From assembly GCA_964622565.1 (NCBI GenBank), contig CAZUQL010000001.1:1-41132 (forward strand): 41,132 nucleotides of DNA. The letters are read 5' to 3'. The DNA comes from Candidatus Woesearchaeota archaeon (GTDB lineage Archaea > Nanobdellota > Nanobdellia > Pacearchaeales > GW2011-AR1). The notes below the pieces were generated by a model that saw only the letters and a program-made list of their open reading frames with translations, did not search any database and was not told the DNA's origin. The position numbers were made by a program, and so were the translations under genes. Positions 1 to 41,132 of the stretch are shown here, piece after piece (positions within the stretch are counted from its first letter, which is position 1; the number at the start of each line of letters is the position of its first letter).

Positions 1-533
1 TTAAAATAAATTAAAGTTCCTCCGACCACAATTAATCCAAATGCTAATGCTGAAAAATTAAACATTATCACGTCGGTGAGTCGTTCAATGGCTCCTGCCC
101 CCCTCCCTAACTTTGAAATAAGAGAACCAGTTTTGTGGTTAGTATGAAAGTTGTGACTAAGACAGAGAATGTGATTAAAGAATTTTTGTTTTAAATCAGT
201 GATTAGTCCTGTAGACAGCCGATTAATTAAATGTATGAAAAGCCATTCAATTGCAAACTTTAAGACAATTACAACTGCAAAAATGAGGGAGAGAACTATC
301 AACGTGGAAATAAACGATTCTAATATTTGAGGATTAGTTGAGAACTCTGTTCCTTTGTCTATGATTATTTTAAATAAAAATTTGTCAACTGTATGACTTG
401 CTTCCAATAAAAAACTAAAGATGAATGTTACAATTACTAAAAGTTTGTATTTTTTTAAAAACCCCCAGTATTCACTAAGATTATGTCTGAAGTCTATTTT
501 CTCTTTGTTTGTTTTTGATATATTGTTTGACAT
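1..533 (-). CDS. ABC transporter (type-1 exporter) N-terminal transmembrane domain; the 3' part runs off the window
   Basis: Absent from the supplied track because it has no in-window stop. Reverse-strand ATG at 533-531 opens a frame that stays open to position 1: MSNNISKTNKEKIDFRHNLSEYWGFLKKYKLLVIVTFIFSFLLEASHTVDKF...FFNHILCLSHNFHTNHKTGSLISKLGRGAGAIERLTDVIMFNFSALAFGLIVVGGTLIYF. The TM spacing and the 'F..HKTGSLIS.L.R....IE' coupling-helix signature are typical of MsbA/MdlB-like ABC exporters. Confidence 0.6.
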   Translation of the reverse strand, partial: MSNNISKTNKEKIDFRHNLSEYWGFLKKYKLLVIVTFIFSFLLEASHTVDKFLFKIIIDKGTEFSTNPQILESFISTLIVLSLIFAVVIVLKFAIEWLFIHLINRLSTGLITDLKQKFFNHILCLSHNFHTNHKTGSLISKLGRGAGAIERLTDVIMFNFSALAFGLIVVGGTLIYF

Positions 534-643
534 GATGAATATAAGCTAAGCTAGAAGTAGATTATTTTATTTATAGGCAGGGAACCAAATAATCTGATAA
601 TAAATTAAATTAGAATTTTGGATTTTTAAATGTTTTGAATAAG

Positions 644-651
644 TTTAAATA
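644..651 (+). promoter_or_regulatory. TATA box (TTTAAATA) for the 673-6878 operon
   Basis: TTTAAATA is centred about 26 nt upstream of the ATG at 673. The same element and spacing recur upstream of most first genes in this window. Confidence 0.55.
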
Positions 652-672
652 ATGTTTTTTCTTTTTTTGAAT

Positions 673-2163
673 ATGCGATTTAATGTTTTAATTGGGGGTG
701 AGGCTGGGCTTGGTCCGAATCTTCTGACTGAAATTTTAGGAAGAGTTCTAGTAGAGCGAGGTTATTATGTTTTTTATTCTCGGGATTACCAAAGCTTAAT
801 TCGGGGGGGGCATAATTTTAATGTGCTAACTTTTTCAGAAGAACCTGTGAACAGTAATGATTCCAAGGTCGATATCCTTGTTTGCCTTGATGCAAAAACA
901 GAGGAAATACATCAGAAAAATTTGAATATTTCTGCAGTTATTTTGAAAGGAAGTAAAGAAAATATGTACTATGCTGGTCGGTTGTTTAAAATGTTGTGCC
1001 TGGATTTTTCAATTTTAGATAGAGAGCTAAAAAAATTGGGAAAGAGATATGAAGAAAATTTGAAAAATGCTAAGCAGGGTTATGAAGAAGAGAAAAAAGA
1101 AGTTTGTAAGATTTTAGATAAGAAAAAGAAAAATTATTTTATGAATGGAAACAAAGGAATTTCCGAAGGTGCGAAAAAATCGGGAATTGAGATTTATTAT
1201 GCTTATCCTATGACTCCTGCAACGCCGGTTTTAGGGGAGCTTGCGGAAAATCAATTAAAAGAAAATCGTCTTGTTGTTGAATTAGAAAATGAAATTGCTG
1301 TTGCAAATGCAGGAGTTGGTTCTTGTATTGCTGGAAAAAAGGTTATGGTTGGGACGTCGGGAGGAGGTTTTGATTTGATGACTGAAACTTTATCTTTGTG
1401 TGGAATTGCAGAAATTCCCTTGGTGTTTTATCTTTCTATGAGGCCTGGACCAGGAACAGGAGTTGCAACTTATACTGCCCAAGGAGATCTAAATATTGCA
1501 AGACATGCTGGACACGGAGAGTTCCCCCGGGTTGTTTTAGCTCCTGGAGATCCAGAAGAATCAATTGAACTAACTAATTCTAGTTTTTACTTTTCACATA
1601 AATTCAAAGTGCCTTCAATAATTGTTTCAGATAAACATCTTGGAGAATCTTGGTATTGTTTTAAAGAAATGCCAAAGCTGGAGAAAATTAAAGTTGAAAC
1701 AAAACTTTCAAGATTTAATTCTTATGAAGTAGATAAAGAAGGAAGTGCAACAGAAGATGCAGAGCAGATTAATAAGAATATTTTGAAAAGAAAAGAAAAA
1801 TATTTAGAAATTAAAAAAGAAGCAGAGAAATTTGAAATGTTTAAGACTTATGGAAATAAAAACTCAAAGAATGTGGTTGTTTCTTGGGGTTCACCGAAGG
1901 GGGCTATTTTAGATGCGATTAAAGACTTGAATATTTGTTTTGTTCAGGTTTTGTATATTGAACCTTTTTCTGAGAAAATTGAAGATTTAATAAAAGATAA
2001 GAATATTATCTTAGTTGAGAACAGCGCCACAGGTTTGATAGGAGATTTAATTAAAGAAAAAACAGGAATTAAAATTAAAGAAGAAAATAAGATTTTGAGG
2101 TTTGATGGACGACCGTTTTTTGCAGACGAGTTAAAGAAAGAAATTGAGGAGAAAATGAGATGA
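673..2163 (+). CDS. 2-oxoacid:ferredoxin oxidoreductase, fused gamma-alpha subunit
   Basis: The N-terminal ~165 aa (NVLIGGEAGLGPNLLTEILGRVLVERGYYVFYSRDYQSLIRGGHN) look like the OFOR gamma domain. The rest (MNGNKGISEGAKKSGIEIYYAYPMTPATPVLGELAE...GTSGGGFDLM) is the alpha subunit. I place the start at the second Met (673, MRFNVL) rather than the track's 652, because the TATA at 644-651 lies too close to 652. Confidence 0.85.
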   Translation: MRFNVLIGGEAGLGPNLLTEILGRVLVERGYYVFYSRDYQSLIRGGHNFNVLTFSEEPVNSNDSKVDILVCLDAKTEEIHQKNLNISAVILKGSKENMYYAGRLFKMLCLDFSILDRELKKLGKRYEENLKNAKQGYEEEKKEVCKILDKKKKNYFMNGNKGISEGAKKSGIEIYYAYPMTPATPVLGELAENQLKENRLVVELENEIAVANAGVGSCIAGKKVMVGTSGGGFDLMTETLSLCGIAEIPLVFYLSMRPGPGTGVATYTAQGDLNIARHAGHGEFPRVVLAPGDPEESIELTNSSFYFSHKFKVPSIIVSDKHLGESWYCFKEMPKLEKIKVETKLSRFNSYEVDKEGSATEDAEQINKNILKRKEKYLEIKKEAEKFEMFKTYGNKNSKNVVVSWGSPKGAILDAIKDLNICFVQVLYIEPFSEKIEDLIKDKNIILVENSATGLIGDLIKEKTGIKIKEENKILRFDGRPFFADELKKEIEEKMR

Positions 2164-2696
2164 AATTGATCGTTCTCTATGGTCCCCCTGCTTCAGGGAA
2201 GATGAGTATAGCCAAAGAACTTTGTAAAATAACTAAAGCAAAATTTTTTCCCCATAATGTAATTTTTGATTTAATTAATCCTCTTTTTGGAGATCCAAGA
2301 AAAAATCATTTTATGTGGGATTTATACGAAGAAATAAAGATTAAGATTATAAAAACAGCGAAGAGAAAAAATGTTAATTTGGTTTTAACAGAGATTTACA
2401 ATAAACCAGTAAGTGATGAGAGGCTTGAAGATTTTATTAATGAGCTTAATGTGATGAAAGTTTCAGCCCAGTTTGTCAAAATTTATTGTAATGAAGAAGA
2501 ATTATTAGAGAGGGTTGAAAACAAGGATAGAAAAAACACAAAAAAATTAAATTCAAGAGGGGAGTATCAAAGAATACTTAAAAAGGCAAATCTTAATTCT
2601 ACTATTCCTTTTATTAGAAGTCTGATTATAGATAATACAATAAAATCACCAAAACAAGTTGCGAGCGAGATAAAAAAGAAATTAAAACTAAAATGA
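2160..2696 (+). CDS. P-loop NTPase, small kinase-like (AAA_33-like) protein
   Basis: Walker A motif LYGPPASGKMSIAKEL at the N-terminus. The ~178 aa size is typical of small-molecule or nucleotide kinase-fold proteins. ATGA overlap with the upstream gene. Confidence 0.6.
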   Translation: MKLIVLYGPPASGKMSIAKELCKITKAKFFPHNVIFDLINPLFGDPRKNHFMWDLYEEIKIKIIKTAKRKNVNLVLTEIYNKPVSDERLEDFINELNVMKVSAQFVKIYCNEEELLERVENKDRKNTKKLNSRGEYQRILKKANLNSTIPFIRSLIIDNTIKSPKQVASEIKKKLKLK

Positions 2697-3037
2697 AAAT
2701 TCAAATTAAACATTTAATTTACACAGGGATTTTAATGATAGTTGGGACGCTGTTGTTTAAAATTCTTCCGATGTATCTTTATGGGGAGGATATTTTATTT
2801 GATGCGTCGCGTCATATTATAGTTTTGAGTTTTGGGCTTTATGGGTTGTATTATTTGATTCAGAATAAGGAGAGTTGGAGAATTTATTATGCAATTTTTT
2901 CAGCAATGATTTTGGGAGTTATTGCAGTTCAGAGAATTATTGTTGGGGCACATAATGAATATGGTGTTTTAATGGGATTTGCAGTTGCAGGGTTTTCAAT
3001 ACTCTTTCCCTTGTGGGTGGGGGGAAGATTAAGATGA
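2693..3037 (+). CDS. Small integral membrane protein (weak PAP2-like C-terminal motif)
   Basis: Four hydrophobic segments. QRIIVGAHNEYGVLMGFAVAG weakly resembles the SRxxxxxHxxxD motif of PAP2 phosphatases, but the other PAP2 motifs are not evident. ATGA overlap on both sides. Confidence 0.5.
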   Translation: MKIQIKHLIYTGILMIVGTLLFKILPMYLYGEDILFDASRHIIVLSFGLYGLYYLIQNKESWRIYYAIFSAMILGVIAVQRIIVGAHNEYGVLMGFAVAGFSILFPLWVGGRLR

Positions 3038-3609
3038 AAAAGCTTTATTTAATTCATGGTTGGGGAGGAAGGGCGGAGGGAGGTTGGTTTGATTTTTTAA
3101 AAAAAGAATTAAAGCAGAAAGAATGGATTGTTGAAGCATTTGATATGCCCGATACAAATCATCCCAGAATAGAAGAGTGGGTAAAGCACCTTGAGAAGAA
3201 AGTTAAAAAGATTGATGAGGAAACATACTTTTTAGGACACAGTATTGGATGTCAGACAATAATGAGATTTCTTGAAAAATTACCTAAACACCAAAAAATC
3301 GGAGGGGTGATATTTATTGCGGGCTGGTTTAATCTAAAGAATGATTCATATGAGAGCCAAGAAGAAATAAAGATAGCAGAACCATGGATTAATTTTGAAA
3401 TAGATTATGAAAGAGTTACAAGACCTACTTTAAATTTCCTCGCAATATTTTCGGAAGATGATCCTTTCGTTCCAAAGGAGGATATTGATTTATTCAAAAA
3501 AAGATTAAATGCAAAAACTATCTTATTAAATAATAAAGGTCATTTTGACACCTTAGAAGAATTTGAGGAAGCTTATCCCCATATAGAAAGGTGGTTGAAG
3601 TTAAAATGA
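3034..3609 (+). CDS. Alpha/beta hydrolase, YdeN/RBBP9 serine-hydrolase family
   Basis: LYLIHGWGG...WF..LKKEL, nucleophile elbow GHSIGCQTI, SEDDPFVP and GHF align along the full length with my recollection of B. subtilis YdeN. Start moved to 3034 (MKKLYLIHG), which forms an ATGA overlap with the upstream stop. Confidence 0.7.
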   Translation: MKKLYLIHGWGGRAEGGWFDFLKKELKQKEWIVEAFDMPDTNHPRIEEWVKHLEKKVKKIDEETYFLGHSIGCQTIMRFLEKLPKHQKIGGVIFIAGWFNLKNDSYESQEEIKIAEPWINFEIDYERVTRPTLNFLAIFSEDDPFVPKEDIDLFKKRLNAKTILLNNKGHFDTLEEFEEAYPHIERWLKLK

Positions 3610-4388
3610 AAACTTACAAGATACCTAATTTTAAAAAAATTTTAAAGCCAAGGTGGTCACATAAACCTGGTTTTGGAATGAATAAAAATTTTGAGCATCA
3701 TAGAAGAAAATCATTTCAGCAATCAACATCTCCTGAAGATGAGAGGTTGTTAAAAAAACTTGGAATAAAAAAAGAAGATAAAGTTTTAGCAGTTGCAGGT
3801 TATTATGCCTCTTGGGCTTCTGCGATTGCAAGATTAGAAGTAAATGTAGCGTACTCAGATATTTCTAGTTCAATTGTATCTTGGGCAAAAAAAGAGTATG
3901 GAAAACTTTTTTCAAAGTATATTTGTAGTAATTATGAATTGATTCCAAAAAAAGAAAATCAGTATGATTGGGCATTTACATTCGAGGCGTGTGGAGGAGG
4001 AAGTGGTTTGCCTATTGCATATTTAAGGTCATTACTAAATAAGAAGGGGGGGATTTTGGTTTACCATTTAAGATATGGAAAAGATAAAAAGAAAATGGGA
4101 AGTAAACCTCGAATGTATCCCTTGATTGTTAAAACTCTTTCAGGGATTTATGGAGCAAAGTATATTGTTAAAGGAATAAATGTAAAAAGCCATCAATTTG
4201 AAAAACCCACAAAAATGATTCCTCATAAGATTTGTATAATTAAAACAAATTCAAAGGCAAGAACTAAAGCAATGGAAGACATTGTTGCTCTGGAGAGAAA
4301 TAAATTTACAGAAGACACGTTAAAAAGATTAAATAAATTGGCAAATATCCTTTCTGAAGAATACACTAGGAAGGTGAAAGTTAAATGA
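3606..4388 (+). CDS. Hypothetical protein with a degenerate class I methyltransferase-like fold
   Basis: KVLAVAGYYASWASAIA...VAYSDIS...YDWAFTFEA...KKGGILVY follows the beta-strand and acidic-residue spacing of Rossmann-fold SAM methyltransferases, but the Gly-rich motif I is missing. Start set at 3606 (ATGA overlap). Confidence 0.45.
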   Translation: MKTYKIPNFKKILKPRWSHKPGFGMNKNFEHHRRKSFQQSTSPEDERLLKKLGIKKEDKVLAVAGYYASWASAIARLEVNVAYSDISSSIVSWAKKEYGKLFSKYICSNYELIPKKENQYDWAFTFEACGGGSGLPIAYLRSLLNKKGGILVYHLRYGKDKKKMGSKPRMYPLIVKTLSGIYGAKYIVKGINVKSHQFEKPTKMIPHKICIIKTNSKARTKAMEDIVALERNKFTEDTLKRLNKLANILSEEYTRKVKVK

Positions 4389-4939
4389 AAATTGAAACAA
4401 AAAGGCTGATATTAAGACCAATACAAAAATCAGATAAAAAAAGTTTAATCGAAAATATAAACAATATTAAAATTTCGCAATGGCTTGAACTAGTGCCGTT
4501 TCCATATACAGAAGCAGATGCAGATTGGTGGATAAATCATTGTCAAGAATTGGAAAAAGAAGAAGAGAAAAAATCTTATGAATTTGTAATAATATTAAAT
4601 GAAACTGGCGAAGATATTGGGGGAATTACCTTAGCAGAAATAAACAAAGAGCAAGGAACCGCGACCTTAGGTTATTGGATTGGAGAGGGGCATTGGAGAA
4701 AGGGTTATGGTTCAGAAGCTCTTGACGCAGTTTTAAAATTAGCTTTTGAAAAATTAAAATTAAGAAGAATAGAAGCAGGAGTTTATGCAGGAAATCAGAG
4801 TTCAGGAAGATTGCTTGAAAAGTTTGGAGCAAAAGAGGAGGGAAGAAAAATAGAAGCTAAAGTCTGCAAAGCTGACGGAAAAATTAAAGATGAAATTGTG
4901 TATGGATTGTTAAAAGAAGATTGGAAGGCGTTGGAATGA
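4385..4939 (+). CDS. GNAT family N-acetyltransferase (RimJ/RimL-like)
   Basis: KRLILRPIQKSD... start, GYWIGEGHWRKGYGSEALDAVLKLAF acetyl-CoA motif, and NQSSGRLLEKFGAKEEG. This is the typical RimJ/L subfamily layout. Confidence 0.8.
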   Translation: MKIETKRLILRPIQKSDKKSLIENINNIKISQWLELVPFPYTEADADWWINHCQELEKEEEKKSYEFVIILNETGEDIGGITLAEINKEQGTATLGYWIGEGHWRKGYGSEALDAVLKLAFEKLKLRRIEAGVYAGNQSSGRLLEKFGAKEEGRKIEAKVCKADGKIKDEIVYGLLKEDWKALE

Positions 4940-6099
4940 AAACAAAATTTATTTTTCCAAATTACACAGGGGGAGGTTTGATAAATTTAATGGCTTCTAT
5001 TGAGAATTGTTTCGGGGGTAAATCAAAATATAATGAATTAAGATTACTAAAATCAAAAGAAATTAAATCTAAGAATGTCGTATTAATTATCTTTGATGGA
5101 ATGGGGTATGAATTTTTTAGAAAATACTTAATGAAATCTTCATTAGCGCCATACCTAAAAGGAAATATTACTTCTGTTTTACCTGCTGGCACAACATCTG
5201 CAATATCTACTGTTTATACCGGAATGTTGCCCATCGAAACAGGAATGGTGGGATGGTACACTTTCTTAAGGGGGTTAGGGGTTATTAGTGTGGGTATACC
5301 TTATCAAGCAAGATTCTCAAAAGAAAGCTTAGGGGAATACTCTGATATAAATGATGTTTACTCTATCAAACCCCTCTCTAATAGAATTAAGAGAGATTCG
5401 TATACTATTATGCCAAAAGATCTCAAAAAAAGTTCTTTCAATAATTCGTCTACTGGAAAATCAACCCCCCTTTATTATAAAAGTCATTCTGAAATGTTTA
5501 AGAAAATTTTAAAAAAGGTAAGAAAGTCAAATAAAAAATATATCTATGCTTACTCTCCATACCCCGATAAATTTCTTCATGGTCATGGAGAAGGAGAAAA
5601 AGTTTTAGATGAAATGAAAAAGATAGAAAAAGCATTTTCAAAATTTTTAAAGAAAATAAAAAATACAGATACAACAATCATCGTAACTGCAGACCACGGA
5701 CTTAAGAGAGTTAAAAAGAGATTAATTAAAGAAGAACACCCTGAATTAGACGATTGTTTAACAATGCCCATCTGTGGAGAAAGTGGATTAGGATATTGTT
5801 ATGTTAAATCGGGAAAAGAAAAAAAATTTGAGAAAATAATTAAAACAAAATTTAAGAATTATTGTGATATTTTTAAATCAGAAGACTTTGTAAAAAAAGG
5901 ATATTTTGGAAAAGCAAAAGAGCATGGAGAATTTAGGAACCGAATTGGAGATTATGTACTAGTGTTTAAAGAAAATCATGGAAATGGAAGTAAATTAATT
6001 AATTCTTCAACTACTAAAAATATATTTAGCCATGGGGGAATGACTAAAGAAGAAATGCTTGTTCCACTCATTGTAATAAAACCAGGAGATTTAAAATGA
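4936..6099 (+). CDS. Alkaline-phosphatase superfamily protein (type I phosphodiesterase/nucleotide pyrophosphatase-like)
   Basis: VVLIIFDGMGYEFF metal site, nucleophile region PAGTTSAISTVYTGMLP, TADHGL, and SHGGMTKEEMLVPLIV. Start set at 4936 (ATGA overlap). Confidence 0.7.
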   Translation: MKTKFIFPNYTGGGLINLMASIENCFGGKSKYNELRLLKSKEIKSKNVVLIIFDGMGYEFFRKYLMKSSLAPYLKGNITSVLPAGTTSAISTVYTGMLPIETGMVGWYTFLRGLGVISVGIPYQARFSKESLGEYSDINDVYSIKPLSNRIKRDSYTIMPKDLKKSSFNNSSTGKSTPLYYKSHSEMFKKILKKVRKSNKKYIYAYSPYPDKFLHGHGEGEKVLDEMKKIEKAFSKFLKKIKNTDTTIIVTADHGLKRVKKRLIKEEHPELDDCLTMPICGESGLGYCYVKSGKEKKFEKIIKTKFKNYCDIFKSEDFVKKGYFGKAKEHGEFRNRIGDYVLVFKENHGNGSKLINSSTTKNIFSHGGMTKEEMLVPLIVIKPGDLK

Positions 6100-6878
6100 C
6101 TCCCAAAAACTTAAACACAACAACAACCCCAACGTGGTGTCCAGGATGTTTTAATTTTCAGATACTTGCAGGTATGAAAAATGTTTTAAAGGATTTGAAA
6201 GGTGAGACTGCAATTGTAACTGGAATTGGCTGTCATGCTAAAATGTTTGATTATATTAATTTGCCGGGAATTAATTCACTTCATGGAAGAGTTCCGCCTA
6301 CTTGCTTAGGTTTGAAGATTGCAAATCCTAAATTAAATGTGTTTGGTTTTTCAGGAGACGGAGATGCTTATGCAGAGGGTTTTGCACACACGCTTCACGC
6401 AGCACGTTATAATTCTAATTTTAAATATTTTGTTCAGAATAATCAAGTTTTTGCGTTAACTGTTGGACAACCGACGCCAGTTTCAGAAAAGGGATATTCA
6501 GATAAAACAATGCCGTTGGGGGTGAAGACTCTTCCGATGAATCCGATTAAACTTATGTTGGCGGCGGGGGCGAGTTTTGTTGCGCGTGTTTTTGCTGATG
6601 TAAAACAAATTGAAGAGATAACTAAAGAAGCGATGAAGCATAAGGGGTTTGCGTTTATAGAAATTTTACAACCGTGTATAATCTTTCATGCAGACAAGGG
6701 TTACAAAGAAAAAACTTATAACTTACAAAACGCAGGACATGACAAAACAAATTTAAGAGGGGCAATGGAACGAGCAGAGGAGTTTGATTATAATTTGATT
6801 AATGAAAAAACAAAGATTCCTCTTGGAATATTTTATCAAAAAGAGCGCGAGATTTTTGAGGATGAGATTCGGAAATAG
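6096..6878 (+). CDS. 2-oxoacid:ferredoxin oxidoreductase beta (TPP-binding) subunit
   Basis: WCPGCFNFQI cluster-binding start, GIGCH, and the TPP motif GDGDAYAEG...N. ATGA overlap with the upstream gene. Confidence 0.85.
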   Translation: MTPKNLNTTTTPTWCPGCFNFQILAGMKNVLKDLKGETAIVTGIGCHAKMFDYINLPGINSLHGRVPPTCLGLKIANPKLNVFGFSGDGDAYAEGFAHTLHAARYNSNFKYFVQNNQVFALTVGQPTPVSEKGYSDKTMPLGVKTLPMNPIKLMLAAGASFVARVFADVKQIEEITKEAMKHKGFAFIEILQPCIIFHADKGYKEKTYNLQNAGHDKTNLRGAMERAEEFDYNLINEKTKIPLGIFYQKEREIFEDEIRK

Positions 6879-6879
6879 T

Positions 6880-7353
6880 TTAATATCCCAATACTAACTT
6901 TCTGGCGTTTCTTGATGCATAAGTCATGCTTTCATAAATTCTTGCTTTATAATTTATTCCTTCTCCGCTCCCAAAAGTAAATTGAAGATGTAGGGGGTTT
7001 GTCCCATGAATTGAGGTAAAAATATCTAAGAAAGAATTATCGCAATGAGTGAATGCACTTCTTCCTAAATCATTAAAATTTATTTTAACTATGCTTTTTC
7101 TATCTTTCTTCTGATCAATCTCTTCCCATCCATAAGAATGTACCATTAAACTATATCTTCTAACATTTAACTCTGACTCTTCATCTTCCGGATGCACCGC
7201 TTGAACAAATTGAGGAGATCCTTCTTTAAAATCTGCTAAATATGGAATAGCTAAAGGATTTTTTAATGCATGTTCTACAACCCCAAAAACATCATGGGGG
7301 GTTCCTTCATTGAGAATAACTCTTAAGTTATCCAGTTGAGTTCGAGTTAACAT
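6880..7353 (-). CDS. Hypothetical soluble protein (orphan)
   Basis: 157-aa ORF with no recognisable motif. A reverse-strand TATA-like TTTATTAA (7375-7382) is centred about 25 nt upstream of the ATG, so a leaderless transcript is plausible. Confidence 0.5.
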   Translation of the reverse strand: MLTRTQLDNLRVILNEGTPHDVFGVVEHALKNPLAIPYLADFKEGSPQFVQAVHPEDEESELNVRRYSLMVHSYGWEEIDQKKDRKSIVKINFNDLGRSAFTHCDNSFLDIFTSIHGTNPLHLQFTFGSGEGINYKARIYESMTYASRNARKLVLGY

Positions 7354-7469
7354 AATAAAAAAATTATTCCTTTCTTAATAAAGATTATTGTTCCAGAAGG
7401 GTTATTTCCCAAATACACAATCGCTCAAAGAAAATGTTTAAATAGGTTTTTACTCTCTTTTAATATTAA

Positions 7470-7874
7470 ATGGCAGGCAACCAAATAGATCCCAATAAAA
7501 GAATAATGGTGGTTGATGATTTTGAAAGATGGAGGTCTGTGGCAGGGGATAGTTTAGCAAGTTGGGGTTTTAGGGAGGTGAGATATTTTTATGATGTGTC
7601 CTCTGCCCTAGGGGATTATTCCAGATATCTTCCGCATTTAGCATTTTTAGATGTAAACTTCGATCCTTCAAATCCCGGACTTTCTGGAAATATGGATGGA
7701 TTATATTTATGCGAAAGGTTGAGAGAATTAGACAATCAATTAGTTATTGCTGTTATGAGCAGCATGTCCGAAGCTCAAGATTTAGCAATGCAAAAAGGCG
7801 CTAATGGATTCATATTGAAAAGGAATTTTGTTTCAGATTTTGATAAATTTATGGAAGAGTGCTCTAAAAGATGA
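7470..7874 (+). CDS. Stand-alone response-regulator receiver (CheY-like REC) domain
   Basis: RIMVVDDFE (acidic pocket), LAFLDVNF (phospho-acceptor Asp position), VMSSMS (conserved Ser/Thr) and GFILKR (conserved Lys). No output domain. TATA TTTAAATA at 7437-7444. Confidence 0.7.
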   Translation: MAGNQIDPNKRIMVVDDFERWRSVAGDSLASWGFREVRYFYDVSSALGDYSRYLPHLAFLDVNFDPSNPGLSGNMDGLYLCERLRELDNQLVIAVMSSMSEAQDLAMQKGANGFILKRNFVSDFDKFMEECSKR

Positions 7875-8329
7875 TTGAATTAATGAAATATACTTATTTG
7901 ATGGAACCTGAAAAAATCAAAGAAGAATTGAATAGTCTATGGACTAAGTACAAAAAAATATTGTTGGATAAAGATTCAATCTGGGAAGAATTAAACAAAG
8001 CGAGAGCAATCTTGTTCTTAACTGGACAAGTGTACTGTGAGCAAATCGCGGTTGATGCGATTGAAAGAAGGTTGCATTTATTAAAACAAAAATTAACTCT
8101 CTTAGGGTTTTTAGATCTAATAGATAAAGAATCTAAGGACTTGCCTGAACTAAGAAAAGACGATTTATTTTCCAAATTAGAAAAATTTTATCGAGTTATA
8201 AAAAGCTATAAAAATAAATATGAAAAAGGCAAATACTATCTTGAAGAAGAAAAATTTATTGAAGAATATAATAAAAAGAATCCAAACAAAAGCTTGAAAA
8301 TGGGCTACAGGGGGAAATTTAAGAAGTAA
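7871..8329 (+). CDS. Hypothetical Lys/Glu-rich, probably helical or coiled-coil protein, coupled to the REC gene
   Basis: ATGA overlap with the REC gene stop. 152 aa with no recognisable motif. Confidence 0.5.
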   Translation: MIELMKYTYLMEPEKIKEELNSLWTKYKKILLDKDSIWEELNKARAILFLTGQVYCEQIAVDAIERRLHLLKQKLTLLGFLDLIDKESKDLPELRKDDLFSKLEKFYRVIKSYKNKYEKGKYYLEEEKFIEEYNKKNPNKSLKMGYRGKFKK

Positions 8330-8849
8330 GTTCATACACTTTGAGTAATTCCATAAAGACTTTCTTTTCCCCAACTTTCTTCTTTTTCCAAGTTCCCCAT
8401 TTTATTCCTTTAGTTAAATTAGAAACTAGAAGAAAAATTTTGCCGTCTTTTGATAAATTTTTTTTGGCTTGTTTCAAGAATCGATTAATTACTTCTGAAC
8501 CTTGTTTTCCCCCGGTTGTTGCTAGTTGTGATTCTTCTGGTTCTTGTAAATCTTCTGGAAGATACGGAGGATTAAATATGATTAAATCAAATCTTTCTTT
8601 TATTTTTTTAAATAAGTTTGACTTAATGCACGAAAATCCTAAAGATTTACAATGGCAAACTGCTTCATTATCAATGTCTGAGGAAGAAATATTTTTCACT
8701 CCAAAGGTTTTTGCTGTTTGAAGGTGGATTCCTGAACCTGCTCCGATCTCAAGAAATTTTAAATTGGGATTTTTCTGCAAAAGTCCGGGGAGTTTTTGTT
8801 TTAAAATTTCAAACATTAAAAAAGAATCTTCTGCTGGGGGATATATCAT
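8319..8849 (-). CDS. HemK-related (Mtq2-type) N5-glutamine methyltransferase
   Basis: YPPAEDSFL start, SAM motif LEIGAGSGI, and catalytic IIFNPPYLP (NPPY). Confidence 0.75.
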   Translation of the reverse strand: MIYPPAEDSFLMFEILKQKLPGLLQKNPNLKFLEIGAGSGIHLQTAKTFGVKNISSSDIDNEAVCHCKSLGFSCIKSNLFKKIKERFDLIIFNPPYLPEDLQEPEESQLATTGGKQGSEVINRFLKQAKKNLSKDGKIFLLVSNLTKGIKWGTWKKKKVGEKKVFMELLKVYELTS

Positions 8850-9182
8850 TTAAACTCCTAAAACTAAATAACCTAAAACTCCAATTAAGCTTGCTAAGAT
8901 AATAACTAAAATCATCACAAATATCCAACCTTTGAAAAAGCCTTTTGGTTTTAAGTTTTGTTTTGTCCCGTAATCTGAAATTTTTGGAGTTATTTTTTTT
9001 AGTTCTTGAGGACGAGAAACAGGGGAGGTATTTTGAATCGGCGTTTCATTGAATGATCTCATTGCAGAATTAACTTCTTGTGCTGAATAGCCAGCGTTGA
9101 TAAATGATTGTGCAGCTTGTTCTTTTGACTGGCCCTTTACAAGAGCGTATTTTATTCCTTGGATAATAAATTCTTCTGACAT
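8850..9182 (-). CDS. Hypothetical tail-anchored membrane protein
   Basis: Soluble N-terminus and a single C-terminal TM segment (WIFVMILVIILASLIGVLGYLVLGV). Abuts the start of the Mtq2-like gene. Confidence 0.5.
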   Translation of the reverse strand: MSEEFIIQGIKYALVKGQSKEQAAQSFINAGYSAQEVNSAMRSFNETPIQNTSPVSRPQELKKITPKISDYGTKQNLKPKGFFKGWIFVMILVIILASLIGVLGYLVLGV

Positions 9183-9225
9183 TTTAATTTAAGTAAATTC
9201 AAATTTATTAATGTTTAGTTTAGAA

Positions 9226-10566
9226 TTATACTTTCAGTTTTCCTAAATCCTGCATTAAGTGGCATTCTTTTCCAGCCCGATAACCCATTTCTCTACAAAG
9301 TTCAATCATAGGAGTTAGTTGAGCTGTTGAGCCGTGAGCAGGAATAATATTTTGAGGATTTAAAATTGAAATCAAATCTCTCAAATCTTCTCTTCCGCCG
9401 TGACCTGAAACATGAACATTATCAAATATTCTCACTCCTGATTTTTTTAATCTCTTATCCATGTTTTCTTTATTTGCAATATTAATTGGAACAGGGATAG
9501 TCTTTGAAGAGAATACTAAATTATCATTTTGTTTAAATTCAAATGGAAGTTCTCTTCGAGAAATTCTATCTAAAACACTTCCCGGTTCTCCTTGATGACC
9601 CGTACAAACAACCAAATATTTACTTGGGTTAGTTGAGACTCTCTTTAAAATCGACTCTACTTGTCTTTTGTAACTTCCCATTTTAACATCTCTTGCAAAA
9701 TTTGCCATTCCAACTTGAGATGCTGCTGAGACATATTTTTTTAAACTTCTTCCGATGAAAAAAACTTCTCTATTTAATTTATAGGCAAAGTCAACAATAC
9801 TCTTTAATCTTGCAATGTGGGAAGAGAAAGTTGAAACAAAAATGCAGGATTTTCTATTTTGAACAGTTAGAAGAACTTCTTCAAGCATTGCTCGTGCAAT
9901 TTTCTCGCTTGGTGTTTTTGTGTCTGAACCAGAATAAAGAGAATCAACAATTAGTGCTTTTACTCCTTCTTTTGCAATTTTTCTAAGTGCATGGTAATTT
10001 GGAGGCAATCCGACAATGGGATTATCATCGAGTTTGAAATCATTTGCATAGAGAACAACCCCTTCGGGCGTGTGAAGTGCAATCATAGAAGTTTGAATTG
10101 TTGAATGAGTGATGTTAATGAATTCTGCTTCATAATTTCGTTTTTTACCTTTAACAATAAATGAACTATTTGGTTTAAGAGAAACAATTTTATTTGGGAT
10201 TGAGATCTTTTCGTCAACTAAAATCTGTTTTAAAACTGCATTAGTAAATGGCGTTCCTACAATTGGAGCATTATAACGATAAGACATGTAAGGTAATGCG
10301 CCTATATGGTCAAGGTGAGCGTGTCCTAAAAGAATTGAACGGATATTTTTTCTAATTCCTAACTTATCTAAAACCAAGTCATCTGCAATCGCTCCCATTC
10401 CTCTTAACTTTTTTTCAGAAATTTGTTTTTGAATCTCTTGTTCTTGAAGCTCTACAATTGCAGGCATATAAAATCCAGAATCAAACATAACTGCATCGTC
10501 GCCAAGATTAACTACAGTCATATTTTTTCCCACTTCATTAAATCCCCCTAAAGTATGTATTTCCAT
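9226..10566 (-). CDS. rnj: Archaeal RNase J (metallo-beta-lactamase/beta-CASP ribonuclease)
   Basis: LGGFNEVGKNMTVV start, HxHxDH motif (LGHAHLDHIGALP), and beta-CASP-region D and H residues (ANDFKLD, HVSGHG). The ~446 aa size has no KH domains, so it fits aRNase J rather than aCPSF1. Confidence 0.85.
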   Translation of the reverse strand: MEIHTLGGFNEVGKNMTVVNLGDDAVMFDSGFYMPAIVELQEQEIQKQISEKKLRGMGAIADDLVLDKLGIRKNIRSILLGHAHLDHIGALPYMSYRYNAPIVGTPFTNAVLKQILVDEKISIPNKIVSLKPNSSFIVKGKKRNYEAEFINITHSTIQTSMIALHTPEGVVLYANDFKLDDNPIVGLPPNYHALRKIAKEGVKALIVDSLYSGSDTKTPSEKIARAMLEEVLLTVQNRKSCIFVSTFSSHIARLKSIVDFAYKLNREVFFIGRSLKKYVSAASQVGMANFARDVKMGSYKRQVESILKRVSTNPSKYLVVCTGHQGEPGSVLDRISRRELPFEFKQNDNLVFSSKTIPVPINIANKENMDKRLKKSGVRIFDNVHVSGHGGREDLRDLISILNPQNIIPAHGSTAQLTPMIELCREMGYRAGKECHLMQDLGKLKV

Positions 10567-10609
10567 TCTCTTTTATTCCAACTAAAAGAAATAAGGGTTT
10601 AATAATCTT

Positions 10610-11398
10610 TCAGTAGTTGAAAGTTTCCCAGAACACCAATCTGTTTTTGTTGTCTCTAAGAAAGAAAGTGTCACCTGTTTCAGTCCAAACCACCCCTTCG
10701 TCCCAAAAAATAGTTGTAGAAGAATTTTTTCCTTTACCCGCAATAATCGATACTTGAGAACTTGGGAACAGAACAAAACTCGGAAAGTAAAATTCCTTTC
10801 TTCCTTCTTCTTTAATCTTCCACAAAGTTAAATCACAAGAAAAAGAACAGATATTTTCTAAAACTACTTTTTGAGTTTTGAAGTTTAATTCTTTTAGGGA
10901 GATACAATTTGAGCATTTATTAGTTGAAGGTTCGCAAAGATTTTTTTGGTTTAGAATGCACTCTTCCCAAGCATTAAAGAATTGCTCTGTAAATTTGTCT
11001 TTTCCTGAAGGGAAGTAGGGGTTTGCAAACCCTTGTCTTATGATCTCAGAGTTGAGGTTTTCATTTTCAAAGAAAATATATGCAAGAGTTCGATTGTATT
11101 TGTCTTTCTTGTCTTTTCCAAATTCTAATAAAACTGTTTTGTTGAATATTTTTTGAATTAGATAGTTCTTTGCTTCACTTGAAAATTCTTCGCCTGTTTC
11201 TGGACAGTTGATTCCTAAAAGTCTTATTGAATTTTTTTGGAATTTTACAGTGTCTCCATCTACAACAGAAGTTACAAAAATAGAGTTCCCTGTTGGAAAA
11301 AAACCCTTAAGTTTTGAATCTAAAAAATTATAATTTATTAAGAAAAACGCAAGAATTAGAAAAAGGAGTAATATTAAATTTTTCAATTTTAAATTCAT
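10610..11398 (-). CDS. Membrane-anchored or secreted thermonuclease (SNase) fused to a lamin-tail-like domain
   Basis: VVDGDTVKF...IRLLGINCPE...RTLAYIF is the staphylococcal nuclease core. The C-terminus (LWKIKEEGRKEFYFPSFVLFPSSQVSIIAGKG...VWTETGDTFFLRDNKNRLV) matches the LTD pattern. I start at Met24 (MNLKLKNLILLLFLILAFFLI, signal/anchor), which has a TATA-like ATATTTATAA about 28 nt upstream. Confidence 0.75.
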   Translation of the reverse strand: MNLKLKNLILLLFLILAFFLINYNFLDSKLKGFFPTGNSIFVTSVVDGDTVKFQKNSIRLLGINCPETGEEFSSEAKNYLIQKIFNKTVLLEFGKDKKDKYNRTLAYIFFENENLNSEIIRQGFANPYFPSGKDKFTEQFFNAWEECILNQKNLCEPSTNKCSNCISLKELNFKTQKVVLENICSFSCDLTLWKIKEEGRKEFYFPSFVLFPSSQVSIIAGKGKNSSTTIFWDEGVVWTETGDTFFLRDNKNRLVFWETFNY

Positions 11399-11558
11399 AA
11401 TTAATTTAAAATTAAAGATTATAAATATTTTTTGAAAAGGCGTAGGAGAAAGATGCCGAAACATCATAACCGAAGTTATTTTTCTCCCACGTAAAATAGT
11501 AGTTTTTTAGGTATATAATTTTGAGCGACCCTCATTAAATTACAACAGATTTAGAAAA

Positions 11559-11642
11559 TGCGGGAGATAGGGTTCGAACCTACGCAAGCACAAGGCTACA
11601 GGATCTTAAGTCCTGCCTGTTTGACCACTCCAGCACTCCCGC
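11559..11642 (-). tRNA. tRNA-Leu (anticodon UAA), type II with long variable arm
   Basis: The reverse complement reads GCGGGAG UG CUG GAGUGGUCAAA CAG G CAGGA CUUAAGA UCCUG UAGCCUUGUGCUUGC GUAGG UUCGAAC CCUAU CUCCCGC A. It has a 7-bp acceptor stem, a 5-bp anticodon stem, anticodon UAA, a UUCGAAC T-loop and a 15-nt variable arm. No intron and no encoded CCA. Confidence 0.9.
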
Positions 11643-11686
11643 TTATAAAATAGATTTTTTAGAAACTTATAAACTTAACTATGGAA

Positions 11687-11905
11687 TTACTTACTCTTCT
11701 GGATTTTAACTCCAAGCTCCTCGAGTCGCTTTAAGTGACTTTGCATAATTGACTCTACAATTTGGAGCATTTTAATTAATTCGTTTCTTTCATTTACAAG
11801 TGTTGTTAAAGCTCCTTTATGATAACCCACTTCTTCAGCTTTAGAAATCTTTGGAGCCTCATTATTTGATTCGAGTGCCTTTTCAAGATCTGTTTTTTTG
11901 TTCAT
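11687..11905 (-). CDS. Small helical protein translationally coupled to trxB
   Basis: 72-aa ORF whose ATG overlaps the trxB stop as ATGA. Predicted coiled coil (LVNERNELIKMLQIVESIMQSHLKRLEELG). No family recognised. Confidence 0.45.
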   Translation of the reverse strand: MNKKTDLEKALESNNEAPKISKAEEVGYHKGALTTLVNERNELIKMLQIVESIMQSHLKRLEELGVKIQKSK

Positions 11906-12816
11906 CTTAATTTACTTACATAATCGTAAGCGTTTTTTGCAGCAATGGCTCCTTGTGACGAAGCAACTACAACTTGTTTTAGTTTTTGATTAGTGATATC
12001 TCCACAAGCCCAAACTCCTTCTAAAGAGGTCTCCATGTTTTCATTAACTCGAATATAATTTTCTTCTAATTCTAAATTTAAATTTTTAGTAAATTCAACT
12101 AACGGTGTGCTTCCTATTTCTACGAAAATTCCTTCGATAGCTATTTCTTTTTTGTTTCCTTTTTCATCGAGGACAAGTTTTTCAACTTTTTCTTTTCCTA
12201 AAATTTCTTTTGGAACCACATTATAATGGATTTCTACATTTTCCTTATTTTCAAGTCTTTTTGTGGTTATGTCTTCGCAACGAAGTTTTTCTCCTCGATA
12301 AAATATGTAAACTTTTTTTGCAATGTCTGAAAGAGCAAGAGCAGATGTTGCTGCACAGTCGCTTCCTCCAATAACTCCTGCTATTTTATCCTTGAAAAAA
12401 AACGCATCACAAGTAACACAATATGAAACCCCTTTTCCAGTAAATTCTTTCTCTCCTTTGATTCCTAATTTTTTTCTTTCTGTTCCTGTTGCAATGATTA
12501 ATGCTTTTGAAGAAATTTCGTCTTTGTTGGTTTTGACAATGAATTCATTTTTAATCTTTGAAACTGACTCTGCGTCCTTCATTAAAAACATTATATCTTT
12601 GTATTCTTTTAATTGATTGTAGAATTGCATCATTAGTTGTGTTCCTTTTCCAGAAAATCCTGGCCAGTTTTCTAACGATAGAATAGAATTTGCAGTTCCC
12701 CCGATGTCTTTGGATAGTATTGCTGTTTTCAAACCTGAACGCGCTGCGTAAAGTCCAGCTGTCAAACCAGCGGGCCCTGCTCCAATAATAATTAAATCAT
12801 ATGAATTTGAGTTCAT
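11902..12816 (-). CDS. trxB: Thioredoxin-disulfide reductase
   Basis: FAD motif YDLIIIGAGPAGLTAGLYAARSG, redox-active CVTC (SYCVTCDAFFF), an NAD(P)H Rossmann motif (GVIGGSDCAA), and C-terminal ACGD...Q.V.A...G..AA. Confidence 0.9.
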   Translation of the reverse strand: MNSNSYDLIIIGAGPAGLTAGLYAARSGLKTAILSKDIGGTANSILSLENWPGFSGKGTQLMMQFYNQLKEYKDIMFLMKDAESVSKIKNEFIVKTNKDEISSKALIIATGTERKKLGIKGEKEFTGKGVSYCVTCDAFFFKDKIAGVIGGSDCAATSALALSDIAKKVYIFYRGEKLRCEDITTKRLENKENVEIHYNVVPKEILGKEKVEKLVLDEKGNKKEIAIEGIFVEIGSTPLVEFTKNLNLELEENYIRVNENMETSLEGVWACGDITNQKLKQVVVASSQGAIAAKNAYDYVSKLR

Positions 12817-12849
12817 AAAGTTTATAACCTATGTTCCTTTTTATATTTT
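12817..12849. promoter_or_regulatory. 33-bp bidirectional promoter (two opposed TATA boxes) for trxB and argS
   Basis: TTTATAA at 12821-12827 is centred about 26 nt before the argS ATG (12850). AATATAAA on the reverse strand (12840-12847) is centred about 27 nt before the trxB ATG (12816). Confidence 0.5.
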
Positions 12850-14559
12850 ATGAAAACAGAAATTGCAAAACTTTTGTTTAAAGCAATAAAAGAAGAGGCA
12901 AAAAATCAAGAGGTTGGCGTTGATTTAACAGAGGAAAAAATTATAAATTTAATTGAGATCCCTCCTTCTGTGGAAATGGGAGATTATGCTTTTCCGTGTT
13001 TTATTCTTTCAAAATATTTTAAAATTGCCCCCCAAGAGGTTTCGATTCTAATCAGAAAAAATCTTCCAACAAAAAACTTTTCAGACATTCAAACTGCTGG
13101 GCCTTATATTAATTTTTTTGTAGATCGAAATAAATCAACATTAAATTTGATTAAATCAATTTTAAAACAAAAAGAGAAATTTGGGGGTTCGGATGTAGGG
13201 GGAGGGGATAAAGTTTTAATAGAGTTTTCTCAACCAAACACCCACAAGGCGTTTCATGTTGGGCATATAAGAGGGACTTCAATTGGAGAGAGTTTATCAA
13301 GGATTAGTGAATTCTCTAAAAATAAAGTTATAAGGGCAAATTATAGTGGAGATACGGGAATGCATATTGCAAAGTGGATTTGGTGTTATGGAAAGTACCA
13401 CTCTCGAGAAAAATTAAAAAACGACGAGTCGTGGATTGCTTCAGTTTATGTTGATGCAGTGAAGCGATTAGCAAGAAATAAAAAATCGCAAGATGAGGTC
13501 AATGTAATCAATCAAAAGATAGAAAATAAGAGCGATAAAACAATTAATCGTATATGGGCGAAAACCCGTAAGCTTTCAATTGAATCTTGGAAAAAGATTT
13601 ACCAGGAATTAAATACTAAATTTGACGTGCATTTTTTTGAAAGTGAAGTAGAAATCCCCGGAAGAGAGATTGCTTTAGATTTATTAAAAAAAGGCATTGC
13701 AAAAAAAAGTGAGGGTGCGGTGATAATGGATTTAAGAGAATATGACCGGGGTGTATGGGTTTTGTTAAGAAAAGACGGAACGGTTTTATATTCTGCAAAA
13801 GATATTGCATTAGCTGAAAAAAAGTATAAAAAATTTCTATCAGATAGATACCTCGTAGTTGTTGGAGACGAACAGAAATTTCATTTTCAGCAATTGGTGA
13901 AAACATTAGAGATGATGGATGTTCCATTTAAGGACAATTATGGATTTTTACCATTTGGGATGATTAGATTTCCTACTGGAAAAATGTCTTCTCGGACTGG
14001 AGAAAATGTTCTTTACTCCACATTTATTGAAGAAGTAAAAAAACTAGCAAGCAAGGAAGTTAAAAAAAGAGAACCTAAGATAAGAAGGGGTGAATTAGAA
14101 AAAAGATCTTTAGGGATATCTATTGCTGCGATAAAATACTCTATGTTAAAACAAGATCCAAAAAAAATAATTATTTTTAATCCAAAAGAATCAATTTCAT
14201 TTGAAGGAAACACTGGCCCGTATCTTCTTTATAGTTATGCACGTGCCTCGAGTATTTTAAGGAAAGTTAAAACAAAACAAATGTTAAGATTAGGAAACTT
14301 GGATGAAAAAGAATTAGAACTGATTAAGTCCCTTTCTAAATTTCCAGAAGTTGTTTCGAATGCTTATAAAAATTTGAATCCTTCTTTAATTGCAAATTAT
14401 GCGTATGAGATTTCTCACTTGTTTAATGAGTTTTACCATGCCTGTCCTGTTGCAAATTCTAAAAAAGAAAAATTTAGAATAATGTTAGTTGAAAGTTTTA
14501 GAATTGTTTTAAAAAATTCTTTGAATTTATTAGGGATTGATACACTAGAAAAAATGTAA
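12850..14559 (+). CDS. argS: Arginine--tRNA ligase
   Basis: Class I HIGH motif (NTHKAFHVGHIRGTSIG), the MSSR variant of KMSKS (GKMSSRTGENV), and a DALR anticodon-binding C-terminus ending in ...LGIDTLEKM. Confidence 0.9.
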   Translation: MKTEIAKLLFKAIKEEAKNQEVGVDLTEEKIINLIEIPPSVEMGDYAFPCFILSKYFKIAPQEVSILIRKNLPTKNFSDIQTAGPYINFFVDRNKSTLNLIKSILKQKEKFGGSDVGGGDKVLIEFSQPNTHKAFHVGHIRGTSIGESLSRISEFSKNKVIRANYSGDTGMHIAKWIWCYGKYHSREKLKNDESWIASVYVDAVKRLARNKKSQDEVNVINQKIENKSDKTINRIWAKTRKLSIESWKKIYQELNTKFDVHFFESEVEIPGREIALDLLKKGIAKKSEGAVIMDLREYDRGVWVLLRKDGTVLYSAKDIALAEKKYKKFLSDRYLVVVGDEQKFHFQQLVKTLEMMDVPFKDNYGFLPFGMIRFPTGKMSSRTGENVLYSTFIEEVKKLASKEVKKREPKIRRGELEKRSLGISIAAIKYSMLKQDPKKIIIFNPKESISFEGNTGPYLLYSYARASSILRKVKTKQMLRLGNLDEKELELIKSLSKFPEVVSNAYKNLNPSLIANYAYEISHLFNEFYHACPVANSKKEKFRIMLVESFRIVLKNSLNLLGIDTLEKM

Positions 14560-14622
14560 TTTACCGAAGAGTTTTTAAACACCTCTTACTTTAATTTTTT
14601 AATAATAAAAAAGGAGGTTAAA

Positions 14623-14844
14623 ATGGCAAAACAAAACGGTGGAAGCGTATTGCATTTACTTGCATGGTTTACTGGTGTAGTTGTTTCTCTTGCTGTAGGT
14701 AACGGACTTATCGATGGGTTATTAGGTCTTCCAACTTGGCTTGGCGGTGCAACAACCACAGGAATGTGGATTTCAGTAGCTATTGGTTGGATTGTGGTTA
14801 TCACAACAATTGTAAGCGCAGTAATGGCTCTTCTTAAAAAGTAA
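14623..14844 (+). CDS. Small two-TM membrane protein with a canonical Shine-Dalgarno leader
   Basis: 73 aa with two hydrophobic helices. AAGGAGGT at 14611-14618 lies 4 nt before the ATG. TATA-like AGTTTTTAAAC lies at about 14570-14580. Confidence 0.6.
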   Translation: MAKQNGGSVLHLLAWFTGVVVSLAVGNGLIDGLLGLPTWLGGATTTGMWISVAIGWIVVITTIVSAVMALLKK

Positions 14845-14857
14845 ATTCATTAATTTA

Positions 14858-14871
14858 TTTTTTATTTTTTT
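14858..14871 (+). terminator. Oligo-T termination signal
   Basis: A T6 and a T7 run (TTTTTTATTTTTTT) begin 14 nt after the stop of the small membrane-protein gene. Archaeal RNAP terminates at oligo-T tracts. Confidence 0.45.
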
Positions 14872-14908
14872 ACTTTAAATTTTTAAACTAGTTCTTTTTA
14901 TTTTTTAT

Positions 14909-16201
14909 ATGTTAGAAATATACTTTGAAACCTATGGATGTACTGCAAATCAAAATTCCTCGGAGATTATGAAGGGGATTGTAAGACAGGCAGGTTTGAA
15001 TTTAACTTCAAATTTAGATATTGCAGATTTAGTTGTGATTAATTCGTGTATTGTAAAAGAACCAACTCAGGAAAAAATTAGGGCAAGAGTTTTTGAGTTG
15101 TTAAAAAAACATAAAAAAATAATTTTAGCAGGTTGTATGCCTAGGTTAAATCAAGAATTTTTGCAATATGAAAATTTGTATTTATTAGATTCAAGTAAGA
15201 TAAAAAAGATTACGGATTTAATCCAAGCAATCCAAAATAAAGAGTATGATGAAGGGGATTATTTGAATAAATCAAATGAAGTTAAGTTAAATCTACCTAA
15301 GATAAATAATGAAAAGTTTGTGGGAATTACACAAATTTCAGAGGGTTGTTTAGGAAATTGTGCATACTGTATTGTAAAGGCAGCTAAGGGGAAATTATTT
15401 TCTTATCCTCAAAAAAAGATTATAGAATCAATTAAAAAAGATATTGAAAATAATTGTAGAGAAATTTGGATAACTTCTCAGGATAATGCAGCTTATGGAA
15501 ATGAATATGGAGAGCATAGCTTAATTGAATTGTTAAAAGAGATTTTGAAGATTAAAGGAAATTTTAAAGTTCGTCTTGGGATGATGAATCCGAATAATGT
15601 TTTGGAGATTCTTCCGGAATTGGTTGAGATTTTTAAAAATAAAAAAATGTTTCGGTTCTTGCATATTCCAATTCAGTCGGGTTCAGATAAGATTTTAAAA
15701 TTGATGAAACGGAAATATTCTTCAAAAGATGTTTTGAAGATTGTAAAAAAATTTAGAGAGAATATTCCAGACATTACTATTGCAACAGACATAATTGGGG
15801 GTTTTCCTGGAGAAGGGGACTTAGATTGGGTGCAGACAATAGACTTAGTAAAAAAAATAAAACCAGAAATATTAAATCGGAGCAATTTCGGAGTTCGTCC
15901 AGGAACATATGCAGAAGAATTAGCAAAGAAAAACCCGGTTAGTCCTGAGAAGATCAAAGAGAGAGCAAAAGAGATTATGGGAATTCATTTAGGAATTTGT
16001 AAAGAGATTCAAGAAGAGTATTTCGGAAAAGAAGTGAAAGTTTTTATTGATAAGAAAGGTTTTCAGAATACATGGTTGGGAAGAACAGACAATTACAAGT
16101 TAGTGGCTGTTTATTCTACAAAAAATTTGTTAGGTAAAACTTTAGAAGTTAAAATAAAAAAACTCTTGCCTCATTATTTGATGGGGGAATTATTTGACTA
16201 A
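14909..16201 (+). CDS. Archaeal MiaB-like radical-SAM methylthiotransferase (e-MtaB/CDKAL1-type)
   Basis: UPF0004 N-domain (FETYGCTANQNSSE...NSC), radical-SAM CLGNCAYC, and a C-terminal TRAM-like domain (GKEVKVFIDK...GRTDNYKLV). Confidence 0.85.
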   Translation: MLEIYFETYGCTANQNSSEIMKGIVRQAGLNLTSNLDIADLVVINSCIVKEPTQEKIRARVFELLKKHKKIILAGCMPRLNQEFLQYENLYLLDSSKIKKITDLIQAIQNKEYDEGDYLNKSNEVKLNLPKINNEKFVGITQISEGCLGNCAYCIVKAAKGKLFSYPQKKIIESIKKDIENNCREIWITSQDNAAYGNEYGEHSLIELLKEILKIKGNFKVRLGMMNPNNVLEILPELVEIFKNKKMFRFLHIPIQSGSDKILKLMKRKYSSKDVLKIVKKFRENIPDITIATDIIGGFPGEGDLDWVQTIDLVKKIKPEILNRSNFGVRPGTYAEELAKKNPVSPEKIKERAKEIMGIHLGICKEIQEEYFGKEVKVFIDKKGFQNTWLGRTDNYKLVAVYSTKNLLGKTLEVKIKKLLPHYLMGELFD

Positions 16202-16426
16202 GCTTCGTGAAGTGACTATTGCAATAAAAAAAAGAGGAAACATTAAAGAATCTATCTCAAGGATTAAAGAGATAAACCCAAATATTAAGCTTGAAAAGAT
16301 TATAACTTTAAACCAAAGTTGCCCTGACTTTAATTCCTCTTTTGTTATTTTTGCTAAAAAGTTTCCAATAGGAATTCCTAAGAATAAGATAATAATTCCG
16401 AAGATGAAACTAAATGTAGTTTGCAT
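16190..16426 (-). CDS. Small membrane protein (three hydrophobic segments)
   Basis: A fully overlapping ORF pair occupies both strands here. The minus-strand product (MQTTFSFIFGIIILFLGIPIGNFLAK...) has coherent TM helices, whereas the plus-strand product is a Lys/Ile-rich mirror. Confidence 0.45.
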   Translation of the reverse strand: MQTTFSFIFGIIILFLGIPIGNFLAKITKEELKSGQLWFKVIIFSSLIFGFISLILEIDSLMFPLFFIAIVTSRSLVK

Positions 16427-16456
16427 AGGATAATTAAGAATTCTTAATTTATAAGT

Positions 16457-17611
16457 TTATTCAACGGGGTTTTCTATTCTTAATAATTGAAGGTTTCCGA
16501 AATCTCTCAAGCCGGGCATTTTCTGAAGTATTTCCTCTAGTTTTGATTGCTTTATTTTTTCTAATAATGTTTCTGCTTCGGAGGGGCTTGTATCTTGTCT
16601 TACTAAAGAAGTACTTCCTCCAAGAAGTTTTATTTCCTGTTTTGCTATGTTTAATCGAGTTACTCTTTTCTGTTCTTCTACTTCTTGTAATGTTTTTTCT
16701 AATAAATCGAATACAAATTCTTCTTTCTGGTCTTCATCTAGGGGGGTGGTTCCTCTTTTCCACAAACCGAATCTCCGCAAAATTTCTAATGCTACATTAG
16801 AATGCATTATTTGTCTTCCATAACTTTCAATTACATAATCTAAAACAGACTGTTGATTCACCTCTTGATAAACTTCTGCAACAACTATTCTCCTTCCTTG
16901 AGTTCCGAATCTTTGCTTAACATTTGTTTTTAGGGGAAATTTCCCAACAAGAATTGATAGGTGATCTGCAAGATTTCCTCTTTCTTCATCACTTAAATTT
17001 ATCCAACTATTTTTATAGATAATTTTTCTATATCTTAATTTTTCAAGTGCTTTGAGATATTCTCCATCGGTAACTAACTCATCTATTTCTTGAAGTGCTT
17101 CTTGAAGTGAGTTTAGTTTTAGTTGGGATCTTCTTTCTGCAGATTCTTCAGTGTCTCCGGTTATCTCAAACCATTGAGAAATAGTTCCGTTTTTTAATCT
17201 TGTTTCATAATCAATTTTTCTTCTCTGCTCCTCTGTTGCTCTATAAACAAGGTCCATCTCTTCTTCACTGGCAGCACCTATCCAAAGGAAGGGTTCAGTA
17301 TCAAAAAGATAGTCTCCATCTGGACCTGGTTCTCTCCATGTTAAAAAAGGTAGATATCCGAGAACTTCTCCTTCTACTACTTTTTTTCCGTCTGTCACGC
17401 ACCTTAAATAATGTTGTCTTGTTGCTTCCCATTCTTCAGGAGTTTGAGTTCTATTCTCAATTGCACCTGTTGTAGATTTCCAAAATTTAATTTTTGAAGT
17501 TTTATCGGTGTATTTATTTAAAACTTTGACTTCAAAACCATCTTGTCTTAATTTAGCTATTGTTTTGAGTTCTTCTTCATTAGAAACAATCAAATATTTG
17601 AAATCTTCCAT
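16457..17611 (-). CDS. Hypothetical 384-aa soluble protein (orphan, Arg/Glu/Gln/Trp-rich)
   Basis: Long uninterrupted ORF. Reverse-strand CCTATAAATG (17630-17639) lies about 24 nt upstream of the ATG. No motif recognised. Confidence 0.6.
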   Translation of the reverse strand: MEDFKYLIVSNEEELKTIAKLRQDGFEVKVLNKYTDKTSKIKFWKSTTGAIENRTQTPEEWEATRQHYLRCVTDGKKVVEGEVLGYLPFLTWREPGPDGDYLFDTEPFLWIGAASEEEMDLVYRATEEQRRKIDYETRLKNGTISQWFEITGDTEESAERRSQLKLNSLQEALQEIDELVTDGEYLKALEKLRYRKIIYKNSWINLSDEERGNLADHLSILVGKFPLKTNVKQRFGTQGRRIVVAEVYQEVNQQSVLDYVIESYGRQIMHSNVALEILRRFGLWKRGTTPLDEDQKEEFVFDLLEKTLQEVEEQKRVTRLNIAKQEIKLLGGSTSLVRQDTSPSEAETLLEKIKQSKLEEILQKMPGLRDFGNLQLLRIENPVE

Positions 17612-17661
17612 AAAATTTAATCTTAGCTACATTTATAGGAATTATGGTTCTAAAAAATAGA

Positions 17662-18021
17662 TTAAAATCCACTTACATTCGATTTTCTTTCGAGGACTTC
17701 TATTCTTTGTTGGAGGTGGTAGATTTGGTTTGAGATGTCTTCTAATTTCGCAGTCATGTCCATGAGTCGCTTTGCGAGTTTTTTTCGTTTTTCGTCAGAA
17801 GATTCAGAAACTTGATTCATATTAGAAAAATCAGCATAACCTTCAGAAGACCCTGATGAACTTTCAGAGGACTCCATTGAATTAAAAAAACTTCCAAACC
17901 CGGAAGGAGGAACTGAATTTGACGAACTTGTATTTGAAAACGGGGGTGAACTTGGGGGGGATATGTTTCTTTTATAATTTGTAGTTAAATCTAAAATTTT
18001 ATTTTTCTTCCAAAATACCAT
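17662..18021 (-). CDS. Hypothetical protein with a Ser-rich low-complexity region and a C-terminal coiled coil
   Basis: 119-aa ORF. Own TATA (ATTTATAAAC, reverse strand, 18042-18051) lies about 25 nt upstream. C-terminus KRKKLAKRLMDMTAKLEDISNQIYHLQQRIEVLERK. Confidence 0.5.
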   Translation of the reverse strand: MVFWKKNKILDLTTNYKRNISPPSSPPFSNTSSSNSVPPSGFGSFFNSMESSESSSGSSEGYADFSNMNQVSESSDEKRKKLAKRLMDMTAKLEDISNQIYHLQQRIEVLERKSNVSGF

Positions 18022-18055
18022 AGCTTCATAAGAAAAAGATTGTTTATAAATTTTC

Positions 18056-18892
18056 TTAACTAAAAAAAATATTCGCGCCTGTTGAACTTAAAAAAGAAAG
18101 AATCATCAAGGCAAAAGAATGTTTGACTCCTGCTTTTAATGTTCCTTCTGCGAGTTTTCCTACGGCTAATCCACTAAAAAATCCCTGAACTAATAGTAAG
18201 TACAAAAACGACGTGGATAGAGTGTCTGGACTTAAATCACTCGAAGAAGTTGCTCCAGAACCAATTCCAATTGCTCCAACTGAAGAAATATTTGAAATTA
18301 TCGGCACAATTCTAAACTGCATTATTAAAACAATTATTATAAAAACAAAAAATATGATATAACCTTGAACAACTAAAGTTTGGATTACTGCTCTTCGTTC
18401 TTTTTTCAGTTTATCAGACATACTTACTGCTCCTGCAACAGATTCTAAAATTTCTCCAATATCCCCCCCTGCTTTTTCAGCTTGCCCAATTAAAGTTATT
18501 GCTCGAGAGATGTTTTTGTTTTGGATATCACTTGAAAAAACTTGAAGTGCTTTTCCTAAGGGTATTCCCATTGCAATTTGATTTGCAAGCTTTTTAACAT
18601 GTTTACTTAAAACTCCATAAGGTTTGTCTCTTACGTTGATTATACTTTTACTAATCGGAGTTCCAACTTTCACACTCTCAACAAGATTTCTTGCGAATTC
18701 TAAAAACATCTCTTCTTTTTCAGTAGATTCAATATTTGAATTAACCACCGAAAGAACAAATGGGGATATTGAGATGATTATTCCAAGTCCGATTAAGAAA
18801 AAGAAAAATTCAGTGTTTCTTAAAACAATGGCTCCAGCTATTAAAAGAACACCGAGGCTGATTCCAATTAAGTCTATTTTGTTTAGTTTCAT
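18056..18892 (-). CDS. Type IV pilus platform protein, single T2SSF domain (TadC/FlaJ-like)
   Basis: Two N-terminal TM segments, a cytoplasmic T2SSF-like block (FARNLVESVKVGTPISKSI...LANQIAMGIPLGKALQVFS...AITLIGQAEKAGGDIGEILESVA), then TM helices. Confidence 0.75.
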   Translation of the reverse strand: MKLNKIDLIGISLGVLLIAGAIVLRNTEFFFFLIGLGIIISISPFVLSVVNSNIESTEKEEMFLEFARNLVESVKVGTPISKSIINVRDKPYGVLSKHVKKLANQIAMGIPLGKALQVFSSDIQNKNISRAITLIGQAEKAGGDIGEILESVAGAVSMSDKLKKERRAVIQTLVVQGYIIFFVFIIIVLIMQFRIVPIISNISSVGAIGIGSGATSSSDLSPDTLSTSFLYLLLVQGFFSGLAVGKLAEGTLKAGVKHSFALMILSFLSSTGANIFFS

Positions 18893-20184
18893 TATGATTG
18901 AGGTTGTTTTAAATGTAAGAAAGTCAAGAATAAAATATTTATTCCGACTACTCCGAGAATCATTACAAGAGTTAACATTGTTGGACCTAAAGAGATTCCT
19001 AGTCCACTAATTTGAATTGTCATAAGTAAAAGCATAAGCATCATTGGGGCGGCAATTACTACGCTGATATAAATGTCCATAAATGTTTCAGCGGATTTTG
19101 TTTGTTTTTCTCGTTCAAGCCTGTAATCGAATAAAAGTGTTTGAGAACGTTTTTCAAAAAAGCCCTGCAAATCTCCTCCCGAGCTAATTGTTGTTGCTAG
19201 ACCATTAAAAAGTTCGTTGAGTTTTGGACTTGCAGTATTTGAAGCGGAAATTTTTAGAGCAGTTACTAAATCATATCCATAAACATTAATTTGGTTAATT
19301 AATTTTTTAAACTCTTTTTCAAGAAATTTGTATTCTCCAGTTGAAATTAAAATCTCGAATATCCTACTTGGTTCTACCATTGCTCCTGAAATCGCAGACA
19401 TGTGAATTACTGCGAAAGGAAGTTCTCTCTCGATTCTATTTGCAACAGATTTTTTTTCAAGAGAAGGATAAAAGTATAATGAAAAAAAGGTGATTAGGGG
19501 AATTAAGGGAACAATCCAAAAAAGAGTGAGGAGGCGGGTTAAAAATTCTCCAGAATAAACACTTAAAAAAGGTAATGAAAGACTAACTTGAAAAATCATT
19601 AAAAAAGTGAATAAAATAATTCCAGAAAGAAAAGAAACAAGGGTGGTAAAGAAAATTACAGAGATATAACTTACAGGAAGCATCATTAAATTAGATTTTA
19701 TTAAGTCTCTTTTTAAAGATTGAAAGAATAATTCATGTAAAACTTTCTGAGAAGTTGGAGAAAAAAACCGATTTGAAAGTTTGACAAAAGAATTAGGGGA
19801 TTTTTCCTTTTGAGATGGGCGGGTTTTTTCTTTTTGTTTTATTCTTCGAAGAATATCTGGATCGATCTCAAGTTTTTCTTTTTCTTTTTGAAGTATTGTT
19901 GGAGAAGAGATACTTGGGAGAATCCTCCTCAATGGTTTTTTAGGAGTAGGAATTTTTTCATAGTGGACAACTTTTGGAAGGGAGATAGAGTCAACTATTT
20001 CAGGAATATCTTTATTTATTTGATTTAGAAGTTTTGAAAGGGAGTTTATTTGAGCGGAAATTTGGGATTTGTCTTGATCAGAAACAGCTCTTGATTTTCT
20101 CTCGAAGAGAAACTGGATTTTTTTTGCAATTTCTTTTTCCTTCTTAATGTATTCACTTAAATTAGAAAAACTATTTGAAATCAT
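18892..20184 (-). CDS. Type IV pilus platform protein, single T2SSF domain with a long N-terminal coiled-coil extension (TadB/FlaJ-like)
   Basis: T2SSF-like block (ELPFAVIHMSAISGAMVEPSRIFEIL...YGYDLVTALKISA...LFNGLATTISSGGDLQGFFEKRS) flanked by TM helices. TAATG 1-nt overlap with the downstream platform gene. Confidence 0.75.
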   Translation of the reverse strand: MISNSFSNLSEYIKKEKEIAKKIQFLFERKSRAVSDQDKSQISAQINSLSKLLNQINKDIPEIVDSISLPKVVHYEKIPTPKKPLRRILPSISSPTILQKEKEKLEIDPDILRRIKQKEKTRPSQKEKSPNSFVKLSNRFFSPTSQKVLHELFFQSLKRDLIKSNLMMLPVSYISVIFFTTLVSFLSGIILFTFLMIFQVSLSLPFLSVYSGEFLTRLLTLFWIVPLIPLITFFSLYFYPSLEKKSVANRIERELPFAVIHMSAISGAMVEPSRIFEILISTGEYKFLEKEFKKLINQINVYGYDLVTALKISASNTASPKLNELFNGLATTISSGGDLQGFFEKRSQTLLFDYRLEREKQTKSAETFMDIYISVVIAAPMMLMLLLMTIQISGLGISLGPTMLTLVMILGVVGINILFLTFLHLKQPQS

Positions 20185-20345
20185 CTTGTTATTTTGTCCA
20201 CTGCTCGCTGAACTTGGATAATAAAGCTTTTGGATAAATTAAATCTCTCCCTGTCTTTTGTCTTAAAAGAAAAGTTTAACACTTCTTCTGCTTCTTCGAG
20301 AGAGTCTAAAAGTTTAATTAAAAATTGTATGTCCTCTTTTTTCAT
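20181..20345 (-). CDS. Unlisted 54-aa ORF between the pilus ATPase and the platform genes
   Basis: Hand translation gives MKKEDIQFLIKLLDSLEEAEEVLNFSFKTKDRERFNLSKSFIIQVQRAVDKITR. Its TGA overlaps the ATG of the 18892-20184 gene (ATGA). It falls below the size cut-off of the supplied track. Confidence 0.35.
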   Translation of the reverse strand: MKKEDIQFLIKLLDSLEEAEEVLNFSFKTKDRERFNLSKSFIIQVQRAVDKITR

Positions 20346-20379
20346 GATTTTAAGAAGATATTTGTATTATTAAAGTTTT

Positions 20380-21942
20380 TTAACTTCCAATTCCCAACTT
20401 ATTTAAAACAGCTTTTGGGTTTTTGTAATACTCGTCGATAATCTCTTGAACTTCCTTGAAGCCACTTATCTTTTTTTTGTAGAGTTCGAAAATTATTTTA
20501 ACTCTCCTTTGGAATTCTAAGTTCAATTCCTGAATACTTAAACCGTATCTTTGGGAAATTTTTTCAAGTATTCTGCTACTTTTTTTAAAGTAAAATTGGT
20601 TGTCTGCAGGGTTCCATACAAAGGGGGTGTTTGTTTTTGCGATTCCTTGTGAACTTACGTCTATTATTTCAACTATCTCTTTTAATTTTCTTGTTTCTTC
20701 GTTATTCACAACTGCGTGAGTCATGACGCAAACGCAATCTAAAACATTCAGAAGAGTGGGAGAAAGTTCAATGGGGGGAGTTTCAAGTCTTTTAATAACT
20801 GTGTCCACAGAATCTCCATGAATCGTACTTAAAGAAGAATGTCCTGAAGCCATACCTTGAAATAGAACATAAGCTTCTTTTCCTCTTACTTCACCTACAA
20901 TTACATAATTGGGATTTTGTCTAAATGAACTTTTTAATAATGCGAATAAGTCAACTTCTCCTAAATTTCCTACTCCTGTTGAACTTCGAACTACACTTGG
21001 AAGCCAATTTTCTCGAGGGAGATTTAGTTCTCGAGTATCTTCAATTGAAACTACCCTTGCTTCAGGAGGGATAAAAAAGGCAATTGCATTTAGTAAAGTT
21101 GTTTTACCTGAAGAAGTTCCACCGGCAATTAAGATATTCATCTTGTGTTCAATCAACAACCATAGATAAGCTAACATCTCAGGACTTAGAGTTTGGAAAG
21201 AGATTAATTGGGGAGGAGTCCAGGGTTTTGTTGTAAATTTTCTTATTGTAAATGTAGGTCCTCTACTTGAAATATCTTTAGTGTAGGTAGCATTAACCCT
21301 GCTTCCATCTGGAAGGTTCCCATCTAAAATTGGATTTGCATAAGAGATATATTTTCCGCATCGCTGTGCAAGCTTTTCAACAAATCCCCCTAAATCATCT
21401 AATTCATCAAAGATAATATTTGTTTTTAGATTTCTGAATATCCGGTGAACAATATAAATTGGAGTTTTGGCTCCGTTACATTCAATATCTTCTACAAAAA
21501 AGTCGTTTAAGAGGGGGTCTATTTCATTAAATCCCACAAACTCCCTATAAAGATAATAGTAAATTTTTTTGTAACTTTCGTAAGTCATATCAAATCCAAG
21601 CTCAATTGCAAGGAGCTTTAACATTTTATCGATGTATTTCAGAAGCTCGTCTTTGTTTTTTTGGACAACACTATCAAAATCAATTATCTCTCTCATTGCC
21701 TCAATAATTTGGTCTTTGTAGGTTGTTTCTTTTTCATCTAAATCTGGTTCTTCAATTTCATAAAAAAGTTCAGAATGTTTTTTATGCCAGTAGATATGAG
21801 CAAATGCAAACGGCGCAATAAGAGGGTACCTCACGTCAATTTGTGATTTATCTTTTGGTCTTTTTATTGGAGGGGGTCTTGGAAATTTTATTTCAACTTG
21901 GGGATATTGTTCAACATTTTTAGATTTTGTTTTTGTAAACAT
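20380..21942 (-). CDS. Type II/IV secretion-family ATPase (FlaI/PilB/TadA-like pilus assembly ATPase)
   Basis: Walker A LIAGGTSSGKTTLLNAI, Asp box IEDTRELNL, Walker B and Arg (YVIVGEVRGKEA), and His box (GHSSLSTIHG). Confidence 0.9.
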   Translation of the reverse strand: MFTKTKSKNVEQYPQVEIKFPRPPPIKRPKDKSQIDVRYPLIAPFAFAHIYWHKKHSELFYEIEEPDLDEKETTYKDQIIEAMREIIDFDSVVQKNKDELLKYIDKMLKLLAIELGFDMTYESYKKIYYYLYREFVGFNEIDPLLNDFFVEDIECNGAKTPIYIVHRIFRNLKTNIIFDELDDLGGFVEKLAQRCGKYISYANPILDGNLPDGSRVNATYTKDISSRGPTFTIRKFTTKPWTPPQLISFQTLSPEMLAYLWLLIEHKMNILIAGGTSSGKTTLLNAIAFFIPPEARVVSIEDTRELNLPRENWLPSVVRSSTGVGNLGEVDLFALLKSSFRQNPNYVIVGEVRGKEAYVLFQGMASGHSSLSTIHGDSVDTVIKRLETPPIELSPTLLNVLDCVCVMTHAVVNNEETRKLKEIVEIIDVSSQGIAKTNTPFVWNPADNQFYFKKSSRILEKISQRYGLSIQELNLEFQRRVKIIFELYKKKISGFKEVQEIIDEYYKNPKAVLNKLGIGS

Positions 21943-21943
21943 T

Positions 21944-22516
21944 TTAATTAATCAGTTCTAAGTTTATTTTAATCCTCCCAAACTCGTCATTTCCAAGATT
22001 GGAAATTGCTAATTTGTAGGGAGTTGAAGATTTTGAAAAGGTTTTTATTTGATTGTTTTCGTTGTAAGTTAAATCATAGATTTTTGAATAATTTGAAGTT
22101 AGAGTAATGTAGGCAAGGTTGGACTTTTTTTCAGTTAGTAAAATTAAGTCTCCGTATTCTACATTTATTCCTGGGTCGCTGGCAAAATAGTTGCTTTCGT
22201 CGAGTTTAAACTGAATTAAATTTTCTTCAGAATTAAATTCTAATATCCCCTTTGAAATATAAACTTTTACAACTCGTTTGTCTCCAGAAATTCCTGCTCC
22301 TGCAGATTGTATTTTTAAGTCTAGTTCTTGAAGAAGCTCAATTGATTTTTCAATAACTGCTTTGTCTTGAATTTCCCGAATTTTTGGTCGAATAAATGTT
22401 AAAGCTGCACCGATAATCGCAAGCACAATCAATGTATAAATTACTGTCTCTACCCAAACTTGAGCTTTTTTAGATTTAACAATATTTGAAATCAAATTAT
22501 TCTCCCTCTTTTTCAT
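21944..22516 (-). CDS. Pilin-like protein with a class III (prepilin-type) signal
   Basis: A charged N-terminus then KKAQVWVETVIYTLIVLAIIGAALTFI. 190 aa with a beta-rich remainder. Confidence 0.6.
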   Translation of the reverse strand: MKKRENNLISNIVKSKKAQVWVETVIYTLIVLAIIGAALTFIRPKIREIQDKAVIEKSIELLQELDLKIQSAGAGISGDKRVVKVYISKGILEFNSEENLIQFKLDESNYFASDPGINVEYGDLILLTEKKSNLAYITLTSNYSKIYDLTYNENNQIKTFSKSSTPYKLAISNLGNDEFGRIKINLELIN

Positions 22517-22552
22517 AAAATATTTAGTTTAAATTAATTTAAATAGTTATTC

Positions 22553-23050
22553 CTAACAACTTTCAATTCCTTGAAGTGTGTCGGAGATTCCGCATGAGTT
22601 TCCGGAGATTTTTGGAGATATACTTATAGAAAGGGGATTGTTAATTCCCGCGGAAGTTAAATCAACAAGATAAGCAATTCCTGAATTTTCTTCGGGAATT
22701 AAAATTATTGTTGAACTGTCAAACATTTGAACATTTGCAACTTCTGTGTTGTTTTTTATTTTGAATGATTTGGATTCTTCAGAGTTTTTTACTGAGATTA
22801 GAATTTCGTCAACACTAATTTCCCCAACTTCAATTAGAATTTTCAATTTTCCTGAAGAAGTATTATAACAACTTAGAGTTTTATCTATTGTTATTTTATC
22901 GTAAATATCAAAACAAGACTGGGCTTGATCGAGGTTTTTTTGAACAAGATTCTGAACAACAACCCAAACAATTGAAATTGATGCCATAACTAAGGCGATT
23001 AGAATAACTGTAGTTACAACAGCTGAAAGCCCTTTAGAATTCAATTTCAT
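22553..23050 (-). CDS. Archaeal type IV pilin-like protein
   Basis: MKLNSKGLSAVVTTVILIALVMASISIVWVVV is the KG|LS...TT.IL class III signal and DUF361-type N-terminus. Start taken at the internal Met (23050) rather than 23074. Confidence 0.7.
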   Translation of the reverse strand: MKLNSKGLSAVVTTVILIALVMASISIVWVVVQNLVQKNLDQAQSCFDIYDKITIDKTLSCYNTSSGKLKILIEVGEISVDEILISVKNSEESKSFKIKNNTEVANVQMFDSSTIILIPEENSGIAYLVDLTSAGINNPLSISISPKISGNSCGISDTLQGIESC

Positions 23051-23477
23051 AACCGTTTCCTTCGTCGCATACAAAATTTACTTGACCTGAGTTTGAGTTT
23101 CCTTTTAATACGGGAATTAAAATTATTTTAGTTAAGCCATCGCTGTCAAAAGAATATGAACCACTTTGTCCAGAGTTTAGGGGATTGATTGCAAAATCTT
23201 CTAAGTCTAAAGTTGAATAACCTGAGTCAGCGTATTCTTTGACTTTCATGTCTGCGATTGGAACATTTCCTACATTTGAAATCAAAATTTCTCCTCCCAC
23301 ATATTCTGCTCTGAATACAACGTCGTTGCAAACAAGTTCAACATTTTGTCCTCCAAATTTGGTTATTGCTTCTTGAGTTAGACTCCTAAAAAACACCCAG
23401 ATAATTGCAATTGAGACTACGACAATTCCGATTAATAATACTGTAGCAATCACCGGAGATAGAGCTCTTTTTTTCAT
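23034..23477 (-). CDS. Archaeal type IV pilin-like protein
   Basis: MKKRALSPVIATVLLIGIVVVSIAIIWVFF is a near-textbook archaeal prepilin/archaellin N-terminus (RALSPVIATVLLI). Confidence 0.75.
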   Translation of the reverse strand: MKKRALSPVIATVLLIGIVVVSIAIIWVFFRSLTQEAITKFGGQNVELVCNDVVFRAEYVGGEILISNVGNVPIADMKVKEYADSGYSTLDLEDFAINPLNSGQSGSYSFDSDGLTKIILIPVLKGNSNSGQVNFVCDEGNGYEIEF

Positions 23478-23521
23478 AGTTATCTAAGTTTGAAGATGTT
23501 TATAAATTTTTAGAATTAAGT

Positions 23522-24004
23522 TTAACAACTCTTTGGAAGAGTTTCAATAATCTTTGCATTTGAGCAAGACAGAACTTGTTGTTTAGAATTAACTTCTTGG
23601 AATCTAACTGGAGTTACTTCTAATTTAAAAATCGGTTGGGAATATTCAAATAAATAAGTTAAGGTTTCTTCTCCGGGATTTAAGGGAGGGTCTAATTTAA
23701 AAAATCCTGCTCCTAAATTTCCGACTAAATCAAGAGTTGCAATTTCTTGTTCTGTGGATGTCGTGGCTTTAAGATAAACCCCGTTTATTTGAAATCTTCC
23801 TGAATTTTTTAATCTGAGATTCAAGACTCCTGAATCACAAAAAACATCTTGAACAAATATAGAAGTTTCGTCGGGGCAAGATGGAATTTCAGTGGGAATA
23901 TAACTTTTCATCCAGAGATAAACAATTCCACTTATTGCAATCATTGTCGCTATTAATAAAACATAACCTACAACAACACTCACGGCTTTTTTATTTTTTA
24001 ACAT
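23522..24004 (-). CDS. Archaeal type IV pilin-like protein
   Basis: MLKNKKAVSVVVGYVLLIATMIAISGIVYLWM. Start taken at Met12 (24004), one nt after the upstream stop. Confidence 0.65.
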   Translation of the reverse strand: MLKNKKAVSVVVGYVLLIATMIAISGIVYLWMKSYIPTEIPSCPDETSIFVQDVFCDSGVLNLRLKNSGRFQINGVYLKATTSTEQEIATLDLVGNLGAGFFKLDPPLNPGEETLTYLFEYSQPIFKLEVTPVRFQEVNSKQQVLSCSNAKIIETLPKSC

Positions 24005-24005
24005 T

Positions 24006-24542
24006 TTATCTTTGAGTTGTATATACCTCTTCTCCAATCTTTCTTGAGAGAATAAAGTAAAAGTTCTCTCCAGGTTTAAGGTCGAATTTGTATTTAATAT
24101 TTTCTATTTCAACAACAACAAGATTATTTTCAGTATCGAGGGTAATGTCTTCGATTTCTTTTTTTTCAAGTCCTTGAATTTGAATAGATGAAGAAGAGTA
24201 TCCGGGCAAACTTAATTGCACGACTCCTTTTGAAGATTCTTCGTAGGTATATGCAGAAATTCCGTTTTCGTCGCCGAACACAAAATATCCTCGGGTGTCT
24301 TCGCCAGCATATTCAGAATAAAGTGCAGTAAAATGTTCTAAAAGAAGGGACATTTGGGGCTTATCATAGAATTGGGTTTCTCCATATTCTAAAACTTTTG
24401 AAGATTCAAAACTTAATTCTTCTGTTACATCATAAGGCGAGGGATTTTTTTTAAGAGAATTGCTAATTGAAAAGAATCCAATTAAAATTGCAAGGATGAT
24501 TATTCCGGCAACTAAATAGAATTGTCCTCTTTTATTTTTCAT
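24006..24542 (-). CDS. Pilin-like protein with a class III signal; first gene of the pilus operon
   Basis: MKNKRGQFYLVAGIIILAILIGFF. Reverse-strand CTTTTATAAA (24564-24573) is centred about 26 nt upstream of the ATG. Confidence 0.6.
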   Translation of the reverse strand: MKNKRGQFYLVAGIIILAILIGFFSISNSLKKNPSPYDVTEELSFESSKVLEYGETQFYDKPQMSLLLEHFTALYSEYAGEDTRGYFVFGDENGISAYTYEESSKGVVQLSLPGYSSSSIQIQGLEKKEIEDITLDTENNLVVVEIENIKYKFDLKPGENFYFILSRKIGEEVYTTQR

Positions 24543-24581
24543 AAATTAAAAAACACGAAGAAGTTTATAAAAGTGTTGAAA

Positions 24582-24812
24582 TTATCGAAATCTTTCTGAA
24601 TAATCTACTGGCTCTCTTGTTTCGATTAGTTCTCTATCTGCAGAAGCAACTGCGTTCCGGTGTTTAGAGGCAGGGTCTGCTGGTTGAATTCCTTCTTCTC
24701 TTAATTTTCTGTGAAGTTCTTTGAAAAATTCTTTTTTGTCCATTTTATCAATATCTTTTGGGTCTGCCTTTTTTTGACAGACGCACGCCTCCTTCAGAAG
24801 AAGAGGTTTCAT
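24582..24812 (-). CDS. Overlapping downstream frame; possibly the displaced C-terminal part of the 24748-24945 gene
   Basis: This frame is open across the A7 run and continues ...ADPKDIDKMDKKEFFKELHRKLREEGIQPADPASKHRNAVASADRELIETREPVDYSERFR. It has no independent promoter geometry. Confidence 0.25.
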   Translation of the reverse strand: MKPLLLKEACVCQKKADPKDIDKMDKKEFFKELHRKLREEGIQPADPASKHRNAVASADRELIETREPVDYSERFR

Positions 24813-24945
24813 AGCGAACGCCTCTTGTTTGAACTTGGGAGGGGAGATGGGGAGGAACTCTTACTCCTTCATTTAATGATTCTAAAGCATCCAAAAGATT
24901 TTGTGAAAATTCTCTTCGGAGTGATTCTTCATCAGGTTCATTCAT
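24748..24945 (-). CDS. Hypothetical 65-aa acidic/basic protein; frame ends just after an A7 run
   Basis: ATG at 24945 has a reverse-strand TTAATAAA (24967-24974) about 26 nt upstream. The ORF ends ...GGVRLSKKGRPKRY* immediately after the homopolymer at 24769-24775. Confidence 0.4.
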   Translation of the reverse strand: MNEPDEESLRREFSQNLLDALESLNEGVRVPPHLPSQVQTRGVRYETSSSEGGVRLSKKGRPKRY

Positions 24946-24990
24946 GATTAAATAAGGATTAGGGAGTTTATTAATTTTATCTAAAATCAG

Positions 24991-25252
24991 TGTAGACTCG
25001 GAAGTTTGCTCAAAGTTTTCCAGAAAGCAACCTTTATTCTTTCTCAGTCCTGCACTCTGCTAAGCATCTTAACAAATGTTTAGGGCTGCTCCGATCAAGG
25101 CCTGACCCATTTCGCAAATGCAAGATCCAAGCAGACAAGACCTCAACGTCCAAATAAAGACTTTTTGAAATACTTATCACGCCCTCCCTCGCAGTCTGCC
25201 ATAAAGCCCGTTTGCAAATAGCAGGGGGCTAACCTGCTGACCTAGTCTACAG
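24991..25252 (-). ncRNA. Signal recognition particle RNA (7S/SRP RNA), about 260 nt
   Basis: This ORF-free stretch is visibly more G+C-rich than its flanks. On the minus strand, 5' GUAGACUAGG pairs with 3' CCGAGUCUAC as a terminal helix. An Alu-like 5' part reads AGCAGG-UUAGCC-CCUGCU ... UUUGCAAACGGGCU. A helix-8-like motif GGGUCAGGCC..UCGGAGCAGCCC (25083-25108) resembles the conserved GGUCAGGUCCGGAAGGAAGCAGCC of 4.5S/7S RNA. A reverse-strand TATA (CCTTAAAAAC, 25271-25280) predicts a start near 25250, and a U4 run follows the 3' helix. Confidence 0.65.
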
Positions 25253-25289
25253 AAAAATCATTCTTAGATAGTTTTTAAGGTTGTTGGTC

Positions 25290-25691
25290 CTATGTAGAAA
25301 CTCCAAATTGACCTTGAAAATCTCGGGCTATTCTCCTAAATTCTTCTAATTCTTCAGAACTAAATATTTTACGTATGTCAGCTAAAAAATCAGTTCTTGC
25401 CTGGGCACTGAGTTCATTAGGATTAAATGAATTTCCGTAAGAATAAACAATTTCACAGGATTTTAAGTTTGAGTAAGCTTGATCTAATTGGGGGCTTTCG
25501 GGAAATAATCCTCTTTGTCTAAATATTATTCTTGCTTTTCTTACAAGAGAGTTTTCTCGATGAGCATAAAAAAACTCATGAAATGCTTTTCTATTGTGTC
25601 GGAATAAGACATTAGCTTGAGAAGAATATGCAAGAACTCCTAAAATTAAATCATCTGCAACAAATAATTCTGGTCTTGTTCCTGATTCCAT
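25290..25691 (-). CDS. Hypothetical 133-aa protein (orphan, Arg-rich)
   Basis: Clean ORF with reverse-strand CCTTAAAAAG (25712-25721) about 26 nt upstream of the ATG. No confident family. FRQRGLFPESPQLDQAYSNLKSCEIV loosely recalls the 'GPYS..L...l..L...g.i' pattern of YwgA/SocA-type wHTH proteins. Confidence 0.5.
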   Translation of the reverse strand: MESGTRPELFVADDLILGVLAYSSQANVLFRHNRKAFHEFFYAHRENSLVRKARIIFRQRGLFPESPQLDQAYSNLKSCEIVYSYGNSFNPNELSAQARTDFLADIRKIFSSEELEEFRRIARDFQGQFGVST

Positions 25692-25730
25692 CTTTTAGAA
25701 ATAATAAAATACTTTTTAAGGATTTATATT

Positions 25731-26078
25731 TTACAACATAACTTTAATTCTTATTCCTAAAACCCCAAACTTTCTTTCGTCTTCAGGAGAATAAATTTCA
25801 TAACATTCTTCCACAAATCTGTCCTTCTCATAATTATCTGGATAACCAAAATCTTCCATTGGAATGCTCTCGGCTAAATCTGGGAAAGATTTGTATTTTA
25901 AGAGTTCTAAAACCTGCACAGAAATTTGCTCTTCTAAATTTGGAAGTTTTAAAAAAGTAATTAAATCTCCAACAAGAATTCTTTGTCGTTTCTCATCGAA
26001 TAATCTTACTTCAATGGTTTTTCTACCTGATTTAACCCTTTCAAATTCTTCATTATACAATTTCATTAAATGTTCCAT
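25731..26078 (-). CDS. ASCH domain protein
   Basis: FERVKSGRKTIEVRLFDEKRQRILVGDLITF matches the ASCH (ASC-1 homology, PUA-like) N-terminal signature. ~115 aa single-domain size. Confidence 0.7.
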   Translation of the reverse strand: MEHLMKLYNEEFERVKSGRKTIEVRLFDEKRQRILVGDLITFLKLPNLEEQISVQVLELLKYKSFPDLAESIPMEDFGYPDNYEKDRFVEECYEIYSPEDERKFGVLGIRIKVML

Positions 26079-26085
26079 TTTTCAA

Positions 26086-26499
26086 TCACACATCTAAAAC
26101 AACCTGACAAATCCATTGATAATTTTCTTGTTTAACAAACATCTCGTTGTAAGTTATTGCTTTCACAGAATTAGAAAAGTTATAATCTGAAGCCTTGTCC
26201 CCAAGAAAAATGCAGTCTAATTCGAAGGGGTTTGAGTTAATTTTTAAATTTTTAACTTCAGATACTAAAAAATCCTCTGCATCTAAAAGATAAAGAACTT
26301 CTTCTAAAAAAGTATAAAATAAACTTTCAAAATCTGAAGCTTTAATTCGGATTATTTTTTCTTTTTTGGAATTTATTTTTGTTTCTGGAGCAATTGTTGA
26401 AACCAAGGCTAAGGCAGAGTTTTCAAATGCTTGTTCAGGAGTTTCTCCAAATGACTGAAACTTCACATCTGCAGTGTGTTTTAAAAATTGGAATCTCAT
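26086..26499 (-). CDS. Archease (RtcB activator)
   Basis: MRFQFLKHTADVKFQSFGETPEQAFENSALAL is the archease N-terminal signature (F....HTAD.....G). C-terminus KAITYNEMFVKQ. Confidence 0.85.
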   Translation of the reverse strand: MRFQFLKHTADVKFQSFGETPEQAFENSALALVSTIAPETKINSKKEKIIRIKASDFESLFYTFLEEVLYLLDAEDFLVSEVKNLKINSNPFELDCIFLGDKASDYNFSNSVKAITYNEMFVKQENYQWICQVVLDV

Positions 26500-26547
26500 T
26501 GAATACTAAACAATAAAATATTTAAATAACTAACTCTCCCTAAATCT

Positions 26548-26928
26548 ATGAAAAAGTTGGTGATAAATTTCTCAGACAGAACATTCTATACTCTAATTGT
26601 TTTAGTGACAATTGTTTTAGTTGGAGGAGTGATTGCATATAATTCAGGAGATCCGACGATAAACGGGCATTCTGCTGATGAAATAAGTGGGACTCTTGGA
26701 ACTTTAACGTGTACAATGGTGAGTTCGCTTTACTCTGGGGGGGGATCTGTCTCTTTAACTGCAACTTGCCCGCAAGGATTTCTTGCAACAGGAGGGAGTT
26801 GTTATCTGGGATATGACGCCCCGAGTGGGTGGAATTGTAAACCCTCTGAAACTAGCCAGGCATGGTCATGTAGTTCAAGCTCTGGAAAGTGCTCACAGGT
26901 TTATGTTAAATGTTGTAAACTAGAATAA
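26548..26928 (+). CDS. Small membrane-anchored or secreted Cys-rich protein
   Basis: N-terminal hydrophobic segment (TFYTLIVLVTIVLVGGVIAY), then a GHSADEI motif and eight Cys in the last ~70 aa (TC..., ATC, GSC, WNC, WSC, GKC, KCC). TATA TTTAAATA at 26521-26528. Confidence 0.6.
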   Translation: MKKLVINFSDRTFYTLIVLVTIVLVGGVIAYNSGDPTINGHSADEISGTLGTLTCTMVSSLYSGGGSVSLTATCPQGFLATGGSCYLGYDAPSGWNCKPSETSQAWSCSSSSGKCSQVYVKCCKLE

Positions 26929-26929
26929 A

Positions 26930-28348
26930 TTAACCTTTAATCACAATCAGGGGTTTTAATTTTGCAACTTTTTTTGCAATTCCCCGTTCATGGCTAATCT
27001 TTACAACTTCTTCAATATCTTTGTAAACTTGCGGTGCTTCTTCTGCTAATGATTTTATATTTCCTGATTTAACTTGAATGTTTTGGTTATTTAATTCTTT
27101 TTTAATTTGTTCTCCTTTTAAATTTCTTAATGCTTCTCCTCTGCTTAAGATTCTTCCTGCTCCGTGTGCTGTGCTTGAAAAAGAAATTTCTTCTGATTTA
27201 TCAGTTCCAACTAAAATGTAACTTGAAGTTCCCATACTTCCAGGGAGAATTACTGGCTGTCCAACTTTTTGATAAATTTTTGGAATTTCTTTTCTATTTT
27301 TCCCAAACGCCCTTGTTGCCCCTTTTCTCATAATTAAAATTTCTTTTTCTTTTCCATTGATTTTATGGTTTTCAAATTTTGCAATGTTATGGGCAACATC
27401 GTATAGAGTTGTAACCTTTATCTTTGGAAAAATATACTGCATTTCTTCTCGAATCCAGTGAGAGATTAGTTGCCGATTTGCAAAACCAAAATTTGCTGCA
27501 CAGGCCATGGCTCCAAAATAATCTTTTCCTAACTGAGAGTTTATTGGAGCATTAATTAATTCTCTATCTGATAGATTTTTTATTCCAAATTCTTTTTCCA
27601 TTTTTTGAATATAATCTGAAGCAACTTGATGGCCTAATCCTCGAGAACCACAGTGAACCATTATAAGAACTTGATTTTTTTTAATTCCAAAAACTTCTGC
27701 TACTTTTTTATCAAAAATTTCATCTACATATTGAAACTCTAAAAAATGATTTCCTGCTCCGAGGGTTCCTAACTGCCCAATTCCTCTTTTGATTGCTCGC
27801 TCTGAAACTTTTTTTGGATTTGCATTTTTTAAACAACCTTCTTCTTCAGTTAAAAGATAATCTTCTGGAATTCCAAATCCTTTTTCAACAATATATTTTG
27901 CACCTTGGATTAAAAGTTTATCTAATTCATTTTTTGTGATTTGGAATCTGCTTCCTCTTCCTACTCCCGAAGGAATCTTTCTAAAAATCGACTCCATTAC
28001 TTGCGTTTGGTTTTTTAAGATTTGATTTTTTGAAAGATTTGTTTTTAGAACCTTAACCCCACAATTAATATCATAACCCACTCCCCCTGGAGAGATTACT
28101 CCTGATTTTTTATCAAACCCTGCAACTCCCCCGATTGGAAATCCGTAGCCTTGATGGGCGTCGGGCATTGCAAAAGCAAATTTTAAAATTCCAGGAAGTT
28201 TTGCAACATTTTTTATCTGCTCGATGGTTTTATCTTTTTGAATGGCTTTGAAAATTTTCTCACTAGCAAATATTTTCGCAGGAACATTCATACTATCTTG
28301 CCTGGGTATTTCATATTCAAATTTAGAAACTTTCCTAATCGATTTCAT
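26930..28348 (-). CDS. rtcB: RNA-splicing ligase RtcB
   Basis: MPDAHQGYGFPIGGV, GGVGYDINCGV, GAGNHFLE, HCGSRGLGHQV and STAHGAGR are the conserved RtcB metal/GMP-His motifs. No intein. Confidence 0.92.
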   Translation of the reverse strand: MKSIRKVSKFEYEIPRQDSMNVPAKIFASEKIFKAIQKDKTIEQIKNVAKLPGILKFAFAMPDAHQGYGFPIGGVAGFDKKSGVISPGGVGYDINCGVKVLKTNLSKNQILKNQTQVMESIFRKIPSGVGRGSRFQITKNELDKLLIQGAKYIVEKGFGIPEDYLLTEEEGCLKNANPKKVSERAIKRGIGQLGTLGAGNHFLEFQYVDEIFDKKVAEVFGIKKNQVLIMVHCGSRGLGHQVASDYIQKMEKEFGIKNLSDRELINAPINSQLGKDYFGAMACAANFGFANRQLISHWIREEMQYIFPKIKVTTLYDVAHNIAKFENHKINGKEKEILIMRKGATRAFGKNRKEIPKIYQKVGQPVILPGSMGTSSYILVGTDKSEEISFSSTAHGAGRILSRGEALRNLKGEQIKKELNNQNIQVKSGNIKSLAEEAPQVYKDIEEVVKISHERGIAKKVAKLKPLIVIKG

Positions 28349-28422
28349 GATTAATAGAGATAAAAAGAATTAATAAAAGTTGGGGTAGAAAGATTATAAA
28401 ACCCTTTTTGCTTTTTTAGACT

Positions 28423-29652
28423 ATGAAAGATTTGAAGGAAAAGGCAAGAGCTTATGCGTTAAAAAATGCACTTACACACCAGGGGAAGGCACAACAAGGG
28501 GCAGTTATTTCTGGTTTGTTTGCAGAAGGACTAAAACCCGCAGATATGAAAAAGTATGGAAAAGATATTTCTAAAATTGTTAAGGAGATTAATTCTCTTT
28601 CACTTGAAAAACAAGAAGAGGAATTTAAAAAACACGAGGGGGAGATTTCAAAACGAGAAGTGCGAGAAGGACTACCTGAACTGCCAGAAGTAAATAAAAA
28701 AACAGGAGTGATAACTCGATTTGCTCCAGCACCTTCTGGTCAATTACACATTGGACATTTTATCTCAAATGTTTTACCTTTTTTGTTTGTTAAAAAATAC
28801 GGAGGAAAATTTTATGTTAGGATTGAAGACACAAATCCAGAAAAAATTGATCCTAAAGCTTATGAGGGAATTAAAGATGACTGCGAATGGGTTTATAAGG
28901 GCGAAGTGAAAGAATATATAATTCAGTCAGATAGGATAGAAATTTATTATAAATATGCAAAAAAGTTAATCGAGTCTAATCATGCGTATATCTGTACTTG
29001 TAAACCAGAAAAATTTAGGGAATATGTAAACTTAAAAGAAAATTGCCCTTGTCGAAATAATGATAAAAAAGAAAATTTAATGAGGTGGGAAATGATGTTG
29101 GGAAATACTAAAGAAATTTATGGGGCTGGAGAAGCAGTATTGAGGTTTAAGACACCGAAAAAGTTTAGTGGAATGGAAAATCCAAATCCTGCTATGAGGG
29201 ACTTTCCTCTTGCTAGGATTAATTTAACCAAACATCCACGACAAGGAAAAAAATATAGGGTTTGGCCATTGATGCATCTTGCAGTTCCGGTTGATGATAT
29301 GGAGTATAAAATGACCCATATTATTAGAGGAAAAGACCATCGAGATAATGCTGAAAGACAAAAGATGATATTTGAAATTTTTGAAAAAAAATACCCTTGG
29401 ACTTTCTTTATGGGACGGATTAAGTTTAAGGACTTAAATCTTGGAAAAAGATTTATCAAAGCGGCGATTGAAGCAGGAGAGTATTCTGGATGGGATGATG
29501 AGAGATTGCCGACAATAAAGTCTTTAAGAAAAAGGGGGTATAAACCCGAATCGTTTTGGAAGCTTGCAGAACATAGGGGTTTAACAGAGGTGGATAAAGT
29601 AATGGCGAGTAAAGACTTGCTAGAATTATTAGACAAATTTAATAAGGAATAG
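28423..29652 (+). CDS. gltX: Glutamate--tRNA ligase, archaeal type, catalytic core only (C-terminal anticodon-binding domains absent)
   Basis: Archaeal N-terminal helical domain (AYALKNALTHQGKAQQGAVISGLF), HIGH motif (RFAPAPSGQLHIGH), RIEDTNPEK, HIIRGKDH and GEYSGWDDERLPT. The ORF stops at ...LLELLDKFNKE, roughly where archaeal GluRS normally enters its beta-barrel domains. Confidence 0.85.
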   Translation: MKDLKEKARAYALKNALTHQGKAQQGAVISGLFAEGLKPADMKKYGKDISKIVKEINSLSLEKQEEEFKKHEGEISKREVREGLPELPEVNKKTGVITRFAPAPSGQLHIGHFISNVLPFLFVKKYGGKFYVRIEDTNPEKIDPKAYEGIKDDCEWVYKGEVKEYIIQSDRIEIYYKYAKKLIESNHAYICTCKPEKFREYVNLKENCPCRNNDKKENLMRWEMMLGNTKEIYGAGEAVLRFKTPKKFSGMENPNPAMRDFPLARINLTKHPRQGKKYRVWPLMHLAVPVDDMEYKMTHIIRGKDHRDNAERQKMIFEIFEKKYPWTFFMGRIKFKDLNLGKRFIKAAIEAGEYSGWDDERLPTIKSLRKRGYKPESFWKLAEHRGLTEVDKVMASKDLLELLDKFNKE

Positions 29653-29716
29653 CAAAACCTTTTTATAGAGGTATTTCTTCTACAGATTATAAACTTATTA
29701 ATGAAAGGAGGTTAAG

Positions 29717-30169
29717 ATGAAAAATACTCGTGGTTTGTCTACAGTTGTTACAACACTGATAATTGTGTTGCTTGTACTTGTTGCTTTAACAATTGTTTGG
29801 ACTGTTATAAGAAATATTGTAGAGGACAGTGCAGCACAAACAGATATCAAAGCAAAATGTTTAACAGTAGATGTAAGGGTTACTAATGCTGTCTGTGATG
29901 AAGAAGGAATTTGTGATGTGACTATTGCTCGAGGTGCTGGAACAGGAGATAACGACCTTGGTGGGGTTTATCTAAAGTTTAGTGAAGGTACTGAAACAAA
30001 TGTTGTTGAACAAATAGGAAACATCGATAGATTAGATTCACAAACATACGAAGCTGTTGACTCAATGTTAATTCCAGACAAAGTGGAAGCATTTGCATAT
30101 TTTGTAGATGATTCTGGAAATGCGCAGCCTTGTGATGCTGGAGACTCATTCACTATTGAAACAGCCTAA
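29717..30169 (+). CDS. Archaeal type IV pilin, stand-alone and Shine-Dalgarno-led (major pilin candidate)
   Basis: MKNTRGLSTVVTTLIIVLLVLVALTIVWTVI (RG|LS class III signal). AAGGAGGT at 29705-29712 lies 4 nt before the ATG. TATA-like CCTTTTTATAGAGG at about 29659-29672. Confidence 0.8.
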   Translation: MKNTRGLSTVVTTLIIVLLVLVALTIVWTVIRNIVEDSAAQTDIKAKCLTVDVRVTNAVCDEEGICDVTIARGAGTGDNDLGGVYLKFSEGTETNVVEQIGNIDRLDSQTYEAVDSMLIPDKVEAFAYFVDDSGNAQPCDAGDSFTIETA

Positions 30170-30180
30170 AAAAATTTATT

Positions 30181-31386
30181 TTAATTTTTATTTATTTTGT
30201 AAACTTGGTCATTTTTTCGAACAAGGGGAATCTTAATTCCTACTTCTTGGCCTTTGTTTGCGTTTTTTATTTCTTTATATTTTTCTTGAAGAGAGTTTAT
30301 TTTGTAATTTAAAATTCCTGTTTTATTCCCAATTACTACAATTTCGTCCCCTAAACTAATTTTTGAGGAAAGTTTTAATGTAGCGACGTTAATCTTTTTA
30401 TAATAATTAGTAATCTTTCCAACAAAATGTTTTTTTTCTTTTGATGCAGAGTGCTCTACTCTTGCAAAATCATCGGGGGTTGGAAGTCCTAAATAAAATC
30501 CAGAGGAAAATTCTCTATTGTAAACTTTTGCTAGGTCTTCAACTAATTGGTTAGTTTCTTTTTTTGAAAGTTTTTTATCTAAGGCTTTTCTATAAGCCCG
30601 GACAACAACATCCACGTATCTTGGGTCTCTATTTCTTCCTTCAATTTTAAAACATTTTATTCCTACGGATTTTAGTTTTTCAATAAATGGAAGAGTGCAC
30701 AAATCTTTTGCAGAGAGAACCTTGTTGTTTTCTAATTCTAGTTCATAACCTTCTTGTTGGTCTTTTATTTTATAGGAAGAGTAAGACCTTCTACATGGAT
30801 GGAGACATTGTCCTCGATTTGCAGATTTATTGAACAAAAATTGCGAAGTAAAGCATCTTCCAGAAATTGCGACGCACATTGCTCCGTGACAGAAACATTC
30901 TATTTCTAAGTTTTTTATTTTAGATATTTCTTTGATTTGTTTTAAATCTAATTCTCGTGCAAGAACAATTCTCTTTGCTCCAAGTTTTTTAAAAAATTTC
31001 GCTGATTCTGAATTTGAAACTGAAGCTTGAGTGGAAATAAAAAAAGGAATCTTGTATTTTTTACATAATGAGATTATTGAGAAATCCCAACAGATTATTG
31101 CATCAATTGACTTTGATTTTTTTACTTTTTGAAGGATTTTTTCTACGTTGGGAATTTCGTGGTCATAGATAATTGTATTCAGAGTTAAGTAAATTTTTGG
31201 TTTATTGAGATAAGAGGATTTTATTTTTTGAAGTTTAGTTAAATCATTTAAAGAAAAATTTTTAGCTCCTGCTCGCATTGAGAATTCTTTTAATCCAATG
31301 TAAACTGCGTCAGCTCCTGTATTTAAAGCAGTTACCAAGGTTGCGAAATCTCCTGCAGGTGCGAGAAGTTCATATTCTGATTTCAT
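30181..31386 (-). CDS. Peptidase U32 family protein (RlhA/TrhP-like RNA hydroxylation family)
   Basis: ELLAPAGDFATLVTALNTGADAVYIG start and the conserved E..CHGAMCVAISGRC motif. ~400 aa. Confidence 0.85.
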   Translation of the reverse strand: MKSEYELLAPAGDFATLVTALNTGADAVYIGLKEFSMRAGAKNFSLNDLTKLQKIKSSYLNKPKIYLTLNTIIYDHEIPNVEKILQKVKKSKSIDAIICWDFSIISLCKKYKIPFFISTQASVSNSESAKFFKKLGAKRIVLARELDLKQIKEISKIKNLEIECFCHGAMCVAISGRCFTSQFLFNKSANRGQCLHPCRRSYSSYKIKDQQEGYELELENNKVLSAKDLCTLPFIEKLKSVGIKCFKIEGRNRDPRYVDVVVRAYRKALDKKLSKKETNQLVEDLAKVYNREFSSGFYLGLPTPDDFARVEHSASKEKKHFVGKITNYYKKINVATLKLSSKISLGDEIVVIGNKTGILNYKINSLQEKYKEIKNANKGQEVGIKIPLVRKNDQVYKINKN

Positions 31387-31488
31387 AGAATTTAGAAAAC
31401 TTGAATATATTTAAATCTTTTCAGAGATGTGACTACTTAATAGTTACTAAATAGAAAGGTTTAAAAGGGAATTTTGGATGGATAATCA

Positions 31489-31902
31489 ATGAAAAGAGAA
31501 GAATTATTTGAAAGATTAACTGAAGAGTTTATTCAATTCGAAGAAAATCAAGGTAAAGGATATTTTAAAGAATGTACTGTGTGTGGAGAACGATATCAAA
31601 GTGTTAGAGATTTTTTTGAGAGAACCAGTCGTTGTTCAAGTGGTAACAGAGTATTAGAAGACTTAGGAAGTACTCGAATAATGGTGTTTCATGGAGATTG
31701 TAATGGAACTCGGGGAGATGGAACTTCGTGCGGAAGCACACTGGGTGTTTTTTCTAAATTAAGTTCAGGAGAGTCAAAATATATCATTGATCTTGCAAAA
31801 AGTCAGGGAGTTGACATAGAAGATAGAGATAAACGGAGAGATTTTTTTGAAGGTTTATTAATGGAATATCGGTTGCACTTACATGGAAAAGATTCAGCTT
31901 AA
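31489..31902 (+). CDS. Hypothetical 137-aa protein with scattered Cys (orphan, Arg-rich)
   Basis: TATA TTTAAAA at 31460-31466 is centred about 26 nt before the ATG. CTVCGE...C...C...C may bind metal. The stop overlaps the infB stop by 4 nt (convergent). Confidence 0.5.
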   Translation: MKREELFERLTEEFIQFEENQGKGYFKECTVCGERYQSVRDFFERTSRCSSGNRVLEDLGSTRIMVFHGDCNGTRGDGTSCGSTLGVFSKLSSGESKYIIDLAKSQGVDIEDRDKRRDFFEGLLMEYRLHLHGKDSA

Positions 31903-33656
31903 GCTCCCCATGTTTCGTCAGATTTTCTTTTGATTTCTGCAATCTCTTGAAGAGTTTTTATTTCGTCTTGAGAAAGTAAGTCTTTATTTTGTTTAAATTT
32001 TCTGAATTGGTTTGGAGAAATTTCTGAATAAAGAAAATTTGTTTCCTTTAATTGTCTATCAAAATTTATTCCTGGAATTGAAATTGCAACTTCCATATCT
32101 TTAGAAGCTTGTTCAACTGATTTTTTTTCGGATTGAATATTTTTGATTCTTCCCACTTTCTCATTTGAAGAGTTAATTAAATTTTGATTTGAATGAATTT
32201 TTCCTGATTCAACTTTTACTCCGAAAACTGCGGGGTTTGAGTTCCGGAAAACATATTGATGGAGTATTTTTAATTTTGAGATTTGGGCAAGTTGCATTAA
32301 CCTTGCCTTTTCAATTTCCTGAGATTTTTTCTTTCGCCACTCTACTAAATTTTCAATTAATTTGTAAATAACTTCGTCTAGTAAATAAGGAATTTTTTCT
32401 TCCTTGGAAAGGAGTTTTGCGTCGTCTTCAATTTCAGTATTAAATCCTACTACGATGGAATTTATTTCACTTAACTTTAAGTTTGCTTTTGCAGAAATTA
32501 TATCTGTCTTTTTAATATTCCCTATTCCTGCTTTGACAACTGGAATGTTATTTTGTTTAAGTAAAACTAGCAAGGCTTCTAAACTTCCCAATGAATCTGC
32601 TTTTGCAATTATTCCTTGTGGTTGGGTCTTAATGTTTTCAGATATTTGTTTTTTGAATTTTTCTTTTAATTCATTTAGGTTATTTTTGAATATTTCAAAT
32701 GGCATTCCCGGAAGAATCTCTTCTTTATTAATTAACTGAAGTCTCAAACCTGTTGAGGCTTGAACTTTTTCTTTTGAAGAAAATTTTGAACAAAGTGGTT
32801 GAATTTCTTCGAGAACTCGAATTTTTGAGATTAATGGATTTTCAGAAGTAAAATCTGCTATTGCAATTTCTTGAGATCTGTCTAAAACTCCGTCGTATAA
32901 AATTGCCTCTGCATAATTAATACCTTTTTCTTTTTTAACTTCCAAAATAACACCCTTAGCTTCTGAATTTAGTTTTAATCTTTCAGAAAGATATCTTTGA
33001 CTTAATCCACATAAAACCATGATGAGTTCGGAGATTCCTTGTTTTGTCCTTGCTGAACATGGAACAAGAGCTACTTTTTTTGAGAAATCATTGATATTAT
33101 AAAAAAGATCTGCATCAAATCCATAGGAATTTAGGGCACCAATTAAGGTTAGGTATTTTTCATCAAAAGATTGTTTTATATTCTGGGCTTGAGAATCAAT
33201 TGAATTTTTTAGGGGAGTGTTTTTTTCAGGGGTTCTCCAACCAGAGATGTTATCGATTTTATTTAATGCAATTACAAAGGGTGTTTTGTTTAGTTTTAGA
33301 ATTTGGATTACTTCTGCAGTTTGAGGTTTGATTCCTTCGTTAATATCGATTACTAAAACTGCAAGGTCTGCTAAACTTCCTCCTCGTTTTCGAAGATTAG
33401 TAAATGCTGCGTGGCCAGGCGTATCAATAAATAAAAATCCAGGGATATTTAGTTTAATTCCAGATTGTTCAATTAATGGACAAGAAGATTTTAAATTTTC
33501 AACAGGATAGAGTGTGAAAGATATTTTTTGGGTTATACCCCCTGCTTCACCTTCTTGAACACAGCTCTGTCTAATACAATCTAGCACAGATGTTTTTCCG
33601 TGGTCTACATGCCCGCAAACAGTTACAATTGGTTGACGAATTTGTGGAGTTTTCAT
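31899..33656 (-). CDS. infB: Translation initiation factor aIF5B (IF-2 family GTPase)
   Basis: G1 VCGHVDHGKTSVLD, G3 DTPGH, G4 NKID, and aIF5B domain order. 585 aa with no intein. Confidence 0.92.
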   Translation of the reverse strand: MKTPQIRQPIVTVCGHVDHGKTSVLDCIRQSCVQEGEAGGITQKISFTLYPVENLKSSCPLIEQSGIKLNIPGFLFIDTPGHAAFTNLRKRGGSLADLAVLVIDINEGIKPQTAEVIQILKLNKTPFVIALNKIDNISGWRTPEKNTPLKNSIDSQAQNIKQSFDEKYLTLIGALNSYGFDADLFYNINDFSKKVALVPCSARTKQGISELIMVLCGLSQRYLSERLKLNSEAKGVILEVKKEKGINYAEAILYDGVLDRSQEIAIADFTSENPLISKIRVLEEIQPLCSKFSSKEKVQASTGLRLQLINKEEILPGMPFEIFKNNLNELKEKFKKQISENIKTQPQGIIAKADSLGSLEALLVLLKQNNIPVVKAGIGNIKKTDIISAKANLKLSEINSIVVGFNTEIEDDAKLLSKEEKIPYLLDEVIYKLIENLVEWRKKKSQEIEKARLMQLAQISKLKILHQYVFRNSNPAVFGVKVESGKIHSNQNLINSSNEKVGRIKNIQSEKKSVEQASKDMEVAISIPGINFDRQLKETNFLYSEISPNQFRKFKQNKDLLSQDEIKTLQEIAEIKRKSDETWGA

Positions 33657-33855
33657 ATTAATGAATAAATGAAGGAAGTTAAAAACTTTTGCTTAGAAAG
33701 ATTTGATCTTCCTTGGGTAGATCAAGAAACCTTTGAAAGAGCTCTAACTGAAACAAGAGTTAATGCTTCTGGGGAGCCTCCAAAGTACGATTCTCGAAGA
33801 GTTCAGTTAGACTAATTTTAAGAAGTATTTTTAAAGTTTCAGATTAAATAGTTCT

Positions 33856-34152
33856 ATGGAATATTCATTAGAAGCCTTAGAAAAAAGATATAATTTAGAA
33901 CTTGAGAAAGTTATTGTATCAATAAAAAGGCAAAAAGCAAAATTAGTATTACTACAATTCCCAGAGGGATTAAAGCCATATGCAACTGCTATTGTTGATG
34001 AATTAAGAAAGAAAACTGATTCTGAATTTTTGATTTGGGTTGGTAGTTGTTTCGGAGCATGTGATTTGCCGGTGGGCTTGGAAAAAATTAAACCTCAAAT
34101 TGATCTAGTTATTCAGTTTGGGCATAATGAAATGGTGCCTAGTTTTAAATGA
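33856..34152 (+). CDS. dph2: Dph2 (diphthamide synthesis, 3-amino-3-carboxypropyl transferase) N-terminal fragment only
   Basis: YNLELEKVIVSIKRQKAKLVLLQFPEGLKPYA...GSCFGACDLP...DLVIQFGHNEM aligns with the first ~100 residues of archaeal Dph2 (KRVLIQSPEGL...YGACD...LIHLGHS). The ORF stops at 98 aa, versus about 330-340 aa normally. TATA at 33828-33835. Confidence 0.6.
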   Translation: MEYSLEALEKRYNLELEKVIVSIKRQKAKLVLLQFPEGLKPYATAIVDELRKKTDSEFLIWVGSCFGACDLPVGLEKIKPQIDLVIQFGHNEMVPSFK

Positions 34153-34958
34153 ATTTAGAAAAAAAATTTGAAGAAACTTTGAAGAAAATAAAAATTTCAA
34201 AGAGTGAAAAAATCTTGGTTGCACTTTCGGGGGGGAAAGACTCTGCAGTAGTTGCTTACTTGTTAAAGAAAGGAGGATATAATATTGAAGGGTTACATAT
34301 TGACTTGGGGATGGGAAAATATTCTGAAGATTGTTTAAAAAAAATTCAGGAACTTTGTAGGAACCTAAAAATTAAACTTTGGGTGTTTGAAGTTAAAAAA
34401 GAATTTGGAAACTCTATGTGTTATATCCGTTCGAAAATTCAAGCTGAAAAAAAAGGAATTAAAAATTGTGCAATTTGTGGAGTTATTAAAAAGAGAATTT
34501 TAAATAAAGAAGCGAGAAAATTAGAAGTCAGCAAAATAGCGACAGGACATAATCTCGACGACGAAGCACAGACATTTTTAATTAATATATTTAAAGGAAG
34601 TCCGGAACTTTCTTCAAACTCAGGTGCAATAACTCAAAACAAAAAAGATAAAAAGTTTATAACGAGAATTAAGCCCCTTTTTTATATTGCAGAAAAAGAG
34701 GTAAAGGCGTATGCAATGAAAATGAAGCTTCCAGTGAATTATGAAAAATGTCCTTGTGCAATTGATTCTTATAGGATTCAAATTCGTAATTTTTTAGAAA
34801 AAGAAAAAACAAGATCAAAAGAAAACATTATTCATTGCTTAGAAAAATTGAAAAATAAAGTTAATGAATTAAAGAGTTTAGAAAAAGTTTTTTATTGTGA
34901 AAATTGTGGTGAACCTTCTAGAAAAAATATTTGCAAAAGTTGTGAATTAATGAGTTAA
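34149..34958 (+). CDS. PP-loop ATPase, TtuA/NcsA-type tRNA 2-thiolation enzyme
   Basis: PP-loop LVALSGGKDSAVVAYLL, ATGHNLDDEAQTFL, candidate Fe-S ligands CAICG and CPC, and a C-terminal CENCG...CKSC zinc ribbon. ATGA overlap with the Dph2 fragment. Confidence 0.8.
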   Translation: MNLEKKFEETLKKIKISKSEKILVALSGGKDSAVVAYLLKKGGYNIEGLHIDLGMGKYSEDCLKKIQELCRNLKIKLWVFEVKKEFGNSMCYIRSKIQAEKKGIKNCAICGVIKKRILNKEARKLEVSKIATGHNLDDEAQTFLINIFKGSPELSSNSGAITQNKKDKKFITRIKPLFYIAEKEVKAYAMKMKLPVNYEKCPCAIDSYRIQIRNFLEKEKTRSKENIIHCLEKLKNKVNELKSLEKVFYCENCGEPSRKNICKSCELMS

Positions 34959-35186
34959 TGCGAGGGATTCTAATTTAAGTTTGTTAAAGTTTTTTAGAGC
35001 ATGTACTTGAGCAGAGGTTATTGGCGGGCGACCAATAACATCATATTCCCTTAAGTCCCTTCCCCCCTCTGCAGCCTGTATTCCAATTTTACATAAAGAA
35101 CTATCCTGAACAATGTAGCCGGGATGAATAGAAACTTTAAAAATTCCTTTATGAATAGAAAGATAAGCAGTCGGTCTTGTGTCCAT
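34947..35186 (-). CDS. Hypothetical 79-aa protein (orphan)
   Basis: The ORF is visibly more G+C-rich than its neighbours. A weak reverse-strand TATA-like TTCTTATAC lies about 25 nt upstream. It converges on and overlaps the thiolase gene stop by 12 nt. No motif recognised. Confidence 0.35.
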   Translation of the reverse strand: MDTRPTAYLSIHKGIFKVSIHPGYIVQDSSLCKIGIQAAEGGRDLREYDVIGRPPITSAQVHALKNFNKLKLESLALTH

Positions 35187-35258
35187 ATTAAATCATTAAA
35201 AAAGAAGTATAAGAATATTATTGTTTTTTTGAATATAAGTTGAACAAAAAGTCCCAGA

Positions 35259-35416
35259 AGAGTTAATTACAAAGAACGCAGGAAAGGTTCAGATTTGAGC
35301 TTATTAAGACTTTATACTCGGGTGTTTTTAGGGGGGTTACTTCTCGTGCAACGCCAAGGCGTGTTATCCCCTTTAAGTGCAGATAAACCTTTAAATAGAA
35401 GTTAGACTCTAATTTT
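35259..35416 (+). ncRNA. Candidate structured non-coding RNA of unknown class (~150 nt)
   Basis: Nested helices: AGAGUUAA (35259-35266) pairs with UUA(G)ACUCU (35402-35410). AAAGGUU (35283-35289) pairs with AACCUUU (35386-35392). AGGGGGGUUAC (35330-35340) pairs with GUUAUCCCCUU (35363-35373), and this helix includes G-U pairs that work only on the plus strand. It encloses ACGC-CAAG-GCGU. AATATAAG (35232-35239) lies about 26 nt upstream of the first helix, and a T4 run (35413-35416) follows the last. Confidence 0.35.
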
Positions 35417-35424
35417 ATTATTAT

Positions 35425-35470
35425 ACAACAATTAGTAAGATAAATTAAGGTTGTATACAATATATTGTAG
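35425..35470 (+). promoter_or_regulatory. Tandem NrdR-box-like operators flanking the nrdR-nrdD-nrdG promoter
   Basis: ATACAATATATTGTAG (35455-35470) contains a perfect 14-bp palindrome (TACAATATATTGTA). It matches 13 of 16 positions of the NrdR-box consensus acaCwAtATaTwGtgt as I recall it. A weaker copy, ACAACAATTAGT (35425-35436), has its centre 32 bp upstream. A TATA-like AGATAAATTAAGG lies between them, and the ATG is at 35473. Confidence 0.55.
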
Positions 35471-35472
35471 AT

Positions 35473-35910
35473 ATGGAATGTCCTTATTGTTCAAGCTCGA
35501 AATTCAAAGTAACAGATAAAAGAGAATCTCCAGAGGGCATAAGAAGACGAAGAGAATGTCTTAAGTGCAAAAAGAGGTTTACAACATATGAAAGAATAGA
35601 TAATCCAGATTTATACGTGTTGAAAAAAGATGGGAGACGGGAACGGTTTAATGTAGAAAAACTAAAACAAGGAATAGAAAAAGCATTTGAAAAGAGACCA
35701 ATTTCAACTGAAAAAATAGAAAAAATGGTAAAATCAATTGAAGAACACATTAGAAGAAAAAATAAAAAAGAAATGAAAAGTTCAATTATAGGAGAGTTGG
35801 TCATGAAAAAAATAAAAAAACTAGATAATATTGCATATATTCGATTTGCTTCAGTTTATAGAGACTTCAAGGATATAAAAGATTTTAAAAATGAGATACA
35901 AACACTATGA
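35473..35910 (+). CDS. nrdR: Transcriptional repressor NrdR (zinc ribbon + ATP-cone)
   Basis: MECPYCSSSKFKVTDKRESPEGIRRRRECLKCKKRFTTYERI is the NrdR zinc-ribbon signature. It is followed by an ATP-cone (VLKKDGRRERFNVEKLKQGIEKA...AYIRFASVYRDF). Confidence 0.9.
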   Translation: MECPYCSSSKFKVTDKRESPEGIRRRRECLKCKKRFTTYERIDNPDLYVLKKDGRRERFNVEKLKQGIEKAFEKRPISTEKIEKMVKSIEEHIRRKNKKEMKSSIIGELVMKKIKKLDNIAYIRFASVYRDFKDIKDFKNEIQTL

Positions 35911-38900
35911 ATATAAAATTTATTGAAAAAAGAGATGGGAAAATAGATCGATTTGACCCTGGAAGAATCAGAAAGGCGATTTCTAAAGCAGCTTCTGCAA
36001 TTGGAGAAAGTGAAGATTCAATCAATCAGATATTTTCTTCAACAATTGATCATTTAGAAAAAAAAGAAAAAGAGAGAATTGGAATTCGTGAAATTGAACA
36101 GGCAATTATCAAGGCAGCTAGGTTTAATGGTTATGAAAATCTTGCAGTAGCATATCAAAGTTATAAAGACAAACGTGAAGAAGCCAGAATGGTTTTGTCT
36201 ATTGCTGCAGAAAGTTTTGAAAAGAACACCACAGACAAAGCACTATTAATTGAATCAGATTCAAAAGAAATTTTAGAGCCTTGGAATAGAACTCGAATTG
36301 TTGCGCAACTTGAAAAAGAGGCGGGGCTTTCACAAGAGTTTGCAAAGGATATTTCAAAGGTTGTAGAGAATATTGTGGTAGATATGTATCAAAGAGGGGT
36401 TAGAAGATTTAGTACTAAAGATATTCGTTCTATTGTGGATATGGTTTTGAAACAAGAGGGGTTGGAACTCCAAGGATTAAAACAAGGCTTGTTAGGATTT
36501 TCATCTGCAGATTTTGAATCAATTGTAATCAACAGAAGTAAAGAAAATAGTAATGTATCTTCAAATAATCCCGAAGCTGTAAATCTTGAAACCGCAGAAA
36601 GAATTCAAAAACAATATGCCCTTGAAAAAATTTTTAGTCCAGATGTTACAGAAGCACACCTTAAAGGAAAAATTCACATACATGATTTAGGTTATCCAAC
36701 TCGGGCGTATTGTTCAAGCCACTCTTTAGAGTACATAAAAAAATATGGATTAAATAAGGTTCTTTCAAATCTGGAGTCAAAATCAAGTTCTCCAAACTCT
36801 GCAGCGGTTTTAAATCAGCATGTTCAAACTTTTTTAGCTTCATTGCAAGCACATTATGCAGGTGCTTTAGGATTTGGATTTTTGAATATTCTATATGCTC
36901 CCCTTTTAAAGAGACCTGTTGAAATTTTAGAAATTAATTTTAATGGTAAAACTGTTAAGATGGAAAAAAGAGATGTTGAAAAATTATTAGAACAAGGAAC
37001 AATAAAAAAAGACGAATTAGAGATTATTTCTACTAAAACTGAATTAAGGGAACTTCCACAGAGAGAAGTTTTGCAAATTGCACAGAATTTGATTTTTGCA
37101 GCTTCTCAAAATGCTTTTTCACGAGGAGGACAGACACTTTTTATTGATTTTAATATTCATACGGGAATTCCAAATTATTTGAAAAATGTTCCTGCAATTG
37201 GCCCAAGAGGGAAGTATATGGTTTTGAAAAAAGATGATTCTGTAGAATTAATTGATGAAGCTCCAAGATTTGAGAATAAGGAAGATTCAAATGACCCGAG
37301 AAATGGAGACGCTGATTCAACAAAAGTAGATGGAAAAATCGTGACTTATGGAGATTTAGAAGAAACAGCGCAAAGGTTTGCAATGGCGTTGTTAGAAGTT
37401 TGGAGAAGAGGAGACAAAAATGGAAGACCCTTTCATTTTCCAAAATGTGATTTGCATATAGATAAATATTCTCTTCAAGAAAAAACACAAAAAGAGGTTT
37501 TGGATTTTGCATTTAAAGTTACATCTGAAAACGGAAGTGTTTATTTTATGTTTGATAGAGGAGACGACGCTGTTTTAGCTCAGTGTTGTAGATTAAAAGA
37601 AAAAATTGAAGATAAAACGATGTTAAAATATCCAGAGAGACTAAGGTTTTGTGGATTCCAGAATGTTACAATTAATCTTGCACAGGCTTCCTATGTTGGA
37701 AAAGAGTTAAAAGGAACACTTGAAGAAATTGACAAATCCATGGAATTAGCCTTAAAGGCACATAATCAAAAAGCAAATTTTATGCAAAACCTTTTGGATT
37801 CTGATGGAAGTCCCATGAGAAGTTTAGGAAGGCCAAGTGACGACGGAAAACCATATATTGAATTAAAAAAGGCAACATATATTTTAGGAGTAATTGGATT
37901 GAATGAAGCTGTTGAGAACTTGACAGGGAATCAACTTCATGAAAGCGAAGCTGCGTATCGTTTAGGATTAAGAATAATTTCTCATATGTACAAACGAATT
38001 CAAGAATTTAAGAAAAAAACAGGTTTGAAATTTACATTAGAAGAGACTCCCGGAGAATCAACAACGCGAAGATTTGCTAAAGTTGATTTAAAGAGGTTTC
38101 CTGAAGCAAGAAAGATAATTAAGGGAAGTTCTGAAAGTCCTTATTATACCAACTCCATTCATTTTTCTCCTGATGCAGATGTGGGAATTGTTGATAGAAT
38201 TATTGGTCAAAGTAAATTTCATGAGTTAATTGAATCAGGGGCAATTGTGCATGCTTATGTTGGAGAAGAAAGACCAAATGCAGAGGCAATTGAACATATT
38301 GTAAAGCAGACATTAGAACAGACCAGATGTTCTCAGCTAGTCTTTTCTCCGACGTATACTGAATGTGATTTGTGTGGGGAAGTTATGCCAGGGAGTAAGG
38401 ATTTGTGTACTCAACAAACTTGTCAAAATAGTTCAGAAGAAACAAAATTAAAAGGAACACTTTTTACAGTTACACGAATTGTGGGATATTATAGTCGGGT
38501 TGCAAATTGGAATGATTCACAAAAGCAGATTTTTAAAGACAGAGAAAAAGTAGAAAAATATTACGCAGGAAAATCCGGGAGAAAGATGGATTGGTTATAT
38601 AGTCCAGGAGTGAATGGAAAATTAATTATAAAAGAATTTGGAAAGCATGGATGTCCTAATTGTAAAATTCTTGAAACAACAATTAAAAATAAAATTAAGG
38701 AATTGAAAATACAAGATCTAGTTGATTTTAAGATGTATTATCTTGATGAGCTAGATGAAAGAGTTTTAGCTGAAGCTGCATTGTATGATGTTCCGATGGA
38801 CTCTGTACCGACGCTGGTTATTGGAGGAAAGAAAAAGATTTGGAAAAAGACCACTGTGTATGCGTCGAATTGTCAATCTGGAGTTTGCAGTGTTGGAGGT

Positions 38901-38984
38901 TCAGGAGTAAAAGAAACTATTTTAATTACTCCAAATGAAATTGAATCAAATATTCTTGAGTTAATTAATGACTATCAAAAATGA
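35907..38984 (+). CDS. nrdD: Anaerobic (class III) ribonucleoside-triphosphate reductase with two N-terminal ATP-cones and a C-terminal thioredoxin-fold domain
   Basis: ATP-cone 1 (IEKRDGKIDRFDPGRIRKAI...), ATP-cone 2 (ILEPWNRTRIVAQLEKEAGL...STKDIRSIVDMVLKQEGL), and the NrdD core (HIHDLGY, RGGQTLFIDFN, AQCCRLKE). Then a Cys4 site (CDLCGE...CTQQTC), the glycyl-radical motif TRIVGYYSRVANWN (Gly codon at 38484-38486), and 165 more residues including GCPNCK (38649-38666) and SVPTLVIGG. Confidence 0.92.
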   Translation: MNIKFIEKRDGKIDRFDPGRIRKAISKAASAIGESEDSINQIFSSTIDHLEKKEKERIGIREIEQAIIKAARFNGYENLAVAYQSYKDKREEARMVLSIAAESFEKNTTDKALLIESDSKEILEPWNRTRIVAQLEKEAGLSQEFAKDISKVVENIVVDMYQRGVRRFSTKDIRSIVDMVLKQEGLELQGLKQGLLGFSSADFESIVINRSKENSNVSSNNPEAVNLETAERIQKQYALEKIFSPDVTEAHLKGKIHIHDLGYPTRAYCSSHSLEYIKKYGLNKVLSNLESKSSSPNSAAVLNQHVQTFLASLQAHYAGALGFGFLNILYAPLLKRPVEILEINFNGKTVKMEKRDVEKLLEQGTIKKDELEIISTKTELRELPQREVLQIAQNLIFAASQNAFSRGGQTLFIDFNIHTGIPNYLKNVPAIGPRGKYMVLKKDDSVELIDEAPRFENKEDSNDPRNGDADSTKVDGKIVTYGDLEETAQRFAMALLEVWRRGDKNGRPFHFPKCDLHIDKYSLQEKTQKEVLDFAFKVTSENGSVYFMFDRGDDAVLAQCCRLKEKIEDKTMLKYPERLRFCGFQNVTINLAQASYVGKELKGTLEEIDKSMELALKAHNQKANFMQNLLDSDGSPMRSLGRPSDDGKPYIELKKATYILGVIGLNEAVENLTGNQLHESEAAYRLGLRIISHMYKRIQEFKKKTGLKFTLEETPGESTTRRFAKVDLKRFPEARKIIKGSSESPYYTNSIHFSPDADVGIVDRIIGQSKFHELIESGAIVHAYVGEERPNAEAIEHIVKQTLEQTRCSQLVFSPTYTECDLCGEVMPGSKDLCTQQTCQNSSEETKLKGTLFTVTRIVGYYSRVANWNDSQKQIFKDREKVEKYYAGKSGRKMDWLYSPGVNGKLIIKEFGKHGCPNCKILETTIKNKIKELKIQDLVDFKMYYLDELDERVLAEAALYDVPMDSVPTLVIGGKKKIWKKTTVYASNCQSGVCSVGGSGVKETILITPNEIESNILELINDYQK

Positions 38985-39736
38985 AACTTTCAAGAGTCAT
39001 AGATGAAAGTAGTATAGACTACCCTGGAAAGTTTGGGCCGGTTGTATTTGTTTCAGGTTGTAATTTTAAGTGTGGATTTTGTCATAATCCGGATTTAATT
39101 AATTTTTCTAGTGAAGGCATTGATGTTGGAGAGTTTATTGAAGATTTAAAAAAAAGAGTTGAATCTGGATGGGTGAATGGAATCTGCATAACTGGAGGAG
39201 AGCCTACGCTGAACCTTGAGTTGTTGGATTTTTTAACAGATTTAAGAAAAATAAATATTAATATTAAACTAGATACAAATGGAAGCAATCCTACAGTTTT
39301 GGGAGAAATTCTTGAAAAAAATCTTGTAGATTATATTGCTCTTGATGTAAAATCAGATAAAGATAATTATGAAAAATTTACAGGAGTTAAAGGGGATTTA
39401 AACAAGATAGAGGAATCAATAAGATTAATTTCTGAATCTAAAATTGATTTTGAATTTAGAACAACTTTAGCTCTAGTTTTAGAAAAAGAAATCCGTTGGT
39501 TAAACAAAAAAGAAATAGGAAATATGATGAATTGGATTTTAAGTTTAGTTTCAGAAGAAAGAGAAAAAAAGATTAAGTGGAATATTCAAAAATTTTATTC
39601 TCGAAATAAGGGAGATATTTTATCAGAGAGATTTAGTAAGGAAAAACTTCCAAAAGAGTTTCATGAAACTCCCAAAGAAGAATTAGAAAAAGCAAAAAAG
39701 ATTCTTGGGAAGTATTTTAATTGTGAAATTGTTTAA
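38981..39736 (+). CDS. nrdG: Anaerobic ribonucleotide reductase activating protein (radical SAM)
   Basis: GCNFKCGFCHN CxxxCxxC cluster motif near the N-terminus, then GICITGGEPT. ATGA overlap with nrdD. About 70 extra Lys/Glu-rich C-terminal residues. Confidence 0.85.
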   Translation: MKLSRVIDESSIDYPGKFGPVVFVSGCNFKCGFCHNPDLINFSSEGIDVGEFIEDLKKRVESGWVNGICITGGEPTLNLELLDFLTDLRKININIKLDTNGSNPTVLGEILEKNLVDYIALDVKSDKDNYEKFTGVKGDLNKIEESIRLISESKIDFEFRTTLALVLEKEIRWLNKKEIGNMMNWILSLVSEEREKKIKWNIQKFYSRNKGDILSERFSKEKLPKEFHETPKEELEKAKKILGKYFNCEIV

Positions 39737-39744
39737 AGTTGAAA

Positions 39745-39981
39745 CTAAGGAGAGATTAGATTGGATGAGGAAAGGTTATACTCTCCAATCTGATGGAGAA
39801 TCTTTTCTCTTAATGAAAAGAGAAACCTCATTTTTCCACAAACTCTCCCTCGCTGTCCTTTTTTTGTGGTTAATTCCCCACAGAGAAATTCAACTCCTGG
39901 TGATTTAAAAAAATCCATTAGTGAATACATTTCTAATGTTGAAGAAGTTTCTATATTGAAGTCTAATGTTTTATATTCCAT
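39745..39981 (-). CDS. Hypothetical 78-aa protein (weak call)
   Basis: One of two mutually overlapping ORFs. The minus-strand one has TTTTTAAAAC (reverse strand, 40001-10) about 25 nt upstream of its ATG. No motif recognised. Confidence 0.3.
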   Translation of the reverse strand: MEYKTLDFNIETSSTLEMYSLMDFFKSPGVEFLCGELTTKKGQRGRVCGKMRFLFSLREKILHQIGEYNLSSSNLISP

Positions 39982-40061
39982 TTCTGTTTTAGATTATAAT
40001 GTTTTAAAAAATTATTGTAGAAAATAACAATACTTAAAAACAGGGAAATCATTTTATTAAA

Positions 40062-40493
40062 ATGGTGGAGATTAAATTTAAGAAGTTGGATTTTGGCGCG
40101 AAGGTTCCGGTCTATGCTACTGAGGGTGATGCAGGAATGGATCTCTTTTCAAATGAAGAGTTAATTCTAAAACCTGGAGAGAGAGTCTTAGTTTCAACGG
40201 GGATATCTTCGGAATTTCCAATGGGATATGTTGCTTTAATCTGGGATAAGTCGGGGCTTGCAGTAAAGAAAGGAATTAAAACTATGGCAGGGGTGATTGA
40301 TTGTGGATATAGGGGAGAATGGAAAATTGCGTTGTATAATACCTCTAATGAGGATTTCAAGATTGAGAAAGGGGATAAGATTGCACAAGCATTGATTCAA
40401 CCAATTGAACATGCAAGCATAAAAGAAGTATCTGAAGATCTTTCTGAAAGTGAGAGGGGGGAAGGGGGATTTGGAAGCACAGGAATAAAGTAA
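40062..40493 (+). CDS. dut: dUTP diphosphatase (trimeric dUTPase)
   Basis: Motifs ATEGDAGMDL, GLAVKKGI, GVIDCGYRGEW, IAQ, and the C-terminal RGEGGFGSTG. TATA-like TACTTAAAAA at 40031-40040. Confidence 0.9.
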   Translation: MVEIKFKKLDFGAKVPVYATEGDAGMDLFSNEELILKPGERVLVSTGISSEFPMGYVALIWDKSGLAVKKGIKTMAGVIDCGYRGEWKIALYNTSNEDFKIEKGDKIAQALIQPIEHASIKEVSEDLSESERGEGGFGSTGIK

Positions 40494-40524
40494 ATAATTT
40501 AAATCCTTAATTCTTTAGGTTATT

Positions 40525-40800
40525 ATGAAATCACTTAAACCAAGTATGCGAGAAAAGAAAAGATATCTTCTAGTTGGAGGAAAGAACATTAAAAAAAATA
40601 TTCTCCTTGCTGTGAAAGAGTTTATTGGAGTTTTGGGAATGGCAGATGCAAATTTGCAGTTTGTTAAAACAACATCGAATTCTGCAATTATTTCTATAAA
40701 TAGAAAAAGCGTGGACAAAATTAAAGCGGGGCTTTGTGTCTGGTCTGAAAAAATTGAAGTTTTGAAAGTTTCAGGAACTTTGAAAGGGTTGGGAAAATAA
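40525..40800 (+). CDS. rnp2: RNase P protein component 2 (Pop5/Rpp14 family), short form
   Basis: LKPSMREKKRYLLV and VLKVSGTLKGLGK match the N- and C-terminal signatures of archaeal Pop5 (LPPTLRDKKRYI..., VLGVSGTIKRLKRK in Pyrococcus, from memory). Lies immediately upstream of psmA, as in the archaeal exosome/proteasome superoperon. Confidence 0.75.
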   Translation: MKSLKPSMREKKRYLLVGGKNIKKNILLAVKEFIGVLGMADANLQFVKTTSNSAIISINRKSVDKIKAGLCVWSEKIEVLKVSGTLKGLGK

Positions 40801-40850
40801 ACCGAAATCCTTAAAAAAGCAAGCAACCTTGAAATTTGACTGAGTCTAAA

Positions 40851-41132
40851 ATGGATTTACCAACTGATATGCAGCACCAAGCAATGGGATATGATAGAAC
40901 AGCTACGATGTTCTCTCCAGAGGGACATTTACTTCAAGTAGAATATGCTGAAAAAACTGTTCGTTTAGGTAGCTCAAGTGTGGGAATGGTTTGTATAGAT
41001 GGAGTTTTTATTTTAGCAGACAAGAGAACTAAGGATCGGTTAATTGTTAAAAAATCAGCAACAAAAATTCATGAAATTGATTCACATGTAATTGCAAGTT
41101 CTGCAGGAATTACTTCTGATGCAAGAATTTTA
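40851..41132 (+). CDS. psmA: Proteasome alpha subunit (5' part; runs off the window)
   Basis: Absent from the track because it has no stop. The ATG at 40851 gives MDLPTDMQHQAMGYDRTATMFSPEGHLLQVEYAEKTVRLGSSSVGMVCIDGVFILADKR..., which contains the alpha-subunit signature YDR..T.FSPEGRL.QVEYA. Confidence 0.9.
   Translation, partial: MDLPTDMQHQAMGYDRTATMFSPEGHLLQVEYAEKTVRLGSSSVGMVCIDGVFILADKRTKDRLIVKKSATKIHEIDSHVIASSAGITSDARIL

Follow-up and report, generated by a model that had tools for sequence, protein, structure and literature searches.

Nine open reading frames (ORFs), all on the minus strand, lie at positions 18056–24573 of the window, by which we mean the whole 41,132-nucleotide stretch of DNA analyzed here. 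They encode five pilin-like proteins (P1 to P5), a secretion ATPase, a 54-residue protein (s54) and two membrane platform proteins (PlatN and PlatC) (Table 1). The nine-gene cluster is a non-archaellar type IV pilus (T4P) machine, real and conserved. A sequence-only reading had placed a pilus cluster of a reduced archaeon at these positions, and both points hold: the five class III signal genes, the ATPase, the 54-aa ORF and two single-T2SSF genes are present, and the organism is a DPANN archaeon, probably dependent on a host, with an assembly of 585 kb (completeness 85%) and with Pacearchaeota, Woesearchaeota or Nanoarchaeota as relatives.

Table 1. Features of the pilus locus and associated genes (window positions unless a contig is given)
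Feature	Position	Strand	Description
TATA-like box TTTATAAA	24564..24571	-	-29 from P1 ATG, the genome's modal position; unit 1: P1-P2
P1	24006..24542	-	178 aa, class III signal KRG|QFYL; minor pilin-like or assembly component
P2	23522..24004	-	160 aa, pilin-like, KKA|VSVVV; begins 1 nt past P1 stop
TATA-like box TTTATAAA	23499..23506	-	-29 from P3 start; unit 2: P3-P4
P3	23034..23477	-	147-aa archaeal type IV pilin, KRA|LSPVIA
P4	22553..23050	-	165 aa, pilin-like, SKG|LSAVV; 17-nt overlap with P3 3′ end
TATA-like box TTTAAATT	22536..22543	-	-27 from P5 start; unit 3: P5-ATPase
P5	21944..22516	-	190-aa putative core pilin, KKA|QVWVE
Assembly ATPase	20380..21942	-	520 aa, FlaI/PilB/VirB11 superfamily, non-archaellar clade
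TATA-like box TTTAATAA	20367..20374	-	-29 from s54 start; unit 4: s54-PlatN-PlatC
s54	20181..20345	-	54 aa, conserved soluble helical protein; stop overlaps PlatN start (ATGA)
PlatN	18892..20184	-	430 aa, TadB-like N-half platform; one T2SSF, E = 2e-13
PlatC	18056..18892	-	278 aa, TadC-like C-half platform; one T2SSF, E = 1e-14
P4-like stand-alone pilin gene	29717..30169	+	150 aa, TRG|LSTVVTT; class III scan
A24 prepilin peptidase	C12:7723-8559		278 aa; PF01478 54–57 bits

Genes, promoters and pilin-like products of the locus

Among 513 genes of this genome, TTTAWA starts peak at -29 (88 genes), -27 (40 genes) and -28 (14 genes). The TATA box proposed upstream of P1 was recovered. TATA-like boxes near the modal spacing also precede P3, P5 and s54, the last being a TTTAWA variant at the modal position, and P2 has no TATA of its own. 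Therefore, the locus appears to comprise four units and is not demonstrably the one leaderless operon that had been claimed. Judged by motif position, expression would more likely start from the four leaderless units of Table 1. Read-through from the first promoter into later units is possible because T-run terminators are absent between the units; a T8 run lies at the PlatC 3′ end.

The presence of class III signals on five consecutive proteins was borne out, because P1 to P5 all passed a FlaFind-like scan ([KR][GA] and then a hydrophobic helix of ∼20 residues), and P3 also scored above the TIGR02537 cut-off (34.3 vs. 20 bits; Pilin_N, 23.9 bits). The cleavage marks first assigned were 1–2 residues too far C-terminal, since archaeal prepilins are by convention cut after G/A (PMC4371748, Table 1 footnote). 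The mature N-terminus of P5 is QVWVETVIYTL, with Q19, W21, V22, E23, T24, V25, Y27 and L29 invariant in an alignment of 45 homologs. Both the +1 Gln and the +5 Glu are thus invariant in P5; P1 has the +1 Gln only, and P2 to P4 have neither. The AF2 model of P5 (pLDDT 93.5) consists of a helix (residues 8–74) and 10 strands, and P5 homologs fall into 1,059 representative clusters at E ≤ 0.001. P1 is built of a TM helix, a helical hairpin and then a beta domain (AF2 pLDDT 85.7); G6, Q7, F8, Y9 and L10 are invariant among 80 homologs, and neither a Pfam family nor a PDB fold match was found. One distant P1 homolog carries the label “UPF0333” (JGI).

For P2, an ATG start is likelier than the listed TTG at 24037. 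P2 weakly matched UpsA (E = 1.8e-4) and Pilin_N, and an ortholog occupies the same position in a related locus (L037). The N-terminus of P4 is 42% identical to that of P3, and a P3 paralog lies on another contig (C8:1618-2100). The stand-alone pilin gene elsewhere in the window encodes a product with 31% identity to P4 over 136 aa (E = 1e-12), probably an additional substrate of the pilus machine. Foldseek gave no significant match of the P1 and P5 models to solved pilins, and the assignment as pilins is accordingly based on signals, architecture and context. None of the nine proteins showed an adhesin domain.

The 54-aa ORF is a genuine gene. Orthologs of 54 aa occupy the same slot in three related loci (L030, L037 and L052), and an s54 profile matched 21 of 25 same-family genomes, always directly upstream of PlatN. 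No TM segment or Pfam family was detected in s54. PlatN had been credited with a ∼170-aa coiled-coil extension. The extension exists (residues 1–165, net charge +15), but only its first ∼60 residues (1–60) are helix-compatible; a basic Pro/Ser/Lys-rich linker follows, with all 11 prolines within residues 61–143.

The locus is shared by relatives. P5 is present in 35 of 41 related genomes, lying 2.6–4.0 kb upstream of PlatN in 20 of these 35, and P1 lies 1.6–4.4 kb upstream of P5 in 21 genomes. A 511-kb Pacearchaeota contig has identical synteny, and all machine parts are conserved across the order.

The assembly ATPase, the split platform and the prepilin peptidase

The gene described as a FlaI/TadA-type ATPase encodes a hexameric-type secretion ATPase of the FlaI/PilB family (T2SSE PF00437, 101.6 bits, E = 5e-29; Walker motifs present). 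Its closest PDB structure is 2OAP (A. fulgidus GspE, 376 bits), with Sulfolobus FlaI at 267 bits. Alignment to CpaF gave 155 bits, and the TadA/CpaF model TIGR03819 gave 135 bits, under the cut-off of 373. The best NCBIfam match was the FlaI equivalog (NF058587), and the platform halves matched ArlJ models, as would be expected of an archaellum with divergent parts. However, the FlaI match reached 384 bits, under the cut-off of 550; genuine FlaI proteins score 651–830 bits and form a separate clade (support 100/100). In the trees the ATPase falls outside this clade and groups with the non-Fla ATPases of Methanomicrobiales and Methanoperedens (support 98/97 and 94/96), apart from the split-platform ATPases of Thermococcales and Hydrothermarchaeales and one Methanothermococcus fragment. 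An AU test rejected a DPANN+FlaI clade (p = 0.02), and clustering with archaellum FlaI was not observed. Archaellin PF01917 had no match at E ≤ 1 in the 85%-complete genome, no KaiC/ArlH, ArlF/G or ArlC/D/E/X was found among the locus or flanking proteins, and the platform here is split, unlike those of the four FlaJ references, each of which is fused. We give the archaellum hardly any credence; the ATPase score, the tree and the archaellin search uphold the earlier call of a pilus rather than a motility machine.

Profile searches confirmed that the window holds no prepilin peptidase and no archaellum accessory gene. The peptidase was found in the genome search, outside the window on contig C12, next to six further pilin-like genes. 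It has ∼7 predicted TM segments, a weak FlaK_Arch match (41 bits) and an intact catalytic Asp pair (Asp22 and AGGD84). No second A24 peptidase or large EppA was found in the 85%-complete genome. By domain searches of the same assembly, the ATPase and PlatN/PlatC are the only such set, and there is a single T2SSF pair and a single A24 peptidase genome-wide.

PlatN and PlatC each contain one PF00482 domain above cut-off. On the ArlJ/FlaJ model (555 positions), PlatN matches 25–249 and PlatC 283–536; against a fused platform, PlatN aligns to residues 87–255 (E = 8e-20) and PlatC to residues 405–604 (E = 2e-26). The two genes are genuine, as had been read from the sequence, since the halves are collinear with the fused platform and an adjacent T2SSF pair in separate frames occurs in 39 of 41 related genomes. 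A single gene broken by a frameshift would fit the one-base overlap of PlatN and PlatC (TAATG) in different frames. This was ruled out by the 39 split relatives and by the junction, which differs between genomes (1-nt overlap here, abutting in L037, a 103-nt gap in L054). Moreover, PlatN has >2,299 homologs, and the best 120 of them are single-domain PF00482 proteins of PlatN-like length (347–489 aa). The locus could also be a decaying remnant, and the functionality of DPANN type IV filament (T4F) genes has been questioned (PMC13705601). The invariant residues across P5 and P1 homologs, the 66–74% ATPase identity across Pacearchaeota-type loci and the intact catalytic motifs of the peptidase argue against decay. 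Together, a frameshift or a remnant is very improbable.

The statement that archaeal platforms are usually fused stood for FlaJ, but not for non-archaellar systems, in which split and fused platforms were about equally frequent in five reference genomes. Among the nearest Methanomicrobia relatives with known platform state, four of five are fused. Several classes of non-archaellar archaeal pili commonly have a platform encoded by two genes (Makarova 2016; Sivabalasarma & Albers 2026), and EpdJ/EpdK was correctly cited as a precedent (PMC4371748). The ATPase tree requires at least three split/fused changes. Two platform genes are an evolutionarily labile character and not a clean marker of one system.

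Proposed function of the pilus

DPANN archaea are believed to spend their lives attached to hosts, through contact molecules that are largely unknown. The only T4F machine of a 585-kb genome with >20 class III signal proteins (class III scan) is therefore a sensible candidate for an attachment organelle. The best explanation is that the locus encodes the sole T4P machine of a Pacearchaeota-type DPANN archaeon, a non-archaellar pilus that most likely acts as an adhesive surface or host-cell attachment fibre; we put its probability at ∼0.78. The role in cell-cell attachment is suggested by lifestyle and by analogy, and pili have been seen on ultrasmall episymbionts (PMC7906910).

In the proposed mechanism, the A24 peptidase would cut the membrane-inserted prepilins P1 to P5 after G/A, and the ATPase would dock on the cytoplasmic T2SSF domains and drive the pilins from the membrane into the filament. 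PlatN and PlatC would form a pseudo-dimeric platform equivalent to fused FlaJ/PilC, as is thought for TadB/TadC and EpdJ/EpdK. P5 may be the core filament or the priming subunit because of its invariant +1 Gln/+5 Glu N-terminus, long alpha-1 helix, single copy and shared unit with the ATPase. P3 and P4, with paralogs elsewhere, would supply major or variable subunits, and s54 with the basic N-terminal extension of PlatN may constitute a lineage-specific cytoplasmic accessory module.

The same machine could mainly serve DNA uptake or nutrient scavenging, as a competence pilus or a bindosome-like pseudopilus, instead of adhesion. Uptake would suit an auxotrophic symbiont importing nucleotides, and natural transformation in M. 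maripaludis requires Epd-type pili (PMC10133366). Class III signal binding proteins have been proposed to functionalise T4F machines (PMC13705601), and the number of class III signal proteins in this small genome would be in line with such a role. The ATPase does match the bindosome BasE model (223 bits), but far under the cut-off of 1000, and profile searches found no substrate-binding-protein domain in P1 to P5. ComEC (PF03772) was not found in the assembly; this is weak evidence against uptake because competent archaea may use another transporter. We consider uptake as the main function unlikely and favor the attachment fibre.

The findings leave the picture of how T4F machines work unchanged; machines of this kind, two-gene membrane platform included, are already catalogued in archaea. 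Three modest additions to the 2026 archaeal T4F survey emerge: (i) pilins, ATPase and platform often lie in an ordered locus within the order; (ii) a small conserved protein sits between ATPase and platform; and (iii) the platform split is labile.

Comparison with known pilus systems

With the archaellum (ArlI/ArlJ/ArlH and archaellins), the machine shares a homologous ATPase, a homologous platform and the class III signal logic, but it fails the FlaI cut-off and clade, archaellin and accessory-gene tests described above. Two single-T2SSF platform proteins and one ATPase are also found in the bacterial Tad/Flp system (TadA/CpaF, TadB, TadC). In contrast to Tad, the ATPase scores under the TadA cut-off, a Flp-size pilin was not found, the pilins have globular beta domains, and secretin and outer-membrane parts are absent, the envelope being archaeal.

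The likeness to clade 2 or “System 2” (Haloferax volcanii PilB3/PilC3 with PilA1-6; A. fulgidus GspE) lies in the ATPase lineage, with 2OAP as the closest structure, and in P3 and P4, which resemble PilA-type pilins (TIGR02537, weak DUF7289). The Methanomicrobiales/Methanoperedens ATPase clade presumably corresponds to “clade 2”, many loci of which have two tadC-like genes (Makarova 2016). By the 2026 definition, however, System 2 has a single platform gene, whereas there are two here; MinD/KaiC and a large adhesin are absent from the nine genes, and s54 and the PlatN extension are lineage-specific.

Among the closest known systems is also the Epd pilus of Methanococcus maripaludis (“System 1”, Sivabalasarma & Albers 2026; Makarova clade 1). 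Most DPANN pilins were assigned to System 1 in the 2026 survey, and pilins of this system occur in 1,990 Nanobdellati genomes (PMC13705601). In M. maripaludis, the single-domain platform genes epdJ and epdK are both essential, several Epd pilins have +1 Gln, and +1 Gln and +5 Glu mark EppA substrates (PMC4371748). The Epd-like label given in the sequence-only reading was sustained by the +1 Gln/+5 Glu of P5 and by the two single-domain platform genes of a non-motile pilus. Other features count against the label. PF04021 (Class_IIIsignal/UPF0333) had no genome match above cut-off (the M. jannaschii control was positive), and a scan of 35–95-aa ORFs for [KR][GA]Q and a hydrophobic stretch found no short Epd/Flp-type pilin such as the EpdE-type major pilin. 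The peptidase found in the 85%-complete genome is the small 278-aa A24 enzyme and not a large EppA, and P2 to P4 carry PibD-type A/G|[LV]S sites. In M. maripaludis the genes run epdJ-epdK-epdL, and both the pilins and eppA are encoded elsewhere (PMC10133366), whereas in the present locus the ATPase gene comes before the platform genes and is accompanied by the pilin genes. The ATPase groups with Methanomicrobia pilus ATPases, mostly of fused-platform systems, and not with the split-platform ATPases of Thermococcales and Methanothermococcus.

The pilus of Pacearchaeota and Woesearchaeota could form a distinct lineage outside System 1 and System 2, with s54 and the PlatN extension as a new cytoplasmic module. 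We consider this reading rather unlikely. The platform may then have split independently of other split systems, because the ATPase clade is mostly fused in Methanomicrobia and at least three split/fused changes are needed on the ATPase tree, and s54 with the PlatN extension may replace the KaiC/MinD-type accessories that other archaeal pili have. If the lineage is distinct, one small peptidase must process both EppA-type (+1 Gln/+5 Glu) and PibD-type prepilins.

Genes and pilins of the locus

Nine ORFs follow one another in the same orientation on the minus strand (24542–18056). Five genes with class III (prepilin) signals, P1 to P5 (147–190 aa), are followed by a 520-aa T2SSE ATPase of the FlaI/PilB family, then by a conserved 54-aa ORF (s54), and then by the N-half and C-half platform proteins, PlatN and PlatC. 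In a class III scan, each of P1–P5 had a short basic N-terminus, a G/A residue and a ∼20-residue hydrophobic helix. By convention, archaeal prepilins are cut after G/A (PMC4371748, Table 1 footnote); thus, the cleavage marks proposed in the sequence-only reading were displaced by 1–2 residues.

Features of the window and of contigs C8 and C12 of the same assembly (arrows, cleavage after G/A)
Feature	Location	Strand	Remark
P1, class III site KRG↓QFYL		minus	
P2, class III site KKA↓VSVVV		minus	
P3, class III site KRA↓LSPVIA		minus	
P4, class III site SKG↓LSAVV		minus	
P5, class III site KKA↓QVWVE		minus	
Stand-alone pilin gene, 150 aa, TRG↓LSTVVTT	29717–30169	plus	P4 paralog
A24 peptidase and six class III signal ORFs	C12: 7723–12651		all on the same strand; locus L001 covers 6691–10032
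Second T2SSE-family ATPase, 759 aa	C8: 12831–15110 (L005: 265–2544)		long N-terminal extension

In domain and family model searches, P3 scored over the cut-off of the NCBI archaellin/type IV pilin N-terminal domain model (34 vs. 20 bits), P2 and P4 gave weak matches to UpsA, Pilin_N or DUF7289, and P1 and P5 matched no family. The P5 model (pLDDT 93.5) has a helix at residues 8–74 followed by ten strands, a predicted layout that is that of a classic pilin, and the P5 family comprises 1,059 representative clusters (E ≤ 0.001). In the model of P1 (pLDDT 85.7), a TM helix is accompanied by a hairpin of two helices and a domain of eight strands. Neither model had a significant match among solved structures. 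Because P1 combines a TM helix, a helical hairpin and a β-domain, we weighed a PilO/GspM-like assembly factor, and nothing favored it over a minor pilin. One relative has an additional P1-like copy immediately upstream of P1 (G024:C11:15306–15737); it contains an in-frame TAA and is probably a tandem duplicate in decay.

The stand-alone pilin of the window shares 31% identity with P4 over 136 aa (E = 1e-12), and is a candidate for the major pilin. A GGAGG-like motif precedes its gene, which is unusual for a mostly leaderless genome. In L037, a 511-kb contig from a Pacearchaeota genome, PlatC is followed by another two pilin-like genes (227 and 159 aa; 9857–11013). The corresponding place in the window (16457–18021) is taken by two unrelated orphan genes (119 and 384 aa) with TATA boxes of their own; these are not conserved in L037 and are probably outside the pilus machine.

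The assembly (585 kb, 59 contigs, 85% complete, the window being contig 1) encodes >20 plausible class III signal proteins, the stand-alone pilin included. Contig C12 encodes an A24 prepilin peptidase of 278 aa, which scores above the PF01478 cut-off and carries Asp22 and AGGD84. The six ORFs downstream of it (129–342 aa; KRG↓QE, RRA↓NIS, KKA↓IL, KKA↓DK, KRG↓SQ and RKA↓EIS) make up a second pilin cluster; they have no ATPase or platform of their own, and therefore are presumably served by the window's machine. The only T2SSF domains found in the genome are the two of the window, and no platform lies beside the second ATPase on C8. In our trees the latter pairs (100/100) with a Methanoperedens protein of a 772-aa frame (L090) and is distant from every pilus or archaellum ATPase; that it is a retraction ATPase is speculation.

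A genuinely split platform

PlatN and PlatC, with one T2SSF domain each, are complementary halves of a platform: they cover positions 25–249 and 283–536, respectively, of the 555 of the ArlJ/FlaJ model. Similarly, PlatN residues 232–399 align to 87–255 (E = 8e-20), and PlatC residues 60–268 to 405–604 (E = 2e-26), of a fused 614-aa Methanoperedens platform. The halves resemble each other weakly (E = 2e-5). Of 41 genomes from the same family or order, 39 had adjacent T2SSF pairs in different open frames (∼430 and ∼285 aa). The PlatN/PlatC junction varies: the genes overlap by 1 nt in the window, abut in L037 and are 103 nt apart in the Woesearchaeota locus L054. The split noted in the sequence-only reading is thus genuine and conserved rather than the product of a frameshift. 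Some relatives (G013, G015, G017, G018, G020, G027, G028, G031, G035 and G040) have a second adjacent T2SSF pair (∼300 and ∼330 aa frames), a second and likewise split platform type missing from the window's genome.

Among the more than 2,299 homologs of PlatN, the best 120 are 347–489 aa long with a single PF00482 each, and most align across 90–100% of the query, so that the N-terminal extension belongs to the family. The ∼170-aa coiled coil proposed for this extension is refuted by its 11 prolines, all within residues 61–143; only residues 1–60, which are proline-free, are compatible with a helix. Lys (25) and Ser (23) dominate residues 1–165, with a net charge of +15.

Conservation and transcription units

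The same nine genes are found in identical order in L037. By a hand tally of per-genome search tables, P5 and PlatN share a strand, with P5 2.6–4.0 kb upstream, in 20 of the 35 genomes that have P5; the two are separated in 8, and contig breaks make 7 undecidable. P1 is 1.6–4.4 kb upstream of P5 in 21 genomes, and the whole array is intact in 11. The s54 ORF was detected in 21 of the 25 genomes of the same family and in each case immediately precedes PlatN, with same-size orthologs in L030, L037 and L052; in L054 a longer ORF occupies this slot and PlatN is 575 aa.

Among 513 genes (≥120 aa), 142 have TTTAWA at −29, −28 or −27 from the ATG, with its starts peaking at −29 (88 genes), −27 (40) and −28 (14) over a background of ∼3–5 per position, and SD-like motifs occur in ∼22%. 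From this sharp peak, most mRNAs of the genome appear to be leaderless. A scan for sigma-70 promoters and intrinsic terminators stayed at chance level, which is to be expected of an archaeon.

TATA-like boxes precede P1 (−29), P3 (−29), P5 (−27) and s54 (−29, TTTAATAA). P2, P4, the ATPase, PlatN and PlatC have no such box, each overlapping or abutting its predecessor, and the sole T-run (T8) is at the end of PlatC. These positions suggest four units, namely P1-P2, P3-P4, P5-ATPase and s54-PlatN-PlatC, rather than the single leaderless operon first proposed, though transcripts may read through from one to the next. The comparative data fit this four-unit reading: (i) an opposite-strand gene directly follows the ATPase in L027 and L041; and (ii) the P1–P5 block and the s54/platform block are apart or on opposite strands in G016, G021, G025, G034 and G037 (with the ATPase not located in any of these five).

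Affiliation and comparison with known systems

The ATPase has relatives at 66–74% identity in MAGs with the titles Pacearchaeota, Woesearchaeota or Nanoarchaeota. It scored 384 bits with the FlaI equivalog model, under the 550 cut-off, and its best solved relative was the non-archaellar A. fulgidus GspE (2OAP, 376 bits), vs. 267 bits for Sulfolobus FlaI and 155 bits for CpaF. Maximum-likelihood trees (LG+C20; 27 rows in the larger version) included four genuine FlaI (651–830 bits) along with their paralogs, all drawn from the genomes that had given five distant matches. FlaI formed one 100/100 clade and five DPANN ATPases another, the latter grouping with non-archaellar Methanomicrobiales and Methanoperedens ATPases (98/97; 94/96 with 27 rows). 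A single clade of DPANN ATPases and FlaI was rejected (AU p = 0.02); hence the ATPase is not placed within FlaI, and the non-archaellar reading holds. Archaellin (PF01917) was not found in the 85%-complete genome.

The ATPases adjoining split platforms in Thermococcus and Hydrothermarchaeales, and a Methanothermococcus ATPase fragment, fall outside the 100/100 clade holding the DPANN group. Of the Methanomicrobia systems within that clade, four have fused platforms and one a split platform, and the tree implies at least three changes of platform state. From this small sample, with trees that contain no verified EpdL, AapE, UpsE or Haloferax PilB references, the most that follows is that platform state is evolutionarily labile and that the ATPase does not secure the label Epd (the M. 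maripaludis pilus); assignment to the Makarova or 2026 systems is indirect. A Thermococcus pilus ATPase (L068, 5611–8733) has an intein-like insert that matches intein-bearing RFC, IF2, helicase and RNAP models, and single frames of 1040–1097 aa in Hydrothermarchaeales (L067, 4276–7398) and at another Thermococcus locus each contain a tandem fusion of two ATPase copies; all adjoin split platforms.

Epd-likeness stood in part. A +1 Gln together with a +5 Glu is the mark of EppA substrates (PMC4371748). Like Epd, P5 carries both, and Q19, W21, V22, E23, T24, V25, Y27 and L29 are invariant in 45 homologs. P1 has an invariant G-Q-F-Y-L without the +5 Glu and, unlike EppA substrates, P2–P4 have PibD-type sites. 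Neither PF04021, the Pfam Epd signal family, nor a short EpdE/Flp-like pilin was found in the genome. Given the mixed sites and the single small A24 peptidase found, either one enzyme handles both site types or a second is encoded in the missing 15% of the genome.

The identity of the machine as a type IV pilus is well supported. An adhesive or host-attachment role is inferred from the absent motility parts, the DPANN lifestyle and the pili seen by cryo-TEM on ultrasmall episymbionts (PMC7906910). Less probably, the same machine serves in DNA uptake. Transformation of M. maripaludis depends on Epd-type pili (PMC10133366). The genome has no ComEC (PF03772), although a different channel may do this work in archaea.

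Two-gene platforms are no rarity among archaeal pili. Two tadC-like genes occur in clade 1 (Epd), many clade 2 loci and 4B (Makarova et al., 2016, PMC4858521), and two platform genes define System 1, whose carriers include Nanobdellati (DPANN) (Sivabalasarma and Albers, 2026, PMC13705601). In our five reference genomes FlaJ was fused in 4 of 4 cases and non-archaellar platforms were split about as often as fused, so that the expectation of a single polypeptide does not extend beyond FlaJ. The conserved order of the locus qualifies the view of the 2026 survey that T4F loci in which the pilins are included in an ordered array are rare in DPANN (PMC13705601). In sum, this is a minimal DPANN type IV pilus locus, genuine and conserved, whose platform is truly split; its kind is already known. 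Details specific to the lineage are s54, the extension of PlatN, the invariant P5 and the mixture of signal types.

Follow-up and report, generated by a model that had tools for sequence, protein, structure and literature searches.

Enzymes of the GluRS/GlnRS family are considered to rely heavily on the anticodon as an identity element of the tRNA. A 2024 paper describing a synthetase database names the beta-barrel ABD-EQ as the anticodon-binding domain of archaeal-type enzymes (GlxRS-A) and mentions no barrel-less variant. The non-discriminating GluRS of M. thermautotrophicus (PDB 3aii, 553 aa), the nearest relative with a solved structure to the enzyme described below, comprises a YqeY domain (residues 1–85), a Rossmann fold (86–170 and 288–331), a CP domain (171–287), a stem-contact fold (354–399), a proximal barrel (400–408 and 500–552), and a distal barrel (409–499); it binds one zinc ion, its glutamate-binding residues are Arg100, Asp282, and Arg292, and Arg403, Gln530, and Arg533 are the proposed readers of U35 (PMC2978374). 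An anticodon-binding domain is naturally missing from GluQRS (YadB; TIGR03838), a paralogue of the bacterial type that has about 300 aa, occurs beside a canonical GluRS, glutamylates queuosine-34 of tRNA-Asp, and is the only GluRS entry in a 2022 review of synthetase paralogues (PMC9437257). An engineered, C-terminally truncated E. coli GluRS stays specific for tRNA-Glu (Dubois et al. 2009, Biochemistry 48:6012, as cited in PMC2777447). The same source provides a further precedent in H. pylori GluRS2, whose tRNA selection is dominated by the acceptor stem and whose anticodon-binding domain is described as “useless” for discrimination (PMC2777447). No published description of a barrel-less archaeal GluRS was found in the searched literature.

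The window analysed here, the whole stretch of 41,132 nt from a Candidatus Woesearchaeota archaeon (GCA_964622565.1, CAZUQL010000001.1:1-41132), contains a gltX gene whose product is quite probably the sole housekeeping, non-discriminating GluRS of the GlxRS-A type in this organism, which has lost the barrel module and charges tRNA-Glu as well as tRNA-Gln with no contact to the anticodon. Like other GlxRS-A enzymes (3aii; NF003169/TIGR00463) it has the YqeY domain, the Rossmann fold with the HIGH motif, the glutamate-binding Arg/Asp/Arg residues, the zinc-containing CP domain, and the stem-contact fold, and it presumably shares their cellular role in supplying Glu-tRNA(Glu) as well as Glu-tRNA(Gln) for GatDE. 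Unlike them it has neither the proximal nor the distal barrel (residues 400–552 in 3aii), in which all proposed anticodon contacts are located. The natural absence of the anticodon-binding domain from a catalytic core of the GluRS family is the only point shared with GluQRS, from which gltX differs by being of the archaeal type, by having kept the YqeY and stem-contact domains, and by being the sole GluRS. According to PMC2777447, the truncated E. coli enzyme, which like gltX lacks the anticodon-binding domains, selects tRNA-Glu via acceptor and D-arm determinants within reach of the catalytic half, as gltX would; it was, however, engineered from a GluRS of the bacterial, alpha-helical type and is stimulated by the free distal domain. 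The truncation of gltX occurs naturally, has become fixed in a clade, and is maintained by selection, in a genome without a distal domain. H. pylori GluRS2 differs from gltX in having retained the domain and in existing beside a second GluRS copy.

Domain content and genomic context of the short gltX

The open reading frame encodes 409 aa and ends in ...LLELLDKFNKE, as a sequence-only reading of this DNA had stated, and is closed by a TAG codon (Table 1). Its only Pfam domain is the catalytic PF00749 (residues 96–403, E = 3.4e-64), and the Pfam search of the protein gave no PF03950, the C-terminal anticodon-binding barrel. The archaeal GluRS model NF003169 is matched from residue 2 onwards over profile positions 3–398 of 567 (423.5 bits, cut-off 516), and TIGR00463 over positions 3–389 of 560 (351.4 bits, cut-off 401.75); the product thus stays below both curated equivalog cut-offs. 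Residues 8–399 align with residues 8–389 of 3aii at 41% identity. In 3aii, residue 399 is the last of the stem-contact fold and residue 400 the first of the barrels; the reading frame therefore stops at the domain boundary where the anticodon module would begin. The earlier proposal of a GluRS without an anticodon-binding domain is therefore borne out by the Pfam, NF003169, and 3aii comparisons. The N-terminal helical domain that had been noticed in the same reading is present too, and its identity can be refined to a YqeY-like domain (residues 1–85 in 3aii); the continuation given there for archaeal GluRS proteins was also confirmed, as full-length relatives carry ...NKEIVEPKANRYFFV... at the point where gltX ends.

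Table 1. Features of the gltX locus, in nucleotide positions of the window.
Feature	Position	Strand	Basis
gltX, archaeal-type (GlxRS-A) GluRS, 409 aa, both beta-barrel anticodon-binding domains absent	28423..29652	+	Pfam, NCBIfam, 3aii alignment, structure model
YqeY-like N-terminal helical domain, aa 1–85, kept	28423..28677	+	Aligns with 3aii residues 8–85; four helices modelled, pLDDT 86–95
HIGH signature of the class I active site, His109-Ile-Gly-His112	28747..28758	+	Sequence reading
Zinc knuckle of the CP (acceptor-binding) domain, C191-x-C193 ... C208-x-C210	28993..29052	+	Cysteine conservation
KMSKS-equivalent loop, LNLGKRF (L-S-K-R-K in close homologues)	29434..29454	+	K342/R343 conservation; 3aii/GlnRS alignment
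Stem-contact-fold domain and terminal helix; protein end coincides with domain boundary	29503..29649	+	3aii domain limits
TAG stop at the truncation point	29650..29652	+	Sequence; end position common to >120 homologues
Spacer of 64 nt with A/T-rich TATA-like element and GGAGGT, too short for any C-terminal domain	29653..29716	+	Sequence
Pilin-like gene, 150 aa, conserved downstream neighbour of short and full-length GluRS genes	29717..30169	+	Profile matches

The gene is intact and conserved. Among 44 short homologues, H109 and G111 of the HIGH signature never vary, and the conservation of H112 reaches at least 90%. R99, D291/D292, and R302, which by alignment correspond to Arg100, Asp282, and Arg292 of 3aii, are likewise invariant, as are the zinc-knuckle residues C191, C208, and C210 (C193 at least 90% conserved) and, in the KMSKS-equivalent loop, K342 and R343. 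This loop aligns with VALSTSG in 3aii and VMSKRK in GlnRS; one of its positions is G in the present gltX and S in close homologues (LGKRF versus LSKRK), a difference that was counted against the main reading. The AlphaFold2 model of the protein has a mean pLDDT of 93 and a pTM of 0.79, with a well-formed terminal helix (residues 396–408, block pLDDT 87–93), and its best Foldseek match is 3aii (rmsd 1.9 Å, 322 columns). Pairwise comparison of short forms gave dN values of 0.19–0.29 at saturated dS (>1). In the first 90 codons dN was 0.24–0.31 in the closer short-form pairs and 0.45 between the present gltX and its nearest sampled relative, with dS saturated or not computable; the last 60 codons gave 0.17–0.26. 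The short gltX is under purifying selection, its N- and C-terminal parts included.

Downstream of the spacer lies a gene with a class-III-signal-like, pilin-like N-terminus, whose 150-aa product has no Pfam match. According to profile matches, this pilin-like gene is located directly downstream of the GluRS gene in at least 16 short-form and at least 10 full-length loci of this family. As the neighbour is common to both forms, the short gltX is the positional orthologue of the housekeeping enzyme. The possibility that the pilin-like gene represents a displaced or replacement C-terminus was rejected, because it gives no match to the barrel profile and adjoins full-length genes too; the sequence-only reading had come to the same view of it as not being a displaced C-terminus. 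In one relative (L044) the pilin-like gene is tandemly duplicated. A gene of the peptidase U32 family (PF01136, E = 9e-73; window positions 30181–31386, minus strand) is oriented convergently to the gltX–pilin pair, an arrangement kept in several relatives. Some members of the U32 family are RNA hydroxylases and not peptidases.

Distribution of short GluRS and loss of the barrels

More than 120 homologues with 61–72% identity were found in a large protein collection, every one of them 398–427 aa long and with PF00749 as its only domain. They originate from MAGs labelled Nanoarchaeota or Pacearchaeota, and one is located on a contig of 801,691 bp. All 23 short-form relatives compared (23/23) terminate at (F/L)N(K/R) followed by 0–8 residues. 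The NCBI label of the short proteins is “glutamate--tRNA ligase family protein”, with the consequence for annotation that completeness and pathway tools may score GluRS as missing or partial in such genomes.

A GluRS was found in 290 of 301 genomes of the order. About 120 of these proteins are full length (550–595 aa), and the remainder have either ~400–415 aa or 474–509 aa. The 474–509-aa intermediates consist of the core plus the last ~50 residues, which, together with the domain limits of 3aii, indicates a clean deletion of the distal barrel that left the proximal barrel behind. In full-length proteins the QFER motif (Gln530 and Arg533 of the M. thermautotrophicus enzyme) and the arginine of the RYFF motif (Arg403) were kept in 34 of 34 cases, the latter motif being nearly invariant as a whole, and all three U35 readers are lost in 11 of 11 intermediates. 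Anticodon reading had thus already been given up in proteins that continued to carry a vestigial barrel. In a GluRS tree that was built on core columns only and whose root is uncertain, 23 short forms and four intermediates formed one clade with 100% SH-aLRT support as sister to full-length sequences, and a second group of intermediates was placed elsewhere. These separate groups imply that the distal barrel was lost at least two or three times; complete barrel loss requires one to three changes on the tree. Judging from the sequences, the loss series leads from full-length enzymes via forms with the distal barrel deleted and the U35 readers gone to forms without either barrel. Within this one order of Nanoarchaeota, the distal barrel and the U35 readers would have disappeared first (474–509 aa), and the vestigial proximal barrel would have been dropped next, giving rise to the forms of ~400–415 aa. 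Such an evolutionary series would mean that anticodon reading was abandoned first and that domain deletion came after.

On the level of the class, the barrels were matched in 289 of 300 high-quality genomes. Those lacking them were eight members of the short-form family, two genomes without any GluRS match (G396, G481), one in which a contig end interrupts the gene (G590), and one with a partial open frame of 370 aa (G593); no complete truncation was confirmed in other families of the class among these 300 genomes. This distribution shows complete loss to be lineage-specific; it does not generally accompany a small genome. In automated tallies, GluRS genes interrupted at the edge of a contig mimic truncated or split forms, and length counts accordingly need a contig-edge filter.

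Two strongly divergent GluRS sequence types exist in one order (gltX loci L003–L074), type 1 with HIGH...RIEDTNP...RDFPLARI and type 2 with HIGN...DDTIGSE...RDRVLFRI. Within one family (f1), both types are nevertheless followed by the same pilin-like gene, which suggests that one type was replaced in situ or that the evolutionary rate shifted abruptly. The GluRS gene tree is at odds with the family labels.

Alternative explanations for the missing domains

The source genome is a fragmented MAG (585 kb, 59 contigs, 85% complete), and an assembly error, a frameshift, or a decaying pseudogene might account for a short gltX in such material. This explanation has practically no probability, however, since more than 120 independently assembled homologues have the identical end, which makes an assembly error at the stop untenable, since selection on gltX is purifying, and since, with a 64-nt spacer and the next gene starting at 29717, a C-terminus could not be accommodated in any frame. 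Another option, raised in the sequence-only reading, was a split gene whose barrel half is encoded elsewhere and joins post-translationally, as in some genes of Nanoarchaeum equitans. Displaced barrels were searched for with PF03950, with NF003169, and with a profile (A1) built on the final 166 residues of ten full-length relatives. Across the source genome, PF03950 had no match and NF003169 none past profile position 398, and the best A1 match to the six-frame translation, with all HMMER filters off, had an E-value of only 0.25. No A1 match at E <= 10 was obtained in 17 short-form genomes, i.e., the source genome and 16 others. Among these were G142 (one contig, 535,452 bp), three genomes of two contigs each (G061, G093, and G002), and two that are 98% complete (G041 and G045). 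Full-length controls were recovered at 1e-56 and 1e-54, and the intermediates with their vestigial barrels at 1e-7 and 1e-8; the class-wide matches reported above likewise demonstrate sufficient sensitivity of the profile. Nothing was found that favours a split gene: the superficially split GluRS genes of relatives, in G003 (C75/C3), G085 (C12), G470 (C14/C64), and G590 (C9), are all breaks at contig ends. With its searches empty and its controls positive, this option is refuted, and a barrel half encoded elsewhere must be considered extremely improbable.

A neofunctionalised paralogue resembling GluQRS/YadB, which would glutamylate a target other than the 3' end of tRNA-Glu or tRNA-Gln and leave Glu-tRNA to come from another source, would fit the missing anticodon-binding domain, and gltX does match GluQRS models weakly. 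These matches (69–111 bits) are far below the cut-offs of 250–453, as illustrated by the equivalog models NF004314 (111.2 bits, cut-off 256) and TIGR03838 (104.4 bits, cut-off 276.7). The source genome has a single PF00749 locus, gltX itself, and exactly one GluRS-type match was obtained in each of the near-complete relatives (e.g., G041, G045, and G142), so that no second gltX, as asked about in the earlier reading, exists in either search set. The source genome and at least 17 relatives, one of them assembled as a single contig, have just one gene of the GluRS/GlnRS type. As the source genome is 85% complete, part of the argument for a sole GluRS comes from the more complete relatives. A bacterial-type GluRS would have been detected, because the search of the relatives also scores in bacterial control genomes. 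All of the short-form genomes tested encode GatD and GatE (in the source genome at C4:6719-7927 and C4:2824-4251, respectively, outside the window), and no GlnRS was found in the short-form genomes; Glu-tRNA(Gln) must therefore come from a non-discriminating GluRS. With a product needed by GatDE, its place as positional orthologue of the full-length enzyme, its position nested within the GluRS tree, and its low GluQRS scores, gltX is very unlikely to be such a paralogue, an idea that also stems from the earlier reading. Queuosine, the GluQRS substrate, is not known to occur in archaea. Somewhat less improbable, though still unlikely, is an anticodon reader acting in trans, where the short GluRS would work only in complex with a partner protein holding or reading the anticodon arm, be it a non-homologous factor that binds tRNA, GatDE in an assembly resembling a transamidosome, or a different synthetase. 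A partner of a different fold would be invisible to homology searches; GatD, GatE, and a GatB-like gene lie within ~7.4 kb on contig C4, and the stimulation of the truncated E. coli GluRS by its free distal domain (Dubois et al. 2009, as cited in PMC2777447) offers a parallel. Against a partner it speaks that no conserved neighbour gene is specific to short-form loci, the conserved neighbours being common with full-length loci, and that GatDE could at best serve tRNA-Gln and not tRNA-Glu. In addition, the intermediates lost their U35 readers with a barrel still in place, which points to abandonment of anticodon reading and not to its outsourcing.

Proposed tRNA recognition by the catalytic half

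The remaining option offered in the earlier reading, a minimal GluRS with another recognition mode, is the best supported of its three, and corresponds to the sole, barrel-less housekeeping enzyme proposed above. From the single GluRS-type gene and the presence of GatD and GatE we infer a non-discriminating role. Aminoacylation activity, indifference to the anticodon, and use of the tRNA elements named below are the most likely properties of such an enzyme. It would glutamylate tRNA-Glu (UUC/CUC) and tRNA-Gln (UUG/CUG) with the anticodon left untouched, and GatDE would then amidate Glu-tRNA(Gln). Identity would be set by elements in reach of the kept domains, whose predicted contacts on the tRNA are with the acceptor stem and the inner corner; candidates are the acceptor stem itself and a D-arm signature of the Glx tRNAs. 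The YqeY domain may enhance affinity in cis, as it does for tRNA in the GlnRS of D. radiodurans (PMC1865053). Catalysis by GlnRS is allosterically coupled to the anticodon-binding domain (PMC2978374), and by analogy loss of the barrels is expected to cost efficiency.

The tRNA complement was assessed in the single-contig relative G142, which has 40 tRNAs including tRNA-Glu (UUC/CUC) and tRNA-Gln (UUG/CUG); an apparent tRNA-SeC(UCA) reported by ARAGORN in this genome turned out to be an intron-containing tRNA-Arg(UCG). The source genome yielded only 25–27 tRNA genes, compared with the 40 of its relative; those for Glu, Ala, and several other amino acids are missing, and no tRNA-Glu was found there by ARAGORN with and without introns or by the Rfam tRNA model. 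The missing tRNA-Glu is attributed to the 85% completeness of the source MAG, from which a considerable part of the tRNA genes is absent. The four Glx tRNAs of G142 share a D-arm signature consisting of G10-U25, U11-A24, a 9-nt D-loop (AGNGGYCAA), and a 4-nt variable loop, and no other tRNA among the 40 has it. As the signature is also present in full-length lineages, it is a pre-existing feature and no lineage-specific adaptation, and could have made the loss of the barrels tolerable. A tRNA-Glu/tRNA-Gln adaptation peculiar to the short-form lineage was consequently dismissed, the D-arm and D-loop of full-length lineages being identical. A compensating positive charge in the kept domains was dismissed as well, with averages of +20.9 in short forms and +20.8 in the nearest full-length proteins (residues 1–409).

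The evidence leans, if with some reserve, towards the wider view that a whole DPANN clade of the Pacearchaeota type translates Glu codons, and via GatDE also Gln codons, with a sole GlxRS that is blind to the anticodon. If this is true, the link between Glu and Gln codons and their amino acids rests in such cells on the tRNA body alone, i.e., on the acceptor stem and the D-arm, and any tRNA body of the Glx type would be charged with Glu regardless of its anticodon. They would then represent a living case of an “operational RNA code”, in a family for which reading of the anticodon and activation dependent on tRNA had been regarded as integral. A natural, fixed, and selected barrel-less enzyme as the only GluRS would demonstrate that the catalytic half plus YqeY is enough for cellular life, and would offer a compact natural scaffold for the study and engineering of anticodon-independent glutamylation.

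Two minor observations concern other components of the same pathway. In several short-form genomes the tRNA-Glu genes carry introns of ~28–120 nt after position 37/38 (e.g., G002:C1:502685-502784, G061:C1:319156-319350, and G041:C2:31362-31512). GatE has only ~480–510 aa in nearly all genomes of the order and is devoid of TIGR00134 positions ~263–397, an internal insertion domain; proteins of 620–635 aa occur in only three genomes (G032, G001, and G016). The shortened GatE represents a second reduction in the Gln-tRNA pathway beside the short GluRS.

Follow-up and report, generated by a model that had tools for sequence, protein, structure and literature searches.

A thioredoxin-fold domain conserved C-terminally in a class III ribonucleotide reductase from DPANN archaea and Elusimicrobia is a probable dedicated reductant

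The class III ribonucleotide reductase (NrdD) encoded by this archaeal contig was found to end in a thioredoxin-fold domain, and DPANN archaea and Elusimicrobia yielded more than 100 independent homologues with the same fusion. We consider it probable that the fused domain serves as a dedicated, covalently attached disulfide reductant of NrdD. The fusion is conserved but apparently undescribed; a literature search yielded no characterized NrdD with a C-terminal redoxin fusion, in keeping with the supposition of an earlier sequence-only reading of this DNA that none had been characterized. A database survey, which that reading had proposed, indicated that about 100 or more entries labelled simply NrdD hold this unannotated redox domain.

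In the window (the whole stretch of 41,132 nucleotides that was analyzed), NrdD was encoded by a single unbroken frame of 1025 aa within a cassette of four genes:

35473 to 35910, plus strand: nrdR, a repressor with a Zn-ribbon and an ATP-cone (Pfam Zn_ribbon_NrdR, 3.9e-16; ATP-cone, 1.3e-22)
35907 to 38984, plus strand: nrdD::trx, class III ribonucleotide reductase ending in a thioredoxin-fold domain (open reading frame, Pfam NRDD, TIGR02487)
38981 to 39736, plus strand: nrdG, radical-SAM activase (TIGR02495 NrdG2, 174 bits against a cut-off of 131)
40062 to 40493, plus strand: dut (dUTPase), fourth gene of the cassette (Pfam dUTPase, 8e-33)

The 3' end of nrdR shares 4 nt with the start of nrdD, and the start of nrdG overlaps the nrdD stop codon (ATGA). 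Related loci (n = 87) were gathered with the full-length NrdD alignment as the query; nrdR was located upstream of nrdD in 82 of these and dut followed nrdG in 52, the layout of the fused homologues being nrdR-nrdD::trx-nrdG(-dut). This nrdR-nrdD-nrdG-dut cassette is of bacterial type and common to Elusimicrobia and DPANN archaea, and its sharing bears on the supply of dNTPs in genome-reduced symbionts.

Membership of class III was indicated by matches to NrdD models above their cut-offs, by an RxxGY loop situated after a four-Cys Zn-ribbon and by the adjoining nrdG gene. Pfam NRDD covered residues 213 to 881 with 398.7 bits (cut-off, 26.2), and the match to TIGR02487 (362.1 bits; cut-off, 326.35) also stopped at residue 881, so that some 140 residues extend past the canonical NrdD. 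An AlphaFold2 model of the full-length 1025-aa protein had a pLDDT of 86 and a pTM of 0.81. The following features of the core were assigned:

35919 to 36182, plus strand: N-terminal ATP-cone, residues 5 to 92 (Pfam; a second ATP-cone stretch was reported behind it)
38364 to 38423, plus strand: Zn-ribbon of the glycyl radical domain, C820, C823, C834 and C839 (sequence; alignment to the ribbon cysteines in P. copri and Thermotoga maritima [Tm])
38484 to 38486, plus strand: G860 in TRIVGYYS, the glycyl radical site (aligned with 'RITGY' or 'RIVGY' of solved NrdDs)

Both C820, C823 and C834 of the ribbon and V859-G860-Y861 of the radical loop were invariant in the homologue alignments. The count of 165 residues C-terminal of G860, made in the sequence-only reading, was confirmed in the 1025-aa frame; the corresponding segment is about 25 to 32 residues long in characterized NrdD enzymes.

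The string KLIIKEFGKHGCPNCKILETT...VPMDSVPTLVIGGKK was present in the translation exactly as quoted earlier, and positions 38574 to 38984 were found to correspond to residues 890 to 1025. The C-terminal region was divided as follows:

38547 to 38621, plus strand: linker, residues 881 to 905 (Y886 invariant; A887 and W896 near-invariant)
38622 to 38981, plus strand: thioredoxin-fold domain, residues 906 to 1024 (AlphaFold2, Foldseek, PDB profile matches, Thioredoxin_2)
38652 to 38663, plus strand: C916-P-N-C919 redox motif where b1 meets a1 (Cys pair invariant in four alignments; codons 38652 to 38654 for C916 and 38661 to 38663 for C919)
38808 to 38810, plus strand: P968, at the cis-proline position of the thioredoxin fold directly before b3 (Pro in 109 of 109 sequences)
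38871 to 38888, plus strand: Cx4C pair C989-QSGV-C994, in a flexible insertion between b4 and a3 (segment 988 to 1001, pLDDT below 50)

Modelled alone, the tail gave a confident AlphaFold2 structure (pLDDT, 88; pTM, 0.81) with a b-a-b-a-b-b-a topology (b1, 906 to 912; a1, 917 to 932; b2, 939 to 945; a2, 951 to 959; b3, 969 to 973; b4, 978 to 982; a3, 1009 to 1024). The 50 best Foldseek matches in the PDB were thioredoxin-fold entries, nearly all of them thioredoxins, with a probability of 1.0 and target TM-scores of up to 0.70. A profile of the tail matched DsbA, PDI-like proteins, MJ0307, PDO and MtH895 in the PDB, with one weak match outside the thioredoxin fold among those shown, and Thioredoxin_2 was matched by 33 of 60 family members (best E, 1.8e-8). 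The thioredoxin fold postulated for this segment was borne out by these searches, the predicted structure having the expected topology, the CxxC at the N terminus of helix 1 and P968 at the cis-Pro position before b3. The linker had a pLDDT of 58 to 69 when modelled alone and of 87 to 89 in the full-length model, and this rise suggests that it packs on the NrdD core. C916, C919 and P968 were invariant in the tail and full-length alignments across DPANN archaea and Elusimicrobia, at a tail identity of only 17 to 58%. The inner dipeptide of the CxxC was highly variable (PN, PY, PT, GM, AM, SM, GT and others); the redox potential is therefore not obviously tuned, a point against a relay function.

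Placement of the domain in a known family was clearer for its free relatives than for the domain itself. The query tail scored 16.5 to 16.9 bits against Pfam Thioredoxin_3 (PF13192; cut-off, 24.8) and 19.7 bits against TIGR00412 redox_disulf_2 (cut-off, 62), and alone it reached no curated family threshold among the Pfam and NCBIfam models. With only the tail as query, a word-index search returned a single match, a fragment of the query itself, and an exhaustive phmmer run against 1.84 billion representatives returned 11 matches, mostly NrdD fragments, so that single-sequence searches cannot tie the tail to ordinary thioredoxins. The resemblance to Thioredoxin_3 and 'redox-active disulfide protein 2' that had been proposed thus holds at the level of the family, through the free orthologues, with the query domain itself below threshold. 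Free operon orthologues exceeded the PF13192 cut-off in 4 of 7 cases (29 to 42 bits), and their best NCBIfam models were TIGR00412 and TIGR00411. At least 566 members belong to the free redoxin family, most of them labelled thioredoxin family or PF13192; most free homologues among the matches listed carried PF13192, and no methanogen protein was present among the best 120 matches of the redoxin profile search. MTH895 (TIGR00412, 1ilo) and MJ0307 (TIGR00411, 1fo5) were the best family-level matches and resemble the fused domain in size, in their minimal thioredoxin/glutaredoxin-like fold of four strands and in having a CxxC that lacks the WCGPC signature. The fused domain differs from them and from Thioredoxin_3 in falling below all curated cut-offs. 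It also has a conserved linker as an extra element, and the query and most archaeal homologues have a Cys-pair loop as well. Assignment to NrdH (TIGR02194) was rejected, with no match for the query tail and 14 to 16 bits for the free orthologues against a cut-off of 85.75; the domain may nevertheless be like NrdH in role, as a redoxin dedicated to a ribonucleotide reductase.

The same C-terminal extension was present in all 108 full-length homologues found, and the residue aligned with P968 was Pro in 109 of 109 sequences, a pattern that goes beyond chance. Relatives lacking the tail (Omnitrophota, Planctomycetota and others) provided a second line of evidence. In 16 of 17 of these, a free redoxin ORF of about 85 to 100 aa lay directly downstream of nrdD, between nrdD and nrdG, and was matched by the tail HMM with E values of 3e-14 to 1e-4. 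These free redoxins share an FGKxxCxxC...P motif with the fused tail, and the gene order of the unfused loci (nrdR-nrdD-redoxin-nrdG) is that of the fused ones. Two 858-aa relatives (P0069 and P0071) are not tail-less forms but split genes whose second part encodes the tail. The pairing of separate and fused forms is a gene-fusion (Rosetta-stone) link between NrdD and the redoxin. The idea of a built-in reductant relay, advanced in the sequence-only reading, draws strong support from these gene arrangements.

The catalytic core was then compared with enzymes of known subtype, using the T. maritima and T4 residue numbering of PMC4493059 and the finger-loop motif classes of PMC9669993. Three sites were informative:

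36708 to 36713, plus strand: Y268-C269, with the reducing cysteine of beta-A (aligned with Tm Y124-C125 and T4 C79; 4coi, 1h78)
37581 to 37592, plus strand: finger loop Q559-C560-C561-R562 (QCCR), with a double Cys and without Met (conserved without exception in 69 sequences and 80 loci)
38040 to 38042, plus strand: E712, candidate active-site glutamate (profile alignment with the Glu of Tm 'NIEQVPAE', residue 495 by count)

C269 was invariant in two homologue alignments. E712 was likewise invariant, and its position is occupied by Y or L in the formate enzymes T4, P. copri and 9d3x. The Glu of Tm 'NIEQVPAE' is presumably the equivalent of Glu438 of Neisseria bacilliformis (Nb). The finger loops of the reference enzymes are 328-SCCR-331 in Tm and 288-MGCR-291 in T4 (PMC4493059). 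Formate-dependent NrdD1 enzymes have a finger loop that opens with Met (MGCR or MCCR) and use a Met-Cys thiosulfuranyl radical (PMC9669993); this subtype was rejected, Q559 rather than Met preceding CCR in the 69 sequences and 80 loci. The presence of Glu and absence of Met has been assigned to thioredoxin-only enzymes (PMC9669993; Nb Glu438, PMC4390871). Both cysteine features of NrdD2 were found, namely the beta-A C269 and an extra finger-loop Cys (C560/C561), aligned with Tm C125 and SCCR, and the NrdD2 glutamate would be supplied by E712, a match resting on profile alignment and on the presumed Tm/Nb equivalence. NrdD3, the M. barkeri type, is described in PMC9669993 as having a QCCR/A finger loop and neither Met nor Glu. 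QCCR without Met fits this subtype, but E712 is present and invariant and no Fd:disulfide reductase was encoded with the nrd genes of the window, and NrdD3 was not adopted. The subtype check by alignment, suggested earlier, thus yielded what is, judged from sequence, a thiol-dependent and not a formate-dependent signature (C269, QCCR without Met and E712). Counting against a thiol relay is QCCR itself, the literature motif of NrdD3, whose chemistry is less understood.

The route by which electrons enter the buried active site of thiol-dependent class III enzymes is unsettled, the glycyl radical domain plugging the site, and even the position of the CC motif in T. maritima NrdD is disputed. We propose that a free redoxin of the Thioredoxin_3 or MTH895-MJ0307 kind was fused in frame after the glycyl radical domain, where it would form the last ~120 residues. 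In each turnover C269 and one Cys of QCCR would be oxidized to a disulfide, and E712 would serve as the carboxylate that handles the proton. The tethered C916/C919 dithiol would re-reduce this disulfide either directly or by way of the flexible C989/C994 loop, the latter in the query and most archaeal homologues. Electrons would accordingly pass from the redoxin to the core, and the domain may act in cis or in trans within the dimer. C916/C919 could be recharged by an external disulfide reductase encoded outside the cassette, either a TrxR-like flavoenzyme or a ferredoxin-dependent reductase. A reductant tethered behind the radical domain holds donor and acceptor close together in a set stoichiometry, and offers a tractable single-polypeptide system for mixed-disulfide trapping and cryo-EM with built-in comparisons between fused, split and unfused forms and between forms with and without the Cx4C loop.

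Comparison with known systems indicated both likenesses and differences. In the NrdD2 enzymes of N. bacilliformis and T. maritima an active-site Glu and the beta-A Cys go with an xCCR loop that has a double Cys and no Met, and as in the present case the expected reductant is a protein dithiol and not formate; unlike it, these enzymes stop about 30 residues past the radical Gly, use free thioredoxin, have SCCR in place of QCCR and show low similarity (family profile to the Tm chain, E of 5e-10). The NrdD3 of Methanosarcina barkeri, as described in PMC9669993 and PMC9176816, resembles the fusion in that its nrd operon encodes a dedicated NrdD partner, a small thioredoxin-like protein, and in its QCCR-type finger loop (PMC9669993). 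In that description, however, the Glu that is invariant here is absent, the redoxin is free (NrdH-like) and an Fd:disulfide reductase is used, whereas here no FeThRed_B was found either in the window or at 86 of the 87 loci. In Facklamia ignava Grx::ATP-cone::NrdB, the fused glutaredoxin is a functional reductant of the reductase (PMC6187632) and hence a precedent for a fused reductant; a single Grx::NrdD was noted in Lachnospiraceae bacterium TWA4 (PMC6187632). In both, a redoxin is covalently joined to a component of the reductase, but the redoxin there is a canonical glutaredoxin (PF00462) at the N terminus, on a class I radical subunit in one case and on one NrdDd protein in the other. The present fusion has a Thioredoxin_3-type domain at the C terminus, after the glycyl radical domain, and its large clade extends over two domains of life.

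The redoxin might instead serve the glycyl radical domain, keeping the cysteines of the ribbon or radical domain reduced for activation by NrdG or for repair of the domain. Activation of E. coli NrdD was reported to require thioredoxin (2001 work cited in PMC4390871), an analogous need, and the redoxin is attached directly to the glycyl radical domain. In the natural splits of L006 and L007, moreover, the redoxin remains with this module and not with the barrel, on a single 189-aa polypeptide that also holds the radical loop and the final Cys of the ribbon, which would also fit maintenance of the radical domain. We regard this role as an unlikely sole explanation: it accounts neither for CC and Glu without Met across the whole clade, fused or unfused, nor for a dedicated redoxin needed only for activation in obligate anaerobes. 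Service to the radical domain and reduction during turnover can coexist. A function as a redox or oxygen sensor, or as a structural or oligomerization module, with electrons coming from formate or free thioredoxin, would suit the variable CxxC dipeptide and the free classical thioredoxins found near the cassette in four relatives (L005, L006, L008 and L018). This is quite improbable given a finger loop without the Met that the literature ties to formate chemistry, the absolute conservation of both Cys and of Pro at the cis-Pro position, which favors thiol-disulfide chemistry, and a free orthologue that is an operon partner of nrdD. That a stop codon parting nrdD from a distinct redoxin gene was lost through a sequencing or assembly error, the misjoin considered in the sequence-only reading, can be dismissed as next to impossible, for although the two are separate genes in sister lineages, the frame is unbroken in more than 100 independent assemblies from differing samples, phyla and sequencing centers and includes a conserved linker of about 25 residues (Y886 invariant, W896 near-invariant) without a counterpart in unfused genes.

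A dedicated, tethered reductant would have to be recharged, and one possible unlinked donor was identified in the window:

11902 to 12816, minus strand: TrxB, low-Mr thioredoxin reductase homologue (TIGR01292, 315 bits against a cut-off of 343)

Its gene lies on the opposite strand to nrdD and 23 kb distant. The best PDB match was 4zn0, with 'GGSDCA...YRGEKLR' in place of 'GGGNSA...HRRDHLK'; YRG thus occupies the HRR position of M. mazei TrxR, an NADPH-dependent archaeal enzyme. The proposal that TrxB recharges the domain held as far as the presence of a homologue at 11902 to 12816 but was weakened by its being unlinked, below threshold and altered from HRR to YRG, and a TrxB/NADPH-driven reaction is only one option for the donor. 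No reductase was consistently encoded near the cassette in the 87 related loci (TrxB in 2, FeThRed_B in 1), and no FeThRed_B homologue was present in the window. One relative (L006) carries a FeThRed_B homologue together with a ferredoxin adjoining its nrd genes. A search of the window for a stand-alone thioredoxin found none; an ORF at 6048 to 6875 with 'WCPGC' was rejected as a thioredoxin, being a PFOR beta subunit.

The Cx4C pair was the remaining feature of the fused domain. It had been described as part of a Cys-containing tail of about 45 aa following the fold, which proved incorrect: the pair is located in the loop between beta4 and alpha3 (1009 to 1024), inside the fold. Of 166 fused sequences, 64 had a Cys pair in this loop, spaced as Cx4C in 59; the consensus was C-E-[DNS]-G-[VA]-C, the query version being CQSGVC. 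The C-E-x-G-[AV]-C loop was found in the query and most archaeal homologues and was lacking in a number of them; Elusimicrobia lacked it save for one sequence and its GTDB locus, in which the pair lies in a long C-terminal extension. The motif is almost identical to the class Ia shuttle CESGAC of E. coli, the C terminus of K-12 NrdA reading ...DDGCESGACKI in the nrdA sequence. As in the class I/II shuttle dithiol, it occurs near the C terminus in a segment predicted to be flexible, but within a folded redoxin rather than on a free tail. Class III enzymes lack a shuttle Cys pair according to reviews (PMC4390871). We tentatively raise the possibility, which we hold to be less than even, that C989/C994 acts as a mobile dithiol of this kind, passing electrons from C916/C919 through C989/C994 to C269-C560/561 within one polypeptide. 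If so, an 'external' shuttle disulfide would be on record for the first time in a class III ribonucleotide reductase, and would represent convergence on, or common ancestry with, the CESGAC motif of E. coli.

The nrdD::trx gene lies in the following gene order.

35473..35910, + strand: nrdR, upstream of nrdD with a 4-nt overlap
35907..38984, + strand: nrdD::trx, a single unbroken ORF of 1025 aa
38981..39736, + strand: nrdG, encoding an NrdG2-type activase, with an ATGA overlap with nrdD; dut comes next

Pfam analysis identified an ATP-cone at the N terminus of the product and an NRDD catalytic region at residues 213-881 (398.7 bits; TIGR02487, 362 bits with a cut-off of 326). A further 165 residues followed the glycyl-radical motif TRIVG860YYS; profile alignment indicated that the chain of solved NrdDs stops soon after the helix equivalent to WN-x-G/S-K/Q. 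The CPNC (C916/C919) and VPT (P968) strings quoted in the sequence-only reading were confirmed in both letter and position. Two ATP-cone stretches were assigned by Pfam within the N-terminal region (35907-36540; residues 1-210), and residues 100-125 and 190-195, between and after these stretches, were poorly modelled.

A full-length search detected ∼70 archaeal homologues (1020-1060 aa, 55-68% identity, ∼100% coverage), which belonged, where named, to Pacearchaeota or Nanoarchaeia, and a large Elusimicrobia group (∼1006 aa, 46-47% identity, 95% coverage). The C-terminal extension was present in 108/108 full-length homologues and a Pro aligned with P968 in 109/109 sequences, and wherever the glycyl motif of an archaeal homologue was located, a CxxC lay ∼56 residues past the radical Gly. 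Scanning of species-representative genomes detected more than 593 relatives, the best 80 of which included the fused form in Pacearchaeota, Woesearchaeota, Nanoarchaeia/Nanoarchaeota and Elusimicrobia. This recurrence disposed of the possibility of a misjoined stop codon and excluded an assembly artefact without recourse to reads.

The order nrdR-nrdD::trx-nrdG-dut (window 35473-40493; related loci L001-L005 and L008-L067) was common to DPANN archaea and Elusimicrobia, with 46-48% NrdD identity. As NrdR is a bacterial-type regulator, this shared order suggests that the entire cassette was transferred between domains.

Identity of the tail was weakly indicated by the single sequence but clear at the family level. 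The query tail alone scored below the cut-offs for Thioredoxin_2 (20.5 versus 27 bits), Thioredoxin_3 (16.5 versus 24.8) and TIGR00412 (19.7 versus 62), and an exhaustive phmmer search with the tail produced only 11 matches, mostly NrdD fragments. In an alignment of 60 tail sequences, Y886, C916, C919 and P968 were invariant; individual members matched Thioredoxin_2 (33/60), Glrx-like (24) and Glutaredoxin (20). The matches listed for the profile of this alignment, including DsbA, a PDI-like protein, MJ0307 thioredoxin, PDO and MtH895, were all thioredoxin-fold proteins except for one weak match. AlphaFold2 modelling of the tail with this alignment (pLDDT 88, pTM 0.81) predicted a b1-a1-b2-a2-b3-b4-a3 topology, with the CxxC at the b1/a1 junction and P968 directly ahead of b3, their canonical positions. 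The top 50 Foldseek matches in the PDB were thioredoxin-fold entries, nearly all thioredoxins (probability 1.0; target TM-score ≤0.70). The thioredoxin fold proposed from the sequence was thus upheld by both profile and structure searches.

Relatives with 41-47% identity had an nrdD of ∼800-820 aa, ending 28-46 residues past the radical Gly; these were from Omnitrophota, Planctomycetia/Brocadiaceae, Desantisbacteria, one Aenigmatarchaeota and two Woesearchaeota. In 16/17 of these unfused relatives, an ORF of ∼85-100 aa located 13-260 nt downstream of nrdD matched the tail HMM (E values of 3e-14 to 1e-4) and shared the (F/Y)GKxxCxxC motif and cis-Pro position with the fused tail. Genes in the unfused loci run nrdR-nrdD-redoxin-nrdG, which matches the arrangement nrdR-nrdD::redoxin-nrdG(-dut) of the fused cassette. 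As a homologous free gene occupies the matching place between nrdD and nrdG, this Rosetta-stone comparison identifies the query tail as a fused form of the nrd-operon redoxin. The Thioredoxin_3 model was passed by 4/7 free redoxins over its whole length (29-42 bits), so that the suggested Thioredoxin_3-type resemblance holds for the family and not, at threshold, for the query tail. The nearest NCBIfam models were TIGR00412 (MTH895/ArsE) and TIGR00411 (MJ0307), while the NrdH model (TIGR02194) scored only 14-16 bits. A profile of free redoxins and the Trx cores of fused proteins matched at least 566 proteins, the best 120 of which were ∼90 aa and, where named, mostly "thioredoxin family protein".

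The ∼25-residue linker (38547-38621; residues 881-905), with an invariant Y886 and a near-invariant W896, was conserved and had no counterpart in unfused genes. Its pLDDT rose from 58-69 when modelled alone to 87-89 in the full-length model only (overall pLDDT 86, pTM 0.81). This conservation and gain in confidence support a defined geometry of the tethered redoxin.

The "further ∼45-aa Cys-containing tail" read after the fold did not survive modelling: C989 and C994 sit within the fold, on an inserted loop that separates b4 from the last helix (1009-1024) and in which segment 988-1001 had a pLDDT of <50. A Cys pair in this loop was present in 64/166 fused sequences, with Cx4C spacing in 59/64 and the consensus C-E(49%)-[DNS]-G(80%)-[VA](73%)-C, and was confined to archaea apart from a lone Elusimicrobia sequence and the GTDB locus that corresponds to it. 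The loop resembles the class Ia shuttle pair at the E. coli NrdA C terminus (...DDGCESGACKI); reviews describe class III enzymes as being without such a pair (PMC4390871). The Cx4C loop may be a convergent shuttle. Its absence from Elusimicrobia and a number of archaeal homologues means that it cannot be essential to the family mechanism.

Y268-C269, Q559-C560-C561-R562 and E712-E713 were invariant over 69 full-length sequences. E712 aligned with the Glu of Thermotoga maritima (Tm) "NIEQVPAE" (residue 495 by count), which we take to be the equivalent of the active-site Glu of thioredoxin-dependent NrdD; at this position, Tyr or Leu occurs in the T4, P. copri and 9d3x enzymes, which depend on formate. 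In Neisseria bacilliformis NrdD the active-site Glu is Glu438 (PMC4390871). Y268-C269 aligned with Tm Y124-C125 (T4 C79) in the profile alignment to solved structures, and QCCR was equated by motif, outside the reported alignment blocks, with Tm 328-SCCR-331 (T4 288-MGCR-291) (numbering from PMC4493059). Formate enzymes have an M(G/C)CR finger loop, and enzymes that have the Glu and lack the Met are described as "likely to solely utilize thioredoxin" (PMC9669993, PMC4493059); NrdD3 (M. barkeri type) has QCCR/A and neither Met nor Glu (PMC9669993). Since the beta-A Cys, the double Cys without Met and E712 agree with the published criteria, the clade appears to fit the thiol-dependent (NrdD2-type) definition, and determination of subtype from these active-site residues gave this signature, yet it carries the QCCR loop ascribed to NrdD3, from which it differs in having E712. 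The finger loop (37557-37616; residues 551-570; pLDDT 58-63) was among the few low-confidence core regions, echoing the published ambiguity on the location of double-Cys finger loops.

A functional Grx::NrdB fusion has been described, along with one RefSeq entry in which Grx is fused to the N terminus of NrdD (PMC6187632), and a survey of RNR extensions gives class III C termini solely as the glycyl-radical domain (PMC9669993). A literature search found no published description of a C-terminal thioredoxin-fold fusion to NrdD, in agreement with the sequence-only reading, and database entries of fused homologues were annotated simply as NrdD. For RNR specialists the fusion holds real interest, but it follows predictably from the known partnerships between redoxins and RNRs.

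During turnover, C269 and one finger-loop Cys would form a disulfide, which the tethered C916/C919 dithiol would re-reduce, and an external reductase would recharge the redoxin domain. Two window genes bear on the electron source.

11902..12816, - strand: TrxB homologue, 23 kb from nrdD (TIGR01292, 315 bits versus a cut-off of 343)
6048-6875: pyruvate:ferredoxin oxidoreductase (PFOR) beta subunit, whose WCPGC motif looks like a thioredoxin site

The TrxB homologue retains a CxxC (CVTC) and has GGSDCA...YRGEKLR in place of the GGGNSA...HRRDHLK of NADPH-dependent M. mazei TrxR. HRR is a binding motif for the 2'-phosphate of NADPH; with YRG in its place, the cofactor is uncertain and possibly not NADPH. 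The PFOR beta subunit makes reduced ferredoxin a plausible donor; the TrxB homologue is a further candidate. TrxB-like genes were near the cassette in 2/87 loci and a FeThRed_B homologue in 1/87 (L006, a split-gene relative). In L006, a free classical thioredoxin (WCINC; 5203-5535) lies directly behind nrdG, and a 91-aa FeThRed_B homologue (CPC...CPC...HCKC; 7090-7365, - strand) and a 60-aa ferredoxin (7428-7610) lie within 2.5 kb, resembling the ferredoxin-to-disulfide chain of M. barkeri. The PFOR beta subunit and an Rpp14/Pop5 RNase P subunit (40525-40800) are both consistent with an anaerobic archaeal host.

In L006 (1194-4361) and L007 (1195-4362), nrdD is split inside the Zn-ribbon (relatives P0069, P0070 and P0071; also P0123), an arrangement seen in two samples. 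The core, 858 aa long, finishes with "...KLCTN" and a TAA stop, followed by a second in-frame TAA, a GGAGGTG ribosome-binding site and an ATG. The 189-aa ORF that starts at this ATG contains the thioredoxin domain together with the glycyl-radical loop and the last of the four ribbon Cys, and the arrangement resembles autonomous glycyl-radical modules such as GrcA/YfiD. As a less likely alternative to the relay, the redoxin domain may act in activation or maintenance of the radical domain: it remains attached to the radical module in these split genes, and thioredoxin activates E. coli NrdD (Padovani 2001, as cited in PMC4390871). The domain may alternatively be a sensor or structural module, and an artefactual fusion is essentially excluded.

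Two fused homologues, P0041 (1176 aa) and P0064 (1173 aa), were ∼150 aa longer, with a best alignment segment covering 63-70% of the query, which suggests a large insertion in the core, possibly an intein. A 2.8-kb contig labelled Candidatus Dojkabacteria (L015; JAFCCB010000060.1) carried an archaeal-type fused nrdD 63% identical to the query, and the label is probably a binning error.
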